Source: a virus
Taxonomy: Duplodnaviria; Caudoviricetes
IMG/VR virus record: IMGVR_UViG_3300037467_000821
Location: 3,162 to 67,161 of that record
Direction: 5' to 3' (one strand)
DNA length: 64,000 nucleotides
How positions within the stretch are numbered: position 1 is the first letter of the stretch; each line of letters starts with the position of its first letter. Of the stretch, positions 1-64,000 are shown one piece after another. The notes below the pieces were generated by a model, which had not been told where the DNA came from, searched no databases, and saw only the letters and a program-made list of their open reading frames with translations. Both the position numbers and the translations under genes were made by a program.

Positions 1-28
1 TACCGCAAGTAACCGAGAGGAGGCGAAA

Positions 29-202
29 GTGTTCGATCTGGAAGTGTTCCACCGACTCGCGTGGGAAGACTGGTTTTCCGCTTCGGAGGAGGCGAAGAAG
101 ACGCCGCAGGGCTGGTATCACCTGGACAACAGGTGCGACGAGTGCTCCTGGATCGGCACCTTCGCCCTTCGCGGCCTCATCCGCGCCGACGCGGTAAGGT
201 AG
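29..202 (+). CDS. hypothetical protein (57 aa)
   Basis: Hand-translated; GAGGAGG SD at 17-23, GTG start, contains CxxC. Confidence 0.6.
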   Translation: MFDLEVFHRLAWEDWFSASEEAKKTPQGWYHLDNRCDECSWIGTFALRGLIRADAVR

Positions 203-209
203 GAGGGCC

Positions 210-356
210 GTGTTTGAAGCAGAGTTCCACTTCAATACCAGCCAGTCCTTCACGAAGGACTTGGTGGTGATCGCTGTCAGCCTGGCTGTGGTCTACGGGG
301 CCGTCAAGCTGTGGCTGCACAAGAGCAAGGGAAAGGCCAGCGATGGTCGACGATGA
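210..356 (+). CDS. small membrane protein (48 aa)
   Basis: Hand-translated; GGAGGG SD, one hydrophobic segment. Confidence 0.55.
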   Translation: MFEAEFHFNTSQSFTKDLVVIAVSLAVVYGAVKLWLHKSKGKASDGRR

Positions 357-573
357 GAGACAGCCCGAGGCTCCAGACGGTTCCTTCGGCGGTTTCCTGT
401 TCCTGCTCATCATCGTGCTGACAGTAATGATCGGAGTCGCGCAGTTGATCATTGCCAAGCAGTACGCCATTCTGGGGTTCGCGACGACCATCATCGCGGG
501 CCTCTGCACGGCATTCCTCGTCCGGGCGTCGCGAAGCCCCCGGGCGGGAGAGAACACGGAGGACAAGAAATGA
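343..573 (+). CDS. membrane protein (76 aa, 2 TM)
   Basis: Two hydrophobic helices; overlaps next start (ATGA). Confidence 0.7.
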   Translation: MVDDERQPEAPDGSFGGFLFLLIIVLTVMIGVAQLIIAKQYAILGFATTIIAGLCTAFLVRASRSPRAGENTEDKK

Positions 574-872
574 GCGAGTTCAAGACGAAGTTCGACGGCC
601 GTCAGCAGGGCCACCGTTTCAAGATGCTGCAGCTGATCCACGGGCTCTCGCTGGAGATCAACACCGGCATCAAGGTCAGCAGCCGGGGCTCGATCTTGCA
701 GCACGCCAAGCAGATCGGCTGGATCTCGGAGGACATCCGCTTCAAGAAGGTCGCGCTCGGTCGGCTCGTGGAAGACGCCAAGCAGGGCTTCGGGTACGTG
801 CCGACCGAGCGCATCAAGCAGGCCATCCGCAAGCCGCGCAAGGCCTCGAAGAAGTCGAAGAAGCTGGTCTAG
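570..872 (+). CDS. hypothetical basic protein (100 aa)
   Basis: High-GC3 codon pattern, coupled start/stop. Confidence 0.8.
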   Translation: MSEFKTKFDGRQQGHRFKMLQLIHGLSLEINTGIKVSSRGSILQHAKQIGWISEDIRFKKVALGRLVEDAKQGFGYVPTERIKQAIRKPRKASKKSKKLV

Positions 873-1376
873 ATGGCCTTCTCGCACCCGTTCTGTGGCG
901 GGAAACACGAGCAGGTCTCCGAGGCTCGCCTTTGCGAGCAGCAGGGTGCGCCGGGCGGGATGAGCCTTCCCCGCCGGGTCGGAGACGTCGCCATCAGAGA
1001 GTCCAACAACGCCTACGAGCGCCAGTCCGGCGCTCTGGCCGACGAGGGTTTCTACAAGGTCGGCACCACCTACTTCAAGGTGCAGAAGGCATTGCACGGC
1101 TCCGGGCGTTTGTACGCCAAGGAGCTCGTGCAGCTGCCAGAGAAGGACGAGAGCGGCAAGCTGATCTCCAAGGGTCACTGGGAGATGGCGCGGGGTGTCG
1201 TCTACCGGCTGCGCAAGGAGGACATGCTCACCGGCGAGGAGGCCGCGAAGTTCGGCCAGCTGTACGGTATCTGTGTGTACTGCTGGTCCGAGCTGACGGA
1301 CGAGCGCAGCATCGCTGTCGGCTACGGCCCCACCTGCGCCGAGAATCGTGGCCTTCCGTGGGGAGAGACAGCATGA
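873..1376 (+). CDS. DUF6011-like zinc-binding protein
   Basis: C-terminal GICVYCWSELTDERSIAVGYGPTCA matches the CxxC..LTDxxS...GxGPxC pattern. Confidence 0.8.
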   Translation: MAFSHPFCGGKHEQVSEARLCEQQGAPGGMSLPRRVGDVAIRESNNAYERQSGALADEGFYKVGTTYFKVQKALHGSGRLYAKELVQLPEKDESGKLISKGHWEMARGVVYRLRKEDMLTGEEAAKFGQLYGICVYCWSELTDERSIAVGYGPTCAENRGLPWGETA

Positions 1377-1552
1377 GGACGCCAAGCAAGGCGATCGCCG
1401 AGTTCATGCGTCGGAATGACCAGAGCGTCGAGCCTCCGAGGAAGTCGTGGTTCGTGAACACGAACCCGGATGGCAGCGAGGTGTGGGCCGACGAGGAGTC
1501 GATCCTGACGGTCTGGCCGAACGGAAGCATGACCGAGACCCCGAAGGGGTAG
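1373..1552 (+). CDS. hypothetical protein (59 aa)
   Basis: ATGA overlap with upstream gene; C-terminal part of track ORF 452..1552. Confidence 0.6.
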   Translation: MRTPSKAIAEFMRRNDQSVEPPRKSWFVNTNPDGSEVWADEESILTVWPNGSMTETPKG

Positions 1553-1554
1553 GC

Positions 1555-1758
1555 ATGGACGCCGCCACCGCATTGCACATCGCCGAGGAGGCGATCGCCG
1601 CCATGGAGGTGGCGGACAAGATCCCGACGTCAGCGAACGGTCGGGATGGAATGTGGGAAGCGCGCTTGCTCTTGTCGAGGCTGATCAATGGCACCGTCAA
1701 GGGCAAGCGCATCTCCGAAATGATCGACAAGACACTCGGTGAACTCAACGAGGGGTAG
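1555..1758 (+). CDS. hypothetical protein (67 aa)
   Basis: Fits gene packing; ATG at 1555. Confidence 0.6.
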   Translation: MDAATALHIAEEAIAAMEVADKIPTSANGRDGMWEARLLLSRLINGTVKGKRISEMIDKTLGELNEG

Positions 1759-1762
1759 AAAG

Positions 1763-1984
1763 TTGAAGAGGGTGGGATTGGCCGTCGGCGCGGGAGCAAT
1801 GCTCCTGGCGTTGACGGCATGCAACGTCCGCGAGGGCGAGCAGTGCAACAACCCGGGCGAGATCTCGCAGCAGGACGGCGTGGCGTACAAGTGCGTCGAG
1901 TCGCCCGGCGAGTTCCGCGAGAACGCCTTCGGGAAGAAGTTCCCGATCTCCCGCTGGAGGAAGATGGAGGTGGCGCCGCAGTGA
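1763..1984 (+). CDS. small lipoprotein
   Basis: Signal peptide ending in lipobox LTAC; two further Cys. Confidence 0.7.
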   Translation: MKRVGLAVGAGAMLLALTACNVREGEQCNNPGEISQQDGVAYKCVESPGEFRENAFGKKFPISRWRKMEVAPQ

Positions 1985-2163
1985 AGAGGTTCGTCGCCAC
2001 TGTTCTCGCAGCGTCGGCACTCCTTTTGACCGGCTGTGACAAGCCGGACGAGAAGTGCAAGCCGGAGGAAGAAGGCAAGTCCAAGTTCTACGACACCGGG
2101 CACATCATCACCTGCAAGAACGGCAAGTGGGTGCTGGAGAATGGCATCGGGTTCCAGCGCTAA
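1981..2163 (+). CDS. small lipoprotein
   Basis: MKRFVATVLAASALLLTGC lipobox; two further Cys. Confidence 0.75.
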   Translation: MKRFVATVLAASALLLTGCDKPDEKCKPEEEGKSKFYDTGHIITCKNGKWVLENGIGFQR

Positions 2164-2254
2164 CGAGAAGTGGTCTTTCTGGCACCACTTCTGGCGCACC
2201 TACACGATCACGCTGTTCATCGTGATCGTCACATACATCATCTGGCAAAGATGA
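2141..2254 (+). CDS. small membrane protein (37 aa)
   Basis: Hydrophobic TITLFIVIVTYIIW segment; overlaps next gene. Confidence 0.45.
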   Translation: MASGSSANEKWSFWHHFWRTYTITLFIVIVTYIIWQR

Positions 2255-2265
2255 GGAGTCGCGAA

Positions 2266-3030
2266 ATGAAGCACCCCATTTCGGTGGCTGAGCTGTTGGA
2301 GCTCCACCACCTCGGCGAGCTGTACGTCAAGTGGGCCACGAACCCGGTCGCCATGTCCGAGGAGGACGTGGAGGAGCTGCAGGAGATCTCGGATCGGTAC
2401 TCGATCAACGGGACCTCCGCGCTCTTCTCCTTCCAGAAGAAGTGGCAGCAGGAATTCGGGCTCACCGCCGCGAACACGTTCTCCATCCACGAGGTCGCCA
2501 AGGAGGTTCTGGCGGTCGCGGAGGCGCAGAAGGAGATCCGGTACGAGGAGAAGCTCATCACGAACTCCGTCGAGGACACCGGCGTTCTCGAGCTGCCCGA
2601 GTTCGGCGGCGAAGCGCCGAAGGAGTTCCGGCAGGCCCACGAGACCATGCAGGAGGTTCTCCGCGAGGAGGAGAGGCTCATGCAGGAAGAGGACGACCTC
2701 TACGAAGAGTACGAGAAGCCGACCGGCGCGGAGATGGACGAGGCGCTCCGCGAGCAGCTGCACGAGGACAATGAGGTCGACCGCGAGGCCGAGGCGCAGT
2801 ACCGCGCGGACCAGCTCCGGGACGCCCTGCTGGAGAACCAGCTCGAGACCGAGCGCGAGATCGAGATCCTCAAGCAGATCTCCAACGTCGACGAGCTGAC
2901 GCCTACGGAAAACGCCCGGCTCGACGAGCTCGTCACCAAGAAGGTGTCGGCGATGAACTCCGGCACCCACAGGATCCCGACCGGCGTGCTGGCCCAGGCC
3001 GTCGGCGGTAGTGAGAAGGGAAGCAAGTGA
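2266..3030 (+). CDS. highly acidic hypothetical protein (254 aa)
   Basis: GAGGAG SD 7 nt before ATG 2266; Glu/Asp-rich helical sequence. Confidence 0.8.
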   Translation: MKHPISVAELLELHHLGELYVKWATNPVAMSEEDVEELQEISDRYSINGTSALFSFQKKWQQEFGLTAANTFSIHEVAKEVLAVAEAQKEIRYEEKLITNSVEDTGVLELPEFGGEAPKEFRQAHETMQEVLREEERLMQEEDDLYEEYEKPTGAEMDEALREQLHEDNEVDREAEAQYRADQLRDALLENQLETEREIEILKQISNVDELTPTENARLDELVTKKVSAMNSGTHRIPTGVLAQAVGGSEKGSK

Positions 3031-3311
3031 ACAAGAGGATCATCGTGGCCCTGGCAGCCGTCCTCGGGTTCGTGCTGCTGAGCGCGGAGGGCTGCGCGCA
3101 GAAGCGGATCGGCATCGTCAACGACGTTGTCGGCCCGCCGCTCTCGAACACTCTCGGCTGCAACGCCAACAAGGGCGGCAACTGGAGCATCAGCGTCGAC
3201 CCCGACGGCCACGAGGGTGAGTCCATCGACGAGCGGGCGAAGTACCGGCAGCACTTCTGCGTGACCGAGCCCCAGGCCAAGAAGTACAAGTCGGGGAGCG
3301 TGTACCCGTGA
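3027..3311 (+). CDS. lipoprotein (94 aa)
   Basis: Signal peptide ending AEGC; two further Cys. Confidence 0.7.
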   Translation: MNKRIIVALAAVLGFVLLSAEGCAQKRIGIVNDVVGPPLSNTLGCNANKGGNWSISVDPDGHEGESIDERAKYRQHFCVTEPQAKKYKSGSVYP

Positions 3312-3445
3312 AGAAGGGCATCATCGCCACCTGCGCTATCGTGGGCCTCTTCGTGGCTATGGAGTTCATCGCTCCGGGCCACTGGAGCTTCTTCACGACG
3401 TACGTCGCGAGCACTTGGGGCGCGATCGTGAGGCGCTGGAGCTAG
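3308..3445 (+). CDS. small membrane protein (45 aa)
   Basis: Hand-translated, GTGA overlap, hydrophobic N-terminal half. Confidence 0.55.
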   Translation: MKKGIIATCAIVGLFVAMEFIAPGHWSFFTTYVASTWGAIVRRWS

Positions 3446-3517
3446 CAAGGGAGTCCCGGCGTGCGCTCGCAGATCGGCGCCGGGACGCGAGTAAATTAAT
3501 TCGCAGGAGGTGATCAT

Positions 3518-3535
3518 ATGGCCCTGTCGGCCTAA
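3518..3535 (+). CDS. 5-codon minigene MALSA with a perfect Shine-Dalgarno
   Basis: AGGAGGTGATC (3505-3515) then ATG GCC CTG TCG GCC TAA. Confidence 0.4.
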   Translation: MALSA

Positions 3536-3624
3536 ACGGGCTACGCCCGATGCCGAAGGTCAAGTTTGGGTCTAGCTCGCCAGGGTTAACGACATCCCCC
3601 GAGCCGCCCTGGCGAGCGGCCAAA

Positions 3625-3696
3625 GCCCCTATGGTGTAATGGATGCACACCGGTGTCTTCGATCCGGAGGAGAGGGTTCGAATCCCTACAGGGGCA
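3625..3696 (+). tRNA. atypical tRNA / tRNA-like element, most resembling tRNA-Arg(TCG), enlarged anticodon arm
   Basis: Acceptor GCCCCT/AGGGGC, D stem GTGT/GCAC, T arm GAGGG-TTCGAAT-CCCTA; anticodon arm CCGG-TGT-CTTCGAT-CCGG; no encoded CCA. Confidence 0.6.
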
Positions 3697-3730
3697 CGCA
3701 AGGTCAAGGAACTCCGCCCAGGCGGAGTGA

Positions 3731-3809
3731 GGAGCCATAGTGTAAAGGCAGCACGCCGGGTGCATTGAGCGCCTTAACGGTAGAGCGGGTTCGAATCCCG
3801 TTGGCTCCG
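3731..3809 (+). tRNA. atypical tRNA-like element (Asp/Glu-type body) with a 25-nt aberrant anticodon arm
   Basis: Perfect acceptor GGAGCCA/TGGCTCC, G73, D stem GTGT/GCAC, T arm GCGGG-TTCGAAT-CCCGT; anticodon unassignable (TTG possible); no CCA. Confidence 0.65.
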
Positions 3810-3893
3810 CAAGCAGCCCGGGTGACAAGTGATGATCCTTCGGGACGTGAAGACCTTGCACCCGGGCTGCCCCCATAGAGGAGGAGAGCAGCA

Positions 3894-4277
3894 ATGACCA
3901 TCATCCAGCAGGTCCGCGACGTCCTGGAGGCCAACGCGGGTACGGCCATGACGACGGCCGAGATCGCGGCGAACCTCGACGGGATCACCACCGCGCAGGT
4001 CAGCACCGCGCTGTGGCGGCTCCGTACCGAGGAGGACCTCATCAAGCAGGTCCGCACCGGCGTGCACAAGTACCTCGGTGCGAGCGAGCGCATGCCGAAG
4101 CTGGCCGCGACGATCGAGAAGACCAAGGACGTCTTCGCGGGCTCCGTCTCGGACGCCATCGCGGAGGACGAGACGGCCGACCACAAGTTCTACACCCAGG
4201 TCGGACGCGCCGCGAACGGCGATCCGATCCTCACCAACGACGCGACCGGTCAGGTCTACAGGGCGACCCCGGTTTAG
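3894..4277 (+). CDS. winged helix-turn-helix DNA-binding protein
   Basis: MTTAEIAANLDGITTAQVSTALWRL HTH pattern; strong SD. Confidence 0.75.
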   Translation: MTIIQQVRDVLEANAGTAMTTAEIAANLDGITTAQVSTALWRLRTEEDLIKQVRTGVHKYLGASERMPKLAATIEKTKDVFAGSVSDAIAEDETADHKFYTQVGRAANGDPILTNDATGQVYRATPV

Positions 4278-4292
4278 ACCCTCCCTGCGGGA

Positions 4293-4303
4293 TAGGGTAG
4301 GGT
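4293..4303 (+). promoter_or_regulatory. TAGGG-TARRNT promoter-like motif
   Basis: TAGGGTAGGGT in intergenic gap; motif recurs at 10766, 15355, 36189, 43777, 63566. Confidence 0.55.
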
Positions 4304-4326
4304 AGTACCTGAGTCGCGGCTACGGT

Positions 4327-5343
4327 TTGGAGGAACCGGTGGCAGAAGAGAAATTGCTACGTCGCATTCGCGCTCTCCTGGAGAAGGCGAACGACGAGCG
4401 AAACCACGAAGGCGAGCGCGAGGCAGCATTCGCGCAGGCCCAGAAGCTGATGGACGAGCACCGCATCGAAATGGCGATGCTCGACTACGGCAAGGGCACA
4501 CCCACCCAGCTCCCGATCGAGTACGCCATCAAGCTTCCGCCCTCGGTGTTCTCGGACAAGAAATACTCCATGCTGTACTACATCGCCGAGCACTTCGGCG
4601 TCAAGTGCGTGTGGGATGGGCGCACGGCAGAACTGATCGGCATGCAGAGCTCCATCGAGATGATGGAGCTGGTCTACACCCTGGCGATCATGGAGTTCGA
4701 GACCAAGATCGAGCCGGTCTGGAGCAAGGAGAAGTCGTTCGACGCGAACGTCTTCGCATTGCACGGGGCCGGTCGCAAGTGGGTCGACATCGCACACACC
4801 GCCAACCGGCACGGCGGCAACCCGCGAACGGGTCGGCCGGGCTCCACGACCGACGGCTCGTGGCTCAAGGCGGCTTACCGCCGGGAGTGTGCGCGCCTTG
4901 GTGTTGAGCCGCGTCGTCAGACGCAGCGGCACGAGGCGTACCAGGAGAGCTTTGCGAGTAGCTTCCTGAGCACGATCATCCAGCGCCTGCACAAGATGCG
5001 GAAGGATGCCGACGAAGCCCGTGGGGGTTCGGTCGACCATCTTCCGGCAATCATGGGCGAAAAGGAGAAGGTCAACCAGGCCTTCTGGAAGAAGTATCCG
5101 CACATGCACCCGGACGCCATCAAGAAGCGCGCCGAGGAGTACAACCGAGCTCGGGAGGCTCGGTTGGCCGCCATGACGGACGAGGAGCGGGCCAGGGCCG
5201 AGAAGGAAGCCAACAGGCCGCTCAAGATCTCGCGTAGGACCACGTACGACGAGCACGGCTGGCAGGCCGGAAACCAGGCCGCGAAGCAGGTCGACCTCCT
5301 CGGCGGGAAGAACCGTGTCGCGAACCAGAAGGAGCTGAGATGA
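4327..5343 (+). CDS. DUF2786 domain protein
   Basis: N-terminal KLLRRIRALLEKA...EREAAFAQAQKLMDEHRIE. Confidence 0.8.
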   Translation: MEEPVAEEKLLRRIRALLEKANDERNHEGEREAAFAQAQKLMDEHRIEMAMLDYGKGTPTQLPIEYAIKLPPSVFSDKKYSMLYYIAEHFGVKCVWDGRTAELIGMQSSIEMMELVYTLAIMEFETKIEPVWSKEKSFDANVFALHGAGRKWVDIAHTANRHGGNPRTGRPGSTTDGSWLKAAYRRECARLGVEPRRQTQRHEAYQESFASSFLSTIIQRLHKMRKDADEARGGSVDHLPAIMGEKEKVNQAFWKKYPHMHPDAIKKRAEEYNRAREARLAAMTDEERARAEKEANRPLKISRRTTYDEHGWQAGNQAAKQVDLLGGKNRVANQKELR

Positions 5344-5558
5344 CCAAGCCTTACAAAGAAACGCTGCCGCATTCCTTCCCGAACGCTGTCTCCGTTCCGG
5401 GGGATCGGCTCGCCGTCTACGTGGCAAAGCTGATCACGCCGAACTCGCGGTTCCCGAACGGCAGCTCGTTCGCGGTGACCGTGGACAACCAGGAGGGGTA
5501 CTGCTGGCTCTGGATGTCGGATGCCAGCTTCGAGCGCGTGAAGGAGTTGGACTTGTGA
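5340..5558 (+). CDS. hypothetical protein (72 aa)
   Basis: ATGA coupling. Confidence 0.7.
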   Translation: MTKPYKETLPHSFPNAVSVPGDRLAVYVAKLITPNSRFPNGSSFAVTVDNQEGYCWLWMSDASFERVKELDL

Positions 5559-5689
5559 TGTCTCAGCAGAGCCAGCGCGACAACTCCAGAGCGAACTGGT
5601 TGGCGGTCATCGCAGGTCTCCTGGCGATGTTCCTGTTGTTCCTGATCTACCTCGCCCGCGTTCTTTCTCAGAATGGACTTCTCGGCTAG
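5558..5689 (+). CDS. small membrane protein (43 aa)
   Basis: Hand-translated; TGATG coupling, one TM. Confidence 0.55.
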   Translation: MSQQSQRDNSRANWLAVIAGLLAMFLLFLIYLARVLSQNGLLG

Positions 5690-5778
5690 TGACTGTGTTG
5701 CGGGTGGCTACGGCCACACTCTCGTTTCTCGTCTTCGTTACGACGGGCGTGGCCTGGTGGCTCGGAATAGGAGGTTGA
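5689..5778 (+). CDS. small membrane peptide (29 aa)
   Basis: Hand-translated; fills gap, hydrophobic. Confidence 0.4.
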   Translation: MTVLRVATATLSFLVFVTTGVAWWLGIGG

Positions 5779-5779
5779 A

Positions 5780-6088
5780 ATGAACGTGTACGACCACCCG
5801 GAGAAGTTCGGGTTGCAGATGATCGGTATGGTGGACAAGTCGGACGGCAACTACCAGTACGACATGTTCGTCGTCTGGAAGAACGGTCGTCGGCTCTGCT
5901 ACGGCACCGATGAAGGCTGCTCCTGTCCGACGAACTTCGAAGGCCAGGGGGTCAACGACCTGACGCTGGCTCCGAAGGCTGACGTCATCAAGGCGCTCAA
6001 GGAATGGGCGGCCGAGGACGCGACCCGCGAGAGGGAAGCCCTCGACGCAGCGGTCGTGGAGCTCTGCTTGAAGATCCGCGCAGCCTGA
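5780..6088 (+). CDS. hypothetical protein (102 aa)
   Basis: GGAGG SD; GCSCP motif. Confidence 0.75.
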   Translation: MNVYDHPEKFGLQMIGMVDKSDGNYQYDMFVVWKNGRRLCYGTDEGCSCPTNFEGQGVNDLTLAPKADVIKALKEWAAEDATREREALDAAVVELCLKIRAA

Positions 6089-6513
6089 TGTACCGGCAGG
6101 CGGTGCTACGGGAGCTCTGGGACGAGCTCGACTCCGTCATCTACCGCCTGATGACGGATGGCTGGGAGAAAGGGCCGATGTCAGCGGCCGACATGAAAGC
6201 ATGGGGAGAGCAGCGAGGCCAGGCCCAAGGCCTGGTCTTCGCGATCGCCATGGTGTATAACATGTCCGAGCCCAACACGGAGTGGGTACGGCAAGAGGCA
6301 ATGCGGCGCTGGGAGGCCAGCCTTGGAGAGCAGACCCCTATCAGCTGTCGAGAGATCCGTCTTGTACTTCGCGACCGTGGCTGGCGTCATCATGATGATC
6401 GCATTCGTGGTGACCGGGAAGTGGTGGGCTCTCGCAATCGGAGCCGCATTCGGAGCGCTCGGGTACGGCTTGGAACGGTTCGTCGAGTCGCGGGAGGAAA
6501 AGGAGAGCAATGA
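6088..6513 (+). CDS. hypothetical protein (3' part overlaps next gene)
   Basis: TGATG coupling at 6088; last ~60 codons look non-native. Confidence 0.55.
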   Translation: MYRQAVLRELWDELDSVIYRLMTDGWEKGPMSAADMKAWGEQRGQAQGLVFAIAMVYNMSEPNTEWVRQEAMRRWEASLGEQTPISCREIRLVLRDRGWRHHDDRIRGDREVVGSRNRSRIRSARVRLGTVRRVAGGKGEQ

Positions 6514-6523
6514 GCAGCCGTGA
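6323..6523 (+). CDS. membrane protein (66 aa, 2 TM)
   Basis: Two hydrophobic segments. Confidence 0.55.
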   Translation: MESRPLSAVERSVLYFATVAGVIMMIAFVVTGKWWALAIGAAFGALGYGLERFVESREEKESNEQP

Positions 6524-7139
6524 CAAGGCACTGGCCCACATGCGGCGCCAGTACAGCAAGACCGCCACCCAGGCGCAGTTCCACGGCTGGGAGGTCGGAT
6601 ACGATCTCAAGATGGAGTACGAGGGTTCCAACGAGGACCGCCTGGAGCTGACCATCACACGCGGCCAGGAGAAGATCACGATTTGGTGGCAGGCAGGACA
6701 GCTCCGGGAAGCGCCGGAGTACACGTTCGCTGGAGCCGTCACCAAGCTCCGCAACCACTCCGCCGTGCTGCAGCAGATGGAGCAGAAGCCGGACCCGGCC
6801 CGAGCCAAGAAGCGCATGGAGCGCGCGATGGCGAAGACCGGCGAGAGGTTCGATCTGGTGGAGGTCATCCGCGACCTACCGTGGGAGCCGGACGAGCTCG
6901 ATGACAAGGCTCTGCTCCGGATGTGCTACGGGAAAACGCTGACTTGGCGCAACTCGATCACGGGCGGCGTCGAGATCGACGTCGTCAAGGCCGACCTGGA
7001 GAATCCGAGGTCCGGGCCGAACTGGAACAAGATCAACTACAAGGTCTCGCACTCCTCGGCGGGGAGGCGCGTGATCCAGTTCGTCGGCCACAGCGGTTAC
7101 CGCGCGGTGGGCGTGGACGCGTTGCTGCGGGTGGGATGA
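6510..7139 (+). CDS. hypothetical protein (209 aa)
   Basis: High-GC3 codon usage, SD GGAG. Confidence 0.8.
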   Translation: MSSRDKALAHMRRQYSKTATQAQFHGWEVGYDLKMEYEGSNEDRLELTITRGQEKITIWWQAGQLREAPEYTFAGAVTKLRNHSAVLQQMEQKPDPARAKKRMERAMAKTGERFDLVEVIRDLPWEPDELDDKALLRMCYGKTLTWRNSITGGVEIDVVKADLENPRSGPNWNKINYKVSHSSAGRRVIQFVGHSGYRAVGVDALLRVG

Positions 7140-7588
7140 TGGCCGAGACCATCTACAACGTACTCCAGGAGCTGTGGGTCAAGTGCACCGACGCGATGGC
7201 TCGCAGTGACATGGAAGGCGGGACTAGAGAGCAGTACTCGCAGAGCAAGCGCGAGGCTCTGGACGATGCGGCCGTGAAGATCAACGCGATCGTCCGACGC
7301 CAAGCGAAGGAGCTCCCCGAGATCCCGCCCGGCAAGAGCCTTTCGCTCGGGAAGATGCCTTACTTCTTCTCGGTGCCGTATCCCAAGGGGCCGAGCTTCA
7401 AGCGCTGGTTCGTAGTGGGTTTGGCAGAGGATCTGCCTGAGGGCGAAGCTGTCGAGGTGCATCGGTACGGCGATGACGAGAAGCAGGTCGTCGTCATCCG
7501 CGAGCACGAGTACGAGCGCGTGGTGCATCGCGGCAAGGACAAGGAGCGCCGGTACGTGCTCGCTTCCTTCGACAGGGAGGGTTGGTAA
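7139..7588 (+). CDS. hypothetical protein
   Basis: Coupled start; 3' part of track ORF 6923..7588. Confidence 0.7.
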   Translation: MAETIYNVLQELWVKCTDAMARSDMEGGTREQYSQSKREALDDAAVKINAIVRRQAKELPEIPPGKSLSLGKMPYFFSVPYPKGPSFKRWFVVGLAEDLPEGEAVEVHRYGDDEKQVVVIREHEYERVVHRGKDKERRYVLASFDREGW

Positions 7589-7806
7589 TGGCCGTCATTC
7601 GGCACGGCTCGGTGACGGTCTTCTTCGACATGGCCGAAATGGCCCGAGGCAAGGACGTCAAGTTTCGGCTGTACCAGCAGAACGGCGAGTCCGTCGATCT
7701 GATGATCAAGGGGACGGACCTTCTCGGTGCGCTCGTCAAGATGTCGGCTGTCATGAACGAACGCATCGACGTCCTCCAAAGAGAATTGGAGAAAGTTCAG
7801 ATATGA
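7588..7806 (+). CDS. hypothetical protein
   Basis: TAATG coupling, GGGAGG SD. Confidence 0.65.
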   Translation: MAVIRHGSVTVFFDMAEMARGKDVKFRLYQQNGESVDLMIKGTDLLGALVKMSAVMNERIDVLQRELEKVQI

Positions 7807-7973
7807 GTGTCAAGATGATCGCGGAGTTCCGTCGGAAGCCCTCGCTCGCCCGCCGGAAGGCGATCGCGCAGGAGAAGTCGGCTGAGCTCGAACGCATCGT
7901 GGCCGAGGAGATGCGGCGCGCGTTTCCGAGGATCGACATCGTCACGTTCCGCAACGGCGTTCAGGTCAACTGA
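7803..7973 (+). CDS. hypothetical protein (56 aa)
   Basis: ATGA coupling. Confidence 0.6.
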   Translation: MSVKMIAEFRRKPSLARRKAIAQEKSAELERIVAEEMRRAFPRIDIVTFRNGVQVN

Positions 7974-8182
7974 TGGGTGACTGTGCCGACGACATCATCA
8001 GCGGCAACCAGCGCGGCGGCGAAGACGACCACCTGGAAATGGCGTTCGAGGACGCCGTGGCGCACCCGCTGGTGAACAGCCAGGAGTACAACGATCAGTG
8101 GCAGGACGCCGCGTTCGACGAGCAGCAGGAGTACGCGTACGAAGAAAGCCTCGAAGAGTTCGACGAGGACGACGAGGAATGA
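7973..8182 (+). CDS. small very acidic protein (69 aa)
   Basis: TGATG coupling; D/E-rich C-terminus. Confidence 0.7.
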   Translation: MGDCADDIISGNQRGGEDDHLEMAFEDAVAHPLVNSQEYNDQWQDAAFDEQQEYAYEESLEEFDEDDEE

Positions 8183-8331
8183 GCATCAGGAGCTCCTGGC
8201 GATCCACTTTCGGTCCGGAGAATCCGAACGCCGACATCAACATCATCTTCGGAATTCTAGCAGCGGGAGTTGTGCTGATCTTCTGCGTGATGTTCCCGTT
8301 GCTAATGTGGCTGGCGACCCCCTACGAATAG
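8179..8331 (+). CDS. small membrane protein (50 aa)
   Basis: ATGA coupling, one TM. Confidence 0.6.
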   Translation: MSIRSSWRSTFGPENPNADINIIFGILAAGVVLIFCVMFPLLMWLATPYE

Positions 8332-8343
8332 GAAGAAGGACGA

Positions 8344-8505
8344 GTGATCTGGGAGTGGCTCCTGGCTCGGAAGGTCAGGCGAGCTGAGCGCCGGTATCGA
8401 TTGCGCCAGCAGCTGACCGAGGTTTCTTCGGGCTGGCACGAGGCTCGGATGTCCTGCCACGAGCAGGGTCGCGGACATCTGGCCTGCAACGGCAAGCACA
8501 TCTAG
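8344..8505 (+). CDS. hypothetical protein (53 aa)
   Basis: Hand-translated; GAAGGA SD; C-terminal CH..HxxC..H. Confidence 0.45.
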   Translation: MIWEWLLARKVRRAERRYRLRQQLTEVSSGWHEARMSCHEQGRGHLACNGKHI

Positions 8506-8518
8506 GAAGGAGGCGAAG

Positions 8519-10474
8519 ATGGCTTACATCGACGCTGGAATGGAGGGTAGGTACATCTTCGCCTCCGTCCACCCGTACGACCCGGACATGAAAGACCGGC
8601 TGAAGTACGAAATCCCCGGGGCGGCTTACGAGCCCGAAACGAAGAGGTGGAGGTATCCGCTTGATCTGGCGGTTTGCTATGCGCTTCGTGACGTCTTCGG
8701 CAAGGCGCTCCGGGTTCGTGTCCCGCTCGCGGAGTGGGCGGCGAAGGAGATCAAGCTCCGCAAGGAGCTTCAGGACCTTGCTACGGCGGACACTGCGTCT
8801 GTCCGGTTTTTGGCCGAAGAGGCCCCGGTCCTATATGCCGCGATGCAGGCCCGCCCGTATCAGCTGGTGGGTTCGGCTTGGATCTCGAGGACTGGGAGTG
8901 CCCTCCTTGGCGACGACCCGGGCCTGGGCAAGACTCTGCAGGTCATGGGTGCGGTGGTAGAGTCCGGTATTGCCGGACCGATTCTCGTGTTCGCCCCGAA
9001 GACCGCCGCGCTAGTCACGTGGCCCGACGAGCTACGTAAATGGCTCCCTGACGATGACTTCACCGTTGTCTCGCACCTCCCGGGGGTACGGCGCCGTCAA
9101 GTCATCGGCAACTACCTGCGTCGGGCTCGGGGCGCGTACGAGCGCGGCCAGCGGGCCTGGCTGATCTGCAACATGGAGATGGTGCGGATCAAGGTTCACA
9201 AGGAGAAGGATTACCGTGGCCGGGACACCAAGGTAACCAAGAAGGACTCCAGGGGCAACATCCTGACCACGGTGCACTACCCGCAGCTGTTCGATGGCAT
9301 CAAGTGGCAAGCTGTGATCATCGATGAGAGCCAGAATGCGCTGATCACGCAGACGCCGCAGTGGTGGAATCAGACGCAGGTTCGTGCCGGGCTCACCAAG
9401 CTCCCCATCGCCAAGGGTGGACTGAAGGTGGCGCTTAGCGGAACCTTCATGCGTGGCAAGCTGGAGAATGCCTGGGGCACGCTGAACTGGTTGGATCCGG
9501 AGAAATACACCAGTTACTGGAACTGGTGCCAGAAGCGCTTCACGGTGACGGACAAGTTCTTCGGTGGCCAGAACATCAGCGAGAACACTCTGGACGACAT
9601 GGAGGAGCGGGCGCTTGCGGAGTTCTACGACGAGCTCCGACCGTACATGCTTCGCCGTACCAAGGCTGAGGTCGCCACAGACCTCCCGCCGAAGCAGTAC
9701 GCCGGTACTCGGCTGGTAGAGCAGAACCCTGACTCCCCGCCTGGGATCTGGTTGCCGATCGAGGGCAAGCAGCTGAAGCTGTACCGCGAGATGAAGGCCG
9801 ATGCCGAGATGCGGCTCTCAAACGGCACGCTCATGGCGATGGGCATTCTGCACGAGATGTCGCTGCTGAAGCAGGTCGCCTCCTCGGCGGGAAGCATGCG
9901 GGTCTCGGTCGACAAGGAAGGCAAGGAGCACTACCATTACGTGCCCGAGTTGCCCTCAATCAAGTTCGACTGGCTGCTCGAATGGCTTACCGAGCGCGGC
10001 ATGTGTGGCGAGAAGTTCGGCGACAGCAAGGTCGTGATCGCCAGCCAGTACACGAGCCTGTTGAACCTGTACGTCAGTGAGTTGAACAAGTTCGGCGTAG
10101 AGACCTTTTTGTTGACTGGCGAGACCTCGCCGAACAAGCGCAAGCAGATGGCGAACCGCTTCCAGGAGCCGGGCGGCCCTCGGGTGTTCATGTTGAACAC
10201 AACGGCCGGTGGCGTATCCCTTACCCTGGACGCGGCAGATGACCTCATCCTGCTTGATGAGACCTGGATTCCGGACGACCAGACCCAGGTTGAGGACCGA
10301 ATTCATCGCGTGTCGCGCATTCACAATGTGACGATTTGGTACGTCCGGATGCTCGGCACCATTGAAGAGACGATCGCGACCGTCGCAGGCGGACGCGACC
10401 AGCTTCAGCGTAAGCTCATGGACGGCCAGCGCGGCGTGGGCTACGCGAAGCAGCTGCTCGGGGAGGCGAAGTGA
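8519..10474 (+). CDS. SNF2-family (SF2) DNA helicase
   Basis: DDPGLGKT, IIDESQ, LSGT, MLRRTK, GGVSLTL, QVEDRIHR motifs. Confidence 0.92.
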   Translation: MAYIDAGMEGRYIFASVHPYDPDMKDRLKYEIPGAAYEPETKRWRYPLDLAVCYALRDVFGKALRVRVPLAEWAAKEIKLRKELQDLATADTASVRFLAEEAPVLYAAMQARPYQLVGSAWISRTGSALLGDDPGLGKTLQVMGAVVESGIAGPILVFAPKTAALVTWPDELRKWLPDDDFTVVSHLPGVRRRQVIGNYLRRARGAYERGQRAWLICNMEMVRIKVHKEKDYRGRDTKVTKKDSRGNILTTVHYPQLFDGIKWQAVIIDESQNALITQTPQWWNQTQVRAGLTKLPIAKGGLKVALSGTFMRGKLENAWGTLNWLDPEKYTSYWNWCQKRFTVTDKFFGGQNISENTLDDMEERALAEFYDELRPYMLRRTKAEVATDLPPKQYAGTRLVEQNPDSPPGIWLPIEGKQLKLYREMKADAEMRLSNGTLMAMGILHEMSLLKQVASSAGSMRVSVDKEGKEHYHYVPELPSIKFDWLLEWLTERGMCGEKFGDSKVVIASQYTSLLNLYVSELNKFGVETFLLTGETSPNKRKQMANRFQEPGGPRVFMLNTTAGGVSLTLDAADDLILLDETWIPDDQTQVEDRIHRVSRIHNVTIWYVRMLGTIEETIATVAGGRDQLQRKLMDGQRGVGYAKQLLGEAK

Positions 10475-10722
10475 ATTCCAGCTGGTTGTGGCTGGTGATC
10501 CTGGCGGTGATTCTCGGAGCCATTGGCGGTATCCCGCTGGGATACTGGTGTGGCAAGCGAGACATGGAACTCAAATTCGAGGAGTGGCGACAGGCTCAGA
10601 TCCGCAAGAAGCAAGTCCAGTTGAACCGGAACGGACGCCGTCTGCCCGCTGTTGAGGGCGCAGGCCCTCCGATCGTTCAGCGCAGAATGGCGTTCCGGCG
10701 TGGGCCTATTCCCAAGAAATAA
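10471..10722 (+). CDS. membrane-anchored protein (83 aa)
   Basis: N-terminal TM, GTGA overlap. Confidence 0.65.
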   Translation: MNSSWLWLVILAVILGAIGGIPLGYWCGKRDMELKFEEWRQAQIRKKQVQLNRNGRRLPAVEGAGPPIVQRRMAFRRGPIPKK

Positions 10723-10726
10723 ATCA

Positions 10727-10776
10727 CTACTTTTTACCCGGTAAAAGTAGCGAACGGCCCGTGAATAGGGTAGGGT
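10727..10776 (+). promoter_or_regulatory. inverted repeat (operator/terminator) followed by TAGGGTAGGGT promoter-like motif
   Basis: CTACTTTTTACC/GGTAAAAGTAG at 10727-10750; motif at 10766-10776. Confidence 0.5.
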
Positions 10777-10818
10777 TCGTTCTAGAAATCGCACCGATCT
10801 TAGAAGGCGAGAACCTGC

Positions 10819-11298
10819 ATGTCGACGGAAACCCTGGCCGAGAACACCGAGGCCAACGAGGCCGAAGCCCGCGAATTCGCCGGTCACATGGACAAGGAGC
10901 CGACTCACCTTCACCGTGGCTACGGCGTCTGGCTGAAGGAGAAGGTCGGCTACGGCCCCGAGGCACCGGCCGACGGCGAGGAGCCGTCCGACGAGTGGAA
11001 GCACTTCGTCAAGACCATCCAGCTCGCCGTCGTGCTCTACGGCAAGTACCAGAAGTCGCCGGAGAACGCGGCCCGCAAGGTCGAGGAGGCGGCGGAGCGC
11101 GAGGAGAAGGCCGAGCAGGCCAAGGCCGAGCGCGCGAAGGCGGCCGAGGCGAAGGCGGCCGAGAAGGCCGCCGCGAAGGCGAAGGCCGACGAGGAGGCCG
11201 CTGCCGAGGGTACCGAGGCGGCCCCGGGCAAGAAGGCGACCAAGCCGAAGGCGACCAAGCCCAAGGGCGCGGCGTCGACGGTCGAGGCGCCGTTCTAG
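10819..11298 (+). CDS. putative DNA-binding protein with Ala/Lys-rich tail ending APF
   Basis: Strongly biased codons; KPKAT repeats; C-terminal TVEAPF. Confidence 0.75.
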   Translation: MSTETLAENTEANEAEAREFAGHMDKEPTHLHRGYGVWLKEKVGYGPEAPADGEEPSDEWKHFVKTIQLAVVLYGKYQKSPENAARKVEEAAEREEKAEQAKAERAKAAEAKAAEKAAAKAKADEEAAAEGTEAAPGKKATKPKATKPKGAASTVEAPF

Positions 11299-11353
11299 CA
11301 AGACTTCACCTAGGATCCGGGAGTCCTCGCAGACAAACCGGTCGGGTGACCAC

Positions 11354-11480
11354 CAGCCGAGTCCTCCACCCCCTGGGGCTCGGCTGCTGTGGTGGAGGCG
11401 AGAATGCGTACCGGCTTCGGAACAGGGCGGATAACCGGTACCGGGGAAGGTTCTCGTCTCCTCCAGAGCAGAGGAGGTGA
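11354..11480 (+). promoter_or_regulatory. structured 5' leader with SD-sequestering hairpin
   Basis: Stems 11354-61/11379-86, 11399-404/11451-56, 11408-14/11435-41, 11458-63/11471-76. Confidence 0.5.
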
Positions 11481-11481
11481 T

Positions 11482-11847
11482 ATGGGAAACAAGGCCGAGC
11501 AGCGAGCTCGCCGAAGGCGCATCCGAGAATGGATTGAGGATGAGTCTTACGAGCTAGGCGGATACTGGTACGCGTCCAGCGTGCCGAAAGAGCGGCACGG
11601 ACAACCAGGTACTTACAACAACTGGTTCTGCCGCTGCCGACCTTGCACAGACGCTTCCACATCCGCGAAGAAGAAGGAGCGGAAGCAGCGCTGGGAGGAG
11701 CGCATATGGAGCACGGCTCTGGATCCGAAGGGCTATTGGTACGCCCCGAATGCTCCGGAGCACGGGCTGTACTCAACCCTGAGGAATTGGGGCTGCCATT
11801 GCCCGCCGTGTCGTGCGGCGGAGAAGATTGAACAGGAGTCGCGATGA
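11482..11847 (+). CDS. protein with two HG-x6-W-x-C-x-C-x2-C zinc-binding repeats
   Basis: HGQPGTYNNWFCRCRPC and HGLYSTLRNWGCHCPPC; GAGGAGGTGA SD. Confidence 0.75.
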   Translation: MGNKAEQRARRRRIREWIEDESYELGGYWYASSVPKERHGQPGTYNNWFCRCRPCTDASTSAKKKERKQRWEERIWSTALDPKGYWYAPNAPEHGLYSTLRNWGCHCPPCRAAEKIEQESR

Positions 11848-12098
11848 TCAAGAAGAACGGCAAGTGGGTCGTGGGTGTCGGATTCAACAGCCAGAAGGAC
11901 GCCGAGTTATTCGAGGAGCTTCTGGCGCACCGTGGTCGGGTTGCTGTCGTCCCGCACGAGTTCGAGGCTCAGTTCGTCGAGCTGAACGAACCGATCACCG
12001 TCACCAACACGAACACCGGGGACGTCAACGGCGCCCTCGCCCAGTTCGGACATGTCGGGGGCAGCATCAACATCGCCGGGAAGAGGGTGCAGGACTGA
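11844..12098 (+). CDS. hypothetical protein (84 aa)
   Basis: ATGA coupling. Confidence 0.7.
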   Translation: MIKKNGKWVVGVGFNSQKDAELFEELLAHRGRVAVVPHEFEAQFVELNEPITVTNTNTGDVNGALAQFGHVGGSINIAGKRVQD

Positions 12099-12334
12099 TG
12101 GCCCGTCCGGAGGAGTTCAGGTTCACCGCGCACTGCTGCGGTAACGAGGAGATCGAGCTGGAGTGCCAGGTGTGCCCGGTTGGCATGCCTGCAGATGCCA
12201 GCCTTCGGATCTCGAACGGCGACGCCACCAGGATCTTCCAGGCGATCGCCGACCACGTGCACCGCGACCCGAACGCGAAGCCGTGCCACCGGATCATCCA
12301 CGACTCGGTCAACCGGAAGGCCCTGGAGGTCTAG
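12098..12334 (+). CDS. small Cys/His-rich protein (78 aa)
   Basis: TGATG coupling; HCC..CQVC..H motifs. Confidence 0.6.
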   Translation: MARPEEFRFTAHCCGNEEIELECQVCPVGMPADASLRISNGDATRIFQAIADHVHRDPNAKPCHRIIHDSVNRKALEV

Positions 12335-13477
12335 GTGTCACTGCCCATGCTGCGGACCAGCGAGCGGAGCACTTTCAAGAGGTGTCCGTTGGCGTGGGAC
12401 TGGTACTGGAACCAGGGCTGGCGTAAGGTGGGTCGCTCACCGAACGCGCTCTGGTTCGGTACCGGCGTGCACCTCGCTTTCGCTGACTGGTACCTCCCCG
12501 GCACCAAGCGCGGTATCGACCCACGCGAAACCTGGGAGAAGTACTGCAAGGACGAGATCCGGGCCATCAAGATCAGCAAAGCTGATCTAGCTGGCGGCGA
12601 CGATCTGCAGGAGTGGACGGACGCCCAGGAGCTCGGGCATCACGTGCTGGGGCATTACCTGGAGACATACGGCCACGACGAGAGCTGGGAGGTCATCGCC
12701 CGTGAGCAGACCTTCGGCGTCAAGATCCCGCACCCACGGAACAAGGGGCAGGCGATCACCAACCTGCGCGGTACGTTCGACGGGGTCTACCGAGACCTGG
12801 AGGACGGCCGCGTCAAGCTGATGGAGCACAAGACCGCCGCTACTATCAGGACCGGGCACCTCACCTTGGACGACCAGGGTGGGACGTACTGCACGGTTAG
12901 CACGTTCGCGTTGCGGGCGCAGGGACTCATCGGCCCGAAGGAAATCGTTGAGGGGATCACCTACAACTTTATCCGGAAGGCCTACAAGGACGAGCGGCCG
13001 ATGAACGAGCAGGGCTTGTACACGAACCTGCCGAAGAAGCTGCACTACGTCGAAGCGATCTGGGCCTCTGAGGACCCTGCAATCAAACAGGCTCTCCTAG
13101 GACGCACGGTGCGCTACCTCGAGAAGCTGACTCTGGTGCAGCTGGAGGCCGTCGCCAAGAAGTACGGCCTGAAGGTTCTCGGCGACGTCAGCAAGACGCA
13201 GGCGCAACTGTACTTCGACCGTCCATGGGTGGATCGGACCAAGAAGGAACAGATCGGTATGATCAACCGGATCGGTGCGGAGGCCATAAACATGGCTCGG
13301 TTCCGTTCTGGTGAGCAGCCGATCTACAAGACCCCTCGATATGACTGCGAGAATTTCTGTGATTTCTTCGCGGTCTGCGAGGTGCACGAAAGCGGCGGCG
13401 ACTACCAGGATCTCCTGGAGCAGTTGTACGTGAAGGAAGACCCGTACGCAGACCACCGCAAGTCAGCAGGAGAGTAG
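12335..13477 (+). CDS. Cas4/RecB-like PD-(D/E)XK exonuclease
   Basis: TSERSTFKRCP, GTGVH, GTFDG..EHKT, C-terminal CENFCDFFAVC Fe-S-type cysteines. Confidence 0.88.
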   Translation: MSLPMLRTSERSTFKRCPLAWDWYWNQGWRKVGRSPNALWFGTGVHLAFADWYLPGTKRGIDPRETWEKYCKDEIRAIKISKADLAGGDDLQEWTDAQELGHHVLGHYLETYGHDESWEVIAREQTFGVKIPHPRNKGQAITNLRGTFDGVYRDLEDGRVKLMEHKTAATIRTGHLTLDDQGGTYCTVSTFALRAQGLIGPKEIVEGITYNFIRKAYKDERPMNEQGLYTNLPKKLHYVEAIWASEDPAIKQALLGRTVRYLEKLTLVQLEAVAKKYGLKVLGDVSKTQAQLYFDRPWVDRTKKEQIGMINRIGAEAINMARFRSGEQPIYKTPRYDCENFCDFFAVCEVHESGGDYQDLLEQLYVKEDPYADHRKSAGE

Positions 13478-13672
13478 ATGGCGCGGACGCTGAAGAGCCT
13501 GGGGCTCGAAGAGCTGCGGTCCCTCCGGCGTCGAGCCCGCCGACAGCAAGGCCTCGGGCGGATCGGGTCAAAGGACGCGGACTACATCGTGTCTCGTCTC
13601 AACGAGGTTGAGGCTCGGATCATCTCCATGACGGAGGAGAACGAAAACGGAATGGAGGAAGTGGTTGACTAA
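13478..13672 (+). CDS. hypothetical protein (64 aa)
   Basis: GGAG SD, fills gap. Confidence 0.65.
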   Translation: MARTLKSLGLEELRSLRRRARRQQGLGRIGSKDADYIVSRLNEVEARIISMTEENENGMEEVVD

Positions 13673-14615
13673 CGCTCTGGACGGCATCGAGCTGCCGGAC
13701 AACATCGTCGACATGAATGATCTGGACGAGACGCTGAACGTCCTGGTCTACGGCGACCCGGGTGTCGGCAAGACAGTCTTCGGTGGTGGGGCGGACCTCA
13801 TCATCGCGACCGAGAAGGGCCTCGTCTCCGCCAAGCGGCAGGGCTCCAAGGCGAAGGCCTGGCCGGTCTCGTCGTGGGCGGACGTACAGGCCGCGTACGA
13901 GTGGGTCGAAGAGAAATGCGCCGAGGGTGTTCTCACCACGAAGCACTGGATCTCGGTCGACTCGGCACCGGAAATGCAGCAGCTCCTGCTGCGCTCCATC
14001 CTGGACAAGGCCGTGGCGCTGAACGACGAGCGCGACCCCGACATCCCGGCGATTCAGGACCACCAGAAGTGGCAGAACATGTTCAAGCGGTTCATCCGCC
14101 TGTTCAACGATCTGCCAGTGAACGTCCTGTACACGGCCACTCCGATGCGCGTGGAGAACGAGGAGGGCGACCCGCTCGTCCTGCCGGACTTCCAGGGCAA
14201 GGGGTTCGGTATCTCTTCGTGGGTCTGCGCGCAGATGTCTGCCGTGGGTTTCATGAAGAAGGTCGGTGTCCGGGTCAAGCCCAAGGACTCGACCAAGGAG
14301 CCGTACGTCAAGCAGGTCCGACAGATCCAGTGGCAGGCCACCGGCGAGATCTTCGCTAAGGACCGTTCGGACATGTGCGGTGAGAACACCCGGGACAAGT
14401 CGCTTCGAGAAATCGAAGTGATGATGAAGACCGTCCCGGAGACGCTGCGAGGTAACGGGGTAGCCCGTACCCCGGCTAAGCCGTCGCAGGCGGCTACGGT
14501 CGGCGAGGGGCCCGGCAAGGCCGCTCGTAAGGCCGCGCCTAAGCCCCCGGCGGCTACCGCCGCGCCGGAGGAAAAGAACGAAGTCGACATCTCCATCGAT
14601 GACGACGAGAACTGA
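13665..14615 (+). CDS. AAA-family ATPase (Sak4/RecA-like phage nucleotide-binding protein)
   Basis: VYGDPGVGKT Walker A, ISVDS Walker B, next to exonuclease and SSB. Confidence 0.88.
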   Translation: MTNALDGIELPDNIVDMNDLDETLNVLVYGDPGVGKTVFGGGADLIIATEKGLVSAKRQGSKAKAWPVSSWADVQAAYEWVEEKCAEGVLTTKHWISVDSAPEMQQLLLRSILDKAVALNDERDPDIPAIQDHQKWQNMFKRFIRLFNDLPVNVLYTATPMRVENEEGDPLVLPDFQGKGFGISSWVCAQMSAVGFMKKVGVRVKPKDSTKEPYVKQVRQIQWQATGEIFAKDRSDMCGENTRDKSLREIEVMMKTVPETLRGNGVARTPAKPSQAATVGEGPGKAARKAAPKPPAATAAPEEKNEVDISIDDDEN

Positions 14616-14623
14616 GGAGTCGC

Positions 14624-15340
14624 ATGCCCAGGTTCAAGGTCGAAGGCTTCGGCAACGAGGTGAAGGAGGCCGAGGCGGGGAGTTTCGCTCCGTATGACGG
14701 CCCCATCCCGCCGAAGAACACCCTGCTGCGGGTGAAGGTCAAGCAGTTGAAGATGAAGGTCAACAAGAACAACAACTTCATGCTCAACTGCGTCGTCGAG
14801 GTGGACATGCCGGAAGGCCACCCGAGCGCCAAGTACAACGGCTGCCCGGCGTGGTGGAACGGCAACCTCACCAAGGAGAGCGCGGGCTACGTCAACGCGT
14901 TCCTCAAGTCCATCGCGGGCTCGGAGATCAAGGGCAAGAAGCTGATCAACGAGTTCTGGGACAAGGGCGTGAACCTCATCGGCGGCAACAAGCCGACCAA
15001 GGAGAACCCGCTCGGGATCGCCGCGATCGGGTCGATGAAGATCGACGCCGACAACCCGCCGACCGGCTACATCCTTTCCAAGACCAAGAAGAACTTCCAG
15101 GACAAGTCCATCACCGAGATGGACGTGGCCGAGTGGGTTCTTCCGAAGTCCGCGACGGAGGGCGAGAAGGTCGACGATGACGGTGAGGTCGTCGACGAGG
15201 TCGAGGAAGAGGACGGCGTCGAGGTCGAGCAGGAGGACAGCGACGTCACCGACGAGGACGACGAGAACGACACCGACGAGGACGACGAGAACGACACCGA
15301 CGAGGACGACGGCCAGTACTCCGACGAGCCGCCGTTCTAA
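14624..15340 (+). CDS. single-stranded DNA-binding protein-like (DUF669-type)
   Basis: Beta-rich N-domain, long acidic tail ending YSDEPPF; follows AAA ATPase. Confidence 0.7.
   Translation: MPRFKVEGFGNEVKEAEAGSFAPYDGPIPPKNTLLRVKVKQLKMKVNKNNNFMLNCVVEVDMPEGHPSAKYNGCPAWWNGNLTKESAGYVNAFLKSIAGSEIKGKKLINEFWDKGVNLIGGNKPTKENPLGIAAIGSMKIDADNPPTGYILSKTKKNFQDKSITEMDVAEWVLPKSATEGEKVDDDGEVVDEVEEEDGVEVEQEDSDVTDEDDENDTDEDDENDTDEDDGQYSDEPPF
15247..15310 (+). repeat. 24-bp tandem repeat (about 2.7 copies) encoding TDEDDEND
   Basis: CACCGACGAGGACGACGAGAACGA repeated directly. Confidence 0.85.
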
Positions 15341-15354
15341 TCGGCGGTAAGTGA

Positions 15355-15453
15355 TAGGGTAGGGGTGCCGCGCGGGCCAGAGCTAGACGGGCGCGGCCAA
15401 GTGGGTAAACGCCGCCAGCAGCCCCTGCTCCACACTGGACGGAGGACCAGTGT
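15355..15453 (+). promoter_or_regulatory. TAGGGTAGGG promoter-like motif and RBS/start-codon hairpin
   Basis: Motif 15355-15364; ACACTGG/CCAGTGT stem (15432-38/15447-53) buries the GTG start with GGAGG in the loop. Confidence 0.5.
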
Positions 15454-15989
15454 TCACTCTGTTGCCCTACAAGGGCTACATGAAGACCGCCGAGTGCATG
15501 ACTGACTGGGACCTGAAGTCCCAGCTCTGGACGGTCAGCAACATCTTCCGAGGGCCGCGATTCACCGAGCACTCGATGATCCCTGGTATGTGGAAGGGAT
15601 ACATCTTCCAGCTGGTCTGCTACGGCTTGTCTCTCAGCTGGCACGCGCAGCAGCGTGGCCTGGAGGGGTGGCCCAAGGAAACCAAGCACATCGCGCAGTT
15701 TCGCCACATCAAGGACTCTTCGTCCAAGCCGCCGTGGATCGGCGATCCCTGGGTGCACCGGAGCCATCGGTCCCGCCTCCTTGGGCGGGAGGATTCAGAG
15801 CATTACGAGCCGCTGTTTCCCGGAACGCCGCTGAAGATGCCTACGATCTGGCCGAAGCTGGACGACAGCGACAGCCGGGGCTACAAGCTCTACGTCGACG
15901 TCGGCGATAAGTGGCTCGTCGATCGCAAGCTGTACTTCATGCCCGAGGGCATCTACCTCGGCAAGGACCGGGAGGTACTGGAAGAATGA
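15450..15989 (+). CDS. MSMEG_6728 / pyrimidine-dimer DNA glycosylase-like protein (divergent)
   Basis: MFTLLPY start, MWKGY, PPWIGDPWVHRSHRSRLL, EHYEPLFP motifs. Confidence 0.75.
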   Translation: MFTLLPYKGYMKTAECMTDWDLKSQLWTVSNIFRGPRFTEHSMIPGMWKGYIFQLVCYGLSLSWHAQQRGLEGWPKETKHIAQFRHIKDSSSKPPWIGDPWVHRSHRSRLLGREDSEHYEPLFPGTPLKMPTIWPKLDDSDSRGYKLYVDVGDKWLVDRKLYFMPEGIYLGKDREVLEE

Positions 15990-16336
15990 GCCAGCGACAC
16001 AAGATCACGTGGTTCAAGCGGGACCACGGCGACAAGTGGCAGTGGCAGGGTTTCGAGGAGGCGCTGCAGACCGACGACGACGTCACGAATTGGTTCGACG
16101 GTCTCATCAAGCAGTACGGCGACGACGCGCCGGAATCCCCGGAGATCTTCGTTCTCGACCTGGAGCACCTGGACGAGCTGAGCGGCGCGTACGAGCCCGG
16201 CGAGGCCGAGATCGAGCTCCAGCTGCTGCGCGGCTGGCTGGAGGAGGTGGTCGACATCGACAGCATCACCGTCGAGGAGGAGTTCGACGAGTACCGCGCC
16301 CGCAAGATCTCGGAGGCACAGGAGGTCAACGAGTGA
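15986..16336 (+). CDS. acidic hypothetical protein (116 aa)
   Basis: ATGA coupling. Confidence 0.75.
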   Translation: MSQRHKITWFKRDHGDKWQWQGFEEALQTDDDVTNWFDGLIKQYGDDAPESPEIFVLDLEHLDELSGAYEPGEAEIELQLLRGWLEEVVDIDSITVEEEFDEYRARKISEAQEVNE

Positions 16337-17130
16337 GGGTCGCAATCCTGGGCTGCGGTCCTGCAGGTCTGATGGCGGCACACGCCGCTGTCATCGAGGG
16401 CCACGAGGTTGACATCATCTCCAAGCGTCGCAAGTCCGAGATGTTCGGCGCGCAGTACCTGCACAAGCCGATCCCGAGCCTGCCCGAGGTTTCCAGCGGT
16501 ATCGTCTTGTACAGGCTGGAGGACGGTACGCACGAGGAGTACCGGCTGAAGGTCTACGGCCATGAGTTCGGCGGCCAGGTCAGTACGCAGCAGTTCGGAG
16601 AGCCGCATGACGCCTGGGACATCCGTGCGACGTACAACTCCCTCTGGGATCTGTATTTCGAACGGATCAAGTCCGCCGAGTGGGATCGGAGCAACTCGCA
16701 TGTGCTCACCGAGCAGATCGTCGTGAACTACGACATGGTGATCAGCTCGCTTCCCCGCCCGGTGCTGTGCTTCAACCCGCAGCACCAGTTCGCCTCGAAG
16801 AAGATCTGGGCTGTCGGTGACGCTCCGGAGCGCGGCGTGTTCGTACCTTTCAGGGTGGAGAACATGAACGTGATCTGCAGCGCCTCTCCGGAAGTTGGCT
16901 GGTACCGCGCCTCGAACATCTTCGGGTACGGCACCGTGGAGTGGGCTCTCCGGAAGAAGCCGCCGGTCGCGGGCGTGTCCGTGGTAGTCAAGCCTCTGGC
17001 CACCGACTGCGATTGCTGGCCGATGATCAGGCACGTCGGCCGATACGGCAAGTGGAAGAAGGGCGTGTTGTCTCACACCGCGTACTTCGATACCCTCGAC
17101 TACGTCGTCAAGGGAGTTTTCATCCAGTGA
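16333..17130 (+). CDS. FAD-dependent oxidoreductase (265 aa)
   Basis: Rossmann VAILGCGPAGLMAA and C-terminal VGRYGKW. Confidence 0.85.
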   Translation: MRVAILGCGPAGLMAAHAAVIEGHEVDIISKRRKSEMFGAQYLHKPIPSLPEVSSGIVLYRLEDGTHEEYRLKVYGHEFGGQVSTQQFGEPHDAWDIRATYNSLWDLYFERIKSAEWDRSNSHVLTEQIVVNYDMVISSLPRPVLCFNPQHQFASKKIWAVGDAPERGVFVPFRVENMNVICSASPEVGWYRASNIFGYGTVEWALRKKPPVAGVSVVVKPLATDCDCWPMIRHVGRYGKWKKGVLSHTAYFDTLDYVVKGVFIQ

Positions 17131-17795
17131 GACACAACGGCGAAGGCCCGGTGATCGGGCTCGATGTGGACGGTACGCTCGGTGACTACCACGGGCATTT
17201 CCTGCGGTTCGCAGAGGGGTGGCTGGGAAGGGAGATGCCCGACCCTGTCACGATCAATCCGGGCCTCCCGTTGCACAAGTTCATGAAAACCAGCAAGAGC
17301 ACCTACCGCAAGATCAAGCTGGCTTACCGCGAAGGCGGACTGAAGCGCTCGATGCCGTGCTACGAAGGAGCCCGGGATTTGGCGTACCGGCTGCGCCAGT
17401 GGCAGTGCGAGGTATGGATCTGCACCTCAAGGCCGTACCTGGCACACGGCCCGATCGTCGGCGACACACAACACTGGCTCCGACGTAACAAGATCCAGCA
17501 CGATAACATCATCTGGGGCGAACACAAGTACCGTACGCTCCGGAAGATGGCGGGCAACCGCGTGGTGGGTGTGCTGGAGGACCTGCCGGTGATGGTTCGG
17601 CAGGCCACGGACAACAAGATTCCGGTGCTCCTTCGCACACAGCCGTATAACCGCTGGCTGGAGGAAGTACCTCCCGTTCAGCTGATGGGATCGGGGCTAG
17701 ACGTTCCGCCGGTCATGCGTGTAGATGACCTATGGCAGGCCATCGGCGGATTCGCCACTCTCGTGGAGAAATGGAAGCGAGAGAACATTGCCTGA
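17127..17795 (+). CDS. HAD-superfamily phosphatase (5'-nucleotidase-like)
   Basis: GLDVDGTL motif I, CTSRP motif II, LEDLP motif IV. Confidence 0.85.
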   Translation: MRHNGEGPVIGLDVDGTLGDYHGHFLRFAEGWLGREMPDPVTINPGLPLHKFMKTSKSTYRKIKLAYREGGLKRSMPCYEGARDLAYRLRQWQCEVWICTSRPYLAHGPIVGDTQHWLRRNKIQHDNIIWGEHKYRTLRKMAGNRVVGVLEDLPVMVRQATDNKIPVLLRTQPYNRWLEEVPPVQLMGSGLDVPPVMRVDDLWQAIGGFATLVEKWKRENIA

Positions 17796-18870
17796 TTACA
17801 GTAAGGCTAAGGAGGCCGTGAGCCAGTCCATCTCAGCTTTCGATGCCGAGCATTTCGCCGAGGCGTTGCGACGCAAGGCGATGTACCCGGCGCACAAGAA
17901 CTGCCCGCAACCGCGCTACGATTGGGCGCAGGGCCCCGTATGTGGCTGTGGAACGCCGTTGATGGGAAGCAACCCGCCAGTGGGCGGGGAAGGAGAGCAG
18001 AAGGATATGAGGGTTTACGAGAGGGATTTGGTGCAGGCACCGATTCCCGCCCTCCTCAGGGACGGCTCGTTGTTGTACCTCCCGGGAAAGGGCTGGTTCC
18101 GGTTCGACGGCAATCTCTCCAGCGGATGCTGGCAGATCCTCGTCAACCCGGACGTCGAGCCGTACTGGGGCGACCCGTTGAACCGCTGGACGCCGCTCAA
18201 GAAGGGCGAACGGGTCCAGATCATCGGAGGCGAGCACTTCGTCAACTGGCTCGGATCCGCCCAGGGCGAGATGGTGGACGGCACCGAGCAGGTGATCGTC
18301 GATGGTAAGGACTCGCCGTGGTCGTTCAGCCCGAAGTACCTGGTCCGAGTGCAGGACCTCACCGACGCGCATCTTGAAGCTACGGTCAAGGGCACATTCT
18401 CGAACATGGCCGACGAACCCATCGAGATGGGCCCTGGACACGTCATGCACAGCGTTCCTGACACCGACTACGAGCACGAGCTCGCGGCAGGTGTGTACGG
18501 GGAGGACGAGGTGAACGAGCACAAGCAGATCGTCCTGGCCCTCCCGATCAAGGCCATCCCGCCGACGGAAGCCTGCCACTTCATCTTCGGTGACGAGATC
18601 AACCAGGCTTTCCTGGTGGACTGGTGCATGCAGTTCATCAAGAAGCAGATGGACTACGGCGACAGCGCCAACGACCTCGGCATGGAGGGGCAGTACGCCG
18701 AGCTGCACCGCAAGATCGGCAAGCTCCGCCGGGCCATGTGGGAGGGCAAGCCTCTCGTCAATGAGGGACTGGAGGAAGTTCTGATGGATCTCATCGGGCA
18801 CTGCTTCCTGTCCCTTCTCTTCCTCAAGAGGCCGAGCATCACTCGTTACAAGAAGGGAAGCAACAAGTGA
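17788..18870 (+). CDS. multidomain protein with C-terminal Nmad1/DUF1599 (all-alpha NTP pyrophosphohydrolase-like) domain
   Basis: FIKKQMDYG...RKIGKL...EEVLMDLIGH; start codon uncertain. Confidence 0.7.
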   Translation: MPDYSKAKEAVSQSISAFDAEHFAEALRRKAMYPAHKNCPQPRYDWAQGPVCGCGTPLMGSNPPVGGEGEQKDMRVYERDLVQAPIPALLRDGSLLYLPGKGWFRFDGNLSSGCWQILVNPDVEPYWGDPLNRWTPLKKGERVQIIGGEHFVNWLGSAQGEMVDGTEQVIVDGKDSPWSFSPKYLVRVQDLTDAHLEATVKGTFSNMADEPIEMGPGHVMHSVPDTDYEHELAAGVYGEDEVNEHKQIVLALPIKAIPPTEACHFIFGDEINQAFLVDWCMQFIKKQMDYGDSANDLGMEGQYAELHRKIGKLRRAMWEGKPLVNEGLEEVLMDLIGHCFLSLLFLKRPSITRYKKGSNK

Positions 18871-19475
18871 AGGCTCTTCCGATTTGGGGTGGTCGTCTCA
18901 CCGAGGAGGACGACAACCCGATGGGATTGATCCAGTTCGCGCTCGATCGCAAGATTCCGGACTGGGTGGAAGCTGACCTTTCGAAGCCGGTGATCGACAT
19001 CGGTCCGGGTACCAAGTTCAACCAGATGGCCGACAAGATCGTCGACTACCCCGAGTTCAACCTCGACGGCCAGCTCTCGGTGGAGGTCGAGTGGACATCG
19101 GAATCGGGGATCACCGCGAGTGGCCGAGACCCGTTGCCGTTCGGTAAGGACGAGGTCGGCGGCATCTTCGCGATCAACGTCCTGGAGCACCTCTGGGATC
19201 CGCGCCACCTGATCGACGAGGCCGCGCGTGTGCTGGCGCCGGGGTGCCCGTTCACGATCTTCGTGCCGCACCCCGACTCGGTGATGTACAAGCAGGATCT
19301 CGACCACAAGAGCCGCTTCGTCCTGGACACCTGGGACAACTACCTGAACAGCCCCTACTACGAGAAGGGGCGTAGCCGTCCGCCTCTGCGGGTCGGCTTC
19401 AACATGATCATGGCCGTCAAGGAGGACAACGTCGGCATCCTCACCCAGCTGATCAAGACGGGAGAGCCGCGATGA
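18867..19475 (+). CDS. class I SAM-dependent methyltransferase (Methyltransf_11-like)
   Basis: IDIGPG, LPF, NVLEHL, EAARVLAPG motifs. Confidence 0.8.
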   Translation: MKALPIWGGRLTEEDDNPMGLIQFALDRKIPDWVEADLSKPVIDIGPGTKFNQMADKIVDYPEFNLDGQLSVEVEWTSESGITASGRDPLPFGKDEVGGIFAINVLEHLWDPRHLIDEAARVLAPGCPFTIFVPHPDSVMYKQDLDHKSRFVLDTWDNYLNSPYYEKGRSRPPLRVGFNMIMAVKEDNVGILTQLIKTGEPR

Positions 19476-19660
19476 GCGAGGAGAAGAGCAAGGACGACCG
19501 GACCGAGGGGCAGAAGGAGCTCGACGAGGCGCTGTACCGCGTCCGGGTCGAGCTCGTCGGCGCGGTCGGTGACGTCATCAAGGCGTTGACGCCAGTCTTT
19601 TCGGAGGCCAACAAGGTCATCCAGGCGCTCGTGAAGATCTCTCGGGAGGGCAGGAAGTGA
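19472..19660 (+). CDS. hypothetical protein (62 aa)
   Basis: ATGA coupling. Confidence 0.7.
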   Translation: MSEEKSKDDRTEGQKELDEALYRVRVELVGAVGDVIKALTPVFSEANKVIQALVKISREGRK

Positions 19661-20385
19661 AGCACGGACTGATCGTCGGCGGCAAGTCCGAGGGCGGGAT
19701 CGGGCAGGCCTGCGAGAGCTGGTTCTCGGTCGACCCACGCTTCAACAGCGTGAACTGGTACGTGCCGTCCGCGGAGGAGCTGGATGTCCGAAACGACAAC
19801 CACATCAACGACTACATCGAGCGCGCCGACGAGCACGGAGTCAGCGGCTTCGACTACGTCGTGTACGCGGCGGGGGTGAACGGGCTCTGCTGGGCAGACG
19901 AGCTCTACATGCTCGAGATGGTCGACCTGTTCAAGGTCAACGTGTTCGGCTTCATTTCGCTGCTCGGGCAGATCCGGGCAACCTGGCCGGGGAAGAACTT
20001 CTCGGCCGTGGCGATCTCGTCGGACGCCGCCTACACGCCGATGCGCGGATCGGTGAACTACTGCGCCAGCAAGGCTGCTCTCGACATGGCAGTCAAGACG
20101 CTGGCACGGGAGTGGAACGTTCCGGAAGAGCTCGAGAAGGGTTCCGTCCGGGTCAACGCCGTTGCGCCGGGCATGGTGGAAGACACACCCATGTCCAGGT
20201 ACATCGAGGAGACGGTGCCCTCGTTCCGAGGCTGGACGGCGGAGAAGGCGCTCGCCTACGAGCAGAGCATGCAGCCGATGGGTCGCCGAGCCGACAAGGC
20301 CGAGGTGGCCCACCTGGTCGCCGACGTCCTGTACGGCCCGAACTACCTCAACGGCGCCATCGTCCCGCTGACGGGCGCCAAGTAG
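19657..20385 (+). CDS. SDR-family NAD(P)-dependent oxidoreductase
   Basis: GGxxxGGIG, YAAG, ISSDAA, YCASK (YxxxK), VNAVAPG. Confidence 0.92.
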   Translation: MKHGLIVGGKSEGGIGQACESWFSVDPRFNSVNWYVPSAEELDVRNDNHINDYIERADEHGVSGFDYVVYAAGVNGLCWADELYMLEMVDLFKVNVFGFISLLGQIRATWPGKNFSAVAISSDAAYTPMRGSVNYCASKAALDMAVKTLAREWNVPEELEKGSVRVNAVAPGMVEDTPMSRYIEETVPSFRGWTAEKALAYEQSMQPMGRRADKAEVAHLVADVLYGPNYLNGAIVPLTGAK

Positions 20386-20406
20386 CCTCAGCCTCTGGCT
20401 GACTCT

Positions 20407-20447
20407 GGAGCCGGGTACTGCCACCCCGACAACCCGGCTCCGGGGTG
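20407..20447 (+). promoter_or_regulatory. 10-bp hairpin with C-rich loop (terminator or regulatory switch)
   Basis: GGAGCCGGGT/ACCCGGCTCC; loop CACCCC complementary to adjacent GGGGTG. Confidence 0.5.
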
Positions 20448-20463
20448 AACGAGAGGAGAGCAG

Positions 20464-20916
20464 ATGGATTTCCTTCCGAACGAAGTGGAAATGAGGTCCG
20501 GGGGTTATCTCGGCGAGAAACGCATCAACATCGACATCTTTCTGAGCGAAGCGCCCGGACCCCGGAATGAGCGAGCCTGCCGAGTGCCTATCACCTCCGA
20601 TGCGCTCGATTACGCTTTCGAGCGCGAGGGCATCGACGGCGTTCGAAGCGTCCTGGAGATGGCGATGCGCCAGATCACCGACATCGCCATCAACGAGCTC
20701 CTGAAGGAATACCAGAAGGAGGCGCAGCGCCGGATCGAGCAGGAACGAAAGGCGAGAATGGGACCGCTGGGGTTCCTGGGAGACATCGCCGTGGCCCTGC
20801 ACGAGAAGCGAACTGGAAGGAGCCAGCGCGATGCCGATCGAAGGCATGAATGCGAAGACAGGTGCTGTGAAGCCTGCAACAACGGAACCTGCGATCACCC
20901 CGAGTGCCACAGTTGA
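20464..20916 (+). CDS. hypothetical protein with Cys-rich C-terminus
   Basis: GGAGAG SD. Confidence 0.7.
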   Translation: MDFLPNEVEMRSGGYLGEKRINIDIFLSEAPGPRNERACRVPITSDALDYAFEREGIDGVRSVLEMAMRQITDIAINELLKEYQKEAQRRIEQERKARMGPLGFLGDIAVALHEKRTGRSQRDADRRHECEDRCCEACNNGTCDHPECHS

Positions 20917-21154
20917 CATCTGCCTCCTGACGTGCAGCTGTAGCACACCGTGCTGCGAGGTTGACATCGGCGTCGGCTATGCCAACTGTGGCGCACAGCA
21001 CTGTACCGTTCATGCCTGCCCAGAAAACCAGGGCGTTCCGTCCTATGACACGTACACCGGAAAGAGCATGACCTCTTCCGAGATCGACCGGTACCAGGAC
21101 GGCGACCTGCAGGGCCTCCTGCGGCAGGACAAAGTTAGGGGGCGAAAGATCTAA
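20831..21154 (+). CDS. Cys-rich hypothetical protein
   Basis: CxxxCxC..CC..C..HC..HxC; start uncertain (overlap). Confidence 0.55.
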   Translation: MPIEGMNAKTGAVKPATTEPAITPSATVDICLLTCSCSTPCCEVDIGVGYANCGAQHCTVHACPENQGVPSYDTYTGKSMTSSEIDRYQDGDLQGLLRQDKVRGRKI

Positions 21155-21155
21155 C

Positions 21156-24100
21156 ATGGAGTACGTCTCTCTTCACCACCACAGCACGTTCAGCTACATG
21201 GACGGCTATGGCACTCCGGACGAGCACGTCGCTAGGGCTGCGGAGCTCGGGATGACGGCTCTGGCGCTGACCGAACACGGCAACGTCTCCTCGCACGTCA
21301 AGCTTGAGAAGGCGGCTAACGCCGCTGGCATCAAGCCGATCTATGGCGCTGAGCTCTACACCGCGCCTGGAAGGCACCGGTCGAAATGGCACCTCACCGC
21401 CCTGGCGGAAACGCAGGAGGGCTACCAGAACCTGAACCGGATCGTCAGCCGCTCGTGGTCCGAGAACTTCTACCAGTGGCCCACCGCTACCGCCGAGATG
21501 ATCCGCGAGCACAGCTCTGGCCTGATATTGACGTCCGGTTGCGCCGACTCGCTGCTCAGCTGTACCTTGCTGGGCGGGAAGAGCAATGGCGAGAAGCGTA
21601 CGACCGCTACATCGGACGACATGAAGGCAGCCGAGGGCGTCATCCGGTACTTCCAGGATTTGGTTGGCAAGGACAACTACTTCTTGGAAGTACAGCAGTT
21701 TCCCGAGCTGGAACGCACGTGCACGCTGAATCCTGCCTTCGCAGAGTTGTCTGCGAGGACGGGGGCACCCCTGGTCGCTACGGCGGACTGCCACTACCCG
21801 TACCCGGACGACAACGAGATGCAGAAGATCTTGCACGCTGCAGGTCGTGGTCTCGGGACGGTGGCGAAGGCGGAGGCGGGGTGGGAATACGACATTCGGT
21901 TGACGCCACCGACCAGCGACCAGCAAATCCTGCAGGCCCTGGTTGGTACCGGTTTGACAGCTTCGCAGGCGTGGCAGTCAATCGAATCTACGAAGAACAT
22001 CGCGATGCGTTCTTCCGTCGTCTTGCCCAAGAACGAGCTGCTGCGTTTCCCTCTGTCCGTCGGATACAATTCACCCAAAGATCTCCTCTGGGACAAGATC
22101 CGGGATGGATGGAAGTATCGTATGCGGACGAACCGGGTCTTCCGCCGAATGATGGCGGACCCGGCGATGAAGCAGGCCGCATCTGACAAGCTGTTTTACG
22201 AGATGTCGGTGATCGGCGACAAGGACGGCTTCTGCGACTACTTCCTGATGCTAGCCCAGGTGGTCGCATGGGCAAAGGATCAGGGCATCGCCGTCGGGCC
22301 CGCGCGTGGCAGTGCGGCGGCGAGCCTGGTTCTGTTCCTGATCCGCATCACCGAGGTCAATCCCTTGATGTTCCCGACGATGGTGTTCGAGCGGTTCATG
22401 GACGTGACCCGCCTAGACATGCCCGACGTCGACCTGGATTTCGCCGATGACCGGCGGGAAGAAGTTCGGCAATTTCTGGTCCGCACGTGGGGTATTGACC
22501 GTGTCGCCAACATCGGGAACTTCGTACGGTACAAGGGAAAGAACTCGATCGACGATGTCTCCCGGGTGCACATGATCCCCAAGTGGCAGGCGGAGATCGT
22601 AAAGTCTCGGATCATCGAGAGGTCGGGCGGTGACTCGCGAGCCTCCGACTCGCTGGAAGACACCTTCAAGACATTTCCGCAGGCACAGGCGGTGCTGGAC
22701 CAGCGGCCGGAGCTCGGCTATGCCATCCGCCTGGAGGGCAACTACCGGGGGATGTCGGTGCACGCGGCCGGTATCGTCATCAGCAACAACCCGATCTCCG
22801 ACACGTGCGCCATGTACGAGCGCGAGGTCAAGGGCGAGCCGCGTGCCGTGTTGGCGTATGACAAGAAGGACGCCGAGTACCTCGGTATGCTCAAGATGGA
22901 CTTTCTTGGGCTGTCCACGATGGGCATGATCGCCATCGCGTTGGACCTGATCGGGATGAAGCTGGAGGAGCTGTATGACATCCCTCTCGACGAACCAGAG
23001 ACTCTCGCTGGTTTCAAAAGTAATGATGTTGTCGGTATTTTCCAATTCGAAGGTCGTGCCACCCGACTTGTATGTGCCGATGTCTCCCCTGACAATTTCA
23101 TGCATCTCGCGGATATCAACGCCCTTTCCCGCCCCGGGCCGCTGTTCTCCGGAATGACCGCGCAGTACGTCGAGGTCAAACACGGCCGCAAGGAAGCCGA
23201 AGCGCTGCATCCGCTGGTAGACAAGCACACCTCCTGGACCAACGGTCAGATCGTGTATCAGGAACAGGTACTCAACATCATCCGGGAGGTCGGTGGGTTC
23301 CCGGTCGCCAAGGTCGGCGACATTCGTAAGATCATCTCGCAGAAGCTCGGCGAGATGTCCTTCAACAAGATGCAGGATGAGTTCATTGACGGAGCGGCTC
23401 GTCTCCACGGTATTGACCGAGACCTGGCAGTCCGCATCTGGAAGTTCATGGTCACGTCAGCGACGTATTCATTCAACGTCGCGCACTGCGTCTCCTACAG
23501 CATGCTGGCGTTTTGGTGTATGTGGCTTAAGCGACACCATCCACTGGCTTTCTACACGGCACAGCTCCGTAAGACAGCTGAGGACAAGTGGCCGAAACTC
23601 CTGAAGGATGCCCGGAAGCACGGCGTTAATGTGCTTCCCCCGGACATCGCTATTAGCGAGGGCACCTGGGTGCCTGACTATGAGGCTGAAGCTGTACGGG
23701 CCGGTTTCACGCAGATCAAGGGGATCGGCGACAAGACTTGGGAGCGCATCGACGAGATGCGCCGAGAGGACCCGCTCGGCTTCGTCACGTGGGCGGACCT
23801 GGAGAAGGTCAAGGGCATCGGGCCCAAGACGATCGAGAAGATCGTGACGTTCTGCGAGAACCCAGACCCGTTCGGCCTGGACCGCGTTCGTGAGATCCTG
23901 AACGAGTACAGGCGCGAGCTGCGCAATCAACGCGGTGGCTGGCGCGGGTTGCCAGTGACCACGCACATGTCCGATGACATCGGTCGGCACGATTCGATCA
24001 AGGATGTCGTCTGGATGGGGATGGTCCGGAAGAAGAACTACCAGGACTATGTCGAGAACCAGCGTACCCGTACCGGTGACGAGGTCGAAGACATCCTGGC

Positions 24101-24365
24101 TCGTACCAAGGACCCACACCTCCTCACCTCGTGCGTGCTGCAGGCGTACGATGACGGTGACGAGGACGTATACCTCCGGTTCAACCGGTGGCGCTTCCCC
24201 AAGGTCAAGGACCAGATTGAATCTCTGGAACTTGACGAGCATGTCGTGCTGGTGATTGCCGACAAGAAGGACGACTTCGGCATCTCGCTACACGTGAAGC
24301 ACCTCATCGTCATCGAGCCAGATGACGAGGATGAGGTGGACGAACTAGAGGAAGAGGAAATGTGA
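21156..24365 (+). CDS. dnaE: DNA polymerase III alpha subunit (family C) with PHP domain
   Basis: HHHSTFSYMDG, TEHGN, ADCHY (PHP); GPARGSAAASL; MPDVDLDF; YQEQ; YSFNVAH. Confidence 0.97.
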   Translation: MEYVSLHHHSTFSYMDGYGTPDEHVARAAELGMTALALTEHGNVSSHVKLEKAANAAGIKPIYGAELYTAPGRHRSKWHLTALAETQEGYQNLNRIVSRSWSENFYQWPTATAEMIREHSSGLILTSGCADSLLSCTLLGGKSNGEKRTTATSDDMKAAEGVIRYFQDLVGKDNYFLEVQQFPELERTCTLNPAFAELSARTGAPLVATADCHYPYPDDNEMQKILHAAGRGLGTVAKAEAGWEYDIRLTPPTSDQQILQALVGTGLTASQAWQSIESTKNIAMRSSVVLPKNELLRFPLSVGYNSPKDLLWDKIRDGWKYRMRTNRVFRRMMADPAMKQAASDKLFYEMSVIGDKDGFCDYFLMLAQVVAWAKDQGIAVGPARGSAAASLVLFLIRITEVNPLMFPTMVFERFMDVTRLDMPDVDLDFADDRREEVRQFLVRTWGIDRVANIGNFVRYKGKNSIDDVSRVHMIPKWQAEIVKSRIIERSGGDSRASDSLEDTFKTFPQAQAVLDQRPELGYAIRLEGNYRGMSVHAAGIVISNNPISDTCAMYEREVKGEPRAVLAYDKKDAEYLGMLKMDFLGLSTMGMIAIALDLIGMKLEELYDIPLDEPETLAGFKSNDVVGIFQFEGRATRLVCADVSPDNFMHLADINALSRPGPLFSGMTAQYVEVKHGRKEAEALHPLVDKHTSWTNGQIVYQEQVLNIIREVGGFPVAKVGDIRKIISQKLGEMSFNKMQDEFIDGAARLHGIDRDLAVRIWKFMVTSATYSFNVAHCVSYSMLAFWCMWLKRHHPLAFYTAQLRKTAEDKWPKLLKDARKHGVNVLPPDIAISEGTWVPDYEAEAVRAGFTQIKGIGDKTWERIDEMRREDPLGFVTWADLEKVKGIGPKTIEKIVTFCENPDPFGLDRVREILNEYRRELRNQRGGWRGLPVTTHMSDDIGRHDSIKDVVWMGMVRKKNYQDYVENQRTRTGDEVEDILARTKDPHLLTSCVLQAYDDGDEDVYLRFNRWRFPKVKDQIESLELDEHVVLVIADKKDDFGISLHVKHLIVIEPDDEDEVDELEEEEM

Positions 24366-24463
24366 GCTGGCCTGAAGCTATTGTTTGGTGCGTAGCCCTG
24401 GCGTCCGCAGGGCTGGTTGTGGCAGCCTTCTTCAAGGCAATGGGTGGAGGCTGGGACAAGTGA
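24362..24463 (+). CDS. small membrane protein (33 aa)
   Basis: Hand-translated, GTGA overlap. Confidence 0.5.
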   Translation: MSWPEAIVWCVALASAGLVVAAFFKAMGGGWDK

Positions 24464-24633
24464 ACGGTCTACTGATGCTCCTGTTCCGGCTGTGGATCTG
24501 GAACTCCAACAGGAAGGTCGAGAAGACGTTCGTGAAGCAACTGGACCAGGAGCAGGACACCGTTCGAATCAACTGGGCGAAGGAGTTCGGAAGCGAACAC
24601 GCCCAGGGCCGACACCACCTACGGAAGAGGTAG
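24460..24633 (+). CDS. hypothetical protein (57 aa)
   Basis: GTGA overlap. Confidence 0.5.
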   Translation: MNGLLMLLFRLWIWNSNRKVEKTFVKQLDQEQDTVRINWAKEFGSEHAQGRHHLRKR

Positions 24634-24637
24634 ACTA

Positions 24638-24928
24638 ATGGCTGAGGAAATCGCGCACACGCACTACATCGCCCGGATCGTGATCGAGCGCGTGAATCAC
24701 ATGCAGGAGCCCGCGAAGAGCCACGTGCACAACTCGGAGCCGACGCCGACCGGGCGGAAGGTCACCGAGCTGGCCACGATCACGCTGCGGAACGACGAGC
24801 TCGACAGGCTCGTGGATCGGGTCACGCAGCACCTCGGGCTCATCGAGGACATCGAGGCGATCGACGACCAGCGAAAGGGCCTGCGTGGTAGCGGCATGGA
24901 CCCGCAACCGAAGTACCGGGACCGCTGA
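24638..24928 (+). CDS. hypothetical protein (96 aa)
   Basis: GAGG SD, codon pattern. Confidence 0.75.
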   Translation: MAEEIAHTHYIARIVIERVNHMQEPAKSHVHNSEPTPTGRKVTELATITLRNDELDRLVDRVTQHLGLIEDIEAIDDQRKGLRGSGMDPQPKYRDR

Positions 24929-25218
24929 TGGCCGCGATCCTGATCATCTCCTTCTACGATGACACGCATGAGGAGATCGAGTTCAACGAGGAGAACGGCA
25001 AGTACTGGAAGCCCACGATGCAGGGGCTGATGATCAAGACGAACGGGGTTCGGGGGAGCCGCACTGTTTATCCCTGGTCCTCGATTCGCAAGTACCACAT
25101 CGAAACGGAGGTCGGTCAACGTGACCGAGAACGACTCGCAGAAGAACGAGCCCAGCAAGACCATAGCTCGGTGGGCGGACGTGGCGATGTACACGAGCAA
25201 GCCGATCCAGGCGTCTGA
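24928..25218 (+). CDS. hypothetical protein (96 aa)
   Basis: TGATG coupling; 3' end overlaps thyX. Confidence 0.65.
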   Translation: MAAILIISFYDDTHEEIEFNEENGKYWKPTMQGLMIKTNGVRGSRTVYPWSSIRKYHIETEVGQRDRERLAEERAQQDHSSVGGRGDVHEQADPGV

Positions 25219-26233
25219 CGGCCCCAGGGCCGTGTTGCTTGCGGGACCGGCTGACCCGCTCGGGCTGATCGCCGCGCAGGCGAAGACGTACGTCGGTGAG
25301 TTCGTGGACGACCTGGCTGACATCACCGACGACGAGCGTCGGCACTACCTCGGAGAGATCCAGAAGACCGCGCTGGCGATGCCGCTGGAGGCGGTGCTGC
25401 TGAACTTCTCGATCACCGGCGTCACGCGCTCGTTCACCCACCAGATGGTGCGCCAGAGGACCGCCGCATACGCGCAGGAGAGCCTGCGATTCTCTGTGGT
25501 GGAGGACGGCTTCACCGACCGCGTGGCCCTCCCGCCGAGCCTGATGGGCACCACGGCGGTCTATCAGGAGCTCCTGGAGAAGGAGAAGCACGACCAGTCC
25601 TACGGTGGCGGATGGACCCCGTCTTCGCTCCGGGAAGGACTGGAGCGCGCCATGGGGAAGCAGCCGCGCGAGGAGCGGTGGCGGCAGAAGTGGGACCACG
25701 CGCTGGAGGTTCTGCAGCAGACATACGGCGAGCTGATCAACGATGGCATGCCTGCCGAAGAGGCCCGGGGCCTGCTGCCGCACAACATCACGACCCGCAT
25801 CAAGTACAACACCAACCTGCGGGCGCTGCTGGAGCACATCGGCCTCCGGACCTGCACGCAGGCGCAGTTCGAGTGGCGGGGCGTCGCGTTCCAGATGATG
25901 CTGGCGCTGCGCGAGTACGGGCGCGGGCAGGTTTACCGTGACACCTCCTACGACGATCACGGCACGCCTCGGGTGGTCCTGCGCGACTCCGCCTGGCAGT
26001 ACGACGCCATCGCCGAGCTGTTCTCGCCGATCTGCTACCGCAAGGGCAAGTGCACGATGATGGCCTCGTTCGATCGCAAGTGCTCCATCCGGGGGCGCGT
26101 CGAGGCGAACGCGTCCATCAACCGGCCCAGCACCGAGTGGGACAAGCCCCGAGAGGCGACCGCGCCCGACGACGTCTACATCGAGCCCATCCGGCCGTCA
26201 GAGTGGATGCTCGACCCGGGCGCGGCGCGGTGA
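25121..26233 (+). CDS. thyX: ThyX-like flavin-dependent enzyme (divergent thymidylate synthase)
   Basis: GVTRSFTHQMVRQRTAAYAQESLRF (RHR-x7-S variant), ARGLLP, NLRALLEHIGLRTC..AQFEW. Confidence 0.88.
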   Translation: MTENDSQKNEPSKTIARWADVAMYTSKPIQASDGPRAVLLAGPADPLGLIAAQAKTYVGEFVDDLADITDDERRHYLGEIQKTALAMPLEAVLLNFSITGVTRSFTHQMVRQRTAAYAQESLRFSVVEDGFTDRVALPPSLMGTTAVYQELLEKEKHDQSYGGGWTPSSLREGLERAMGKQPREERWRQKWDHALEVLQQTYGELINDGMPAEEARGLLPHNITTRIKYNTNLRALLEHIGLRTCTQAQFEWRGVAFQMMLALREYGRGQVYRDTSYDDHGTPRVVLRDSAWQYDAIAELFSPICYRKGKCTMMASFDRKCSIRGRVEANASINRPSTEWDKPREATAPDDVYIEPIRPSEWMLDPGAAR

Positions 26234-26313
26234 TCTGGACGGCGATGGCCCTGTTCTGTGCAGGGGCAATCGGGCTTTACATCATCTGGTGGAGAGGAAG
26301 GATGAGACAGTGA
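26230..26313 (+). CDS. small membrane peptide (27 aa)
   Basis: GTGA overlap, hydrophobic. Confidence 0.45.
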   Translation: MIWTAMALFCAGAIGLYIIWWRGRMRQ

Positions 26314-26426
26314 ACGATAACGAACCGTACGAGGTGACCGGCAAGAAGCAGCGCCTCTGGATGCTGGCCGTGATCTGCCTGGTGATCCTGGCCGGGCTGG
26401 TCTACGTGCTCTCGCAGTTCGGATAG
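26310..26426 (+). CDS. small membrane protein (38 aa)
   Basis: Hand-translated, one TM. Confidence 0.5.
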   Translation: MNDNEPYEVTGKKQRLWMLAVICLVILAGLVYVLSQFG

Positions 26427-26434
26427 GAGGCCAG

Positions 26435-26626
26435 ATGGGTTTCAGCAATAAGTTGGAATGGACTGGAACGTTCATTACGCTCGGTGAGATGATCGAGTTC
26501 ACCGAGCGGGCCTGCAACGCCAACATCGGCATGGACGAGCAGGTTAACGTGCTCGTCGGCCAGAAGTTCAACAACCCGACCGACCCGGGCGGGGAGATCT
26601 ACCTGAGTGTTTCCGGAGGAAACTGA
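26435..26626 (+). CDS. hypothetical protein (63 aa)
   Basis: AGGAGG SD. Confidence 0.7.
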   Translation: MGFSNKLEWTGTFITLGEMIEFTERACNANIGMDEQVNVLVGQKFNNPTDPGGEIYLSVSGGN

Positions 26627-27273
26627 TGCACCCCGTCGAGAAGGTTTTGGGATTCCGCGTTGATAAGCTGAAGGGTCAGGTTCAGCACCTGGCTGCCGAC
26701 GGCAGTATCGCGGGCGTCCGACCGGCCACGGACCAGGAGGTCTCGATGTGGTCGGAGGTGATGGAGAACTATGCCGCTCGGCAGGCTGCGGCTACGGCTT
26801 CAGCCGACCTCAAGTCCGTGGCGGCCTCGAACGAGGCGTACCGCGAGGAGATGCGGAAGCTGCGCGAGTTCGCTGAGTTGAACTGGGTTTCACCGGTTCT
26901 GCCGCCTGCCACGGTTCCGACGCTCGACATGCTCGAGGAGATCGTCCAGAACCACAAAGCCCAGAAGAAGCGGCTGCTCGACAAGGCTCGCGAGATCTGG
27001 CAGATTGAGCCCGGGACGGACATCATCGACTTCGTGTTCCGGCAGCTGCAGCACCTGAACGGCGAGATGGCCGTCGAGACGGAGCAGCGGCGCCAGCAGG
27101 TGATCGAGAACCGCGCGAACGCACACCGAGGTGGCCGGGCGCAGGAGCCTCCGGCATTCCCTGGTGATCCGATGAACAGCATGCTTCAGGACGAACTCAA
27201 CAAGATGCAGCGGCGTTCGGCCGGGCAGCGCGTGGAGGGCGGCTACATCGCCAGGGCAGAGGACCTCGGGTGA
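26626..27273 (+). CDS. hypothetical coiled-coil protein (215 aa)
   Basis: TGATG coupling. Confidence 0.75.
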   Translation: MHPVEKVLGFRVDKLKGQVQHLAADGSIAGVRPATDQEVSMWSEVMENYAARQAAATASADLKSVAASNEAYREEMRKLREFAELNWVSPVLPPATVPTLDMLEEIVQNHKAQKKRLLDKAREIWQIEPGTDIIDFVFRQLQHLNGEMAVETEQRRQQVIENRANAHRGGRAQEPPAFPGDPMNSMLQDELNKMQRRSAGQRVEGGYIARAEDLG

Positions 27274-27404
27274 AGCTGCTCTTCGTGCTCGTGCTGCTCG
27301 CGACTTCCCTTGCGGGCTGCAAGGACAGCTGCTCTACGGGGGTACAGAAGGACCAGACCAACCCTCTCGAGGGAGACAGACCGGGCGTTTGCAAGGAGAA
27401 GTAA
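27270..27404 (+). CDS. small lipoprotein (44 aa)
   Basis: Hand-translated MKLLFVLVLLATSLAGC lipobox; two further Cys. Confidence 0.65.
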   Translation: MKLLFVLVLLATSLAGCKDSCSTGVQKDQTNPLEGDRPGVCKEK

Positions 27405-27670
27405 TGACCGACGCACAACCCGCTAGAGACGAGCTGGCCGAGCTGCGAGAATACGTCAGCGACCTCAAGGCAAACACCGAGAAGAGCTGGAACCGCCCAG
27501 GTTCCAGGGAGGCGCACGAACAGGAAGGCGCTGTGCGTATGGCGCAGCGCATCCTGAACACGATCGATGGGAGGATCGAGCGTGCTCGGAAGAATGGAAG
27601 GTTCTCGGAAGGAACGGGTGCAACAGCGCCGCGCAACGGCGGCGAGCCCGTGGCACAACATCAAGACTGA
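27404..27670 (+). CDS. hypothetical protein (88 aa)
   Basis: TAATG coupling, AAGGAG SD. Confidence 0.65.
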   Translation: MTDAQPARDELAELREYVSDLKANTEKSWNRPGSREAHEQEGAVRMAQRILNTIDGRIERARKNGRFSEGTGATAPRNGGEPVAQHQD

Positions 27671-28070
27671 GCCGCACTGGTGCTTCCCGCCTAGGTGGTA
27701 CCCGCAGCCGGAACGAGGTGAACAGCAGGTCGGTCCCGGCTCGCTCTGGGAGTGCCCGACGTGCTGCCTGGTCTGGACTTCGTACGGCATCTTCCTGGAC
27801 AACGATGCTGAGAACTGGCCGCGCGGTGACATGACGACCAGGCCGCTCTTCGGCGTGTCCCGTTGGCGGATCGCTGACCGTGAGGTGCAGCTGCCCCGTT
27901 CGCGGTTCAATACCGAGGCATCCTGGAAGAAGAACCTGGAGAACATCGACAACCAGGAGGACAGCTACGACTGGCGTGGCGTCAACACGCTCAACAACAA
28001 GTTCCTCCGTCGCATCATCGAGCTCATGCCGGGAGGGAGCGAGGATGTCTGGCGAAACACGATGGACTGA
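27594..28070 (+). CDS. hypothetical protein with CPTC motif
   Basis: Codon pattern; start uncertain. Confidence 0.55.
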   Translation: MEGSRKERVQQRRATAASPWHNIKTEPHWCFPPRWYPQPERGEQQVGPGSLWECPTCCLVWTSYGIFLDNDAENWPRGDMTTRPLFGVSRWRIADREVQLPRSRFNTEASWKKNLENIDNQEDSYDWRGVNTLNNKFLRRIIELMPGGSEDVWRNTMD

Positions 28071-28254
28071 GCCCCTGGACGCCTGGCTGGATGACACCGG
28101 AAAGCGCATCGCGGTGTTCATGGGCTCTCATTCTCTGGCTGTCAGTCCGGAAATGGCAGCGGTTCGAGAGCAGCTGGCCGCTGAGATCGCGCACAACATG
28201 TTCCAGTTCGTCGAGCGCCACGGCGCACAAGGAGGCAAGCATGCCGAAGGCTAA
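28045..28254 (+). CDS. hypothetical protein (69 aa)
   Basis: Gene packing. Confidence 0.55.
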   Translation: MSGETRWTEPLDAWLDDTGKRIAVFMGSHSLAVSPEMAAVREQLAAEIAHNMFQFVERHGAQGGKHAEG

Positions 28255-28549
28255 CCACGGTCTGGTGGTTCCCGGTGAGTCCATGCCGATCGTCCTGAAG
28301 CGCCGTAGTCTGACTGGGATGCTGCGTTTTATGCGTGGCAAGGCGACCTTCGCGAACCTGCAGGAGGAGTTCTTCTACGGTCAGGTGCAGGAGAAGGCCG
28401 AGCAGCTGGAGGAGCGCCTCAACGAGCTGCACGACGCGGTCGAGAAGGCCGTCGGTCTCCTGAACAACGTGACCGCTGCGGATGACGGAACCTTCCAGGA
28501 TTCGGACGACCTGCAGGAAGCGCTCGCTGAACTGAACAAGGTGCTGTGA
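28241..28549 (+). CDS. hypothetical protein (102 aa)
   Basis: AAGGAGG SD. Confidence 0.7.
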   Translation: MPKANHGLVVPGESMPIVLKRRSLTGMLRFMRGKATFANLQEEFFYGQVQEKAEQLEERLNELHDAVEKAVGLLNNVTAADDGTFQDSDDLQEALAELNKVL

Positions 28550-28788
28550 TGGCCGAGTTCGAGTACTGGACGCCACAGTCCGTGACGCGCTCCGTCATCG
28601 GCGGAGAGATGGGGCCGGGCGCTGAGCGCGAGGGCGTTACCGAGGCGGCTCGTCGTCTCTCGCACTGCCTGGCGGAGATGGCAGCCGTGTTGGAGACGCA
28701 GCAGGACGAGTACCTCGTGTACTGCGCCCAGGCCAGGGGCGTCGCCCAGAAGGCCAGGGAGACCGTGAAGGAGTGGGGAGTTCTGTAA
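28549..28788 (+). CDS. hypothetical protein (79 aa)
   Basis: TGATG coupling. Confidence 0.7.
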   Translation: MAEFEYWTPQSVTRSVIGGEMGPGAEREGVTEAARRLSHCLAEMAAVLETQQDEYLVYCAQARGVAQKARETVKEWGVL

Positions 28789-28937
28789 TGCTCGTAATGG
28801 CGGAGTGCGAAGACTTCCTGCCGTTGATCATCGGTGCCGGTGAGGTGGCCGCTAAGGTGGCGAAAAACCTCATCGCAGACATGGACGCCCTGGACCGCTG
28901 GGCGGACGATGGAGGGCCGTGCATTGACTCCGTATGA
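28788..28937 (+). CDS. hypothetical protein (49 aa)
   Basis: Hand-translated; TAATG coupling. Confidence 0.45.
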   Translation: MLVMAECEDFLPLIIGAGEVAAKVAKNLIADMDALDRWADDGGPCIDSV

Positions 28938-29271
28938 GGTAGCGCTGCTGGTGGCTACGGCGCTGTTCGTGTGCATCCTGCTCTGGGACAACCACAAGAT
29001 CCGTGGTCGCCTGGAGCGCTCGGAGGCGGACATCGTCTGGCTGGTGGCCACCGCCAAGAACACCATCGACGTGTACCAGAATACGATGGACGTGCACACC
29101 CGCGCCATCGAGCGTCTGGACGAGCAGACCGGCAAGATCGCGCAGGCGGGCGAGCGTTTTCGGCAGAGCCAGCCGAACTTCTCCAAGCTTCGTGCTGACG
29201 TGGACCGCCTGCTGAAGGCAGACTGGCACCGCGAGCCTCCGGGAGGTTCCGGGAACAGGACGGTGTTCTGA
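28909..29271 (+). CDS. membrane-anchored coiled-coil protein
   Basis: N-terminal TM; start uncertain. Confidence 0.6.
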   Translation: MEGRALTPYEVALLVATALFVCILLWDNHKIRGRLERSEADIVWLVATAKNTIDVYQNTMDVHTRAIERLDEQTGKIAQAGERFRQSQPNFSKLRADVDRLLKADWHREPPGGSGNRTVF

Positions 29272-29438
29272 TGAACAAGTTCGAGTTGATGCATGCTCGT
29301 ACCTACAGCGAGGGCACGCTGTTGAACATCCTGGACGAGCTCGGCGCAGAAATCCGTTACACCATGGGATTCCGGCAGGGCGGCCAAATCGGACCTATCG
29401 GGTTTCAGGTGTTCTGGCCGGAGCTGGCCAATGACTGA
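29271..29438 (+). CDS. hypothetical protein (55 aa)
   Basis: Hand-translated; TGATG coupling. Confidence 0.5.
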   Translation: MNKFELMHARTYSEGTLLNILDELGAEIRYTMGFRQGGQIGPIGFQVFWPELAND

Positions 29439-29754
29439 CAACATCGGAGAGCAGATGACGGACGAGGAACTCCACGACGCGCAGCCCGCCAAGGACTTCG
29501 TGTTCGAGATGGTGGACCAGGAGCCCATCAAGCTGAACCACCGGAACGTCACCGTTCCGAACTGGATCGCCAGGGACGGGCACTGGGCGGAGATCTACAA
29601 CGCCCTTGCGGCTGCACGCAACAGCCAGATGGCGAAGGCCACCGAGCTGATTGTCAAGGCCATGGAGCGCGCCCGACAGGTCGGTCGCCAAGAGGTCTAC
29701 CTGGAGCGCTCTCAGGAGGCGGCTGACCCCTCAGAGCGCGAGCCGCTGGACTGA
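29431..29754 (+). CDS. hypothetical protein (107 aa)
   Basis: Codon pattern. Confidence 0.7.
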   Translation: MTDNIGEQMTDEELHDAQPAKDFVFEMVDQEPIKLNHRNVTVPNWIARDGHWAEIYNALAAARNSQMAKATELIVKAMERARQVGRQEVYLERSQEAADPSEREPLD

Positions 29755-29769
29755 CTGCAGAAAGGCGCG

Positions 29770-29791
29770 TAGCCGCTCCACGGGGCGGCTA
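29770..29791 (+). terminator. GC hairpin, probable terminator
   Basis: TAGCCGCTC/GGGCGGCTA stem after 29431..29754; U-tract weak. Confidence 0.45.
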
Positions 29792-29802
29792 AACGTCCAG
29801 TT

Positions 29803-29844
29803 TTGCCCAAGATTGATAAGGGCGTATGCTTAGCCCTAGCTAAG
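29803..29844 (+). promoter_or_regulatory. sigma70-type promoter with overlapping palindromic operator
   Basis: TTGCCC-N16-TATGCT; CTTAGC-CCTA-GCTAAG palindrome at 29829-29844. Confidence 0.45.
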
Positions 29845-29883
29845 GGTCTGGCCGGACCTTGCTTGTTGCGTGGGGAGTGATAC

Positions 29884-30810
29884 ATGGGCATCAGAAAGCC
29901 AAGGCTCTCGGAGCTTTGCACCAGCGCTGTCACGATTTGGTACGACCCGGGCGTGACAACGGGCTGGTCTGTGATGAGCGTCCATCCAGAGGCGCTCGTG
30001 AATCCGGACTACAAGATCCTGTCCAATATCGAGCACTGGGCACACGGCCAGATCGATTGCGGACACAGGCGGGGTCTTCCGGATGTCCGAGACATCTTCG
30101 ATGGCGAGGGTCGGTTGGAGTATTCCGACCTGGCCGTCAATCTCGCCGGTGAGTGCGAGGGCATCGCCGAGATGCTGCGGATCGTTGATGACTGGCCTGG
30201 AGCCTCGGTGGGCCTCGAAGACTTCATCATGCGTTCGCAGAACAAGAGCCGCGACACGGTCTCCCCTATTCGTATCACTGCCGGGTTCGACTACGGCATG
30301 TACGACCGGGGCTTCCAGACTTTCAGGCAGCAGCCCTCTGAGGCCAAGGGCCTGTGTACCGACGAGCGGATGAAGTCCTGGGGCTTCTACGAGCGCGCTG
30401 GCGGGATGAACCATGCCCGCGATGCCGATCGGCATTCCATCACCTGGCTACGCAAGATGAAGACCAAGAAGCTTCTCCGTGAGGCGGCCTGGCCACATCT
30501 GTACGGCAAGATGCAGGTGATGGACAAGATCACCAAGGAGTTCGTGACGGTCTTCGGTCCGTACTACATTCCCTCTGGTTGGACCTGGGCCGACGTCGTT
30601 CGGCGGGAAGAGGAAGCCGCGCAGAAGCAGAAGCGCGACGACCAAATCGCTGCCGAGATCGCAGAGCGCGAGCGTGCGATGGGCGGAGAGCTCACCCCTG
30701 CGCTCATGGTGCATCCCTCGGTAAAGGACATGATCGCTGAGATCCAGGAGATGGAGTACGCCGGTGCTGACTCAGGCTCCGACGTAATCCCTGGTCAGGG
30801 CTCTGCGTAG
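29884..30810 (+). CDS. RuvC-like Holliday junction resolvase with C-terminal extension
   Basis: WYDPGVTTGWSV, VGLEDF, HARDADRH acidic active-site motifs. Confidence 0.8.
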   Translation: MGIRKPRLSELCTSAVTIWYDPGVTTGWSVMSVHPEALVNPDYKILSNIEHWAHGQIDCGHRRGLPDVRDIFDGEGRLEYSDLAVNLAGECEGIAEMLRIVDDWPGASVGLEDFIMRSQNKSRDTVSPIRITAGFDYGMYDRGFQTFRQQPSEAKGLCTDERMKSWGFYERAGGMNHARDADRHSITWLRKMKTKKLLREAAWPHLYGKMQVMDKITKEFVTVFGPYYIPSGWTWADVVRREEEAAQKQKRDDQIAAEIAERERAMGGELTPALMVHPSVKDMIAEIQEMEYAGADSGSDVIPGQGSA

Positions 30811-30817
30811 GGGTGCA

Positions 30818-30902
30818 GAGGTAGAATAGGTTTGCCCCGGCTCGCATCCCTGCTGTTTGGCCTACGAGAGGCTGTCAGCGTCTTGGGAGCGGGACCGGGG
30901 CA
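30818..30902 (+). promoter_or_regulatory. promoter-like GAGGTAGAAT and long leader hairpin upstream of primase
   Basis: TGCCCCGG/CCGGGGCA outer stem (30833-40/30895-902) with nested stems. Confidence 0.45.
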
Positions 30903-31033
30903 TTCCTGTCTGCGGAGGAACGCAGGATTTGACGGACCTGGCCGGGCACGTCGCGATCACGTGAGGAGGCGATCGGTGATTAGTATACCCTGCGGGGGCC
31001 GATGCCGGGGTTACGAACGCGCGCTCTGCGCAA

Positions 31034-33802
31034 TTGACTTTTTCGGTGTATCAGGCGCGAGGAGCTCTTAGCGTGGCTGTGGTGGATTTGCCGTACCCAT
31101 TTTCGCCTGACGAGGACGCGGGCGTCATCGCCCCCTTCGATCAGGTCGCGGTCAACGCTTATCGGCGCGCTGGCTGGAAGAATCTGATCTCGCTTCCGTA
31201 CGGTAAGCAGTCTCCCCCGCCGAAGGGCTTCACCGGCCGGAATCCCAAGAAGGCCGATGTCGAGCAGCTGAAGAACTGGATCAAGGATGCACGGGCCTCG
31301 CGTTCGGGTTCGGCAAACATCGCTCTGGTGCACACCGAACTGACGATCGCGATCGACGTCGACGATTACGAGATCGAAGGGAAGGTGAAGACCGGTGCAG
31401 AGTCTCTCGCGGGCCTGGTGGAGCTCCTGGGTCCGCTCCCAGACACGTGGCGGTCTAGCGCCCGAGGAGCTGCTAACCCTTCTGGGCAACGCTTCTTTCG
31501 TATCAAGGCTGAACACTCGCCGAAGCTCCTTGACTGGGACGACAAGCCCGGTCCGCACATCGAAATCGTCCGATGGGGACACCGGTACTCGGTAGTTTGG
31601 CCCTCTATGAACGGGCGGCTCGGCGAGGTGTACCGCTGGTACAAGGAGTACTCGGGCGAGGGTCCTGACGGTGGCATGCTGTTGGCTGCAGTTTCGATGG
31701 ATGTGCCGCTGATCGAAGAGCTGCCGTACCTGCCAGACGCCTGGGTGGAGTACCTGACCCGTGGTTTCACGCCGTATGATGACAAGCTTTCGGCTCGTGA
31801 GGACCTGAGCGACGAAACCGCGCGGGAATGGGTGCTATCTATGCCCAAGTCCGATGGTGCTCCGTGCGCTCGGATGCAGGCTTCGCTGGACGAGGCCGTC
31901 GAGGGCATGGGTGATGGTGCACACGACACCGCGCGCGACAAGCTCATGCACATGCTGCTTCTGGCCTGGGAGGGCCACACCGGCCTGAACACCGCCTCCA
32001 TTGCCCTGCGCGATGCGTTCTTCGAGGAGGTCTCGGGTCGGCGTAGCCATGGCGCTGCGAAGGCCGAATGGTACCGCAACTATAAGGGCGCGGTTGACCG
32101 GGTAGCGGCCCGGGGGAAGCCCGTTGCTAGCGCCTGTGCGTGTTGGGAAGGCGCTGGGACGGGTGAAGGGGCCGGGGCTAACGGCGGCGACCCGGCAGCG
32201 TATGAGACGAACGATGACGGTAACGCAGAGCACCTTCACACCCTCGTCGGCGACGACCTGCTCTGGTGCGAGGGCTACAAGAGTTGGATGATCTGGCATG
32301 AAGAAGATGCTGTCTGGACTCATGACGCGCACAACGCGGCTACGGCTCGAGCTCGTCTGGTGGGCCCTCGCGTTAAGGCTGCAGCGGCCCAGCTCTACGA
32401 CGTGGCGGACACGATGGAGGAAGATTCGCCCGAGCAGAAGCGGGCCCGGCGGAAGGCGCTCCGACTAGAGGAATGGGGCCGTACCTCGGGTATGGTCGGT
32501 CGGCTCTCTGGCATGCTCTCGGTTCTGAAGTCGCGGGAAGGCGTGACCGTCCCGATGAACTGGTTCGATTCTCGTCCCGATATCCTGGTCTGTAAGGGCC
32601 AGACCATTGAGCTCCTCGGAAGGGGCAGCGATGAAGGGGTTCACGTACGAGAGAGTCAGAGATCTGATTATGCCCTGCACACCACTAATCTGGAGTACGT
32701 CCCCTGGTCAGAAATCCGTAGTGGTGGGGCCGGGTCGGGGCTGGTTCGTGGGCGCCGAGCCTGGGAGAACTACCTGGACACCTTCCTGCCAGATCCCGAA
32801 GTGCGTTGGTATGTGCAGAGAATTCTCGGTTACGCTCTCTACGGTGCAAATCCAGAGCGCAAAATCGTCTTCTTCCAGGGCAAGACTTCTACTGGTAAGT
32901 CCACCATCCTTGAGTCTGTGAGCGCTGCCCTCGGCCGGTACGCCGGGCCGTTCAACCTCAGCATGTTCCGGGAGAATCCCAACGAGGCTCCCCGCCCGGA
33001 CATTGTTGAGGCGCTCCCCAAGCGCATGATCGTGGCCACCGAGGCGGACAGCGAATGGCACCTGCACGCCGACACCATCAAGCGTCTCGTTGGCGGTATC
33101 GACCAGGCCAAGGTGCGTAACCTGCACAGCAACGAGTTCATGGTGCGGTACCCGGCGTTCGTTCCGTTCGTCGGTACTAACAGCTCCCCTACGATCCAGG
33201 GCGCTGACTCAGCGTTGTGGCAGCGCATCGTCGTGATCCCTTTCGAGATCCAGCGTCTCGACGACGACAAGCGCACCGACAAGATGGCCGCCATCCGTTT
33301 GATGTCTGACTTGGCGTCCAAGATGGCGATCCTGGCCTGGCTGGTTGACGGCTACACTGGCTATGCCCGCGAGGGCCTGGCTGGCATTCCCGCCGGGGTC
33401 ACCGGCGCGACCAAGAGCTTCCGTGGTGGCGTCTCAGAGTGGCACTCCTTCATGAACGAGGCGATCGAGCAGCACCCCGGCCACCGAATCTTGGTGCAGG
33501 ATCTGTACCAAATGTACCGGCTTTGGGGCATGATGAACGACATCCCCGACAAGCAGATGGGCACCAAGCGACAGTTCGATTTCAAGCTTGAAGCCAACTC
33601 CTACCCGATCCGTCGAATGAAAAAGCCTGCCTCACAGAGCAAGGCGAACTACCTGATTGACTACAAGCTCAAGCCGGGCGCCGATGGTACCGAGGTCACG
33701 AGCGACGGTACCGAGAGCCTCGAGGGGTCGGAGGGGTCGGTGCAGTTTAACCCGTGGTCGCCGCAAAAGTACGCCGAGATTCAGGGCAGTGAGGAGGATT
33801 AG
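31034..33802 (+). CDS. bifunctional DNA primase/polymerase fused to D5/P4-type SF3 helicase
   Basis: IAIDVDDY prim-pol motif, PriCT-like HDTARD region, FFQGKTSTGKST Walker A, WQRIVVIPF. Confidence 0.92.
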   Translation: MTFSVYQARGALSVAVVDLPYPFSPDEDAGVIAPFDQVAVNAYRRAGWKNLISLPYGKQSPPPKGFTGRNPKKADVEQLKNWIKDARASRSGSANIALVHTELTIAIDVDDYEIEGKVKTGAESLAGLVELLGPLPDTWRSSARGAANPSGQRFFRIKAEHSPKLLDWDDKPGPHIEIVRWGHRYSVVWPSMNGRLGEVYRWYKEYSGEGPDGGMLLAAVSMDVPLIEELPYLPDAWVEYLTRGFTPYDDKLSAREDLSDETAREWVLSMPKSDGAPCARMQASLDEAVEGMGDGAHDTARDKLMHMLLLAWEGHTGLNTASIALRDAFFEEVSGRRSHGAAKAEWYRNYKGAVDRVAARGKPVASACACWEGAGTGEGAGANGGDPAAYETNDDGNAEHLHTLVGDDLLWCEGYKSWMIWHEEDAVWTHDAHNAATARARLVGPRVKAAAAQLYDVADTMEEDSPEQKRARRKALRLEEWGRTSGMVGRLSGMLSVLKSREGVTVPMNWFDSRPDILVCKGQTIELLGRGSDEGVHVRESQRSDYALHTTNLEYVPWSEIRSGGAGSGLVRGRRAWENYLDTFLPDPEVRWYVQRILGYALYGANPERKIVFFQGKTSTGKSTILESVSAALGRYAGPFNLSMFRENPNEAPRPDIVEALPKRMIVATEADSEWHLHADTIKRLVGGIDQAKVRNLHSNEFMVRYPAFVPFVGTNSSPTIQGADSALWQRIVVIPFEIQRLDDDKRTDKMAAIRLMSDLASKMAILAWLVDGYTGYAREGLAGIPAGVTGATKSFRGGVSEWHSFMNEAIEQHPGHRILVQDLYQMYRLWGMMNDIPDKQMGTKRQFDFKLEANSYPIRRMKKPASQSKANYLIDYKLKPGADGTEVTSDGTESLEGSEGSVQFNPWSPQKYAEIQGSEED

Positions 33803-34325
33803 CTGGGAGTTTCGGCAGGGGGTCGTAGGGGTCGCTGCTAACCGGGAATACGCTCCGTAATCGAACGGGGGGAGCGTTGCTTCGAAGGGTAATCTCCAGG
33901 GGTCTCCTAGGGGGTCGGAAGTATCCCGGGGGTAGCGACCCCTTTGTAACTTTCTGATAAACTGGGAGTAGGAGCAGGAGAAAAAAGTACTAGGAAAGTT
34001 AGGGGTTTTATACGAGGTGATCGACTCGGGGAAAATGGCCGAAAAACACGAGGAGGCGAGTGCAGACGGAAAAGCCCTGGTCAAAAAACTCCAAGGGGTC
34101 GGAGGGGTCTCCATGGGGGTCGGACCATTTTTGAGAAGCGACCCCCATTTGACCAGGCCTTTTCTTGGAAAACCCAAGGTAAGGGGTCTCGAGGGTCGTA
34201 TCTTCTGGAAATAGTTTCCGTATACGAGAGAAAGTAGCTAAAAGCCCTTCTCGTTTCGGAACTGGTGTCCCTCGTACGCGCTACGCCTTACGCGAGGGAC
34301 TATTTCCGGGGGTTCCGACCCCCGG
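33724..34325. repeat. cluster of about 12 GGGGTC(G/T) repeats with inverted repeats; putative replication origin
   Basis: Copies near 33724, 33733, 33819, 33828, 33899, 33912, 34095, 34104, 34117, 34183; inverse near 33935, 34138; IR 34070-85/34148-63; palindrome 34306-34325. Confidence 0.6.
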
Positions 34326-34351
34326 TAACCATTGTTATACGGAGAGTAATC

Positions 34352-34528
34352 ATGGATATCGAAGGCTTTCACAAGTGTGATGATGGGTGTAACTGCCCTC
34401 ATCATGGGACTCGTATGTACTACGCGAGTCGTCACAAGACGCATGCGTGCCAGGACCCCGAATGCGAGTATGCTTCAGGGTACGAGGACGTGCTCATTCA
34501 GAAGCTCTACCAGAGGAGGAGCAGGTGA
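34352..34528 (+). CDS. small zinc-ribbon protein (58 aa)
   Basis: CPHH..CQDPEC; GGAG SD. Confidence 0.65.
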   Translation: MDIEGFHKCDDGCNCPHHGTRMYYASRHKTHACQDPECEYASGYEDVLIQKLYQRRSR

Positions 34529-34806
34529 GCTTTCCACTCAGCAGCAGTGACCCGGGTGAGACAGAGTTCGGGCATGGCAAGGGTCTGCGCTCGTCGCCCA
34601 CTCAGAACGCCAACAGGTCTGAGGCGATGCAGCCTGCGTGGCCTTTCGACAGGGCACCTGAAGGACCCTGGGGTCTGAGCGTGTACGACCAGGGGAAGGC
34701 TGTGCAGCGGACGGACCCTGCAGAGCCCAACGCCGTGGCGGACATGACGGCCAAGCCCTACACCCCAGGGAACAGGACGGGCACCCAGTGGGTGCGTGAG
34801 TCGTAG
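34525..34806 (+). CDS. hypothetical protein (93 aa)
   Basis: GAGGAG SD, GTGA overlap. Confidence 0.65.
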   Translation: MSFPLSSSDPGETEFGHGKGLRSSPTQNANRSEAMQPAWPFDRAPEGPWGLSVYDQGKAVQRTDPAEPNAVADMTAKPYTPGNRTGTQWVRES

Positions 34807-34991
34807 TGCGAATCCGAGGGCGAGCCTTTCACAACTGGGCCTGGATCAGTGTGGGCTGGAGGTGGCGTGTGGGATTCACTAGGGCAGACAACAAGACTGC
34901 CTTCGGGTGGATAGTGAACGAGCCCAACCTCAAGGGGGTTCGTATTCCACTCACCTGCCACTACCTCTCCGCGTACAGGAGGCGCAAGTGA
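34806..34991 (+). CDS. hypothetical protein (61 aa)
   Basis: Coupled start. Confidence 0.5.
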   Translation: MRIRGRAFHNWAWISVGWRWRVGFTRADNKTAFGWIVNEPNLKGVRIPLTCHYLSAYRRRK

Positions 34992-35197
34992 CGCACAGGT
35001 TCATCGTGGAGGCCAGGAGGGCGCTTAGGAACGGCAAGACAACTCGCGCCCTCGAACTATGCCACCAGCACGCCTCGGCGGGAGAGCACGTGCACTACGG
35101 CTTCGAGATCTGCTGGAATGGCGACTCAGGGTGCGACAAGTTCGTGAAGGAACGCTTCCAGTGGAACGGGGAAGAGCATGTTCCAGTGGTGGGATAA
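34988..35197 (+). CDS. hypothetical protein (69 aa)
   Basis: AGGAGG SD, GTGA overlap. Confidence 0.55.
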   Translation: MTHRFIVEARRALRNGKTTRALELCHQHASAGEHVHYGFEICWNGDSGCDKFVKERFQWNGEEHVPVVG

Positions 35198-35351
35198 GCG
35201 CCAGAAGCAGAAGCGTTGTCTCCATCACGAGATCGGAGGCAACCCAGCGAACTCGAAGCCCGCGTTCTCGTGGATCGAGCAGCGACTGATTGACACGGGG
35301 CGTCGAAAGATGTTCTGGTGTACTGAGTGCGAAAGGACTTGGATCGTCTAA
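35178..35351 (+). CDS. hypothetical protein (57 aa) with CxH/CxxC
   Basis: Hand-translated; TAATG coupling to next gene. Confidence 0.55.
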   Translation: MFQWWDKRQKQKRCLHHEIGGNPANSKPAFSWIEQRLIDTGRRKMFWCTECERTWIV

Positions 35352-35989
35352 TGTCCAAATGGGACGGGGGTGACCCCAGCAAGATCGAAGCCATCCTTGA
35401 CCCCACTGGAGCGATCTCGGTATACCAGGGAAAGCAGATCCCCACTGGCAGGAAGAGGACGCGTTCCAAGGGGTACGCGGGCTATGGGGATCTGGACCCA
35501 CTGAACACTCGTTACTACAAGCTGCTCCAGGGTGAGCTGGATGTAAGCGAACTAGACAACGACGAGTTGCAGTATGGAACCACAAAGTGTGACGATGGCA
35601 AGTTCTCTATTCGAGCCGCGTACCAGGCAGCGAAGATGCCGCCCAAGATTCGTAACGCGATTCGTCGCGAACTGATGAAGCGCGCCACTCAGATGATGGA
35701 GGGCAGCGTACTCGAAGCCACTCAGCGCATCATCGAGATCGCCACTAGTCCACTCAGTGACGACAAGGACGCGTTCAAGGCTTCTGAGTGGTTGATCAAC
35801 AGGACCATGGGCAAGACCCCTGATGTGGTGGTGCACACACAAGAGAAGCCCTGGGAAGTGCTGGTTGCTGATATCTCGCGTGGATCTCGCGACGAGTCGC
35901 GTAGCGCGCGAGGGATCGAAGCGAATCCTCCACTCGAAGGGGAGATCGTGAATGACCCGGATCTCGCTGAGGATATCTCCGTGCCGTAA
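35351..35989 (+). CDS. putative terminase small subunit
   Basis: Position upstream of large terminase, helical C-terminal half; no diagnostic motif. Confidence 0.45.
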   Translation: MSKWDGGDPSKIEAILDPTGAISVYQGKQIPTGRKRTRSKGYAGYGDLDPLNTRYYKLLQGELDVSELDNDELQYGTTKCDDGKFSIRAAYQAAKMPPKIRNAIRRELMKRATQMMEGSVLEATQRIIEIATSPLSDDKDAFKASEWLINRTMGKTPDVVVHTQEKPWEVLVADISRGSRDESRSARGIEANPPLEGEIVNDPDLAEDISVP

Positions 35990-36002
35990 CCATCCCTGCT
36001 CA

Positions 36003-36191
36003 GTGGAACATGCTGAGGTGGTGAATGGTTATCGCGAATACGCGATTCTTTGGGAGCAGCAGGCCGAGCTGGAAACAGGTGGCTACGAGGAAGATATGCG
36101 AATGTATCTGCAGAGCAATCCTCGGCCATTGTTTCGTGATTGGCTGCTCCACTCGAAGAACCGCGTCGAAAATGTCGAGCCGGGCACGTAG
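36003..36191 (+). CDS. hypothetical protein (62 aa)
   Basis: Gene packing. Confidence 0.45.
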   Translation: MEHAEVVNGYREYAILWEQQAELETGGYEEDMRMYLQSNPRPLFRDWLLHSKNRVENVEPGT

Positions 36192-36228
36192 GGTAGGCTA
36201 TCCCCGTCGGCTAGTACAGGAGGGCATC

Positions 36229-36489
36229 ATGGCAGGTGGCGTTACCCCCAGGCCCCGTCGTGGGGCTCTGCAGGAAATCCCGCTGGATCTCCCGAGCACT
36301 CGTTCGGTCGAGTTCGGCAAGGTCCTTGCACTGCACACCGAAGCCACGAACCGCCGGGTCGAGCAGCCCGACGCCACGAACAACGTGCCTGCGGCTTCCG
36401 GCCAGACCATCTCGGGTCGTACGGTCAGCTCGAAGATGAAGATCCGTGGTGGCGTGTTCGCTCCGGCCGCCAAGGACGGCTTCGTCTAG
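36229..36489 (+). CDS. small, probably highly expressed virion-associated protein (86 aa)
   Basis: TAGGGTAGGCT motif at 36189 and AGGAGG SD upstream; biased codons. Confidence 0.7.
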   Translation: MAGGVTPRPRRGALQEIPLDLPSTRSVEFGKVLALHTEATNRRVEQPDATNNVPAASGQTISGRTVSSKMKIRGGVFAPAAKDGFV

Positions 36490-36739
36490 ACCCCGTGCCA
36501 ATGGGGCCTTCGAGCCCTTTGGTTGCGGGCAAAACTCCAGTGGTTCAGGTATTGAACGAGACCATCCATCCATTCGCTTGGAAGATGCGTGCGACGGCCG
36601 GTCGCGAAGCTCGGGCAGTGCGAAGGGCCTGTTCCACTGGATCAACAACCCGGCGTCGGGCCGGGGTGCACGAAGCGAACTCCCACTCGTGGCGACTGCT
36701 CTCCCTGCGAGTGGGAGTTCCTTCCACTTAGGAGAGCAG
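36490..36739 (+). ncRNA. structured intergenic RNA / leader with RBS-pairing pseudoknot
   Basis: Stems 36536-50/36627-41 and 36677-89/36708-20; loop CTGCTCTCC pairs with GGAGAGCAG RBS (36731-39). Confidence 0.55.
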
Positions 36740-37108
36740 ATGACTGAGTCAGGTATCGTGGAAGTTGATTCGGAGGAGTGGGCCCGACTCAACGAGCTTC
36801 TCCGAACCAAGTCCGAAGAGCTTGAGGAGTGTCTGCATCGTCTGGCAGACCAGAACAATCTGCAGATGTCCCTGAGCGACATGACGCAGGAGCGCGACCG
36901 CCTTAAGGCTCTGCTGCTCAGCGTTGTGCCGAACCTGGAGGCGTTTAACATCGACTATCCGGCGGCCGCCATCGCTCGTACGGCCTTCCAGGGCGGGTCG
37001 CCCGAAGAGGTCGCAGAGAAGATGGCGCTCTGGGACGCCTCTCGTGCGCAGAGGATTTCTGAGTGGAACTCGCTCGTCAACAACGTGCGCACGCAGGCGA
37101 CTGTCTAG
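36740..37108 (+). CDS. hypothetical coiled-coil protein (122 aa)
   Basis: GGAGAG SD; directly upstream of terminase. Confidence 0.7.
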   Translation: MTESGIVEVDSEEWARLNELLRTKSEELEECLHRLADQNNLQMSLSDMTQERDRLKALLLSVVPNLEAFNIDYPAAAIARTAFQGGSPEEVAEKMALWDASRAQRISEWNSLVNNVRTQATV

Positions 37109-37117
37109 GCGCACGCA

Positions 37118-38596
37118 GTGGGGATCGACTACTGGAGTGTCCAGGACAGCGTAGGCTGGGAGCCCCATCCTGGACAGCTCCAGATCGCTGAGTCGGCAGT
37201 ACGACACAAGGTAGTTGCAGCAGGTCGTCGTTTCGGTAAGTCCGATCTGGGTGGACACGATCTGCTACCGGAGGCATTCCTTGCGTACGCCCAAAGGGAA
37301 GAGCTGCGCGCGGCCGGAAAGCGCCGAGAATTCTGGATTGTTGGTCCCGAGTACTCGGACGCCGAGAAGGAGTTCCGCGTCCTCTGGAACATGCTCAGCA
37401 AACTCGAAGTACCCTTCGATCGCCCGGGTTCGTATAACGACCCGATTGGCGGTAGTCTGCACGTTTCCCTCTGGGGCGGTGCGTTTCAGGTCCATGGCAA
37501 GAGTGCCAAGTATCCTGACACCCTGGTCGGCGAGGGACTCCGAGGGGTCATTCTCAGTGAGGCGGCTAAACTCAAAGAGCGAGTGTGGCTTAAGTATATT
37601 CGTCCTACGCTAGCTGACTTCGACGGCTGGTCGCTGCACACCTCCACTCCCGAGGGCCGGAACTGGTTCTACGAGAATTGGCAGCGTGGACAGGACCCGA
37701 AGTTCCCCGACTGGAAGTCGTGGCGGATGCCCGCTTGGCGGAATCCGTACGTCTACAAGACGCCCACTTCCGACCGGGACGTCAAGAAGCTCCAGGAGAT
37801 GTTCCGCCTCCAGCGCGGGAAGCGCAGCCATGCGGAACTCGCAGAGCGATACGGGCTGAAGGTCGACAAAGAGATCCTGGCCCTCATGGCTGACCAGTCA
37901 GAGGAGTCGTTCAACCAGGAGATCGCGGCCGACTTCACTGAGTTCGTGGGTCGAGTGTTCAAGACCTTCGACGAGGAAGTCCATGTCGGGGACTTTGGAT
38001 TCGAGCGAAGCTGGGAGAGCTACGCCGCAGTCGACTACGGCTTCACCAACCCGAACGTGTGGCTACTGATTCAGGTCAGCCCCTGGGGCCTCGTTCGAGT
38101 GGTAGACGAGATCTACATGCCGGGCCTGACAGTGGAAGAGTTCGGGGACCTGATCATCCAGCGCGGGTTGAATCCACCGGGGCTGATCGAGTTCTACCCG
38201 GACCCTGCAGACCCTGGTTCCACTCGACAGCTGGAGCAGAAGCTCAAGGTCCGCGCGGTGCAAGCCACCGGCGGGGAGATCAAGCACCGGATTGACGCGA
38301 TTCGCAAGGCACTGAAGTTCGTGAACCCGCACTTGCCTTATGATCACCCAGATCGAGTGCCTGGATTGCAGGTCGCGCGTAGGTGCAAGAACACGATCCG
38401 CGAGATGCAGGCGTACCGCTACCCGGATGCTGAAGACAAACCCGCTACACTAGCGCATGAACAGCCACTCAAGAAGGACGACCACTGCCCCGAGGCATTG
38501 GGACGCTTCTACAAGGGCAAGTTCCTGACTCCCGCCCAGCGCGCGCAGCGAGCACGCGTTCGCAAGGCCAACTTTACGAGGAAGAGGGCATCGTGA
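37118..38596 (+). CDS. terL: terminase large subunit
   Basis: AAGRRFGKS Walker A, VILSEAA, STPEG, DYGFTNP, DDHCPEALGR. Confidence 0.95.
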   Translation: MGIDYWSVQDSVGWEPHPGQLQIAESAVRHKVVAAGRRFGKSDLGGHDLLPEAFLAYAQREELRAAGKRREFWIVGPEYSDAEKEFRVLWNMLSKLEVPFDRPGSYNDPIGGSLHVSLWGGAFQVHGKSAKYPDTLVGEGLRGVILSEAAKLKERVWLKYIRPTLADFDGWSLHTSTPEGRNWFYENWQRGQDPKFPDWKSWRMPAWRNPYVYKTPTSDRDVKKLQEMFRLQRGKRSHAELAERYGLKVDKEILALMADQSEESFNQEIAADFTEFVGRVFKTFDEEVHVGDFGFERSWESYAAVDYGFTNPNVWLLIQVSPWGLVRVVDEIYMPGLTVEEFGDLIIQRGLNPPGLIEFYPDPADPGSTRQLEQKLKVRAVQATGGEIKHRIDAIRKALKFVNPHLPYDHPDRVPGLQVARRCKNTIREMQAYRYPDAEDKPATLAHEQPLKKDDHCPEALGRFYKGKFLTPAQRAQRARVRKANFTRKRAS

Positions 38597-40152
38597 CTGC
38601 GCCGGTGACTTTCACGCCGTACTCCTCGGCACTGGAGTTCTTCGGGAAGAAGGCCGATTGGGTCTCGAACGATGACGACCAGGACCGAATCCGGGCGTAC
38701 GAGCTGTACGACAAGATGTACTGGACAGAGCCCGGCACCTACCTGCTCCAGAAGCGCGGAGAGGACGACCGCGAAGTCCAGATTCCCTCGTCGCGGAAGA
38801 TCGTCGAGGCCACGAACCAGTTCCTCGCGAAGGAATTCGACTACGTAGTCGAGAACGCCACTGGAACTACGGCCGAACAGAAGCAGGCCGACGACTGGTT
38901 CAGGGCGTTCTTCAAGCGCGAGAAGTTCAAGGCCAAGTTCGGCGCGTTCAAGCGCAACATGGTGAAGCGTGGCGACGCCATCTTCCATGTGAAGGCCGAC
39001 GACACGAAGGAAGTCGGGAAGCGCATCTCCATTTTGGAGGTAGACGCGGCCCACTACTTCCCGATCTGGAACGAAGACGAGAGCAGGATGCTCGGCGTCC
39101 ACCTCGCCGAGAAGATCAAGGACCCGCGCGACAAGGACGGTAAGAAGTACATCGTTCGTCGCCAGAGCTACTACCGGCCCGGCGAGGATCGCGACCCGAA
39201 CTGGGTTACCAGCGAGCTGACTTACTGGGAGATCGACGCCTGGGACGATCGGCACCTGGAGGAGAAGGAGCTCAAGCAGGTCACTGACAGTGGCCTCGAG
39301 ACCTTCGAGAAGGTTCTGGATGACATCCCGGTCATTCCGGTATACCACTGCCTGAACATCAGGTGGGGTAGCTGGTTGTACGGCGTCTCTGAGCTGCGCG
39401 GTCTGGAGATGGCCATCGCGGCTGTCAACCAGTCGCTCTCGGACGAGGACCTGACCCTGGTGACGCAGGGCCTGGGTGTCTACTGGACCAACGCAGGTCC
39501 GCCCAAGGACGCCGAGGGCAACGAGGCTGCGCTGGAGATCGGTCCTGGCGTTGTCCTGGAGGTGCCTGACGGCAATTCAGTGGGGCGACTGAATGGGGTT
39601 TCCACCACTGCGCCGTTCTTGGAGCACATGCGTTTCATCCTGGACGAGACGAACTCGGCCCTAGGTGTCAGTGGAGCTGCTGCGGGCAAGGTTGACGTCG
39701 CCGTGGCGGAGAGCGGTATCGCACTCTACCTGCAGCTCGGTCCGCTGCTGGCTAAGAACGAGGAGAAGGAGCAAGAACTCCTCGGCACCATGGACCAGAT
39801 GTTCTACGACATCACGCAGTACTGGGGACCCGCGTTCGACGAGGCAGCGTTCCTCAAGAACGTGGTGGTCAGCAGCGTTGTGGGCGACCCGGTGCCAGTG
39901 AACCGCAACGCAGTGATGACGGAGGTCATCACGCTGCACGACGCCAACCTGATCCTCACCGAGATGGCGATCGAAGCCATCGCCAACAAGCTGGGCTACA
40001 CCTACCCGGCGGGAGCGGCAGAGAAGCTCCTGGAGCAGCAGAAGAGCCGTACCGCTGCGGCCACTCCGGTGGATCCGTTCGCGCAAGATGCTGCTGCCAA
40101 TATGAACCAGGACGGAAACCCGGGCGAAGATCCAGGCGCGCAAGACGGGTAG
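38593..40152 (+). CDS. portal protein
   Basis: Follows terminase; 519 aa; IPVIPVYH..GVSEL, SGIAL motifs. Confidence 0.88.
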   Translation: MTAPVTFTPYSSALEFFGKKADWVSNDDDQDRIRAYELYDKMYWTEPGTYLLQKRGEDDREVQIPSSRKIVEATNQFLAKEFDYVVENATGTTAEQKQADDWFRAFFKREKFKAKFGAFKRNMVKRGDAIFHVKADDTKEVGKRISILEVDAAHYFPIWNEDESRMLGVHLAEKIKDPRDKDGKKYIVRRQSYYRPGEDRDPNWVTSELTYWEIDAWDDRHLEEKELKQVTDSGLETFEKVLDDIPVIPVYHCLNIRWGSWLYGVSELRGLEMAIAAVNQSLSDEDLTLVTQGLGVYWTNAGPPKDAEGNEAALEIGPGVVLEVPDGNSVGRLNGVSTTAPFLEHMRFILDETNSALGVSGAAAGKVDVAVAESGIALYLQLGPLLAKNEEKEQELLGTMDQMFYDITQYWGPAFDEAAFLKNVVVSSVVGDPVPVNRNAVMTEVITLHDANLILTEMAIEAIANKLGYTYPAGAAEKLLEQQKSRTAAATPVDPFAQDAAANMNQDGNPGEDPGAQDG

Positions 40153-40161
40153 GATAAACGC

Positions 40162-40380
40162 ATGGCCTACGACCCGAGGAAGACAGCCAGGGATGCCCTT
40201 GGGCGTTTTGCTGCCAAGGGTCGAAAGGTGACCAAGGGAGTCCGGGTCCACAAGGGCCTGGGCAAAGTCAGAGCTGGTTCCAGGCAGACAAACGTCAAGG
40301 CGAGTGGCGGCCCGATTGCCGGGGTACCCTCCTCGAAGGCGAACAAGAAGCCGAAGATTGGTACCAACGAAGACACCTGA
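40162..40380 (+). CDS. basic protein with YDPxxxxRDxxGRF N-terminal motif (72 aa)
   Basis: MAYDPRKTARDALGRF; K/R-rich. Confidence 0.75.
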   Translation: MAYDPRKTARDALGRFAAKGRKVTKGVRVHKGLGKVRAGSRQTNVKASGGPIAGVPSSKANKKPKIGTNEDT

Positions 40381-40388
40381 GGTGCCCC

Positions 40389-40571
40389 ATGGCGAGGAAG
40401 AAGCGTAAGACCTACGCAGGATTCAAGAGCAAGAAGCAGTGGCGCTGGGCCTTCGCGACCCACCAGCCTTGGGCGCGCGAGAAAGCGCACAAGACTGCAG
40501 GTGGGAAGGTAGTGCGTTTCAGGCGGCTGCCCGAGTCGAAGCACTCTGGCGTGAAGGGCAGGAGGATCTGA
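40389..40571 (+). CDS. small basic protein (60 aa)
   Basis: GAGGTG SD; K/R-rich, QWRWAFA. Confidence 0.75.
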   Translation: MARKKRKTYAGFKSKKQWRWAFATHQPWAREKAHKTAGGKVVRFRRLPESKHSGVKGRRI

Positions 40572-40573
40572 TA

Positions 40574-41140
40574 ATGCGCAGGGGCCGCTTCAATCCCAAG
40601 CAGAAGCGAGACAGCCATGGTCGCTGGACGAGTGGCGGAGGCTCTTCCTTCAAGTCTGGTGGAAAGCTGAAGGCTGTTTCGCGCGCCAGGAAGCCCAAGG
40701 CCCCGAAGACCCAGGACGTGCGCGACCACCAGCGCAAGCTGATCGGGAACGCCATCGGCGCAGGGTTCGCGGCCAGCAAGGGCGACTCGGTTCTGGCCGG
40801 TATCCACGCTGTGGGTGTCGGAACGGCAGCGTACCGACTCGGCTCGAGCAAGGTTTCCGGTTACGTGAACCAGAAGGGCCGATTCAACGCCAAGAAGCGC
40901 GCCACCTTCAACCGCCGCAAGGCCAAGGTAGATGCGGTCGTCGGCCGCGTCGAGAAGGCGCAGAACATCGCGCTCGCAGGACACACGCTTTTCGGTCTGG
41001 CGGCTACTGCAGCCGGAGTCCACAACGCAGGACGAGCAGCCGCAGGCCAGAAGCTTGCGAACGGCCCCCGGCAGCTCGGCCGTACCGCACTGAAGGCCGC
41101 CAAGCAGCGCCGAGGCGTCCACAAGATCACGACCCTGTAG
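40574..41140 (+). CDS. basic protein with FNPKQKRDSHGRW motif (188 aa)
   Basis: GGAGG SD; K/R-rich with Gly/Ala hydrophobic stretches. Confidence 0.75.
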   Translation: MRRGRFNPKQKRDSHGRWTSGGGSSFKSGGKLKAVSRARKPKAPKTQDVRDHQRKLIGNAIGAGFAASKGDSVLAGIHAVGVGTAAYRLGSSKVSGYVNQKGRFNAKKRATFNRRKAKVDAVVGRVEKAQNIALAGHTLFGLAATAAGVHNAGRAAAGQKLANGPRQLGRTALKAAKQRRGVHKITTL

Positions 41141-41149
41141 AGGTGGCCC

Positions 41150-41641
41150 ATGGCGTTCAACCCTCGCCAGCCGCGTGATAGGCACGGCCGCTGGCGTAGC
41201 AAGGGTGGCGCTGTTGGTAGCGCCCTGAAGGAGATCGGCGGAGACCCAGCGCCCAAGAAGGGGATCACCCTTCCTGGCACCGGCCGGGTCACTGTTCGCG
41301 CAGGCCTGAGCTCGGCGACGATCATGTACGGTCGCACTGTTCCACTCATTCCGGGCAAGATCAATGTCCACGTGGGCGTTCTTGGCCGGATCGAGAAGGC
41401 AGGCAGCGGTCCGAACTTCATCGAGAAGCGCGTCGACAACGTCATCGAGCGGATCGCGCAGAGACTGCCCGACAAGGCAGGCGACGTGCTGCGCGGCAAG
41501 AAGACCGACATCGGTGGAGTCACTGTAGGCGCTGGTAAGCGTCGCCGAGTGAATCCCCAGATTCGCGTCAGCAACAAGAAGAAGGCTGCTGGCCGCAAGG
41601 TCCGTACCGACTCGGCTCGAGCAAGGTTTCCGGTTACGTGA
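41150..41641 (+). CDS. basic protein with FNPRQPRDRHGRW motif, copy 1 (chimeric C-terminus)
   Basis: Identical to 41923..42414 except last 11 aa, created by the duplication junction. Confidence 0.65.
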   Translation: MAFNPRQPRDRHGRWRSKGGAVGSALKEIGGDPAPKKGITLPGTGRVTVRAGLSSATIMYGRTVPLIPGKINVHVGVLGRIEKAGSGPNFIEKRVDNVIERIAQRLPDKAGDVLRGKKTDIGGVTVGAGKRRRVNPQIRVSNKKKAAGRKVRTDSARARFPVT

Positions 41642-41913
41642 ACCAGAAGGGCCGATTCAACGCCAAGAAGCGCGCCACCTTCAACCGCCGCAAGGCCAAG
41701 GTAGATGCGGTCGTCGGCCGCGTCGAGAAGGCGCAGAACATCGCGCTCGCAGGACACACGCTTTTCGGTCTGGCGGCTACTGCAGCCGGAGTCCACAACG
41801 CAGGACGAGCAGCCGCAGGCCAGAAGCTTGCGAACGGCCCCCGGCAGCTCGGCCGTACCGCACTGAAGGCCGCCAAGCAGCGCCGAGGCGTCCACAAGAT
41901 CACGACCCTGTAG
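41638..41913 (+). pseudogene. 5'-truncated duplicate of 40574..41140
   Basis: Matches C-terminal 91 aa of that protein; produced by the duplication. Confidence 0.7.
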
Positions 41914-41922
41914 AGGTGGCCC

Positions 41923-42414
41923 ATGGCGTTCAACCCTCGCCAGCCGCGTGATAGGCACGGCCGCTGGCGTAGCAAGGGTGGCGCTGTTGGTAGCGCCCTG
42001 AAGGAGATCGGCGGAGACCCAGCGCCCAAGAAGGGGATCACCCTTCCTGGCACCGGCCGGGTCACTGTTCGCGCAGGCCTGAGCTCGGCGACGATCATGT
42101 ACGGTCGCACTGTTCCACTCATTCCGGGCAAGATCAATGTCCACGTGGGCGTTCTTGGCCGGATCGAGAAGGCAGGCAGCGGTCCGAACTTCATCGAGAA
42201 GCGCGTCGACAACGTCATCGAGCGGATCGCGCAGAGACTGCCCGACAAGGCAGGCGACGTGCTGCGCGGCAAGAAGACCGACATCGGTGGAGTCACTGTA
42301 GGCGCTGGTAAGCGTCGCCGAGTGAATCCCCAGATTCGCGTCAGCAACAAGAAGAAGGCTGCTGGCCGCAAGGTCCGCCAGCCTCGGCAGCCGCGCCAGC
42401 GGAGGTCAAGGTGA
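41923..42414 (+). CDS. basic protein with FNPRQPRDRHGRW motif, copy 2 (native C-terminus)
   Basis: GAGGTG SD; ends RQPRQPRQRRSR. Confidence 0.75.
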   Translation: MAFNPRQPRDRHGRWRSKGGAVGSALKEIGGDPAPKKGITLPGTGRVTVRAGLSSATIMYGRTVPLIPGKINVHVGVLGRIEKAGSGPNFIEKRVDNVIERIAQRLPDKAGDVLRGKKTDIGGVTVGAGKRRRVNPQIRVSNKKKAAGRKVRQPRQPRQRRSR

Positions 42415-42439
42415 CAGTAAGACCCGAGGGGGTGGAACA

Positions 42440-42520
42440 ATGGCGAAGGGCAAGCCCTCTCGCGGCACCGGCAAGGACAAGCGGCTGAGCCGCAACAACG
42501 GAAAGAAGAAGAAGCGTTGA
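42440..42520 (+). CDS. 26-aa basic microprotein MAKGKPSRGTGKDKRLSRNNGKKKKR
   Basis: Hand-translated; TGATG coupling to JAB gene. Confidence 0.6.
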   Translation: MAKGKPSRGTGKDKRLSRNNGKKKKR

Positions 42521-42858
42521 TGCCACCAGAAGTCCGGCACGCGTTGACAGCGATGGCCCGCAGCTCTCCTAAGAGGGAGATCTGCGGGTTCATCTTGGGC
42601 GACTGGTCCATCTGCCCCATCAAGAACGTCGCCGAGAACGATCGCGATTTCAGGATGGGCGACGAGGCGGTCATCAATTTCTTTACGATGAATTACGAGT
42701 CGGTGCTGGGCATGTACCACTCGCACCCCTCCGGGCGGGAAGACCCATCAGAGGCCGACATCGAATACGCTCCGGCTCGACTGCGTTACTGGATCGTCAC
42801 CGACAGTGACGTAATCGAATGGGAGTTCGGGGATGGCGAAATCAGGCGAGTCGCCTAA
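42520..42858 (+). CDS. JAB/MPN (JAMM) metalloprotease
   Basis: REICG and YHSHPSGREDPSEAD = E..HxH-x7-S-x2-D. Confidence 0.9.
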   Translation: MPPEVRHALTAMARSSPKREICGFILGDWSICPIKNVAENDRDFRMGDEAVINFFTMNYESVLGMYHSHPSGREDPSEADIEYAPARLRYWIVTDSDVIEWEFGDGEIRRVA

Positions 42859-43729
42859 GCGACCCCCGGCCAGTGAATGGTTGCTGCGGTATATCCGTTT
42901 GCAGCAGGCACAGGATGTCAAGCTTGATAGGATCCTGCGCGAAGCCGCCGCCGACGCAGAGAAGGCTGTCAAAGCCCTCGGGAACAAACAGGGCATCGGT
43001 GCCGCCGTGCGTAAGGCGCAGCTCATCGGGGGACAAGGCGCAATTACTCGCGTGTTGGCTGCACTCTGGCGCGATGTTGGCCAGCTCGTGAAAGCAGCCC
43101 GGGTTCAGGCGCAATCCGAGGCGCTGGACATTAGTTTCGACTGGGACGAAGTACTGCTCGCGCGCGTATATCGCGACGCGAAAAAGCGTCAGGCCATGCG
43201 AGAGTCTCTGCTGCTATCAGCCGACCGAAATGTAGAGGCTCTGATCCAACGGGTGTTCAACACTCGTCAGCCACTGAGCAAGCGTGTGTATCACAGCCAG
43301 GCGCTCAGCAAGGGCTGGATCGAACGGGCAATTAACTCTGCTCTGGCACGCGGAGCCACTGTAGACGAGCTCGCGAAAATCGCGAGGGATTTCATTCGGC
43401 CAGAGACGCCCGGAGGCGCGACATTCGCTGCCCGGCGGCTCGCCAGGACTGAAATCAACAACGCGTACCACGCCCAGTCGATCGAGGCACAGATGGGCAA
43501 GCCTTGGGTGATCGGAATGCGTTGGAATCTCAGTCGATCCCACAAGAAACCTGACATCTGCGATGTTTACGCGCGGCAGGGTGTTTTCCCTGTGGACCAG
43601 GTGCCGCCAAAGCCACATCCGCAGGATTTGTGTTACGTCACTCCGGAGACCATGGGTCCAGAAGAGTTCGACAAGATGCTCCTGGCCGGGGGATTCAAGT
43701 CCTGGATCGACTCGAATTACAGCTCGTAA
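42833..43729 (+). CDS. MuF-like minor head / capsid maturation protein
   Basis: ARRLARTEINNAY, W.LSRSH...DICD, PHPQDLCY. Confidence 0.85.
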   Translation: MAKSGESPKRPPASEWLLRYIRLQQAQDVKLDRILREAAADAEKAVKALGNKQGIGAAVRKAQLIGGQGAITRVLAALWRDVGQLVKAARVQAQSEALDISFDWDEVLLARVYRDAKKRQAMRESLLLSADRNVEALIQRVFNTRQPLSKRVYHSQALSKGWIERAINSALARGATVDELAKIARDFIRPETPGGATFAARRLARTEINNAYHAQSIEAQMGKPWVIGMRWNLSRSHKKPDICDVYARQGVFPVDQVPPKPHPQDLCYVTPETMGPEEFDKMLLAGGFKSWIDSNYSS

Positions 43730-43812
43730 TTTGGGTTTCGAGCGCCGATACGTCACGTTAGCTATGATTCCCGGCGTAGGGTAAGCTAGTACCCGGAACC
43801 GGAGGTTCCCAT

Positions 43813-44568
43813 ATGCGCAAGACGCGCGGGGTTGTCAGCCAGAGGTTGATTCTCCCCACTGCACCGCTCATCGTGCTCAACGACGGCACGCCGATCTACC
43901 CGATCATGGGCTCGGACCCCGAGGGCCAGGAGGGCTCCGAGGACGAAGACCCGGACGAGGAAGACGGCGAAGACGAGGACGAAGGCGAGGAGTCCGAAGA
44001 GGACGAGAAGCCGAAGCCCAAGTCGAAGTCCAAGCCCAAGGAAACCGAAGCCCAGAAGATTCGGCGCCTCAACAAGGAGAATCAGACGCGACGTCTGGCT
44101 CTGGAGGAAGCTGAGCGGAAGCTTCGGGCCATCGAGGACGCGGACAAGTCGGAGCTCGAAATCGCCAGGCGCGACCTCGAAGAGCTGCAGGCAAAGACCA
44201 AGGGCCACGACGAGACGCTGAACAACCTGCGGATCGAGAACGCCTTCCTGAAGCTCAGCGGTTACAACTGGCACGATCCGGACGACGCGCTGGAGTACCT
44301 CCGCAAGACCGGGGAGGTCACCATCGACGACGACGGAACGGTGGACGGGCTCGAACAGGCTGTGAAGGACCTCGCCAAGAAGAAGCCCTACCTTCTCAAG
44401 GCGAAGGAAGACGAGGAAGACGAGGAGCCGAAGTCGCGACGCACCGGCGGCGCACGCGGCCCCTCGGGAGCAAGCGTAGGGTCGGGACCCGGGTCCAAGA
44501 AGGGCCAGGCCAAGTCGGCCCAGCGCAAGACGCTGATCGAGAAGTACGGCCTGGGATACGGACGCTGA
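43813..44568 (+). CDS. capsid scaffolding protein
   Basis: Acidic N-region, coiled coil, KKKPYLLK; upstream TAGGGTAAGCT motif at 43777. Confidence 0.85.
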   Translation: MRKTRGVVSQRLILPTAPLIVLNDGTPIYPIMGSDPEGQEGSEDEDPDEEDGEDEDEGEESEEDEKPKPKSKSKPKETEAQKIRRLNKENQTRRLALEEAERKLRAIEDADKSELEIARRDLEELQAKTKGHDETLNNLRIENAFLKLSGYNWHDPDDALEYLRKTGEVTIDDDGTVDGLEQAVKDLAKKKPYLLKAKEDEEDEEPKSRRTGGARGPSGASVGSGPGSKKGQAKSAQRKTLIEKYGLGYGR

Positions 44569-44584
44569 AGAAGGAGATCCTCCG

Positions 44585-45016
44585 GTGCCACGTTATGACA
44601 AGTACGAGCCGTTTGCGAATGGGTTCCGTGCCCAGCTCGCAGCGGACTGGCCGCGTGCTGACGCCGTCGGGGGAGTCCCTTACGGTGTCGGTCTCGACGC
44701 CAGTGGCAAGGTCGTCAAGGGTGCCGGGACTTCCGGCATCATGGGCCAGCTGATCCTGGTCCAGAACACGCAGAACACCGGCATCAAGTGGCGCGCCGGT
44801 GACTGGGTGGACGTGCAGACCTCGGGCGAGGCCGTCGAGTGGGCCACCACGGCGGGCGTCGCGGGCGTCGCGGCCACCAACTACTACATCGTCTCGGCTA
44901 CCGGCGCCATCGTGGCGGGTGGTGCAGCAGCAGCGACGGGCCAGATCTATCTCGGCACGACCGTCGAGGCGGAGCGGCTCATCGTCCGCTACAACAAGGT
45001 CCCGGTGGCCCCGTAA
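44585..45016 (+). CDS. capsid decoration/cement protein
   Basis: Small beta-rich Ala/Gly/Thr protein between scaffold and major capsid. Confidence 0.65.
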   Translation: MPRYDKYEPFANGFRAQLAADWPRADAVGGVPYGVGLDASGKVVKGAGTSGIMGQLILVQNTQNTGIKWRAGDWVDVQTSGEAVEWATTAGVAGVAATNYYIVSATGAIVAGGAAAATGQIYLGTTVEAERLIVRYNKVPVAP

Positions 45017-45038
45017 TTCAGGAAGGAGACACAAGCAG

Positions 45039-46298
45039 ATGAACACGAACACGCTGAACAGCGCCTCCTTCCCGCTGGAGGTCTTCAGGGCTCCGCTCGC
45101 CCGCTCGGCTGCGCCGGGCAAGAGCCTCGTCGACCTCAACAAGCTGAACCTGTTCCAGGCCTTCATGGGCTCGGAGCGCGGTTACGCGGTCGAGGGCGAC
45201 ATTCTCTACCCGATGAACGATGGGGTCGACCCCAACGCTCTCTGGGCGGAGTTCCAGGCCACCCTCGAGATCCACAACGAGCGTCGGCAGACCATCGTCA
45301 ACATCCTGACCTTCCCGGTCAATCAGTTGATCGAGACGATCCCGGACGCGACGAGCGTCGAGTTCCAGCGAGCGACCGAGTTCGGTGTCCCGAAGGCCGT
45401 CGGCATCCGGCAGTCCTACTTCCAGATGGCGTACGACTTCGAGGACTTCGACCTCGCGACGCGGTACACCTGGAAGTTCCTGCGTGACGCGGACGTCCGG
45501 CTGATCGAGGGCACGCACCGCGCGATCCTGGAGGCGGACAACCGCCTCATCTTCCGGCACGTCATGGCGGCGCTGTTCGACAACCGCAACCGCGTGGCGG
45601 ACATCCGGAACCAGAACTACAACGTCTTCGCGCTCTACAACGCGGACGGCACGATCCCGCCGAAGTGGAAGGACACCACCTTCGACGGCACCCACTCGCA
45701 CTACGTGGTCTCCGGCTCGGCGACGTTCGATTCGCAGGACCTGGAATCGGCCGTCAACCACATCGCGCACCACGGGTTCAGCCAGGAGAACGGCACGCAG
45801 TTCGTGCACATCCTGAACTCGGCGCAGATGGCCGTCGCGAAGACGTTCCGCGCGGGCGCCACCATCAACGGTGTCGTCTGCAACTACGACTTCATCCCGG
45901 CTCCGAACCAGCCGACCCTGTTCGTTCCGAACGCGGAGGGGCTGCTCGGTGAGCGTCCGCCGACGGAGTGGCGCGGTCTGCCGGTCATCGGTTCGTACGG
46001 CAACGCCCTCCTCGTCGAGGAGGACTACATCCCGGCGAACTACATCCTCACGCTCGGCTCCGGCGGGCTCGGCGATCTGCAGAACCCGGTGGGCCTGCGT
46101 GAGCACGCGAACCCGGCGTTCCGTGGCCTGCGCCTGATCCCCGGCAACCAGCAGGCGTACCCGCTGATCGACTCCTACTACGCGCGAGCGTTCGGTACGG
46201 GTGTCCGGCAGCGTGGTGCAGCAGTCATCACCCAGGTGAAGGCCTCGGGCACGTACGACCGCCCGGCGTCCTACGACCGCGACCTGATGGCCGCCTAG
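45039..46298 (+). CDS. major capsid protein
   Basis: Position, 419 aa, strong codon bias, ATEFGVP..YDF motifs. Confidence 0.88.
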   Translation: MNTNTLNSASFPLEVFRAPLARSAAPGKSLVDLNKLNLFQAFMGSERGYAVEGDILYPMNDGVDPNALWAEFQATLEIHNERRQTIVNILTFPVNQLIETIPDATSVEFQRATEFGVPKAVGIRQSYFQMAYDFEDFDLATRYTWKFLRDADVRLIEGTHRAILEADNRLIFRHVMAALFDNRNRVADIRNQNYNVFALYNADGTIPPKWKDTTFDGTHSHYVVSGSATFDSQDLESAVNHIAHHGFSQENGTQFVHILNSAQMAVAKTFRAGATINGVVCNYDFIPAPNQPTLFVPNAEGLLGERPPTEWRGLPVIGSYGNALLVEEDYIPANYILTLGSGGLGDLQNPVGLREHANPAFRGLRLIPGNQQAYPLIDSYYARAFGTGVRQRGAAVITQVKASGTYDRPASYDRDLMAA

Positions 46299-46310
46299 GA
46301 GGGCTGATCG

Positions 46311-46718
46311 ATGGGAAGGATGATCAACCCGTACGAGAAGCCGCTCACGCGTGAGGATTACGAGTACCTCAAGGCGCGCGAGGAGCAGTTCAAGATCGCC
46401 GAGAACATCCGGCACTTCGGACCGCTCGGACAGGTCGAGGGCCACGAGTGGCCTGAGCCCGAGGAAGACGTTGTCGTCGAGGAGGAGAAGGTCGAGGAGC
46501 AGGCTCCACAGGCCGACTACGACCCGGACGACGTCGTCTTCGTCGACTCGATCGGCTACGGCGAATGGCAGGCCCTCCTCAAGGAGATGGGCCTCTCGGC
46601 GCAGGGCGACAAGGTCACTGTCCGGACGCGTCTGCTCGACGCGATCAAGGAGCGTGGCGGCGTCCGCGAGGTCGTGGACTTCGACGGTGACGAAGAGGAT
46701 GACGACAACGAGGAGTGA
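46311..46718 (+). CDS. hypothetical virion protein with SAP/LEM-like segment
   Basis: WQALLKEMGLSAQGDKVTVRTRL; follows capsid. Confidence 0.65.
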   Translation: MGRMINPYEKPLTREDYEYLKAREEQFKIAENIRHFGPLGQVEGHEWPEPEEDVVVEEEKVEEQAPQADYDPDDVVFVDSIGYGEWQALLKEMGLSAQGDKVTVRTRLLDAIKERGGVREVVDFDGDEEDDDNEE

Positions 46719-46782
46719 TCCTCGGCGACTGGGCGGATCTGCGGTGTAGGCTGCAGGTCCGCCCTTTCCTCTAGGAGGGGAA

Positions 46783-47112
46783 ATGGCCGACCTCGCTGAG
46801 ATCGAGGAAGTGCAGCAGGCACTCGGCGGTGCTGAGTACGCCGAAGAGAACGGCTACGACGGCAGCAAGATCGAAGATCTGCTGGACAGCGGCGAGACCC
46901 TCAACTCCATCGCGGCAAAGTTCTGGGAAGGCCGTTGGACCGCCAGCGCAGAGCTGATCGACATCAGCGAGAGTGGCTCCTCGCGTGGCCTCTCGGCGGT
47001 CACCAAGAACGCCAGGGATCTGGCAGCGTTGTACCGGGGCCGGGCCGACTCTGAGGTCGGCAACCCTACCCCGACCCGTGGCATTCGTTCGCACCGCATG
47101 AAGAGGGTGTGA
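46783..47112 (+). CDS. head-to-tail adaptor
   Basis: Position; DISESGSSR..S motif. Confidence 0.7.
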   Translation: MADLAEIEEVQQALGGAEYAEENGYDGSKIEDLLDSGETLNSIAAKFWEGRWTASAELIDISESGSSRGLSAVTKNARDLAALYRGRADSEVGNPTPTRGIRSHRMKRV

Positions 47113-47519
47113 TGGGACAGAACCCAGCCGCATTGCGGGTGCTGCGAAAGCAGACCAAGCGGTTCATCGATGACGATCCATTCGACATCGTCCTGATCCC
47201 GCGCGCTAAGACTCGCGTCCCGGGCGGGGGATACGAGATGACGGATCAGCCTCCTCGGCCCTCCCAGCGGGTGAAGCTGATCTACACCGGCTCTGCCCGG
47301 GGCATTGGCGGAGCCGAAGGCGTGCAGGTCACCGGCGATGGCGTAGAGCGACGTTACGACTACGTCATCGTCGGTGAATGGGACATGGTCATCGAGGCAG
47401 GAGACCATTGGACGGATGCACTCGGGAATCGGTGCGAAGTCGGCGGTTTGATTCCGGACAACGAGTACGAGCGTCGGGCCACGGCGTCTATTTACGGAAG
47501 GCGAGCGGAGGGCGGCTGA
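47112..47519 (+). CDS. head-to-tail stopper
   Basis: Position, beta-rich, GDHW. Confidence 0.65.
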   Translation: MGQNPAALRVLRKQTKRFIDDDPFDIVLIPRAKTRVPGGGYEMTDQPPRPSQRVKLIYTGSARGIGGAEGVQVTGDGVERRYDYVIVGEWDMVIEAGDHWTDALGNRCEVGGLIPDNEYERRATASIYGRRAEGG

Positions 47520-47872
47520 TGGGGTTCGAGTGGAACTCGCGCGAACTGAACACCAACCTTCGTCGGCTGCCTGTTCAGGTAGATAGGGCTGTGGCCACAG
47601 TAGTGCAATTCCAGGCTGCTCGCGGCGAGGCCTACATGAAGACGCACGCGCCATGGACGGACCGCACCAGCGCGGCTCGAAATGGTCTGTTCACGCTAGC
47701 ATTTCACCTCCCATTCGTCAGGCACGAAATCCTGTTCTCGCATGCAGTCGCGTATGGTATTTGGCTGGAAGTCGCCAACGATGAGCGATTCGCCATCCTG
47801 CTGCAGTCGATCAAGGTGATCGGCGAGGACACGATGAAGCAGCTCGAAGGTTTGTTCGGGAGGTTGCAGTGA
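47519..47872 (+). CDS. neck/tail completion protein (HK97 gp10-like)
   Basis: APWTDRTSAARNGL, YGIWLE. Confidence 0.7.
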   Translation: MGFEWNSRELNTNLRRLPVQVDRAVATVVQFQAARGEAYMKTHAPWTDRTSAARNGLFTLAFHLPFVRHEILFSHAVAYGIWLEVANDERFAILLQSIKVIGEDTMKQLEGLFGRLQ

Positions 47873-48300
47873 ACGACGCATTCTGGGGGTTGATCGCGCA
47901 CGACCCTGTGCTGAACGCTGCTCCCTGGAATCTCAACGAGGACAACGTGGCCTCCATGTTCGCCTTGGACGGCAGCAGGACGCCACCGAAGAATCCAGAC
48001 GGATACTTCATCATCATCAGGACCGAAGCTGCACCGCCTGGCGTGGCGCTGAAGACGACGGTCTCTGTGTGGGTGCACCGATCCCGTTCCAAGGGCACCA
48101 CATACAACGGGATCAATGCCATTCTTGACCGGATCATGGAGATCATGAAGAATGCCACGCATGTGGTGGGTACGGATGGCAGCAAGCTGACGCAAACAGA
48201 CTTCGCAGGCCTCGGCGGGGAGCAGCACGATCCGGGTTACGATACGCTGACTCGATACGTGGCGTTCAACTGTCTGTCTGGGAAAGCCGTCATGAGGTAG
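47869..48300 (+). CDS. tail terminator
   Basis: Position before major tail; size 143 aa. Confidence 0.6.
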   Translation: MNDAFWGLIAHDPVLNAAPWNLNEDNVASMFALDGSRTPPKNPDGYFIIIRTEAAPPGVALKTTVSVWVHRSRSKGTTYNGINAILDRIMEIMKNATHVVGTDGSKLTQTDFAGLGGEQHDPGYDTLTRYVAFNCLSGKAVMR

Positions 48301-48326
48301 GATAAGCGCGGGAAACAGGAGGAACG

Positions 48327-48641
48327 ATGGGCATCGAAATCAACAAGGATGCAGCCGAGACGGACCTTTCGTCCGACCCGAGCGCATTCACTGCGGTTGC
48401 GCCCCGGACGCCGCCCGAGGATCTCGACGCGGACGCCAAGTACGTCGAGTACAAGGGCCAGGCGACGCACCGCCGGATCAGCGAAGCCGACTGGCAGGCT
48501 GCGGGCGTGGCGGACCAGGGTGACGTCGAGTGGTCCCGTGACACCAACATGCGTGTCGGTGTCGACCACTTCACCGACGAAGCGTTGGAGGTCCTCCGGC
48601 GCGACGGCGGGTTCTCCGTCCCGGCTCGCAACCAGGAGTGA
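48327..48641 (+). CDS. hypothetical virion-module protein (104 aa)
   Basis: AGGAGG SD; upstream GGTAGGAT motif. Confidence 0.7.
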   Translation: MGIEINKDAAETDLSSDPSAFTAVAPRTPPEDLDADAKYVEYKGQATHRRISEADWQAAGVADQGDVEWSRDTNMRVGVDHFTDEALEVLRRDGGFSVPARNQE

Positions 48642-48642
48642 C

Positions 48643-48822
48643 GTGGACTTCCGCTGCCCCACCAAGCTGCACCTTCGACGAGAAGGCGATCTGATCGAGG
48701 TCGTCTGTCGCTCGACGCGCTGCGGCTACGGGCAGGGGATGGTCGTCCTGCACTACTTCACTCTTGACGGAGTGCACGTCGACACCAAGCTCTACAAGGA
48801 TCCAGGGAGGATCGCACAATGA
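48643..48822 (+). CDS. small zinc-ribbon-like protein (59 aa)
   Basis: FRCP..H and CRSTRC. Confidence 0.55.
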   Translation: MDFRCPTKLHLRREGDLIEVVCRSTRCGYGQGMVVLHYFTLDGVHVDTKLYKDPGRIAQ

Positions 48823-49676
48823 CGTCGCTGGGAACAGCGCTCCCGTACGGAATGCGGGACGTGAAGATCACGGAGTACGCCGACGCGGGTGGCACTGTCC
48901 TGGGTGACACCTCGCTCGACCTTCCGAACATGCAGAAGTTCAGCTGGTCTGAGACCGAGGAGTTCCAGGAGCTTCGCGGTGACGACAAGCTCGTGACCAC
49001 CCGAGGCAAGGGTGCCCAGGTCGACGGCTCCGTCGAGGCGGGCGGTTTGCCGCTGCCCTGCTGGGCGATCTTCACCGGTGGCCAGATCATCGAGGAGGGG
49101 CTCACGCCCAACCGGCGCGTGATCCTCCGGAAGTTCGCCACGAATTCGCGCAAGTACTTCCGCGCGGAGGGACAGGCGATCTCGGACTCGGGCGGCGACA
49201 TCCACGCCATCCTGTACCGGTGCCGCTGCAACGACTCGATCGAAGGCGAGTTCGCGGACGGTGAGTTCTTCATCACCTCGGCCTCGTTCCTCGGTCTGCC
49301 GCTGCTCGACGCGGACTTCGACCTGCTGTACGATTTCATCCAGAACGAGACCGCAACGGCCATCCCGACCACGCCGGTTGCGAACCCCACGCTGCTCGCT
49401 GCGCCGGTCTTGACGGCGGGCACCACTACAGCCACGACCCAGGTTCTCAACTGGGTGGCCATCGCGGGTGCCACGAGCTACCAGGTGTACGAGAAGATGT
49501 CCACCGGTCCGTGGACCGCTGTGTCCGCTGCTCGTGGTGGTCAGCCTGCGGCGGTCGCAACCACGACCATCACCGGCCTCGTCACCGCCACGCAGTACCA
49601 GTACAAGATGATCGCGAAGAAGACGCCGAACAGCAACTCGGCGATGTCCAACACGGTCACCATCACCACCTCGTAA
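48819..49676 (+). CDS. major tail protein with C-terminal FN3/Ig-like domain
   Basis: LPYGMRDVKI, ELRGDD, Thr-rich beta C-domain (LNWVAIAGATSYQVY). Confidence 0.88.
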   Translation: MTSLGTALPYGMRDVKITEYADAGGTVLGDTSLDLPNMQKFSWSETEEFQELRGDDKLVTTRGKGAQVDGSVEAGGLPLPCWAIFTGGQIIEEGLTPNRRVILRKFATNSRKYFRAEGQAISDSGGDIHAILYRCRCNDSIEGEFADGEFFITSASFLGLPLLDADFDLLYDFIQNETATAIPTTPVANPTLLAAPVLTAGTTTATTQVLNWVAIAGATSYQVYEKMSTGPWTAVSAARGGQPAAVATTTITGLVTATQYQYKMIAKKTPNSNSAMSNTVTITTS

Positions 49677-49701
49677 CGAACTATCGGACAAGGAGCACCA
49701 G

Positions 49702-50286
49702 ATGCCGTCCACCTACGACCTCACTTCCTGGAATCTCGAAGACGAGCGGGACTTCACTGTGCCGTCGGGGCAGAAGTGCAGGATCAAGGACCTCGGCCTG
49801 GAGGACATGGCCGCCCTCGGCATCATCGACCAGATGGACACCCTGGGGATGCTGGTCGAGAAGGAGCACGTGCAGCGGGTCCAGGGCAAGAGGCCGCAGG
49901 ACCGCAAGACCAAGAAGCCGACGAAGGCGCAGCAGGCGAAGAAGGAGCAAGGCGAGATCGCCGATTGGCTCCGGGACCGCACCAAGATGGCTGCCATCGG
50001 CACGATGCTCGACAAGATCGCTTCCGCCTGTGTGGTGGAGCCGGTCGTCGAGAACCCGTGGGTCCTGGTGGACCCCGACGACCCCTCGAAGGGCGAGCGT
50101 AAGCTCGGTCGGAACGAGCGGATCGAGATCGCCCTCTACGCGGACAAGCTGCCGTTCGCGGATAAGATGGCGATCTTCGAGGAGGCCTTCAAGGGAATGG
50201 AGGACCTCGAATCCTTTCGTGAAGGACCCGGCGAGGATGTGGCAGCACTACCGGATGTCGAAGAGCCTGCGGAAGTCTCCAAGTGA
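49702..50286 (+). CDS. tail assembly chaperone (gpG-like)
   Basis: Between major tail and tape measure. Confidence 0.85.
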   Translation: MPSTYDLTSWNLEDERDFTVPSGQKCRIKDLGLEDMAALGIIDQMDTLGMLVEKEHVQRVQGKRPQDRKTKKPTKAQQAKKEQGEIADWLRDRTKMAAIGTMLDKIASACVVEPVVENPWVLVDPDDPSKGERKLGRNERIEIALYADKLPFADKMAIFEEAFKGMEDLESFREGPGEDVAALPDVEEPAEVSK

Positions 50287-50485
50287 GCTTCTGAGCATTA
50301 GGCATCCAGTTCGAGCCTTCTACTTCGACAGGGCAGTTTGGTTGTTCGGGACCACTCTGGAGGCAGACCTTGAAGCTGCTGCTGAAGGAGTGAAGAGCGA
50401 GAAGCGTGCCAAGGCGAAGCAGCAGATGGTTTTGGCAACCTGGCTCGGCGGCAAGGGTATGTACCGCGACCCTGCGAGGCGATAG
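49702..50485 (+). CDS. tail assembly chaperone frameshift product (gpGT-like, +1 shift, about 260 aa)
   Basis: Overlapping +1 frame open to 50485; TCC TTT CGT at 50212-50220. Confidence 0.7.
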
Positions 50486-50494
50486 GAAGGCGAG

Positions 50495-53400
50495 ATGGCC
50501 GATTACGACCTTGGCAAGGCACACGGCAAGGTTGTCATTGACTACGAAGACAAGGGCGGCAAGCAGGCCCAGTCTGAGATGTCAAAGATCGACCAGTGGG
50601 CACAAAAGCTCCACGGGACGTTCGGCCGTCTCCGCACCCAGCTGACCGGCGTGCACAAGGACTTCGGCGAGACCGGAGCGCGGATGTCGCGCACATTCGC
50701 CATCATGGCCGGTGGCACCGCCATTCTGCTCGGCTTGAGCCGGGCCACCAGCACCTTCACTGGAAGGCTGTTCCAGCTCAAGGGTGGAATGTCGATCTTT
50801 GGGGCCTTGGGCCTAACGCTCGGGGGCCTCCCGAAGAGCGTGCAGGGGTTCCCGAACATTATCAAGCAGATCATCCTGCTATCCGCAGCAATCACGCTGT
50901 TCGCGGGTAGCACAAAGCTATTGAACCAAGTGTTCGTAGCGCTCGGACGTTTCGCTGCTTCCACGCAGATCGTCCAGAGGCTGACTGCAGCCTTCCCGTT
51001 CCTAACCGGCGCTATCGGTGGCCTGGCAAAGCACATCCCCAGCATCGGTCAGATCGGCGACAAGCTCAACGATCTCGCCAAGCCGATCCACACCATTGCC
51101 AAGCTAGCCCTTGGCATCGGCGCCATGATCACCGTGGTGAGAAGCGGTGTGAATGCAGCCTTCGCACTCACGAAGGCGCTCGCCAAGATGGCCGCTGTAG
51201 CTCTCGCGATCGACGCGGGCGCCAAGGTAGTGCTGGGCCTGGTATCGGCCCTGAAGGAACTCTCGGGCGTAGTGGGCATCTTGCCCGGCGCGCTCGCGGT
51301 TGTGGGCGTCACCCTTCTGACTGCCACCCTTGGCATGAAGGGTTTCAAGGACGCGCTCAAGAACATGGACGACGTCGAGAAGTTCGACGAAGCCCTGAAA
51401 AAGCTTGCTCCCTCGGCGGCTGACACGGCTCGCCAGATCAAAAACATGGTGCCGGAGTTCCAACGCGTTCAGCGCGTAATCCAGCAGCACCTGTTCGCAG
51501 ATCTGGCTGGAGACGTTAAGCGGCTGGGAGAGAACTATTTCCCCGTTCTCCAGAACGGCATCGGCCGTGTCGCGATCGAGCTGAACGGCATTGTTCGGCA
51601 ATTCCTGGCCTTCGCTAACACTGGCCGAGCTGTCAGCGGTATCAACGAGATCATCTCCACGACAGTTGGCGTGCTGAGCCACCTGCGCGGTGCTGTTCAG
51701 CCGTTCCTGAGTGCTCTGCTGGATATTACGGTGGTCAGCGCCCAGGCCTTCGGCGGGATGTTCGGCAACATCCAGGGTGCTGCAGAGGCATTCGCAACCT
51801 GGACAGCATCTATCCGGGCTGACGGCTCGTTGCTGAACTGGATCCAGAACGGCATTCAGGCGTTCAAGGATCTGGCCGGGATCTTGTTCAACATCTTCGG
51901 AATTGTCAACACGTTCTTCTCGGCGTTCAATACCGGCGGGCAAACTACTCTCGGAACCATCAAGCAGCTGACGGATGAGCTTATCGTTTTCCTGCAGGTG
52001 GGAGATGGTCGCCAGGCTTTGGAGCTTCTGGCAGGCAGTATTGAGCGCCTGGCCAATGTGGCCAAGGACGTTTTGCTGGTAGCCTTGCAGGAGCTCGGGC
52101 CGGTATTCATCGCACTGCGTCCATTCGTCGAGGAGCTGACAAAGTCCATCGGCGGAACGCTCATTGCTGCGCTCAAGATCCTGGGGCCCATCCTGCAGGG
52201 CATCGCTGAAGCTTTGTCCTTCATGGCGCCGGTACTGGGACCGATCATCGGGTTCTTCTTGGGTCTCGGTATCGCAGGCAAGGCCTTCATGTTCATCATT
52301 GGGCCGATGATCGTCGCCATCAACCTGCTGATCTCTACATTCACTGCACTGAGGACCGCGTTCACCATCATCCGAACGGCCTGGATGGTTCTGCAGTTCG
52401 TGTTCGCGGTTAGCCCATGGACCATCATCATCGCGGGCATCATCCTGTTGGTGACTCTGATCGTCCTGAACTGGGATAAGATTGTTGCCTTCCTGATTCC
52501 CATCTGGGAGTGGATCAAGGAAAAGGCGATCGCGATCTGGGGCGCTATTCGCGATTTCTTTGTTGGATCGTGGAACAAGATCCAGGCTGATGCCAAGGCC
52601 ATTTGGGAGGGCCTCAAGTCGTTCTTCGGTAAGATTTGGGAAGCGATTAAGTTCATCTTCCTGAACTTCACCGTAGTCGGCTTGATTATCCAGTACTGGG
52701 ATGACATCAAGAACTTCACGATCAATGCTTGGAACGCGATCGTAAACTTCCTCACGGGAATCTGGAACTCCATCGTGGAGTCTACCAGGTTCATTTGGGA
52801 GCCGATCGTTGAGATCTTCAAGTCGATCTTCTCAATCATCAAGGATCTGTTCGTCATCTTCTACGGCGGCCTGGCGATCATCGCCATCCACGTCTGGGAA
52901 ACGATCAGGGATGGCACAGTTGCCATCTGGAACGGGATCGTAGACTTTTTCACGAAGCAGTTCCAGTGGATTAGCGATACGTTTCACTCGTTCTTTGACC
53001 CGATCTGGAAGTGGTGGGTTGATCTACATATAGCCATTTTCAACACGGTCCTTGGCGCGTGGAACTCTGTCACGAAATTCCTGGGAGAGACCTGGGCGTG
53101 GGTCCAGGAGCAGTGGCACGCGTTTTGGGACCCGATCGCCGACGCCGCTGTTGCGTTGTGGAACACAATCAAGAATGCCATCAACGACGCAAACATCTGG
53201 ATCGGCACCAAGCTCATAGAGGCCTGGACCTGGATCCAGCAGCAGTGGCACGCATTCTGGGATCCGATCGCCAACTTCTTCGTGGGAATCTGGAACAGCA
53301 TCAAGGGCACGGTGGGAGATGGCGTTAACAGCGTCGTCGAGTGGATCCGTGGCCTACCTGGCAAGATTCTCGGCGCACTCGGAGACCTCGGCGGCCTGCT

Positions 53401-53959
53401 CGCTTCGGCGGGAAGGAAGATCATCCAGGGCTTCTTGAATGGATTGAAAGATGCATTCAAGGACGTCCAGAACTTTGTCGGTGGAATCGCAGACTGGATC
53501 CGTGACCACAAGGGCCCGCTTCCCGTCGACGCCAAGCTGCTCACCCCGGCGGGTAACGCCATCATGGGTGGTCTGCTCGATTCCATGGCTGCCATGAAGC
53601 CGCAGGTGATCGGTTTCCTTGAGGGGCTGACCGATGATATCGCCAACGGCCTGAACGGTGCATCGGGCAAGATTCTGGACGCGAATGCATCTCTGTCTTC
53701 GTCTGCACACGTTGCCGTACTTAATAGCGCGGCTTCGGCCATGACCGACCCGGCAGCGCTCTCCCGTACCGTTCCGGCCCTTGCAACGGCCTCTTCGGGG
53801 GCTAGCGACGGGGGTAGCGCGGGCGCTAGTACGTTCACGGTTGAGAACCTCACCATCCAGGTACAGACCCTGGCAGACCCGACCAACCCGATCGAGTGGA
53901 AGAAGGTTATCGACGCCATCCACGAGGGTCTTCGTCAGAAGGAGAATGAGCAGAAGTGA
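50495..53959 (+). CDS. tape measure protein
   Basis: 1154 aa, amphipathic repeats with periodic Trp/Phe. Confidence 0.95.
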   Translation: MADYDLGKAHGKVVIDYEDKGGKQAQSEMSKIDQWAQKLHGTFGRLRTQLTGVHKDFGETGARMSRTFAIMAGGTAILLGLSRATSTFTGRLFQLKGGMSIFGALGLTLGGLPKSVQGFPNIIKQIILLSAAITLFAGSTKLLNQVFVALGRFAASTQIVQRLTAAFPFLTGAIGGLAKHIPSIGQIGDKLNDLAKPIHTIAKLALGIGAMITVVRSGVNAAFALTKALAKMAAVALAIDAGAKVVLGLVSALKELSGVVGILPGALAVVGVTLLTATLGMKGFKDALKNMDDVEKFDEALKKLAPSAADTARQIKNMVPEFQRVQRVIQQHLFADLAGDVKRLGENYFPVLQNGIGRVAIELNGIVRQFLAFANTGRAVSGINEIISTTVGVLSHLRGAVQPFLSALLDITVVSAQAFGGMFGNIQGAAEAFATWTASIRADGSLLNWIQNGIQAFKDLAGILFNIFGIVNTFFSAFNTGGQTTLGTIKQLTDELIVFLQVGDGRQALELLAGSIERLANVAKDVLLVALQELGPVFIALRPFVEELTKSIGGTLIAALKILGPILQGIAEALSFMAPVLGPIIGFFLGLGIAGKAFMFIIGPMIVAINLLISTFTALRTAFTIIRTAWMVLQFVFAVSPWTIIIAGIILLVTLIVLNWDKIVAFLIPIWEWIKEKAIAIWGAIRDFFVGSWNKIQADAKAIWEGLKSFFGKIWEAIKFIFLNFTVVGLIIQYWDDIKNFTINAWNAIVNFLTGIWNSIVESTRFIWEPIVEIFKSIFSIIKDLFVIFYGGLAIIAIHVWETIRDGTVAIWNGIVDFFTKQFQWISDTFHSFFDPIWKWWVDLHIAIFNTVLGAWNSVTKFLGETWAWVQEQWHAFWDPIADAAVALWNTIKNAINDANIWIGTKLIEAWTWIQQQWHAFWDPIANFFVGIWNSIKGTVGDGVNSVVEWIRGLPGKILGALGDLGGLLASAGRKIIQGFLNGLKDAFKDVQNFVGGIADWIRDHKGPLPVDAKLLTPAGNAIMGGLLDSMAAMKPQVIGFLEGLTDDIANGLNGASGKILDANASLSSSAHVAVLNSAASAMTDPAALSRTVPALATASSGASDGGSAGASTFTVENLTIQVQTLADPTNPIEWKKVIDAIHEGLRQKENEQK

Positions 53960-55161
53960 CCACGTTCGGTGTGATCCAGGTTGGCCGGATCGCTCTCCGC
54001 GAGGACTCCTCGGTCGACTTGTCGAATGGTGATTTCGGGCCGCGCTTCAGCATTTCCGGCCAGGAGTCGATGCCCCGGGTCACCAGGACGCAGCTCAAGC
54101 AGCGCGTCGAGGACATCCTGGCTCTGCAGGGTACGCTCCAGCCGGTAACGTTCTCCTTCAAGCCGGAGCTGAACGGCTACTACTGGATCGAGAATGCCAG
54201 CAGCACTTACGACGTCTGGAACCCAGACAACGTCGGTGTGATGCCCTGGTCTCTGGATATCTCACAGGCAGGCCAGGCGTCCAACACTGATCTGGAGTCT
54301 CGCCTGTCCGGGCCTGCGACCAAGTCCAACGACCACGCCGCCACCGGTGAGCGTTGGCACGCACCGCCTGTGGGGCACAACGCCTGGACCGCTGGAGCTA
54401 CGGTTCCAACTGTGGTCACGCGCACCACGACTGACGGCGCCATGACGGTGTACCGAGGCGTGGACGTCAACGAGAATCCTCGCTGGGGAGCAAGTCCGAC
54501 GGCCTTCCTGGCGGGAAGGTGCAGGATCACAGACCAGAACGGTCTGGAGCGAATCGCCACGCAGTTTGATCTGGCAGCTACAGGCTGGGAGATGCACAAT
54601 GGAATCGTCAAGGTCGCGGTCAACGCCGGAACCGGTCTGTTCAACATCTCCGCCTGGACCAGCGGGGCATGGCAGTCCAAGCTCTGGGAGCTGTTCCACA
54701 GCACGGGCCCGGCTATCACCCTCGGGGTTCCTGACTACGCGACGGTTCTTCGTAACGATTACGAGTGCGTATCAATCCGAATCACGAAGTCACTATCTCC
54801 TGGTCGGGTAACGGTTGACTTCACTCTCCGACGCGGCTCTCGATTCGTTGAGATCTACGTTCAGCACCAGTTCGGGACAACGCTTAAGATTGTCCGGAAT
54901 ACCACGGAGGCTTCGACAGCTTCTACCGGATACATTGTTGCCACCGCAGCCGACGGCGCGAGCAACAAGTTTATCCTGGGAAGCACCAAATCCTTCACGG
55001 CCGACAACGTAAACGGAGGAATTTCCAAGGCCGCTACATCGACGCTGGATGCTTTCGTCGGTGTGGTTGTGAATGGCGCGGGGGCGGGTGACGTCGCAGC
55101 CGACCTGTTCAAGCAATACCTGGGTGCACCATCCGAATTCGTGCAGGGAGTGAGGCGATAG
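53956..55161 (+). CDS. minor tail protein (distal tail-like)
   Basis: Follows tape measure. Confidence 0.8.
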   Translation: MTTFGVIQVGRIALREDSSVDLSNGDFGPRFSISGQESMPRVTRTQLKQRVEDILALQGTLQPVTFSFKPELNGYYWIENASSTYDVWNPDNVGVMPWSLDISQAGQASNTDLESRLSGPATKSNDHAATGERWHAPPVGHNAWTAGATVPTVVTRTTTDGAMTVYRGVDVNENPRWGASPTAFLAGRCRITDQNGLERIATQFDLAATGWEMHNGIVKVAVNAGTGLFNISAWTSGAWQSKLWELFHSTGPAITLGVPDYATVLRNDYECVSIRITKSLSPGRVTVDFTLRRGSRFVEIYVQHQFGTTLKIVRNTTEASTASTGYIVATAADGASNKFILGSTKSFTADNVNGGISKAATSTLDAFVGVVVNGAGAGDVAADLFKQYLGAPSEFVQGVRR

Positions 55162-57902
55162 TGGCAGTCACCGAGGTCCTTCGGGGGCTGGGCTCGTGGT
55201 CGCTGCAACTCAGCGCAGCCACCCCGAAGAGTGTCCTGAAGAAGATGGACTTCTTCGGGCATATCGCCATCAATACTGGCAAGGTAGACCCCCGGATTGC
55301 CGGTGATGCGCTACTTCGATCGTCCCGTTACGTGGGCGTATATCGCGCAAAGAAGGACAAGGCTGGGCGCAACATCGGTGGCGTCGGCATGGCTTTCTGG
55401 CTCGGCGATCACGAGGACAAGGGCGACCTGCTGGAAAGCAACGTCACCTTCAACAACCAGACTTTCGCAAACACGATCCGAGCCCTGCTCCCCGCCAGCG
55501 GGGTAGGCGGAGCCGTGATCGAGGGCACACTCTCCAACAGCCCTGGGAACTACACCGGAAACTTTCAGTACAACAGCCGACGAAAGGCCATCGACTACGT
55601 CTGCCAGACCAAGGGAGCAGACTGGCGCGTCAATGGCGATGGCACTCTGGACGCTGGCCTAGAGAGCGAGCTGTTTCGCGTCATTCCGCGCTCGGCTCTG
55701 ATTCGCCGGAATTCTGGCCGTGACATGTTTGTCCAGGGTTTCACCGGATCCATCGAGACCTCCCAGGACGTCGAGGACTTCACTACTCGCACCCTGTTGC
55801 TGGCGAACGGCCAGGAGGCAGCCACGGTCACTGCCACGGCTGACATCTCGCCGGGCTTGAACCCGTTCCGAGATCTGCGCGGCAACCCGGTGAAGCTGAC
55901 CCGGATCATCTCGGAGTCCGACACCGATACCACAAACGCACAGGCTCGCGCGCAGTTGCAGTTGAATCGATTCAGCGGTTCGCGCGACTCGATCGCCTGT
56001 TCCACAACTGACTACGACCTCAAGGGAACTGTAGTCGTCGGCGACTACATGTGGGTGTACGACCCTGACGCCGGTGTGCAGGACACGGGCAACGAGCTGC
56101 GCTTCATGGGTGAGCTCATTTACCCCATCAAGCTTCGCCTGGTTCAAATGGATTGGCCGATTATCGACGGTATGTCGGTGGCCTTTCGAACCGGCAGCGG
56201 AGAATGGATCGACCTCACCAGTTATATCTCCTGGGAAACCGGAGCCTCCAACCTGACTGTGGGCGGATACAATCGGTCTCTCGTGGGGCCGACTGACAGC
56301 GCCCCGGCGGGAGGAAGGCCTGTCGCAGACACTTCGGTGCCTGACGCCCCCACCTGGAACCCGCCATTCACGCACTCGGTGTATCAGTCGGTTCGTGGCG
56401 AGAGCCGTGCGCAGGTACAGCTGAAATGGAACTATCCGCTGAATGTCGATGGGTCCACCATCATCGACGGTGACCACTTCGAGTTGCGGTTCCGATCCGG
56501 TAGCACCCCGATCTTTCCGAGCACACATGCCCAGATGGCTGCGTTCACGCACAACCAGTTGGCGCTCGGAACGCACAACCAGCCGATCACGTACACGCCG
56601 GGGCCATACGAGTACCGTAGCGTGCCGTGGGATCAGAACACCTTTCTGTTGCAGGATCTCCCGACGAACATGCCGTTCGACGTCGAGGTCCGTGCAGTAG
56701 ACAGCGCCAAGCCCCCGAACGCCGGTGCCTGGTCATCTATCCAGACCTTCCAGACCAGTTCAGACACGCTCCCGCCAGCAACTCCTGCTCCACCTGTGAT
56801 TGCGGCTGGCCGGTTGAGCGTGCAGATGACGCACACGCTGGGCCGCGCGGACGGGGGCACTTATAACCTCGATGCCGACCTGAACCACTTCGAGCTGCAC
56901 GGCCAGTACGAGCCGCTGTTTACGCCGAGCACCTCGACCATGCTGGGAAAGATTACGGCCAACAACGGCATGATCCTGGGTCAGATTCCAGCTGTGGGAT
57001 CTGTCAAGATTGACTCGGTTGCGCCGGTTTACTACAAGGTCATAGCGGTTGACAACGACGGCAATAAGTCCCCGGCCTCCTCGGCTGTGCAGGCTACCGT
57101 CGTTTTGCTAGACAGCGCCTACATCTCCGAGCTGACGGTCTCGAAGGTCTCGGCGGGAACGATCACTGCTGAGTGGTTGAACGCCGGTCGTATTTGGAGC
57201 GGTACAGACGGTGGTGCACGCGCTCAGGTCGTCCCGGCGGGCTTCGAAGCGTATAACTCGAGTAACGTGCGCACGTTCTTCGTCGAGGCCGCCACGGGCA
57301 ATGTGACGATGACGGGTAAGTTTCAGACTGGGCTCAGTTCCGTTTCTGACCGTGTGGTTATCGACCCGGTGTTGCCCCAGCCCGATGGAACCACCGTACC
57401 GGCCGTGTGTTGGTTCGATGATGGCGACCCGAACAACTATATCCGCAGCTCCACCGTGGGAACGACTTACACGATGGCGGTCCGGAGTCGAACCGATGAG
57501 TCGTACAAGGGTGGGTTCGTCTTGTTCGACCTCCCGACTGGCGGCGGTTCTGCCTACATCGGCTATCGGGAGACCTCGTCCTCGACGTTCTGGTATCACC
57601 AGATTGGATCCTCGGGCGCTCACAGGTTCTCAGGACACTTCGGACAAGTCCACACCGACGGTGGAAAGAGTGCCCTGTACATCGACCAGATCGGTGGGTC
57701 CGGTACGAGTCAATCGTTTACATACGGACCGACGATGACCACAACTCCATTGCCCTTCGTTGAGATCCAAGGTACGTCGGGAACGCCGCCCACTGCTTCG
57801 TCTCACGCTGTGACTGCAAGATCGGCTACTGGAGCAAGCATCCAATATCCTGCAGGTAACTGCGACATCTTCATTTGGGCTATCCGATACGCCGTGATCT
57901 GA
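55161..57902 (+). CDS. minor tail protein / baseplate hub-central fibre with FN3-like domains
   Basis: 913 aa; VPDAP, FDVEVRAVDS, YYKVIAVDNDGNKS. Confidence 0.85.
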   Translation: MAVTEVLRGLGSWSLQLSAATPKSVLKKMDFFGHIAINTGKVDPRIAGDALLRSSRYVGVYRAKKDKAGRNIGGVGMAFWLGDHEDKGDLLESNVTFNNQTFANTIRALLPASGVGGAVIEGTLSNSPGNYTGNFQYNSRRKAIDYVCQTKGADWRVNGDGTLDAGLESELFRVIPRSALIRRNSGRDMFVQGFTGSIETSQDVEDFTTRTLLLANGQEAATVTATADISPGLNPFRDLRGNPVKLTRIISESDTDTTNAQARAQLQLNRFSGSRDSIACSTTDYDLKGTVVVGDYMWVYDPDAGVQDTGNELRFMGELIYPIKLRLVQMDWPIIDGMSVAFRTGSGEWIDLTSYISWETGASNLTVGGYNRSLVGPTDSAPAGGRPVADTSVPDAPTWNPPFTHSVYQSVRGESRAQVQLKWNYPLNVDGSTIIDGDHFELRFRSGSTPIFPSTHAQMAAFTHNQLALGTHNQPITYTPGPYEYRSVPWDQNTFLLQDLPTNMPFDVEVRAVDSAKPPNAGAWSSIQTFQTSSDTLPPATPAPPVIAAGRLSVQMTHTLGRADGGTYNLDADLNHFELHGQYEPLFTPSTSTMLGKITANNGMILGQIPAVGSVKIDSVAPVYYKVIAVDNDGNKSPASSAVQATVVLLDSAYISELTVSKVSAGTITAEWLNAGRIWSGTDGGARAQVVPAGFEAYNSSNVRTFFVEAATGNVTMTGKFQTGLSSVSDRVVIDPVLPQPDGTTVPAVCWFDDGDPNNYIRSSTVGTTYTMAVRSRTDESYKGGFVLFDLPTGGGSAYIGYRETSSSTFWYHQIGSSGAHRFSGHFGQVHTDGGKSALYIDQIGGSGTSQSFTYGPTMTTTPLPFVEIQGTSGTPPTASSHAVTARSATGASIQYPAGNCDIFIWAIRYAVI

Positions 57903-57911
57903 GGAGGCGAC

Positions 57912-58487
57912 ATGGCACCTCGATATGACATCCGCGAAGTTCAAGATCGTGGACACTACTGGCAGGTGGTCTATGACGTCACCCACGACAACGGCTTCGC
58001 GACTGAACACGGGCATTCGATACCGAAGGAAACGTTGGAATGGCGAGCAGCTGAGTACGGGCTCGACCCGACGACAGAGTTCGAGACCATCCTGGATATC
58101 GTGCTCGCTGAACCGTTCGTCGAACCGGCCGAACAGGTTGGCAGTGTGCCGGGTATGGAGCTGATCGACGCTCCTGACATCGAGACGGCGAAGGCACATC
58201 ACATCAGTCGATGTGCTCGGGCGAAGCTCAAGTGTCGAATCATGACCCGCAAGAACGTTGGCGGGAACACCAAGACATTGGTTGAAATTCCTAACCCGTT
58301 CGATGTGATCCGCAATTCTGCGGTAATCGATCCGAACGTGGTGCTGATCAAGCGGGAGCATGTACGCCGCGTCCGCGCTGAACGAGCTGCACGTCGTGTA
58401 GAGAATACGAACGGCCGCGCCGAGCGACTCGCTAGAGAGCTGAACATTGACCTGGAAAGTTTGAAGCGAGGGATGGGCCGTGGCTGA
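57912..58487 (+). CDS. hypothetical tail-module protein (191 aa)
   Basis: GAGGAGG SD, position. Confidence 0.7.
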   Translation: MAPRYDIREVQDRGHYWQVVYDVTHDNGFATEHGHSIPKETLEWRAAEYGLDPTTEFETILDIVLAEPFVEPAEQVGSVPGMELIDAPDIETAKAHHISRCARAKLKCRIMTRKNVGGNTKTLVEIPNPFDVIRNSAVIDPNVVLIKREHVRRVRAERAARRVENTNGRAERLARELNIDLESLKRGMGRG

Positions 58488-59403
58488 CACTTTCACTCCG
58501 AAGCTCGGTCTTCGGCAGTACGACGCGACACTCAACTACGCGGTCTCCAAGTTCAGTGCTGATAACCTTCTGGTCGACAACGCGATCGGTACGGTCATCT
58601 GTACCTCTACGACGCGACCAAGCACCGGCCTTTTCGATGGAATGATGCTGTGGGAGACAGACACGCAGCGGTTTGTGATCCGCTCTTCGGGTGCTTGGAG
58701 CCCCGTAACCCAGCGCATTATTGTGGCCAACAACACCGCGCGTGACGCCATCACCACCAAGTACGACGGGTTGATGGTGTACCGGCAGGACCGCGATTGG
58801 AACGAGGTCTACGACGGTGCTGCGTGGCGTGTGGTGGGTACGGCGCACTGCACCTCGGTGGCCGATCGCGACGGTGCTAGTGGTATCGCTAGCCCGTACA
58901 ACGGCCAGCTGGCCGTTACCACGGACACGAACACCGTATGGGCTCGGCAAGGTGGAGCCTGGGTGGACTTGTTCGCCGGGACCACCCGCCTCATCGGCGG
59001 TACGCGACGCAGCACCAACACGGGCAACATCACCAGCACTGAGACCGTCTACTCAACGTCAGGCGCGCTCGCGCTTCCGGCGAGTTCGTTGTTCTTCGTG
59101 CGAGCGGTATGTAACCATTTCATCTCGGTTTCCGGTGATGAGTTCGAGTTTCGCATCCGGGAAGACACCGTTTCGGGGAATGCGATCAAGACGGACTTCC
59201 GAGACAGTGTGGAGTTCGCGGGCATCCCGAAGACCTACGAGTACATGGGTTTCTTCGTAACGACAACGGCTCTTGCCTCAAAGACGTTCGTGGCCACAGT
59301 GAAGCGCTCCGGTGGTAGTGGAAACATCGTGGCACAGGCCGACTCGGCGGTCTTGGTCAATTACCTCGGACCGAGTAGCCTGCTGCCCACTAACAACCCG
59401 TAA
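58480..59403 (+). CDS. minor tail protein
   Basis: TPKLGL start, repeated TSxxxR...DG...YxxD units. Confidence 0.75.
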   Translation: MADTFTPKLGLRQYDATLNYAVSKFSADNLLVDNAIGTVICTSTTRPSTGLFDGMMLWETDTQRFVIRSSGAWSPVTQRIIVANNTARDAITTKYDGLMVYRQDRDWNEVYDGAAWRVVGTAHCTSVADRDGASGIASPYNGQLAVTTDTNTVWARQGGAWVDLFAGTTRLIGGTRRSTNTGNITSTETVYSTSGALALPASSLFFVRAVCNHFISVSGDEFEFRIREDTVSGNAIKTDFRDSVEFAGIPKTYEYMGFFVTTTALASKTFVATVKRSGGSGNIVAQADSAVLVNYLGPSSLLPTNNP

Positions 59404-59425
59404 GATATAAGGGAGGGAGGGCATC

Positions 59426-59605
59426 GTGAGCAACCCACTGGACTGGTGCAGCCTCGTTGAAGCTTACGCCGGGAACAGCAAGGAGCATGCAGCCGCTGTG
59501 TCGGTGGCTCAGAGGGGCATTGATTCCCAGCGGGAACCACGTCTCATCGAGGACTACTGGGAGGCCGTGCACAACCGTGCACGCGAACTCATGGCGCGCA
59601 CCTGA
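59426..59605 (+). CDS. hypothetical protein (59 aa)
   Basis: Hand-translated; GGAGG SD. Confidence 0.55.
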   Translation: MSNPLDWCSLVEAYAGNSKEHAAAVSVAQRGIDSQREPRLIEDYWEAVHNRARELMART

Positions 59606-59617
59606 AAGGAGGAAGCC

Positions 59618-60604
59618 GTGCAACCATCAGACGTGACTGCGTACGGTTGTGACTACAGCGGTCGGGAGTTCACCCCAGACCAGCTTCAGGCCTACCCTGG
59701 CGTGCGCATCGACTGGCTAGCGCGATACATCGGGTATCCGGGCAATGTGAAGTGCATCAGCCACTACCCCGGTGCCTACCGTGCACACCGAGACGCTGGG
59801 CGCCCGGTCGTGCTGTACCATCAGATCGGCTATCGTGACTTCGAGGGTGGCGAGTCGTCGGGCCGTGCACAGGCACAGACCGCACTCATTGACGCGAAGA
59901 ACCAGGGGTGGTCGGGAGAGACGCCGATCCTCGCGTGCTTTGACCGTCGGATGCCCGCTTTTACGCGCGGGGGCGTGTCGTACCGTGCCATCTGGCTGGA
60001 CGAGGTGCGCGCCTACATGGCGGGGTTCCGGTCTGTGATCGGTTACGAGGACTCAGGCTTCTACGGCTTCGAAGACACGATGGGGCCGTGTGTCGCGGAG
60101 GACTGGGTTCGCTTCCGCATGCAGTGTGGAGCGCGTAGCCAACACATCTCGGGCATCAGCGCGTGGCAGGAGAACAACGAACAGCCGTACTTGCTCGGGG
60201 AGCAGACGGATCGCCTGGAGCTATACATCTCGCTCGCTGCATTGGCGGGCACTGCACAGGAGGAAGACAAGCCCATGATCATGCTCGCAACAGGTGACAG
60301 GGACCCGGGTCCCGACAAGAAGGTGTACTGGATCGCTCCGACCGAGCGCGGGCTCGTCAAGGAATGGGTCCAGACTCCAGTGCTGGCTGCGTGGTTCACT
60401 GCACACGGTGCCAAGACCGTGGCGTTGGACCAGGACATCCTGAACGGCATCACGATGGCGGACCCCAAGGGTGACGTCACGGCCATCGTGGCAGGTCTGA
60501 CCCCTGCGATGATCTCGGCGATCAACAGCCTGAACCTGGATGGCTTGAACGAAGAGGAGACTGTCGCCGCCGTTCAGGAGGCTCTCCGCCGGGGGACAGC
60601 GTGA
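59618..60604 (+). CDS. endolysin, DUF1906/GH25-like glycoside hydrolase
   Basis: GCDYS..WLARYIG..CFD..SGFYG TIM-barrel pattern; position. Confidence 0.8.
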   Translation: MQPSDVTAYGCDYSGREFTPDQLQAYPGVRIDWLARYIGYPGNVKCISHYPGAYRAHRDAGRPVVLYHQIGYRDFEGGESSGRAQAQTALIDAKNQGWSGETPILACFDRRMPAFTRGGVSYRAIWLDEVRAYMAGFRSVIGYEDSGFYGFEDTMGPCVAEDWVRFRMQCGARSQHISGISAWQENNEQPYLLGEQTDRLELYISLAALAGTAQEEDKPMIMLATGDRDPGPDKKVYWIAPTERGLVKEWVQTPVLAAWFTAHGAKTVALDQDILNGITMADPKGDVTAIVAGLTPAMISAINSLNLDGLNEEETVAAVQEALRRGTA

Positions 60605-60756
60605 CCCAGCCACAAGGGACGCCGGTCGCCATGGCTACAGTCCTGGAGGTTCAGCGCCAGAGGATCGCTCAGCTCACCGAGGAGAACATCATGCTCACGG
60701 CCGCGCTGAACGAGAAGGAGCTGCAGATCCAGGCTCTGCAGGACGACACGAACTAG
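60601..60756 (+). CDS. small coiled-coil protein (51 aa)
   Basis: Hand-translated; GTGA overlap. Confidence 0.55.
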   Translation: MTQPQGTPVAMATVLEVQRQRIAQLTEENIMLTAALNEKELQIQALQDDTN

Positions 60757-60769
60757 CAGAGGAGGATAC

Positions 60770-61072
60770 GTGCCGCCGATCGCCGAGTTGCAGCCTTGGC
60801 TTACGAATGGTCCGGCCATCGGCCTCGTATTCTGGCTTCTCTTCCAACTGTTCCAGGGCAAAATCGTGACACGAAAGGTGCACGAGGACGCCCTAGAACA
60901 GGTTCGGAAGCAAGCCGAGGTCTGGGAGAAGGTAGCTAATAACTACAAAGCCTCCCTTGACGCTAGGGATGGTGTTGTACCGGCGCAGCTCGAATCAGCG
61001 CGACTCGTGGAGGCGATGGCAAAGGCAATTCAGGAGTTGCCAGCGGCATCGGGTGAGGAGACCAAGGCATGA
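60770..61072 (+). CDS. lysis-cassette membrane protein (1 TM plus coiled coil)
   Basis: GAGGAGG SD; TM at N-terminus. Confidence 0.7.
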   Translation: MPPIAELQPWLTNGPAIGLVFWLLFQLFQGKIVTRKVHEDALEQVRKQAEVWEKVANNYKASLDARDGVVPAQLESARLVEAMAKAIQELPAASGEETKA

Positions 61073-61293
61073 CTTGGCTCGACAGGTTCTTCGGAAAAGA
61101 GGGCCGCCCGGAGCCTAACCCTGGAGCGGCACGTGCACAGAACGAGCTTTTAGCTTCCGAGCGTTCTGTGCAGAAGAGTAGGATAGAGGGGGAGGAGGGC
61201 CGCGCTCTTGCAAAGAGGCTAAAGGAGATTCGGATGCAGAATCACCTGGCTGAAGGCCTTCGCACCAAACTCCAGGAGGCTCTGCGTGACTGA
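61069..61293 (+). CDS. lysis-cassette protein (74 aa)
   Basis: C-terminal QNHLAEGL typical of actinophage lysis-region ORFs. Confidence 0.65.
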   Translation: MTWLDRFFGKEGRPEPNPGAARAQNELLASERSVQKSRIEGEEGRALAKRLKEIRMQNHLAEGLRTKLQEALRD

Positions 61294-61603
61294 AATCATT
61301 CGCTGGGTGTATCTGATCGGCTCTCCAGCCGCAGTGGTCTTCCCGTTCTATTACCACTGGACCGCCAGGTGGTACAAGAGCCGCGAGGGTAGGCTGCTGA
61401 TGCTGGTCTCGTCCCTGCCGTTCTTTCTGTACCTCTCGGCTGTGATTGCCATACTGCTTCCCGGTGAGCCGATCAAGGATGCGCTAAGACTCATGCTGGT
61501 CGGCCTGGCGTCCACGGTCTCGTGGGCGCTTCTGTTGGTCTACCGGAAGATTCGCAAGGACGGCATGAAGAAGATTCGCAGCCGCAAGCAGGAACAGGAG
61601 TAG
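61286..61603 (+). CDS. putative holin (3 TM)
   Basis: Three hydrophobic helices, basic C-tail, near lysin. Confidence 0.65.
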   Translation: MTEIIRWVYLIGSPAAVVFPFYYHWTARWYKSREGRLLMLVSSLPFFLYLSAVIAILLPGEPIKDALRLMLVGLASTVSWALLLVYRKIRKDGMKKIRSRKQEQE

Positions 61604-61607
61604 GAAG

Positions 61608-63236
61608 ATGCCCCTGGGCTCGGCAGTAAAGAGCACGATTGACATCGACTTCACCCGAGCCCAGGGCGTCAACTCCTCGGGTCGGATCACGTTCCAGCCG
61701 CCACGGATCCGCATCGGATCCACCATGATCTCCACCTACAAGGTTTCGGTGGATATCCTGGAGGGTGTCGGCACAATTGACATCGTTCGGTTGCCAACGG
61801 GCGTGTACCACGTGCGCGAGGAGATCGACGGCAGGCCACCATACGAGTGGGACTTCACGCTTCCTCTCAGCGCGCCTGCAACTATCCAGTACGAAGAGAT
61901 CGCGCCAGTTGCACCGGTACCCGAGTACTTCACGTACGTCAGGACGGTCAATGGCAATCCGCCTGACCCGGTGACCGGCGACATCGTTCTGTCTGGCAGC
62001 GGCGGCAGTGTCCCGGACGCAACCGGTTCCGTCAAGGGAATCGTGCAGCTGACTGGCGACCTGGGCGGTACCGCAGCATCACCTGCACTCAGCGCAGCGC
62101 GCATTGCCGAGATCGCCGCGAAGTACGTCAAGCCGGGAGGCGGCATCCCGTCCTCCGACATGGCGACAGCCGTGCAAACAAGCCTCGGCAAGGCTGACAC
62201 GGCCTCGCAGCCGGGGCATACGCACAGCAGTTCCCAGATCACAGACTTCACAACGGCCGTCGACGCGCGGGTACAGCTGATCGTGGATGCAGCACCGGCT
62301 GCGCTGGACACTCTCAACGAGCTCGCGGCGGCACTGAATGACGACCCGAACTTCGCAGCGACTGTCACGACCGCCCTGGCGGGAAAGCAGCCGCTTTCGA
62401 CGGATCTGACCGAGATCGCCGGGTTGGCCCCTGCGAACAACGACTTGCTGCAGCAGATCGCTGGCGCTTGGGCGGTTCGTACTCCTGCGCAGGTCAAGAC
62501 CAGCCTGGGACTTGTCAAGGGCGATGTCGGACTTAGTGCTGTCACCAATGACGCGCAGGTTCCGCTCTCCTTGTTCGACGCCGCAGGTGATATCCTGGTC
62601 GGCACCGGCAATGACACTGCGTCAAAGCTCGCCAAGGGCACTGATGGCACGTTCCTCGGTGTCAGCGGTGGCAGTCTCGGGTACTACACCCCCGCAGGCG
62701 GAAGCGGAGATCTGGATCTCTATCCTCCGACTGCGGCTGGCCTGAAGGAATGGACAGCAGATCCGCAGGTATGCTCGGTCGACTTTGCACACAACAATGG
62801 CGTTCTGTTGCTCATGCGCATGCATTGGCGGCAGGCCTCCGGGCTGCTCAGCGAGATCGGATTCTGCGTCACCTCTGGCGCCTCTGGTCCTGGCTCGTAC
62901 TCGGGCGTGGCTCTGTACCAGGATGGAACCGGTGTTGTCAACAAGCTCGGGGAATCGGCCGACGCGGGCGTGCAATGGACTTCTCAGGGTCCGAAGTCTG
63001 TCGCTCTGGTTACGCCGGTCAGCGTCGTGAAGGACATGTTCTACTACCTGGGAATTCTCTGGCAGGGTAGCAGCGCGGGTCGCATCGCAGGTGTTCCAGC
63101 GGTTATCCTTGATGCGCTGATGAACGCGGGTGTACGTCGATCCGTGTACCTCACCGGCCAGACCGGGTTCCCCGCTACAATCAACATCGGTACGGCCAAC
63201 ACGAACAACGCGACTTACTGGATGAGTGCGAAGTAA
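61608..63236 (+). CDS. tail fibre / receptor-binding protein
   Basis: DATGSVKGIVQL, APAALDTLNELAAALNDDPNFA fibre motifs; C-terminal beta domain. Confidence 0.8.
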   Translation: MPLGSAVKSTIDIDFTRAQGVNSSGRITFQPPRIRIGSTMISTYKVSVDILEGVGTIDIVRLPTGVYHVREEIDGRPPYEWDFTLPLSAPATIQYEEIAPVAPVPEYFTYVRTVNGNPPDPVTGDIVLSGSGGSVPDATGSVKGIVQLTGDLGGTAASPALSAARIAEIAAKYVKPGGGIPSSDMATAVQTSLGKADTASQPGHTHSSSQITDFTTAVDARVQLIVDAAPAALDTLNELAAALNDDPNFAATVTTALAGKQPLSTDLTEIAGLAPANNDLLQQIAGAWAVRTPAQVKTSLGLVKGDVGLSAVTNDAQVPLSLFDAAGDILVGTGNDTASKLAKGTDGTFLGVSGGSLGYYTPAGGSGDLDLYPPTAAGLKEWTADPQVCSVDFAHNNGVLLLMRMHWRQASGLLSEIGFCVTSGASGPGSYSGVALYQDGTGVVNKLGESADAGVQWTSQGPKSVALVTPVSVVKDMFYYLGILWQGSSAGRIAGVPAVILDALMNAGVRRSVYLTGQTGFPATINIGTANTNNATYWMSAK

Positions 63237-63246
63237 GGAGAGCTAC

Positions 63247-63549
63247 ATGAGTGACCGCAGTGAGGTCCAGGTGCCCAACAGCGAGGGCGAATACCCGATC
63301 GAGCCGAAGGTGGCCGCCGCACGAGTCGCCGCGTTCGTGGTGGCGCTGATCGCCGCGTTCCTGCTGAAGACCGTCCCGGTCATGGCCGGAATCCTGCCGT
63401 TTCTGCAGGACTGGGGTGGCCAGCTCCTCACTGACGTGCTTCTGGCCGCATTCGCCGGGGTCGCTGCCTGGTGGGCGGGATGGAAGGCTCGGCACGTGCA
63501 GCGCCCGCAGGTCGGCGGAGGGCCTGTGATCCCAACTCAGCACGAGTAG
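63247..63549 (+). CDS. second holin-like membrane protein (2 TM)
   Basis: AAGGAG SD; EPKVAAA..two TM..GWKARH. Confidence 0.65.
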   Translation: MSDRSEVQVPNSEGEYPIEPKVAAARVAAFVVALIAAFLLKTVPVMAGILPFLQDWGGQLLTDVLLAAFAGVAAWWAGWKARHVQRPQVGGGPVIPTQHE

Positions 63550-63565
63550 CCCGCCGGTTCGCCGG

Positions 63566-63677
63566 TAGGGTAAACTAGCTATTGCCCGGTCGGCCTGGTT
63601 GAGTTTCGCGGCTCCTCCCAGGCCACGCCCGAACAGCCCCGTCGTAGAGCTTCCTCCGGCTCCGCGACGGGGCTGTT
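63566..63677 (+). ncRNA. putative small RNA with anti-SD loop downstream of TAGGGTAAACT promoter motif
   Basis: 13-bp stem 63632-44/63665-77; apical loop TTCCTCCG. Confidence 0.4.
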
Positions 63678-63848
63678 GCCTATACGAGCGCGATCGCAGG
63701 GAGATCTTCCCTCCCTTCTTCTCCCTCCCTTTCCGTGCGCGTATGCGCACACAAGAACAGTGCAAGCTTCGCTTGCACAGAGCGCGCGTAGCGCGCCCCT
63801 CCGCGTGTGCGCGTAGCGCGGTATAAGCCGCGCCCGCGCCCGAAGAAA

Positions 63849-63887
63849 GGGGGAAAGGGGGAGGGGTAGGGGGTGGGGGTATGGGGG
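63849..63887 (+). other. G-quadruplex-forming sequence (six runs of 4-5 G)
   Basis: GGGGGAAAGGGGGAGGGGTAGGGGGTGGGGGTATGGGGG. Confidence 0.7.
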
Positions 63888-64000
63888 TAAGTAGTTACAT
63901 ACGCAGTACGCGCGTCGCTGCGCGCGAAAAGATACGTTCGCGCGATCCACTTGTTCGCGGAGCGCGCGGTCGCGCGATCCTTTACCGCGCTCGCGTCGCG

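Follow-up and report, generated by a model that had tools for sequence, protein, structure and literature searches.

The 448-nt non-coding gap at positions 3446-3893 is, in our judgement and with somewhat more confidence than doubt, part of an early polycistronic transcript that runs rightward and is punctuated by tRNAs, with end-protecting hairpins and a minigene with a strong SD, rather than a single large RNA. An arrangement of this sort, with a phage tRNA pair, flanking hairpins and a minigene, is of a known kind. What is unusual is the architecture of both tRNAs and how tightly the hairpins abut them.

The gap lies 6.6 kb from the left end of a 67,161-bp IMG/VR virus record, of which bases 3162-67161 form the 64-kb stretch of DNA analysed here (the window; 61.6% GC, direct terminal repeat), and essentially all genes of the window are carried on the plus strand. 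Because its helicase (at most 46% identity to Gordonia and Rhodococcus phage helicases) and its DUF2786 protein (at most 30% identity to mycobacteriophage proteins) are only distantly matched, the virus appears to be an orphan actinobacterial phage. A search for integrases returned neither a tyrosine nor a serine recombinase, and the phage is therefore probably lytic; for the same reason, a reading of the tRNA sequences as an attP or integration site was ruled out. The phage was also searched for Ro60/TROVE and L7Ae-family proteins, a CCA-adding enzyme and a peptidyl-tRNA hydrolase, none of which is encoded.

As had been proposed in the first-pass annotation, the gap contains no credible ORF: the GC3 of candidate ORFs is 0.53-0.66 compared to 0.7-0.96 for real genes, none of the candidates matches Pfam or PHROG, and none is found among the called proteins of a 15-billion-protein collection. 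The tRNA pair is flanked by genes for small membrane proteins on one side and by the gene of a winged-helix regulator on the other. The elements of the region, their order, their spacing and their predicted stability can be read off directly, and they are as follows:

3027-3311, plus strand: small upstream gene; the product looks signal-peptide or lipoprotein-like by eye
3308-3445, plus strand: upstream 45-aa ORF, stop codon at 3443-3445
3453-3486, plus strand: H1, a 9-bp perfect GC-rich stem with inner pairs; pair probabilities 0.99-1.0
3487-3504, plus strand: H2, 6 bp including a G-U pair, with an AT-rich loop
3505-3515, plus strand: AGGAGGTGATC, an 11-nt perfect match to the anti-SD complement
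3518-3535, plus strand: five-codon minigene MALSA (ATG GCC CTG TCG GCC TAA), read from the sequence
3519-3563, plus strand: H3, an imperfect three-tier hairpin with the minigene as its 5' strand
3569-3621, plus strand: H4, about 16 bp including an 11-12-bp perfect stem (3575-85/3607-17)
3625-3697, plus strand: tRNA module 1 (ARAGORN; Rfam RF00005 at 3625-3696, 36.2 bits)
3711-3728, plus strand: spacer hairpin, 7 bp with loop CCAG; -13 kcal/mol, z -2.2
3731-3810, plus strand: tRNA module 2 (ARAGORN, Gln-UUG; Rfam RF00005 at 3731-3809, 45.5 bits)
3813-3870, plus strand: H5, composed of a 12-bp perfect stem, a 4-bp CAAG/CUUG stem, an internal loop and a 3-bp stem with UUCG
3883-3896, plus strand: RBS GGAGAGCAG and ATG of the downstream gene
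3894-4277, plus strand: downstream 127-aa winged-helix-like gene, ATG at 3894

Two tRNA modules with irregular anticodon arms

Both tRNA-like modules noticed on first inspection are called by ARAGORN and score above the Rfam tRNA gathering score (29 bits), each matching positions 1-71 of the RF00005 model. They keep U8, A14, G18-G19 and the canonical UUCGAAU T-loop, and CCA is unencoded in both. RNase P, RNase Z and the CCA-adding enzyme recognise the acceptor, D and T domains of a tRNA; these domains are intact in both modules, and only the anticodon arms deviate.

Module 1 retains both its D arm and its T arm, with mismatches at 7-66 and 49-65. Its anticodon arm measures 18 nt instead of the usual 17 and thus holds one base extra. 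One fold option for this arm pairs CCGG with CCGG over 4 bp and leaves a 10-nt loop that contains the Arg-type CUUCGAU, while the ARAGORN reading yields Lys-CUU via a mismatched stem, with a C-C mismatch and C37. Among GenBank phages, module 1 comes closest to the tRNA-Arg(UCG) of Streptomyces phage Gilson, relative to which it carries a 1-nt insertion in the alignment. Regarding codon use, Lys is encoded predominantly by AAG (50 per 1000), and CAA (3.2 per 1000) and CGA (7.6 per 1000) are both rarer; either reading of module 1 could conceivably serve in decoding.

Module 2 has a perfect 7-bp acceptor stem, canonical D and T arms and G73, and its MFE structure is a clean cloverleaf with an extended, bulged arm (z -2.8). 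The anticodon arm comprises 25 nt compared to the usual 17, arranged as 4 bp, a UUAA bulge and another 4-5 bp. Its loop, CAUUGAG, shows an A where U33, a near-universal base in tRNAs, is expected. Searching IMG/VR and GTDB genomes with the D-arm and T-arm pattern of this module provided canonical tRNA-Gln, tRNA-His and tRNA-Met genes as a reference, and yielded no relatives. The D and T arms of module 2 are identical to those of the canonical tRNA-Gln genes, and its eight extra bases align to, and next to, the anticodon arm.

In a functional decoder the anticodon stem has 5 bp, the loop has 7 nt, position 33 is U and position 37 is a purine, and an arm of this build is present in neither module 1 nor module 2. 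Since both anticodon arms are highly irregular, the two modules may lack a decoding function altogether. By analogy, the altered arms could also protect the tRNAs against anticodon nucleases of the host: in mycobacteriophages, altered anticodon loops of tRNAs have been proposed to serve the evasion of these enzymes (van den Berg et al. 2023, PMC10264068). The present modules resemble those tRNAs in that they belong to an actinobacterial phage and in that the departures from a canonical tRNA are concentrated in the anticodon arm. However, the mycobacteriophage cases are point substitutions within a normal 7-nt loop, whereas here the architecture of the arm itself is changed by one and eight additional nucleotides, respectively, and is maybe incompatible with decoding.

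A precursor cut at the tRNA modules, which the first-pass annotation had offered as one of two options, is plausible, since this is what RNase P and RNase Z do to any transcript-embedded tRNA. Host RNase P would cut at 3625 and 3731, while RNase Z, or an endonuclease followed by exonuclease trimming, would cut after 3696/3697 and 3809/3810; an RNase Z-type cut at the tRNA 3' ends is expected because CCA is unencoded. Excision of the tRNAs would sever the transcript. Co-transcription, these cleavages and the protective roles of the hairpins described below are what we infer from the arrangement of the locus.

Hairpins abutting the tRNA modules

The three long perfect stems listed in the first-pass annotation (9 bp at 3453-61/3478-86, 11 bp at 3575-85/3607-17 and 12 bp at 3813-24/3859-70) were all recovered at these positions with pairing probabilities of about 1.0, based on a partition function over the whole island, and the small hairpin at 3487-3504 is likewise present (6 bp, probability at least 0.95). 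For the last hairpin, both the cUUCGg cap and the UGAUGA/CGUGAAGAC internal loop could be confirmed. The hairpin between the two tRNAs also exists, but its stem, which had been given as 8 bp, is 7 bp long and closes a 4-nt loop (3711-17/3722-28).

The hairpins lie close to the tRNA ends. Three nucleotides (AAA) separate H4 from the 5' end of module 1, the spacer hairpin ends 2 nt before that of module 2, and H5 begins 3 nt past module 2 and ends 23 nt short of the ATG at 3894, a distance that leaves the downstream gene no promoter of its own after H5. After excision of the tRNAs, the new ends would be capped by these abutting hairpins. The 3'-terminal ones would shield the upstream pieces from 3'-exonucleases, and H5 would turn into a 5'-terminal stem-loop that shields the downstream mRNA from 5'-end-dependent decay (RNase E/J) and leaves the RBS, 12 nt further on, free. 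In this respect H5 resembles known 5'-terminal stem-loop stabilisers, as it would sit 3 nt from the new 5' end. Furthermore, the dense structure would deny Rho any long unstructured, untranslated stretch. The abutting pattern was noticed post hoc, and for comparison a hairpin abuts the 5' end in about 11% of 197 phage tRNAs from unrelated loci under the same automatic test, which spans 45 nt upstream and clips H4 at module 1; several of those hairpins are simply the preceding tRNA.

The layout of a perfect hairpin, 19-23 nt, GGAGAGCAG and an ATG occurs in three copies in the phage, including H5. The two siblings of H5 are:

20407-20441: hairpin ahead of the ATG at 20464, in a 78-nt intercistronic gap, no tRNA nearby
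36677-36720: hairpin ahead of the ATG at 36740, at the head of the terminase operon, no tRNA nearby

Because these siblings stand at tRNA-less loci, we consider H5 to be an element of mRNA leaders that does not belong to a tRNA-specific RNA. H5 thus belongs to a phage-wide class of pre-RBS hairpins, which speaks against the earlier proposal that the whole region makes up one RNA. An anti-RBS switch in H5 was considered and rejected, as the energy of the duplex between the RBS and the upstream 80 nt ranks only 49th among 74 genes. For the sibling at 36740 the same energy ranks first of 74, and this element clearly hides an anti-RBS sequence.

It is possible, though in our view unlikely, that the two modules mimic tRNAs and persist solely as handles for RNase P/Z, and that the flanking hairpin RNAs are the products that matter. 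These would comprise a leader RNA (about 120-180 nt), the spacer hairpin (33 nt) and H5, acting as regulatory or protein-binding small RNAs, and the locus would be the phage equivalent of the stem-loop RNAs that are linked to tRNAs in murine gammaherpesvirus 68 (MHV68), or of mascRNA-type processing. As in the MHV68 TMERs and the MALAT1 mascRNA, a tRNA shape is joined here to a stable hairpin and may serve as a processing handle, but this is an analogy only: those systems are eukaryotic or viral and rely on Pol III and tRNase Z, and the mascRNA model reached only 18.7 bits compared to a gathering score of 42.5. What lends weight to processing handles is that the acceptor, D and T parts are preserved while the anticodon arms are remodelled differently in each module, that the remodelling of module 2 consists of extra Watson-Crick pairs and not of decay, and that a stable hairpin stands directly beside each module. 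The odd anticodon arms, however, also fit tRNAs that evade nucleases or that are decaying, and the occurrence of H5 siblings at two tRNA-less loci shows that H5 is not tRNA-specific.

The internal loop of H5 bears on the same question. A k-turn consists of a stem, a 3-nt bulge and tandem sheared G-A/A-G pairs, and is usually bound by an L7Ae-family protein or held by tertiary contacts. By inspection, the H5 loop fits this pattern, with a UCC/GGA sequence as C stem, a CGU bulge and the tandem pairs G3849-A3835 and A3850-G3834, while RNAfold offers a competing Watson-Crick pairing. The lack of an L7Ae-family or Ro60/TROVE protein in the phage argues against functional protein-binding RNAs of this type. 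The boldest form of the idea, in which tRNA mimics with deliberately remodelled arms punctuate the early transcript and free functional, hairpin-capped small RNAs, one of them k-turn-like, appears distinctly improbable to us.

The folding statistics of the region were compared to those of the remaining sequence. In the 64-kb window, 32 perfect stems of at least 9 bp were found, three of which fall inside the gap (0.7% of the sequence), where 0.22 would be expected. With dinucleotide shuffling, the island as a whole scored z -3.6, its leader -2.9 and its last hairpin -4.1. Among 150-nt segments of the first 24.6 kb (n = 327), the background z was -0.97 ± 1.25. Only two segments of the island are unusual: the one holding H1 (3376-3525) shows the lowest value of all 327 (-4.8), and the one with the last hairpin reaches -2.8. 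The four middle segments are ordinary (z -0.8 to -1.7), which also weakens the case for functional small RNAs. Judged by thermodynamics, the island therefore exceeds its background less clearly than the listed stems imply. The predicted fold consists of local hairpins that are each self-contained, and no long-range helix closes the whole; strand asymmetry is uninformative, as the minus strand of the island folds almost equally well.

These numbers also have to be weighed in view of a rather improbable reading that assumes no selection on RNA beyond generic needs, in which the gap consists of decaying tRNA pseudogenes, the stump of a deleted gene and incidental GC-rich hairpins of a 62% GC genome. 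Coding segments of the same genome reach z-scores down to -4.7, and of the 32 long perfect stems, 12 lie in other intergenic regions. The intergenic DNA of this phage is generally hairpin-enriched, and some of the island hairpins may therefore serve other purposes. The low tRNA scores (36 and 45 bits) and the two mismatches of module 1 would be in line with decay as well. However, three long perfect stems in 448 nt clearly exceed the expectation given above, the spacing from stem to tRNA end is regular (2-3 nt), and the acceptor, D and T arms of module 2 are flawless, with eight extra bases that form a stable helix, unlike the outcome of random decay.

Leader region and five-codon minigene

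H1 begins 7 nt past the stop codon of the upstream 45-aa ORF and is not followed by a U-tract; in the proposed tRNA-punctuated transcript it would cap the upstream coding RNA or partly terminate transcription. A search for intrinsic terminators, defined by a GC-rich hairpin and a U-tract, left H1, H4 and H5 uncalled (tails GCGAGUAA, AAAGCCCC and CCCCCAUA). No promoter or terminator consensus was found in the gap, and a SigA-type promoter was detected neither in the island nor in the genome, where the best match (9/12) is located inside genes. The hexamer TAAATT at 3492-3497 in H2 is the sole non-tRNA TANNNT (-10-like) motif of the island. At H2 there is no -35 match and no sigma-70-type promoter was called, and a promoter at this position would be a guess.

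The 11-mer AGGAGGTGATC ahead of the minigene occurs once in the genome, while the anti-SD match of called genes extends to at most 7 nt. A 10-nt match lies in the hairpin-bearing gap 11299-11481, where it serves a real 121-aa gene at 11482. Intergenic gaps with hairpins and a very strong SD hence also occur elsewhere in the phage. Within the proposed transcript, the 11-nt SD and the five-codon ORF would most likely hold a ribosome near the start of the untranslated stretch and in this way act as a 5' stabiliser or anti-polarity element. A stabiliser of the STAB-SD type is a strong SD near the 5' end of a transcript that protects the RNA downstream whether or not translation is productive. In the Bacillus literature, a strong SD or an occluded 5' end has been described to stabilise downstream RNA, and 5'-terminal pairing is likewise an established stabiliser; examples are hbs, ermC and cryIIIA of B. 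subtilis and ompA of E. coli (PMC3997798, PMC5737220). The present locus is similar in that an exceptionally long SD heads an untranslated stretch. Alternatively, the minigene could be the fossil of a deleted gene start.

The overlap of minigene and hairpin has a further possible meaning. The first-pass annotation had placed a multibranch element here, closed by the helix 3529-37/3564-72. This helix is absent from the MFE structure and the ensemble (probability 0.01), which contain H3 instead, but forcing it costs only 1.8 kcal/mol. We consider it very doubtful, though consistent with these near-isoenergetic folds, that the leader (3487-3624) represents a cis-regulatory RNA in which translation of MALSA toggles between the two structures in the manner of an attenuator, thereby controlling read-through or processing into the tRNAs and downstream genes. 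The unique 11-nt SD, the location of the minigene within H3, the small energy difference and the z-score of the leader would all agree with such a switch. On the other hand, neither fold is followed by a U-tract terminator, no Rfam leader or riboswitch model matches within 3300-4000, and the codons of MALSA are common ones. A scan of IMG/VR for pentapeptide ORFs with a strong SD yielded four true minigenes, none of which (0/4) lies near a tRNA, and the similar 10-nt SD mentioned above serves an ordinary gene at 11482.

Comparison to known RNA systems and biological meaning

To classify the region, positions 3300-4000 were compared to the 4227 models of Rfam 15, both at the gathering score and at E<=10. 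Only the two tRNAs match, and the remaining sequence is unmatched even at E<=10. The earlier statement that the region belongs to no described family consequently holds for the non-tRNA parts, but not for the modules themselves, which are members of RF00005. GOLLD (RF01998) and ROOL (RF03087), which had been brought up as tRNA-associated phage RNAs, show no match in this interval at either threshold. These are multi-domain RNAs of 500-800 nt. The locus shares with them its presence in a phage, its non-coding nature and the adjoining tRNA genes, whereas its non-tRNA RNA amounts to about 295 nt in three pieces (179, 33 and 83 nt) and lacks a multi-domain long-range fold. With no family match, 153 of the 448 nt taken up by tRNA genes and a purely local fold, the suggestion of one long ncRNA of the GOLLD/ROOL kind is not supported.

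Two further families were rejected. A tmRNA contains a tRNA-Ala-like domain with G3-U70 and a tag ORF that lacks an SD and a start codon of its own; here, ARAGORN -m finds no tmRNA, the 3-70 pairs are C-G and A-U, and the MALSA ORF has its own SD and ATG. A bacterial Y RNA (YrlA) has no Rfam match in the region and no TROVE domain in the phage to go with it.

The locus resembles the tRNA clusters of phage T4 and of mycobacteriophages, in which tRNAs likewise occupy a non-coding gap of the early region and share the strand of the genes around them. Two small stable RNAs whose function is unknown are also produced from the T4 tRNA region, and the present locus is similar to it in that structured non-tRNA RNA lies beside the tRNAs and in that host RNase P and 3' processing are to be expected. 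It differs from the T4 and mycobacteriophage clusters in having just two tRNAs, non-canonical anticodon arms, abutting hairpins and a strong-SD minigene upstream.

We also searched for related loci. No match to 3300-4000 was obtained by blastn against 50,697 GenBank phages, and tblastn with the downstream 127-aa protein was equally negative. In metagenomes this protein has eight relatives (40-79% identity), encoded on contigs of 1-66 kb from Logan and JGI. Protein-guided searches of viral, metagenome and genome contigs, using three single proteins and a 9-protein alignment, gave no usable locus; the sole return was a 27%-identity locus with just 71 nt upstream. In IMG/VR and GTDB genomes, the H5 loop pattern produced chance matches only and the paired T-arm pattern unrelated tRNA clusters only.

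If the proposed reading of a tRNA-punctuated early transcript is true, the gap would represent mostly ordinary plumbing of phage gene expression. It would then show how a phage places tRNAs inside an operon and yet keeps the severed halves of the mRNA stable. The point that deserves attention is the tRNA pair with its architecturally altered anticodon arms, which could act in decoding, as nuclease-proof or frameshifting tRNAs, or could be processing handles that take no part in decoding.

Genome ends and an internal repeat

The left end of the record (genome positions 1 to ~170; TATGGGGGTAAGTAGTTACATACGCAG...) recurs at its right end (66990-67161), which is at odds with the IMG/VR label "linear, no end repeats". 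The record probably represents a full genome that carries a terminal repeat or is circularly permuted. A direct repeat of 300 nt with 100% identity was observed in the region separating the portal gene from the head genes, at window positions 40830-41129 and 41603-41902, the copies lying 773 nt apart; it is due either to recent duplication or to an artefact of assembly.

The protein encoded downstream of the island and a second hairpin-rich gap

The gene directly downstream of the non-coding island (3894-4277, + strand) encodes a 127-aa protein, in which the N-terminal, winged-helix-like half is invariant (MTIIQ.VRD...ALWRLR) and the linker variable. All eight relatives of this protein originate from metagenome assemblies, and none were found in GenBank phages or IMG/VR. 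A further gap rich in hairpins, about 183 nt long, is located at 11299-11481. It closes with a 10-nt match to the anti-Shine-Dalgarno complement (AGGAGGTGAT), immediately 5' of a real 121-aa gene at 11482.

Leader layout and candidate expression signals

Scanning the whole genome for sigma-70/SigA-type promoters yielded none above 9/12, with the top matches being intragenic; the promoters of this phage are of an unrecognised type or have a very weak consensus. Three copies of a common layout were observed in the phage, consisting of a perfect hairpin of 10-13 bp, 19-23 nt, the RBS GGAGAGCAG and an ATG:

3813-3896, preceding the winged-helix gene
20407-20466, preceding a 150-aa gene, itself upstream of dnaE
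36677-36742, preceding the gene that opens the terminase operon

In the third copy, the hairpin loop contains CTGCTCTCC, the exact complement of the RBS downstream. With a duplex energy of -25.2 kcal/mol between RBS and upstream sequence, this site ranked first of 74 genes. Both the loop complement and the energy rank support 36677-36742 as a candidate translational switch.

Two of the pre-RBS gaps share the motif ACAACCCGGC...CCGGGGTG[A/C]ACGA (20428-20452 and 36644-36672), and their local alignment scored 27 compared to 16.5 +/- 2.7 for shuffles. The motif may act in protein binding or as an element of a promoter. The 5' strand of the last island hairpin (3813-3870), CCCGGGTGACAAG, is similar to it. 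The hairpin-RBS-ATG layout appears to be a leader element, used across the phage, that marks where operons or segments begin.

What the first reader, a model, noticed from the sequence alone, without database searches (positions are those of the whole stretch)
3731..3809. tRNA mimic with a perfect acceptor/T-arm but a branched 25-nt anticodon arm
Seen: perfect 7-bp acceptor (GGAGCCA/TGGCTCC, G73), Asp-like T arm and Glu-like D stem, while the anticodon arm is CCG-[GGTGC-ATTGA-GCGCC]-TTAA-CGG, 8 nt longer than canonical and forming its own hairpin. Keeping the elbow and acceptor intact while remodelling the anticodon suggests selection for shape rather than decoding. Inference: decoy for tRNA-targeting defence nucleases, ligand for T-box or synthetase, or RNase P/Z processing signal (mascRNA-like) releasing neighbouring RNAs.
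Basis: partly seen in the sequence, partly recalled or inferred. Interest (0 to 1): 0.7.

Follow-up and report, generated by a model that had tools for sequence, protein, structure and literature searches.

The report
Phage glutamine-tRNA look-alike, lengthened anticodon arm
An uncultured soil actinophage carries a gene that folds like a glutamine tRNA everywhere except the anticodon arm, which is two base pairs plus a four-base bulge too long and lacks the universal U33, so it very probably cannot decode; whether it is a working tRNA-shaped decoy or a recently broken gene stays open, because no relative carrying it could be retrieved.

Summary
Window 3731-3809 (+) is called a tRNA by Rfam (45.5 bits, cut-off 29) and by ARAGORN (Gln, UUG). 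It has a perfect 7-bp acceptor stem, G73, and intact D and T arms. Its anticodon arm is 25 nt instead of 17.

The arm is not branched. It is one helix: 3 bp, a 4-nt 3' bulge (UUAA), 4-5 bp, then the loop C-A-UUG-A-G. The D arm is of the glutamine type and the loop matches tRNA-Gln(UUG) loops at 5 of 7 positions, with A at position 33. So this is a remodelled tRNA-Gln gene.

Removing any single insert does not restore a canonical arm, so it is not a mini-intron. The phage is a 67-kb, probably lytic, Gordonia/Rhodococcus-like virus from soil.

Distant relatives carry canonical tRNA-Gln(UUG) and tRNA-Lys(UUU) near the same helicase. No homologue with this arm was found in any collection I could reach. 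In one near-identical strain the hairpin-plus-tRNA cassette is replaced by 81 other bases.

- **Best reading (0.4):** a non-decoding, tRNA-shaped RNA kept for its body.
- **Close rival (0.35):** a freshly inactivated gene.

This scan has noted similar phage tRNA look-alikes on other DNA.

The parts
3731..3809 (+). tRNA-Gln(UUG)-derived tRNA-like gene ('tRNA2'), 79 nt including discriminator G; no encoded CCA
   Evidence: Rfam RF00005 45.5 bits; ARAGORN Gln-UUG; cloverleaf is the minimum-energy fold
3731..3737 (+). acceptor stem 5' strand GGAGCCA; pairs with 3802-3808 (TGGCTCC), 7/7 Watson-Crick
   Evidence: sequence, fold
3740..3754 (+). D arm, glutamine type (GTGT-AAAGGCA-GCAC; A14, G18G19, A21 present)
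   Evidence: the 17-mer including U8 and A9 recurs in IMG/VR tRNA genes, most readable as tRNA-Gln; alignment with tRNA-Gln of related phages
3756..3780 (+). remodelled 25-nt anticodon arm: outer stem CCG/CGG, inner stem GGUG(C)/(G)CGCC, loop (C)AUUGA(G)
   Evidence: no single deletion restores a canonical arm
3765..3767 (+). relic anticodon UUG, preceded by A (3764) where U33 should be
   Evidence: ARAGORN drawing; loop compared with canonical tRNA-Gln loops
3774..3777 (+). 4-nt 3' bulge UUAA inside the anticodon helix; removing it would leave CCGGG/CCCGG, a perfect 5-bp stem
   Evidence: sequence, fold
3785..3801 (+). T arm GCGGG-UUCGAAU-CCCGU (G53, U54 U55 C56, A58, C61 present)
   Evidence: matches Asp/Glu tRNA T arms of cultured phages
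3625..3697 (+). neighbouring tRNA-like gene ('tRNA1'): lysine-type acceptor, glutamine-type D arm, anticodon CUU in a slipped stem or 8-nt loop, C37, mismatches at 7:66 and 49:65
   Evidence: Rfam 36.2 bits; ARAGORN drawing; alignment
3711..3728 (+). hairpin B between the two tRNA-like genes (7 bp, z -4.1); swapped together with tRNA2 in strain X6
3813..3870 (+). hairpin C, 12-bp base with a cUUCGg-capped top (-36.4 kcal/mol, z -5.9), directly before the ribosome-binding site and ATG of gene 3894-4277; no U tract
3575..3617 (+). hairpin A upstream of tRNA1 (11-bp base, z -4.3)

Best explanation
The gene descends from a phage tRNA-Gln(UUG) gene. Its anticodon helix has been lengthened by two base pairs and given a 4-nt bulge, and U33 has become A. 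The acceptor stem, D arm, variable loop, T arm and elbow nucleotides are all kept.

Inferred mechanism:
- It is transcribed with tRNA1 from the 580-nt non-coding island between genes 3027-3311 and 3894-4277.
- It folds into an L shape.
- It is trimmed by the host's RNase P and 3' tRNA-processing enzymes and receives CCA.
- It cannot place its anticodon in the ribosomal decoding centre.
- It therefore acts through its body, most plausibly as a harmless stand-in (decoy or sponge) for a host factor that recognises tRNA-Gln or tRNA bodies during infection, such as a tRNA-directed defence nuclease or an enzyme that modifies tRNA ends.

Shown here: the descent, the architecture and the incompatibility with canonical decoding geometry. 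Inferred: expression, processing and the decoy role.
For: 1. It is a tRNA by score and fold. It is glutamine-type by its D arm, 4-nt variable loop, G73 and the loop C-A-UUG-A-G, which shares 5 of 7 positions with the C-U-UUG-A-N loops of tRNA-Gln(UUG) in related phages.
2. All changes sit in the anticodon arm. Outside it there is no broken pair (7/7 acceptor, 4/4 D, 5/5 T) and no lost core nucleotide. Long neutral decay would have hit the other 54 nt too (my inference).
3. The new arm is a clean helix, with only G-U wobbles (which pair in RNA but not in DNA) and a single bulge. It is not a set of mismatches.
4. No single insert can be removed to give a working arm, so the odd shape would be the mature shape.
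5. A second high-GC phage has a glutamine-type tRNA body with a sealed 22-nt arm (L222:4920-4998, Rfam 35.9 bits).
6. Three relatives of this phage keep a 69-nt non-canonical tRNA-like gene beside tRNA-Gln, with compensatory changes. So tRNA look-alikes are kept in this kind of phage.
7. Published work shows that phage tRNAs can counter tRNA-cutting defences (PMC10264068, read; PMC11464382 and PMC11555353, abstracts only).
Against: - It is a singleton. No homologue with this arm was found in IMG/VR, the JGI metagenome contigs, GTDB genomes or GenBank phages, so no conservation or covariation could be shown.
- A strain that differs by under 1% in the flanks carries 81 other bases in place of 3703-3807, so the cassette is dispensable or exchangeable.
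- The sister gene tRNA1 has several defects. Both genes score well below the canonical tRNAs of relatives (36 and 45 bits against 54-74), which fits general relaxation of selection.
- The whole arm is no more stable than 7% of shuffles.
- No phage gene for a tRNA-handling protein was found.
- No target of the supposed decoy is known.
Confidence: 0.4

Rival explanations
1. Freshly inactivated gene. A working tRNA-Gln(UUG) was hit by one or two recent events (a 4-nt insertion in the 3' strand of the stem, a small insertion in the loop region, and U33 to A). It is now a dead tRNA that has not yet had time to decay or be deleted.
For: - Relatives carry canonical tRNA-Gln(UUG) genes near the same helicase.
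- Only this lineage shows the arm.
- The neighbouring tRNA1 is also damaged.
- The cassette is replaced in a near-identical strain.
- CAA, the codon a UUG anticodon reads best, is rare in this phage (2.6 per 1000), so loss would cost little.
- Removing UUAA alone would restore a perfect CCGGG/CCCGG stem, which is what a single recent insertion would look like.
Against: - At least three separate changes are concentrated in 25 nt, while 54 nt elsewhere carry none.
- The extra bases form additional perfect pairs rather than disorder.
- Phage genomes usually lose useless DNA quickly (established knowledge), yet the gene is identical where a contig of another soil run (X4) covers it, 3756-3809.
Confidence: 0.35
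2. Processing punctuation. The two tRNA-like modules and the three strong hairpins serve as RNase P and 3'-end cleavage sites and as end-protecting stems. They cut the early transcript and give the downstream mRNA (3894-4277 onward) a defined, stable 5' end. Only the acceptor/T-arm half matters, so the anticodon arm is free to drift.
For: - The alternating layout hairpin A, tRNA1, hairpin B, tRNA2, hairpin C sits directly before a ribosome-binding site and ATG.
- All hairpins are far more stable than shuffles (z -4 to -6).
- No sigma-70-type promoter or U-tract terminator lies within the island.
- The acceptor and T arm of tRNA2 are perfect.
Against: - A free-drifting arm would not be expected to stay a clean helix.
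- The D arm and elbow nucleotides, which processing needs less, are also fully kept.
- tRNA1 has its mismatches exactly in the acceptor/T stack.
- There are no expression data.
Confidence: 0.1
3. Still a working glutamine tRNA. Its unusual arm and A33 make it resistant to a host anticodon nuclease, as reported for anticodon-loop variants of other phage tRNAs.
For: - UUG sits at the right place in a 7-nt loop with A37 in ARAGORN's drawing.
- Acceptor stem and G73 are of the glutamine type.
- There is published precedent for loop changes that evade nucleases (PMC10264068).
Against: - The helix between elbow and anticodon is 7-8 bp plus a bulge instead of 5 bp. As far as I recall, the longest anticodon stem among tRNAs known to work in translation is 6 bp (tRNA-Sec, tRNA-Pyl); this is from memory.
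- U33, needed for the U-turn, is A.
- C32 and G38 can close the loop to 5 nt.
- The 1:72 pair is G-C instead of the U-A of the bacterial-type tRNA-Gln seen in the relatives.
Confidence: 0.1
4. tRNA gene with a short protein-spliced insert (mini-intron), like the inserts reported in Lak megaphage tRNAs and noted repeatedly by this scan.
For: - Such inserts exist in phage tRNA genes (PMC6784885; earlier notes).
- A glutamine-type family found here (L191 and four others) becomes a perfect tRNA-Gln(CUG) when 11 nt next to the loop are removed.
Against: For the window's gene, an exhaustive test of every single contiguous deletion gives no arm with at least 4 stem pairs, U33 and a purine at position 37.
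Confidence: 0.03

Closest known systems
Canonical tRNA-Gln(UUG) genes of related actinophages (for example L172:8973-9045, L173:8694-8766, L107:7666-7737, L096:3571-3643)
   Same: D arm GTGTAA(N)GGCAGCAC, 4-nt variable loop, G73, UUG anticodon with A37. Position upstream of the same SNF2-type helicase, often next to a lysine tRNA.
   Different: They have the standard 5-bp stem, 7-nt loop with U33, U1-A72, and Rfam scores of 54-67 bits. The window's gene has a 25-nt arm, A33, G1-C72 and 45.5 bits.
Phage tRNAs that evade or neutralise tRNA-cutting defences (mycobacteriophage loop variants, PMC10264068; T5 tRNA-Lys against PARIS, PMC11464382; tRNA-Tyr against retron and other effectors, PMC11555353)
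   Same: Phage-encoded, derived from an ordinary isoacceptor, altered in the anticodon region, with a proposed role in the arms race over tRNA.
   Different: Those are fully functional tRNAs with point changes in the loop that replace the cut host tRNA. This one has a lengthened helix and could act only as a non-decoding stand-in. No defence system or target is known here.
Insert-bearing phage tRNA genes ('enigmatic introns' of Lak megaphages, PMC6784885; the L191 family found here)
   Same: A tRNA body with extra bases in the anticodon arm that pair with the loop region. The L191 family even shares the acceptor GGAGCYA, the glutamine-type D arm and an NUAA 3' bulge.
   Different: In those, removing one insert gives a canonical arm (L191: CGGAG-GUCUGAA-UUCCG). 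In the window's gene no such deletion exists.
tRNA-like RNAs that do not decode: mascRNA (RF01684), bacterial Y-RNA-like YrlA (RF02553), Bacillus cereus pseudo-tRNA 'tRNA-Other' (PMC3399842, abstract only)
   Same: A tRNA-shaped fold used, or proposed to be used, for something other than decoding. mascRNA is released by RNase P and RNase Z.
   Different: tRNA2 has no Rfam match to mascRNA or YrlA and the phage has no Ro60/TROVE gene. YrlA has closed ends (from memory), unlike this gene's free acceptor ends. mascRNA has a shortened rather than lengthened anticodon arm (from memory).

Membership tests
Elongator tRNA (Rfam RF00005) | Score at or above the curated gathering threshold over the full model | tested here: met
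   45.5 bits against 29, model positions 1-71
Elongator tRNA (Rfam RF00005) | 7-bp acceptor stem; D arm with G18G19; T arm with UUCRANY loop; core nucleotides U8, A14, A21, G53, A58, C61 | tested here: met
   All present in the sequence
Elongator tRNA (Rfam RF00005) | 5-bp anticodon stem closing a 7-nt loop with U33 and a purine at position 37 | tested here: not met
   7-8 bp helix with a 4-nt bulge; A at position 33; the loop can close to 5 nt
Elongator tRNA (Rfam RF00005) | Aminoacylation and codon-dependent decoding | not testable with these tools
   Needs biochemistry
tRNA-Gln isoacceptor (bacterial type) | Glutamine-type D arm, 4-nt variable loop, G73, YUG anticodon | tested here: met
tRNA-Gln isoacceptor (bacterial type) | U1-A72 first pair (seen in all tRNA-Gln genes of the related phages; an identity element, from established knowledge) | tested here: not met
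   G1-C72 in the window's gene; U1-A72 in the relatives
Phage tRNA genes with a short insert (mini-intron) | One contiguous insert whose removal restores a canonical anticodon arm | tested here: not met
   Exhaustive deletion test negative for the window and positive for the L191 family
mascRNA / YrlA type tRNA-like RNAs | Match to the family's covariance model; for YrlA also a linked Ro60 (TROVE) gene | tested here: not met
   No match for 3731-3809 at E up to 1; no TROVE domain in the whole 67-kb record
Phage anti-defence tRNA (decoy or replacement) | Demonstrated protection against a tRNA-directed defence system | not testable with these tools
   Host and its defence systems are unknown; this needs infection assays
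attP-linked tRNA copy / tRNA-dependent lysogeny (PMC10865867) | Phage integrase, with the tRNA complementing a disrupted host gene | tested here: not met
   No tyrosine or serine integrase domain in the record

The most novel reading that the evidence does not exclude
High-GC phages keep a class of non-decoding RNAs built on the tRNA-Gln scaffold. Their anticodon helix is lengthened and sealed (this gene; L222:4920-4998). They are matured like tRNAs and soak up a host immune or stress factor that recognises tRNA bodies or tRNA-Gln, without entering translation. The locus is a swappable anti-defence cassette, as the replacement in strain X6 would suggest.
Probability: 0.2. Interest if true: 0.75.

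Novelty: new variant of a known kind. Interest (0 to 1): 0.4.

Why it matters
Phage tRNA genes are now known to matter in the contest over tRNA-cutting defences, but the described cases are working tRNAs. A tRNA body that is kept while its anticodon helix is rebuilt so that it cannot decode would be a different tactic, shape without function in translation. It would give a handle on host factors that read tRNA bodies in Actinobacteria.

If it is only a broken gene, it still marks how such genes die: by changes in the anticodon arm first. It also warns that ARAGORN and Rfam report it as an ordinary tRNA-Gln.

Tried and rejected
**Searches for homologues**
- blastn of the locus and of the 79 nt against 50,697 GenBank phages: no full-length match, only T-arm pieces.
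- IMG/VR scans with the T-arm/acceptor half, the D arm, and D arm plus T loop at canonical or longer spacing: none showed the same arm.
- Neighbouring proteins and the helicase as single queries in IMG/VR: no relatives.
- Helicase alignment in IMG/VR, JGI metagenomes and GTDB genomes: nothing closer than 53% identity.
- Acceptor plus D-arm pattern in GTDB genomes: no match.

**Closer relatives that could not be fetched**
- Closer relatives exist as proteins (P0002-P0005, helicase 79-85% identical).
- I tried to reach their DNA through a spurious antisense ORF over the tRNA: nothing found.

**Other attempts**
- Sequencing runs: no RNA holder listed.
- The 81 replacement letters in run X6 were not shown by the tool.
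- ARAGORN's intron mode gave nothing useful.
- Mini-intron reading: rejected.
- Integration-site or lysogeny role: rejected, no integrase.
- Ro60/Y-RNA, RtcB repair and a phage CCA-adding enzyme: none present.
- Neighbouring proteins carry only domains of unknown function.
- A 9-bp complementarity between 3756-3764 and 3857-3865 could form an alternative to hairpin C. I considered it and set it aside: the modular fold is both the minimum-energy and the centroid structure, and one such match is expected by chance in a GC-rich 650-nt stretch (my estimate).
- The five-codon ORF with a strong ribosome-binding site at 3518-3535 has no Lys or Gln codons, so a codon-matched attenuator does not apply.

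Full report
**Setting**

The window is bases 3162-67161 of a 67,161-bp IMG/VR virus record that CheckV rates complete. GC content is 62% and nearly all genes lie on the + strand.

Its SNF2-type helicase (8519-10474) is 43-46% identical to helicases of Gordonia and Rhodococcus phages. DNA near-identical to the window occurs in soil and rhizosphere runs. No tyrosine or serine integrase domain is present, so the phage is probably lytic.

The whole record has only two tRNA-model matches, which lie side by side. They sit in a 580-nt gap between genes 3027-3311 and 3894-4277, in the same orientation as those genes.

The sequence at 3731-3809 contains:
- a perfect 7-bp acceptor stem;
- U8;
- a 4-bp D stem with A14, G18G19 and A21;
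- G26;
- a 25-nt anticodon arm;
- a 4-nt variable loop;
- a 5-bp T stem with the loop UUCGAAU;
- G73.

Rfam scores it 45.5 bits against a cut-off of 29. The only departure is 19 nt where the model has 11. RNAfold returns this cloverleaf both alone and in context.

The arm is best described as follows:
- three pairs: C26-G50, C27-G49, G28-C48;
- a 3' bulge UUAA (3774-3777);
- four pairs: G29-C43, G30-C42, U31-G41, G32-C40;
- the loop C-A-U-U-G-A-G, whose ends can pair to leave a 5-nt loop.

Relative to a normal arm this adds two base pairs and a four-base bulge, which gives the 8 extra nucleotides. It is a bulged helix, not a branch. The arm alone is only mildly more stable than shuffles (z -1.5); the inner hairpin is clearly more stable (z -3.5).

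**Descent**

- The 17-mer TAGTGTAAAGGCAGCAC (U8 to the end of the D arm) occurs in 23 IMG/VR stretches. Most are tRNA genes that I read as Gln (UUG or CUG).
- Phages with related helicases (35-53% identity) often carry tRNA-Gln(UUG), frequently next to tRNA-Lys(UUU). In several loci these lie 1-2 kb upstream of the helicase.
- Those genes score 54-67 bits. They have the same D arm and variable loop, G73, and loops of the form C/U-U-UUG-A/G-N.
- The window's loop C-A-UUG-A-G differs from C-U-UUG-A-N only at positions 33 and 38.

So the gene is a remodelled tRNA-Gln(UUG), not a chance look-alike.

The first pair is G-C rather than the U-A of the relatives' tRNA-Gln.

**Can it decode?**

Nothing here tests this directly, but three features argue against it:
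- A in place of the near-universal U33.
- A loop that can close to five bases.
- A helix two to three pairs longer than any anticodon stem I know to work on the ribosome (6 bp in tRNA-Sec and tRNA-Pyl, from memory), plus a bulge.

High-GC actinobacteria charge tRNA-Gln through GluRS and GatCAB. These read the anticodon and the U1-A72 pair (established knowledge), and both are altered here.

The phage has little need for it. CAA occurs at 2.6 per 1000 codons, against 36.2 for CAG.

**Is it an insert to be spliced out?**

Earlier notes of this scan and the Lak megaphage paper (PMC6784885) describe phage tRNA genes with short inserts in the anticodon arm. I tested every single contiguous deletion.

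- For the window's gene, none gives a stem of at least four pairs with U33 and a purine at position 37.
- For a glutamine-type family that my IMG/VR scan turned up (L191, L206, L225, L229, L275), removing 11 nt just 3' of the loop gives a perfect CGGAG-GUCUGAA-UUCCG arm, a tRNA-Gln(CUG). In L225 the result is a CUA suppressor.

That family shares the acceptor GGAGCYA, the D arm and an NUAA bulge with the window's gene, so a common origin is possible. The window's gene is no longer convertible.

**Selected shape or fresh wreck?**

For selection:
- Every change lies in the arm, while 54 other nucleotides keep all pairs and all core bases.
- The added bases pair cleanly, including G-U wobbles that pair only in RNA.
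- Another high-GC phage has a glutamine-type body with a sealed 22-nt arm (L222:4920-4998, 35.9 bits) inside a small cluster of tRNA-like modules.
- Three relatives conserve a 69-nt tRNA-like gene without a D arm beside tRNA-Gln, with compensatory changes.

Against selection:
- No homologue with this arm exists in any collection I could search.
- The neighbour tRNA1 is itself defective. It has an A-C mismatch at 7:66, a G-A mismatch at 49:65, a slipped stem or 8-nt loop, and C37, and it scores 36.2 bits.
- In run X6 a 1356-nt contig matches 3300-3702 with 2 differences and 3808-4137 with 3 differences, but carries 81 other bases instead of 3703-3807, which is hairpin B plus the gene.
- Removing UUAA alone would restore a perfect 5-bp stem, which is what a recent insertion would leave.

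A contig of run X4 covers 3756-4326 without substitutions, with one inserted base behind 3869. So the arm is not an assembly error.

**Surroundings**

- The island alternates strong hairpins with the two modules. Hairpin A is 3575-3617, B is 3711-3728 and C is 3813-3870, with z between -4 and -6.
- It ends at the ribosome-binding site of gene 3894-4277.
- No sigma-70-type promoter or U-tract terminator was found in the island.
- Flanking proteins carry only domains of unknown function: DUF2786, DUF6011, DUF7574.
- The record has no TROVE/Ro60, RtcB or CCA-adding enzyme gene.

**Verdict**

The gene is a tRNA-Gln(UUG) derivative that very probably does not decode. I rate the readings as follows:
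- 0.4: a non-decoding tRNA-shaped RNA kept for its body, with decoy the most plausible job.
- 0.35: a freshly inactivated gene.
- 0.1: processing punctuation.
- 0.1: a still-working, nuclease-resistant tRNA.
- 0.03: an insert that is spliced out.

It is a new variant of a known kind, the phage tRNA look-alike, and this scan has noted related cases on other DNA. The decisive data are the locus in the 79-85% relatives and the 81 bases in strain X6.

Noticed in passing
window 3625-3697 (+): The neighbouring tRNA-like gene is a mosaic: lysine-type acceptor (GCCCCUA, A73), glutamine-type D arm, anticodon CUU. It has either an 8-nt loop or a slipped stem with a C-C mismatch, C at position 37, and mismatches at 7:66 and 49:65. 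Rfam gives only 36.2 bits. AAG is the phage's commonest Lys codon (53.6 per 1000).
   Followed up: partly
window 3703-3807: In soil run X6 a contig that is about 99% identical in both flanks carries 81 different bases in place of hairpin B plus the tRNA-like gene. This is a precise cassette swap between near-identical strains. The replacement letters were not shown.
   Followed up: partly
window 3505-3535 (+): A perfect AGGAGG ribosome-binding site lies 7 nt before a five-codon ORF (ATG GCC CTG TCG GCC TAA) at the start of the structured island. It has no Lys or Gln codons, and its meaning is unknown.
   Followed up: no
L191:949-1030, L206:619-700, L275:3304-3385 (+); L225:291-372, L229:2398-2479 (-): A family of glutamine-type tRNA genes sits inside tRNA arrays of uncultured phages with 41-48% GC. 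Each has an 11-nt insert (GCAGGACAUAA) just 3' of the anticodon loop that pairs with the anticodon. Removing it gives a perfect tRNA-Gln(CUG); in L225 it gives a CUA amber suppressor. ARAGORN misses these genes; Rfam scores L191 at 34.1 bits.
   Followed up: partly
L173:8923-8991, L178:8821-8889, L105:85-153: A conserved 69-nt tRNA-like gene without a D arm: 7-bp acceptor, T arm, and a central 6-bp hairpin with the 9-nt loop CUUUAGCAC. In L173 and L178 it lies about 150 nt after tRNA-Gln(UUG), in phages related to this one by their helicase. Two pairs show compensatory changes. Its acceptor and T arm resemble those of the window's tRNA1.
   Followed up: partly
L222:4920-4998 and G001:C1:152272-152924: A 162-kb phage contig (locus GC 59%) has a glutamine-type tRNA body with a sealed 22-nt arm (5 bp, a 1x1 internal loop, 3 bp, a tetraloop). 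Beside it lie two truncated tRNA-like matches and one good tRNA-Pro.
   Followed up: partly
L197, L220, L268, L278; L007, L226, L227, L247, L254, L277: Phage tRNA genes that combine the glutamine-type D arm with a long variable arm. Their anticodon loops read CUA (amber suppressor) in the first group or UAU in the second.
   Followed up: no
L001:11-85 (-), L002:812-886 (-): AT-rich phage contigs carry a canonical tRNA with anticodon UCA (it would read UGA). Its acceptor, D arm and T arm are nearly the same as those of the window's tRNA-like gene (GGGGCCA..., identical 22-nt 3' half).
   Followed up: no

Follow-up and report, generated by a model that had tools for sequence, protein, structure and literature searches.

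A possible nucleotide-tailoring cassette with a divergent ThyX beside the DnaE gene of an actinobacterial phage

A sugar-alcohol thymidine has recently been demonstrated in PB1-like Pseudomonas phages, and the DNA of the Pbunavirus phages F8 and 14-1 contains derivatives of thymidine (362 and 390 U) to which no genes were assigned (PMC12191111). The Pbunavirus mark is reported to lie in a TG context and to affect about a quarter of the thymidines (PMC12191111); this context and the partial replacement argue for a DNA-level, sequence-specific step, for which a pool enzyme like ThyX would be insufficient alone. As about three quarters of the thymidines are ordinary, phages of this type still need dTMP (PMC12191111). 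For the thymidine hypermodifications known so far, the last steps take place on the DNA polymer, one of the enzymes involved being the FAD-dependent PaMx11 gp47 (PMC8989533). In ThyX itself, H53 stacks the folate pterin, hydrogen-bonds Y91 and gates the folate site, and the T. maritima Y91F mutant retains flavin (PMC11940539); free formaldehyde is also usable by ThyX, via a flavin-N5 carbinolamine (PMC8316439).

Here we analysed a window of 64,000 nucleotides from an actinobacterial phage genome of 67 kb (IMG/VR record IMGVR_UViG_3300037467_000821; 100% complete according to CheckV), in which an enzyme operon on the + strand (15450-20385) adjoins the phage DNA polymerase gene (Table 1). A preliminary description of this DNA had reported six coupled genes over that span, followed by dnaE and a ThyX-like gene. 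The genes, their strand, the span and the coupling all stand, but the operon comprises eight open reading frames, and the frame previously listed as 16009-17130 is in fact two genes, B1 and OX. Six of the operon junctions are 4-base ATGA/GTGA overlaps, and the remaining one is a 22-nt gap bearing an AAGGAGG ribosome-binding site. Directly 3′ of the SDR stop codon lies a hairpin of marked stability (MFE -42.9 kcal/mol for 20384-20463, z = -3.98, none of 200 shuffles equally stable); it has no U-tract and a scan for consensus terminators did not call it, and it is probably an operon terminator or attenuator.

Table 1 Features of the operon and of the region 3′ of it, numbered from the first base of the window
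Feature	Position	Strand	Length	Description
A	15450-15989	+	179 aa	First operon gene; divergent Pyr_excise-family, pyrimidine-dimer DNA glycosylase-like protein
B1	15986-16336	+	116 aa	Acidic; 4-base overlap with A and with OX; read from sequence
OX	16333-17130	+	265 aa	Minimal FAD-binding flavoprotein, phage-specific family phrog_8720
HAD	17127-17795	+	222 aa	NT5C-type 5′(3′)-deoxyribonucleotidase-like phosphatase
D	17818-18870	+	350 aa	N-terminal ~250 aa lineage-specific; C-terminal ~100 aa (18568-18870) three-helix MazG-like/Nmad1-like domain
MT	18867-19475	+	202 aa	Class I SAM-dependent methyltransferase, small-molecule type
F	19472-19660	+	62 aa	Coupled on both sides; read from sequence
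SDR	19657-20385	+	242 aa	FabG-like short-chain dehydrogenase/reductase
Hairpin	20402-20446	+		Perfect 15-bp stem
DnaE	21156-24365	+	1069 aa	3′ of operon; DnaE-type replicative DNA polymerase III alpha subunit
ThyX-like	25121-26233	+	370 aa	3′ of operon and DnaE; length counted from first GTG, true start may be later

The ThyX-like protein matches PF02511 (Thy1) at 108.8 bits (3.7e-31) and scores 87.4 bits against TIGR02170, for which the cut-off is 87.9. It keeps the dUMP-binding residues, namely all of the dUMP-binding arginines, Gln75 and Ser88, and lacks His53, His79, His178 and Tyr91 (T. maritima numbering). The corresponding changes, which were read from pairwise and profile alignments to the T. 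maritima, M. tuberculosis and C. glutamicum enzymes, are LEH to LEA, RHR to RQR, SxRY to SxRF and SEHA to CTQA. All four recur in 31 of 31 relatives, one of which carries an intein immediately behind RQRTA, its altered version of the canonical RHR; the ThyX of Streptomyces phage Lizz likewise lacks the histidines. A C-terminal extension bears cysteines, with Cys245, Cys305, Cys311 and Cys321 each kept in 21-22 of 23 sequences. The divergence noted earlier for this protein is thus genuine at both catalytic and folate-site positions, and by its sequence the window ThyX is a member of a phage clade with predicted dUMP-binding residues and without the folate-contacting ones.

The OX protein begins M-R-V-A-I-L-G-C-G-P-A-G, contains an FAD Rossmann motif and matches phrog_8720 at 1.8e-89. 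The best fold match to its AlphaFold model (pLDDT 95.4) was UDP-galactopyranose mutase (Z 14.1), with flavin monooxygenases and protoporphyrinogen and amine oxidases at Z 12-13 and no clear winner among them. The family comprises 569 representative clusters (E<=1e-30), all of about 265 aa and none fused, and its invariant residues include GxGxxG, a GD motif, Cys146, Cys226 and Cys228. The tightest partner of OX is HAD, which adjoins it in 68 of 73 metagenomic loci at a median offset of 0.83 kb. HAD carries a DVDGT motif and matches PF06941 (NT5C; 27.9 bits, cut-off 24.8) and phrog_415 (1.4e-17).

Among the other enzymes, MT matches Methyltransf_11 (26.3 bits, cut-off 21.2) and phrog_6636 (6.7e-43), SDR matches adh_short (73.6 bits, 1.9e-20) and phrog_3142 (3.4e-29) and carries a YxxxK motif (NYCASK), and nucleotide matches to the DnaE region coincide with genes annotated as DnaE-like in Gordonia and Microbacterium phages. 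Seven of the eight preliminary gene calls are therefore borne out: a ThyX, an FAD oxidoreductase (as a small FAD protein), a HAD phosphatase, a methyltransferase, an SDR, a DnaE and, with a qualification given below, the glycosylase-like protein. The eighth is weak: gene D had been called Nmad1, but its DUF1599 match (E 0.0018) reaches 19 bits where 25 are required, and the family is matched by only 3 of 21 homologues. A MazG-like helical domain is the more fitting description: the model (pLDDT 83.5) has three helices, the fold matches, though weak, are mostly MazG-type pyrophosphohydrolases, and phrog_10271 is matched at 1e-14 on residues 314-365. Conservation of gene D is limited to this C-terminal domain, and its N-terminal part gave no tblastn match in 85 loci. 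The glycosylase-like call for gene A holds transitively, in that 11 of 13 homologues match PF03013 (Pyr_excise; best 1.2e-15), whereas the window protein itself has no Pfam match; it hits the NF038085 MSMEG_6728 family at 1.6e-15, under that family's cut-off, and its look-alikes in a protein atlas are all Pyr_excise clusters (score 0.91). B1 has no Pfam or NCBIfam match and no tblastn match in 85 related loci, and F found no family in profile searches. A ThyX, a nucleotidase and a MazG-like protein also have the look of a plain dNTP-supply module.

OX occurs in 126 phage records (Gordonia 46, Microbacterium 36, Mycobacterium 32, Streptomyces 9, Arthrobacter 2, Nocardia 1), the helical domain of gene D in 122 with near-identical genus counts, and the long ThyX in 113, both in approximately the same phages as OX. 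The gene set recurs as a unit in other phages and is not private to the window phage; the lack of co-occurrence that the preliminary description had named as grounds for abandoning its proposal is therefore not what we observed. In Mycobacterium phage Adjutor the order is OX, nucleotidase, methyltransferase, hypothetical, SDR, DnaE, ThyX. ThyX lies 0.8-2.7 kb 3′ of OX in six loci (Hager and five metagenomic) and 6-10 kb 3′ elsewhere, and the cassette genes stay together through rearrangements. SDR is found in 31 of 50 metagenomic loci, while MT (only 6 of 50) and the Pyr_excise-like gene (13 of 75) are accessory to the module rather than core; in Microbacterium cluster EF phages a gene A homologue sits directly upstream of the flavoprotein. 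These counts must be interpreted cautiously, however, as the 80 metagenomic loci represent a single lineage that shares its entire replication module (Cas4-like nuclease in 49/49, RecA-like ATPase in 51/51, DnaE in 50/50 loci around OX homologues), and much of the co-occurrence therefore reflects shared descent.

Consistent with the earlier claim that enzymes of known routes are missing, the whole 67-kb genome contains no ThyA-family, TGT or adenylosuccinate-synthetase (PurZ) family enzyme and no dCMP deaminase or dUTPase, and no 5-hmdU kinase or amino-acid:DNA transferase was found among the ORFs scanned. Any modification would thus need a new entry enzyme, and the ThyX-like gene is the sole member of the thymidylate-synthase families in the genome. 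Given that the cassette recurs, that its ThyX clade is remodelled, that the cassettes of relatives are parallel and that PB1-like phages have hypermodified thymidine, the interpretation that we tentatively prefer is a pathway that modifies a pyrimidine (thymidine) at C5. The operon and the ThyX-like gene would then form a cassette for nucleotide tailoring that accompanies phage replication modules of the DnaE type, and its likeliest product, to which we attach less than even confidence, would be a C5-modified deoxyuridine (a non-canonical thymidine derivative); if this is true, the operon may make a chemically altered thymine for phage DNA. The ThyX variant would still bind dUMP and flavin and might replace methylene-tetrahydrofolate by another one-carbon or aldehyde donor, or yield a different product such as 5-hydroxymethyl-dUMP. 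HAD could strip phosphate from the adduct or from competing dTMP; OX, SDR and, where present, the methyltransferase could tailor the side chain; the MazG-like domain may act on a nucleoside triphosphate and the Pyr_excise-like protein, where present, on DNA; and the phage DnaE would incorporate or tolerate the product. The preliminary interpretation thus survives in part: the recurrence of the gene set, the divergent ThyX and the PB1-like parallel favour it, but its suggestion that two redox enzymes and a methyltransferase build the side chain is not supported, the methyltransferase and the glycosylase-like gene being accessory, and the same holds for a removal of the canonical dNTP by Nmad1 and HAD and for an adaptation of DnaE to a modified substrate. 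Our literature search found no report of modified DNA for any actinophage with the module.

One may postulate an alternative scenario that ranks close behind and has perhaps one chance in three, in which the cassette serves ordinary nucleotide supply. Its ThyX would then be a functional dTMP synthase despite drift in the residues that contact folate and flavin, HAD and the MazG-like domain would regulate or clean the dNTP pool, OX or SDR would recycle reducing equivalents or pterins for ThyX, and common inheritance with the DnaE replication module would explain why the genes stay linked. The clear Thy1 domain with all of its dUMP-binding residues, the lack of a second thymidylate synthase, the synteny of the entire neighbourhood across the lineage, the continuing need of Pbunavirus phages for dTMP (PMC12191111) and the flavin retained by T. 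maritima Y91F (PMC11940539) all favour this scenario. ThyX works without a separate reductase and regenerates tetrahydrofolate, however, which leaves OX and SDR without an obvious role in supply, and neither the near-obligate pairing of OX with HAD nor the presence of a methyltransferase and a Pyr_excise-like protein fits it; moreover, every member across phyla has lost the H53-Y91 pair together with His79 and His178, a pattern that resembles a changed active site rather than drift.

We consider it unlikely that the modification is instead post-replicative, with OX, perhaps together with the Pyr_excise-like protein, acting on thymines or uracils of double-stranded DNA in a sequence-dependent manner, ThyX merely supplying dTMP, and HAD and SDR preparing the attached group. 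Such a step is favoured by the Pbunavirus mark, with its TG context and its restriction to a part of the thymidines (PMC12191111), by the precedent of polymer-level finishing by PaMx11 gp47 (PMC8989533), by the likeness of the OX fold to flavin monooxygenases and amine oxidases, and by the Pyr_excise-family gene at the start of the operon both here and in cluster EF phages. Against it, no DNA-binding domain was detected in the 265-aa OX, which has no extra domain, the Pyr_excise-like gene is infrequent, the kinase and transferase named above were not among the ORFs scanned, and the remodelled ThyX is left unexplained. Slightly less probable still is a product that never enters DNA, such as a cofactor, a signal or anti-defence molecule derived from a nucleotide, or a modified RNA base, from a cassette that is merely located in the early/replication region. 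In its favour, MT belongs to the small-molecule group of class I methyltransferases, and tailoring by SDR and FAD enzymes is generic; in addition, the solved ThyX-family chains matched by profile include the homologue PolB (4p5a), an enzyme of nucleoside-antibiotic biosynthesis. The constant position beside a replicative polymerase in unrelated host ranges, the deoxynucleotidase type of HAD and the conserved dUMP-binding residues of ThyX all argue against this last scenario.

The favoured C5-modification pathway can be compared with cassettes in phages of Gram-negative hosts. PB1-like Pseudomonas phages, Wifcevirus and Pantoea phage Kyle have the same ThyX clade and HAD together with either SDR or the same methyltransferase family. 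Against the profile built from actinophages, ThyX of Kyle reaches 130 bits and solved canonical ThyX proteins at most 61 bits, and the enzymes of Kyle, E. coli phage FEC19, PB1-like and Rhizobium phages all lack His53 and His79; Rhizobium phage TM30 has a histidine-less ThyX without the cassette. The flavoprotein-like gene of the phages with Gram-negative hosts encodes a protein of about 330 aa (phrog_4828), and sequence comparison with OX gives no more than a suggestion of homology: hhalign aligned 44 columns at a probability of 69%, and hmmsearch in a set of 23 sequences gave E values of 0.001-0.06. In Kyle the cassette consists of this gene, ThyX, MazG, HAD, SDR, epsilon and DnaE, FEC19 has the same set minus MazG, and the PB1-like phage vB_PaeM-PTLAW1 has the flavoprotein-like gene, ThyX and HAD. 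The SDRs of Kyle (5.9e-20) and FEC19 (1.7e-19) are homologous to that of the window, the FEC19 polymerase is 30% identical to the window DnaE over 847 aa (4e-105), and a Pbunavirus methyltransferase falls in the same phrog_6636 as MT (2.2e-85). The families common to the window and the cassettes of Gram-negative phages are phrog_85, phrog_415 and phrog_6636.

The source record is a viral metagenome sequence of 67,161 bp that is complete according to CheckV. The window covers 64 kb of it at a G+C content of 62%, and all long ORFs lie on the + strand. The genome is laid out like that of a siphovirus and has a replication module of the DnaE type. A nucleotide search against phage genomes returned only short matches to DnaE at 70–78% identity; there is therefore no close sequenced relative at the DNA level. 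The preliminary description had placed DnaE and the ThyX-like gene correctly but had treated ORF 16009-17130 as a single gene, where we find two. The Pfam and PHROG matches to this ORF begin at residue 110, which is a GTG overlapping the stop codon of a 116-aa acidic ORF, and the operon comprises eight ORFs. Six of the junctions are 4-base overlaps, and the remaining one is a 22-nt spacer that contains a strong ribosome-binding site. At its 3′ end the operon closes with a hairpin whose 15-bp stem is perfectly paired (z -3.98, folding against shuffles); a consensus scan found no promoter and called no terminator at the operon ends, and the 5′ intergenic region folds no more stably than shuffles.

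Gene order in the window, with the number of loci holding each homolog among the 80 IMG/VR loci surveyed
Feature	Block	Position	Loci
SNF2 helicase	first		
Cas4-like nuclease	first		49/49
RecA-like ATPase	first		51/51
238-aa ORF between RecA-like gene and operon		14624-15340	
Operon (eight ORFs)	middle	15450-20385	
Gene A (operon)	middle		13/75
OX, flavoprotein (operon)	middle	16333-17130	
HAD, phosphatase (operon)	middle	17127-17795	68/73
Helical domain of gene D (operon)	middle		at least 34/65
Methyltransferase (operon)	middle		6/50
SDR (operon)	middle		31/50
Two unassigned ORFs			
DnaE	middle	21156-24365	50/50
Three small ORFs			
96-aa ORF preceding ThyX-like gene		24928-25218	
ThyX-like	middle	25121-26233	28/47 (within 10.7 kb)
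Primase-polymerase	middle		
Terminase to tape-measure genes	last		

Several ORFs were left out of the conserved cassette as they have no homologs or families, namely the N-terminal 250 aa of gene D (lineage-specific, with no relatives by tblastn), the operon ORFs B1 and F, and the two ORFs before DnaE. ORF 20831-21154 (107 aa), just 5′ of DnaE, is cysteine-rich (C-x2-C and C-C-E runs), matches no family and shares ~85 bases with the 150-aa ORF before it. Upstream of the operon, the 238-aa ORF has no Pfam match; it matches phrog_12070 (1.5e-20) and phrog_9460, which is labeled 'methyltransferase' (3e-19), and was found by tblastn in 16/54 related loci. It could be one more accessory gene of the module.

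The ThyX-like protein matches the Thy1 domain (PF02511, residues 43–264) at 108.8 bits against a cut-off of 24.8, and falls narrowly short of the TIGR02170 equivalog (87.4 against a cut-off of 87.9). A pairwise comparison with the T. maritima enzyme and an alignment of a family profile, built from 23 sequences, with the ThyX of M. tuberculosis and C. glutamicum agree on the residue changes. The protein shares with these canonical structures the Thy1 fold and the dUMP-binding residues: Gln75, Arg78, Ser88, Arg90, Arg147 and Arg174 (T. maritima numbering) are kept as Q108, R111, S121, R123, R216 and R243, all invariant in the 23-sequence alignment. In contrast, the folate-stacking His53 is lost (PFEH/LEH to PLEA; Ala, Phe or Ser across the clade) jointly with its partner Tyr91, which is replaced by Phe (SGRY, or SxRY, to SLRF, or SxRF). 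In canonical ThyX, H53 is conserved, stacks on the folate pterin, hydrogen-bonds Y91 and gates the folate site (PMC11940539). The RHR(x)7S motif also lacks its central histidine and reads RQR in the window (RQRTAAYAQES) and RTR, RNR or RSR in relatives; this position is Q, T, E, N, S or G in 31/31 relatives, with both arginines and the serine kept. SEHA has likewise become CTQA (His178 to Gln), and the altered histidines are absent in 31/31 relatives. The clade further differs from canonical ThyX by an insertion of ~45 aa and a C-terminal extension of ~100 aa with three conserved cysteines, a fourth adjoining the Arg174 equivalent; these residues could form a metal site. If read from its first GTG (25121), the ThyX-like gene shares 98 bases with the 96-aa ORF before it, and conservation across the family begins near residue 18; the true start probably lies downstream. 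One relative, on IMG/VR contig 3300012204_000008 (L043:18530-20539), carries an insertion of ~300 aa that has intein-like ends, includes an HNH-like segment and directly follows RQRTA, the changed version of the RHR motif.

OX is a phage-specific flavoprotein of 265 aa (phrog_8720, 1.8e-89). Its family contains 569 clusters at E<=1e-30, all of ~265 aa, with no fusions and with three invariant cysteines; among the matches listed, all homologs are unnamed or 'hypothetical protein', and many lie on phage-sized contigs. The predicted model (pLDDT 95.4) has the two-dinucleotide-binding-domain architecture, with an N-terminal GxGxxG FAD-binding fold and a substrate domain. Structural comparison with VIA gave Z 14.1 to UDP-galactopyranose mutase (4dsg) and Z 12–13 to many others, and atlas matches reached TM 0.73–0.75 to amine-oxidase, PPOX and GLF clusters. 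On this predicted fold, OX belongs to the class of the FAD amine oxidases, protoporphyrinogen oxidases, UDP-galactopyranose mutase and PHBH-type monooxygenases. Foldseek and VIA both returned a flat list of FAD enzymes with no subfamily standing out, and no specific function can therefore be read from them; a sequence search against solved structures gave Rossmann-motif noise only.

The HAD protein, coupled to OX, matches PF06941 at 27.9 against a cut-off of 24.8 and has the DxDxT nucleophile as G-L-D-V-D-G-T at residues 10–16; by these sequence features it is a predicted NT5C-type 5′(3′)-deoxyribonucleotidase. MT is a small-molecule class I methyltransferase, and the SDR, the last gene of the operon, has the YxxxK motif. 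The call of gene D as 'Nmad1' in the preliminary description was not upheld: DUF1599 (PF07659) reaches 19 bits against a cut-off of 25, though over the full profile length, and 3/21 homologs match (E<=0.1). Nmad domains were reportedly defined in a 2013 NAR paper. What is conserved in gene D is a C-terminal domain of 100 aa, with a predicted model of three helices (pLDDT 83.5). The top Foldseek rows were AF_0060, a T. maritima MazG-related protein, iMazG, S-2L MazG, YpjD and HisE, all at E 0.19 or worse and for a type of short helical domain that matches easily; the model resembles MazG-type pyrophosphohydrolases only weakly. Gene A had been called glycosylase-like, which is a fair label for a putative enzyme even though the protein itself has no Pfam match, even at E 10, since 11/13 aligned homologs match Pyr_excise (PF03013, the T4 endonuclease V family; best 1.2e-15) and protein-atlas look-alikes agree. 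Sequence and family-profile searches of gene A against solved structures gave no match and yielded no alignment to T4 endonuclease V, the enzyme with the catalytic N-terminal amine and active-site glutamate; the N-terminus M-x-T-x-L-P is conserved in the family.

OX was found in 126 sequenced phages of Gordonia, Microbacterium (cluster EF), Mycobacterium (including the Adjutor/PLot/Gumball group), Streptomyces, Arthrobacter and Nocardia, and the helical domain and long ThyX occur in about the same phages. Mycobacterium phage Adjutor has the order OX, nucleotidase, methyltransferase, hypothetical, SDR, DnaE, hypothetical, ThyX, and Nocardia phage P3.1 is similar; Streptomyces phage Lizz has neither methyltransferase nor SDR, and Microbacterium phage Hager has only an A-like gene, OX, ThyX, a helical-domain protein and DnaE. 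In Hager, DnaE is annotated as two adjacent genes of 354 and 765 aa (L004:11939-15314), a two-gene annotation seen in cluster EF phages and also remarked on in the Microbacterium phage paper; it may reflect a split polymerase or an intervening element that escaped recognition.

We then surveyed 80 IMG/VR loci around OX homologs by tblastn, counting for each gene only those loci with enough flanking sequence. The counts (see table) indicate a core of OX, HAD, helical domain and ThyX beside DnaE, with a frequent SDR and with the methyltransferase and gene A as accessories. The expectation that the gene set co-occurs across phages was therefore borne out in that the set recurs, but its conservation is largely by descent and two of the proposed members are accessory. 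Co-occurrence alone is weak evidence of joint function, because one lineage shares the replication module and the Cas4-like and RecA-like genes are themselves constant. OX and HAD are almost always adjacent, and ThyX varies in position, lying either distally (6–10 kb after OX) or directly after OX-HAD (0.8–2.7 kb), and stays in the neighborhood; this adjacency and mobility are slightly stronger evidence than co-occurrence.

Outside actinophages, the nearest ThyX proteins are those of Pantoea phage Kyle, Wifcevirus coliphages and PB1-like Pseudomonas phages. Against the actinophage ThyX profile, Kyle ThyX scored 130 bits compared to 61 bits for solved canonical enzymes, and His53 and His79 are absent from the ThyX of Kyle, FEC19, PB1-like phages, Rhizobium phage TM30 and Streptomyces phage Lizz. 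In Kyle, the neighborhood consists of a 320-aa 'oxidoreductase', ThyX, MazG-like, HAD, SDR, epsilon and DnaE genes; FEC19 has the same set without MazG, and PB1-like phages have a ~330-aa protein, ThyX and HAD, with a methyltransferase of the same PHROG as that of the window elsewhere in the genome. The window resembles these cassettes in having a member of the histidine-less ThyX clade (phrog_85) with a phrog_415 HAD nearby, and it shares the adjoining DnaE-type polymerase and FabG-like SDR with Kyle and FEC19, a helical, putatively MazG-type protein with Kyle and the phrog_6636 methyltransferase with Pbunavirus. It differs in the flavoprotein, which is phrog_8720 here and phrog_4828 in the PB1-like, Wifcevirus and Kyle phages. 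The two families align by hhalign with a probability of 69% (E 4.3e-5) over just 44 columns; in hmmsearch, three ~330-aa phrog_4828 proteins rank first in a set of 23 sequences (E 0.001–0.06), and the phrog_4828 protein resembles OX in its N-terminus (GAGLAGL, with a dinucleotide-binding motif) and in a GRFATW motif. These sequence similarities are only suggestive of a remote homology. The Gram-negative HAD proteins also have a long C-terminal extension, whereas the helical domain is part of a separate gene in the window. A weak hmmsearch hint that the two are related was not supported by profile-profile comparison (probability 1.8%). Rhizobium phage RHph_TM30 (L088, 207 kb) encodes a ThyX with RNR and SWEF motifs that has no flavoprotein, HAD or SDR neighbors; membership of the ThyX clade thus extends beyond phages with the cassette.

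Of these phages, modified DNA has been measured in Pbunavirus. A 2025 preprint reports that virion DNA of Pbunavirus phages F8 and 14-1 is uncut by enzymes with TG in their sites, and that new nucleosides of 362 and 390 U replace about a quarter of thymidines. Its authors interpret the two as thymidine derivatives, one of a sugar-alcohol and the other of a cyclised aldopentose, found known modification genes to be absent and assigned no genes (PMC12191111). The cassette is a candidate for the source of this modification.

Several enzyme families of established routes are missing from the complete genome, and for those the preliminary description holds. No match to a ThyA-family dUMP hydroxymethylase (PF00303) was found in the complete 67-kb genome, where control genomes did match, and the complete genome likewise had no TGT, PurZ-type adenylosuccinate synthetase, dCMP deaminase or dUTPase. 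Scans of ~35 ORFs with Pfam, PHROG and NCBIfam found no 5-hmdU DNA kinase and no aGPT-Pplase or amino-acid:DNA transferase, and no radical-SAM or PLP enzyme was present among the ORFs scanned.

The best single explanation of the locus, in our view, is a pathway of C5-pyrimidine modification, which we advance tentatively and at somewhat less than even chances. This reading is preferred because ThyX is remodeled, the flavoprotein and phosphatase form a near-obligate pair, tailoring enzymes are present and relatives have the phenotypes described. Against it, modified DNA is not known from any actinophage, the TG sequence context of the Pbunavirus mark argues for a step at the DNA level, and conservation is largely by descent. 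A literature search covering Nmad1 and modified DNA in actinophages (cluster D, cluster EF and their relatives) found nothing relevant. One may postulate instead a plain module for dNTP supply, which would likewise combine a ThyX with a nucleotidase and a MazG-like protein; we rate this as only slightly less likely than the modification reading.

If C5-pyrimidine modification is indeed the function, one unlikely but specific mechanism is that the histidine-less phage ThyX acts not as a methylase but as a flavin-dependent reductive alkylase that uses a sugar-phosphate aldehyde. ThyX can use free formaldehyde via a flavin-N5 carbinolamine (PMC8316439). In the remodeled folate pocket, N5 of the reduced flavin would condense with a sugar-phosphate aldehyde in place of formaldehyde or methylene-tetrahydrofolate, and ThyX would transfer the entire sugar chain onto C5 of dUMP. 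The sugar phosphate would next be cleaved off by the coupled HAD, leaving the SDR, small flavoprotein and methyltransferase to tailor the polyol. The Pbunavirus masses fit this scheme: by our arithmetic, adding an aldopentose (150) to dU (228) and removing O (16) yields 362, as for the F8 nucleoside, and the hexose analog less 2 H yields 390, as for that of 14-1. Were this true, an undescribed sugar-alcohol thymidine would be present in cluster D mycobacteriophages and in >100 other actinophages.

Hypermodification of phage DNA determines which restriction and other nuclease defenses a phage escapes, and is a source of enzymes for DNA chemistry. A ThyX-based route, if real, would be a second, independent entry to thymidine modification and would provide gene candidates for the sugar-alcohol thymidine recently found in PB1-like therapy phages. 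The candidate cassette reaches beyond Gram-negative myoviruses, with a fuller version in a large actinophage lineage that includes cluster D mycobacteriophages and phages of Gordonia, Microbacterium, Streptomyces, Nocardia and Arthrobacter. Its flavoprotein is a well-defined orphan family of >550 sequence clusters with a well-folded predicted structure, and as many carriers are in culture collections and genetically tractable in Mycobacterium smegmatis, the proposal is directly testable. Even if the modification reading proves negative, the analysis defines a large clade of ThyX proteins that function despite lacking the 'universal' histidines.

To our knowledge, all thymidine pathways resolved to date begin with a ThyA-type hydroxymethylase. 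The window resembles the 5-hmdU pathways of M6, ViI, PaMx11, SP10 and PhiW-14 (PMC5889632, PMC8989533) in that an enzyme cluster lies in the replication and nucleotide region, an FAD-dependent enzyme (PaMx11 gp47) is accompanied by tailoring steps, and the expected outcome is nuclease protection of DNA. Unlike these pathways, it has no ThyA-family enzyme, and entry would be via a ThyX-family enzyme. A further comparison is with Bacillus phage SP-15, which has 5-(4′,5′-dihydroxypentyl)uracil in its DNA (PMC5977210). It resembles the window in carrying an SDR gene (gp129, phrog_3142) and a Thy1-family gene, gp130, which in SP-15 are translationally coupled, although neither an OX nor an NT5C homolog lies beside gp130 and the gene roles are guesses in PMC5977210. 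The gp129/gp130 start and stop codons overlap by 1 base, and a 691-aa hypothetical protein follows (L092:3026-7045). We rejected gp130 as a close ThyX relative (5.9 bits against the profile) and treat it by analogy only. Judging by the titles of work cited in PMC5977210, ribose label was found in the SP-15 side chain and the base is made as a nucleoside triphosphate; as far as these titles indicate, SP-15 would set a precedent, by analogy, for building a C5 alkyl chain from a sugar while the base is still a nucleotide.
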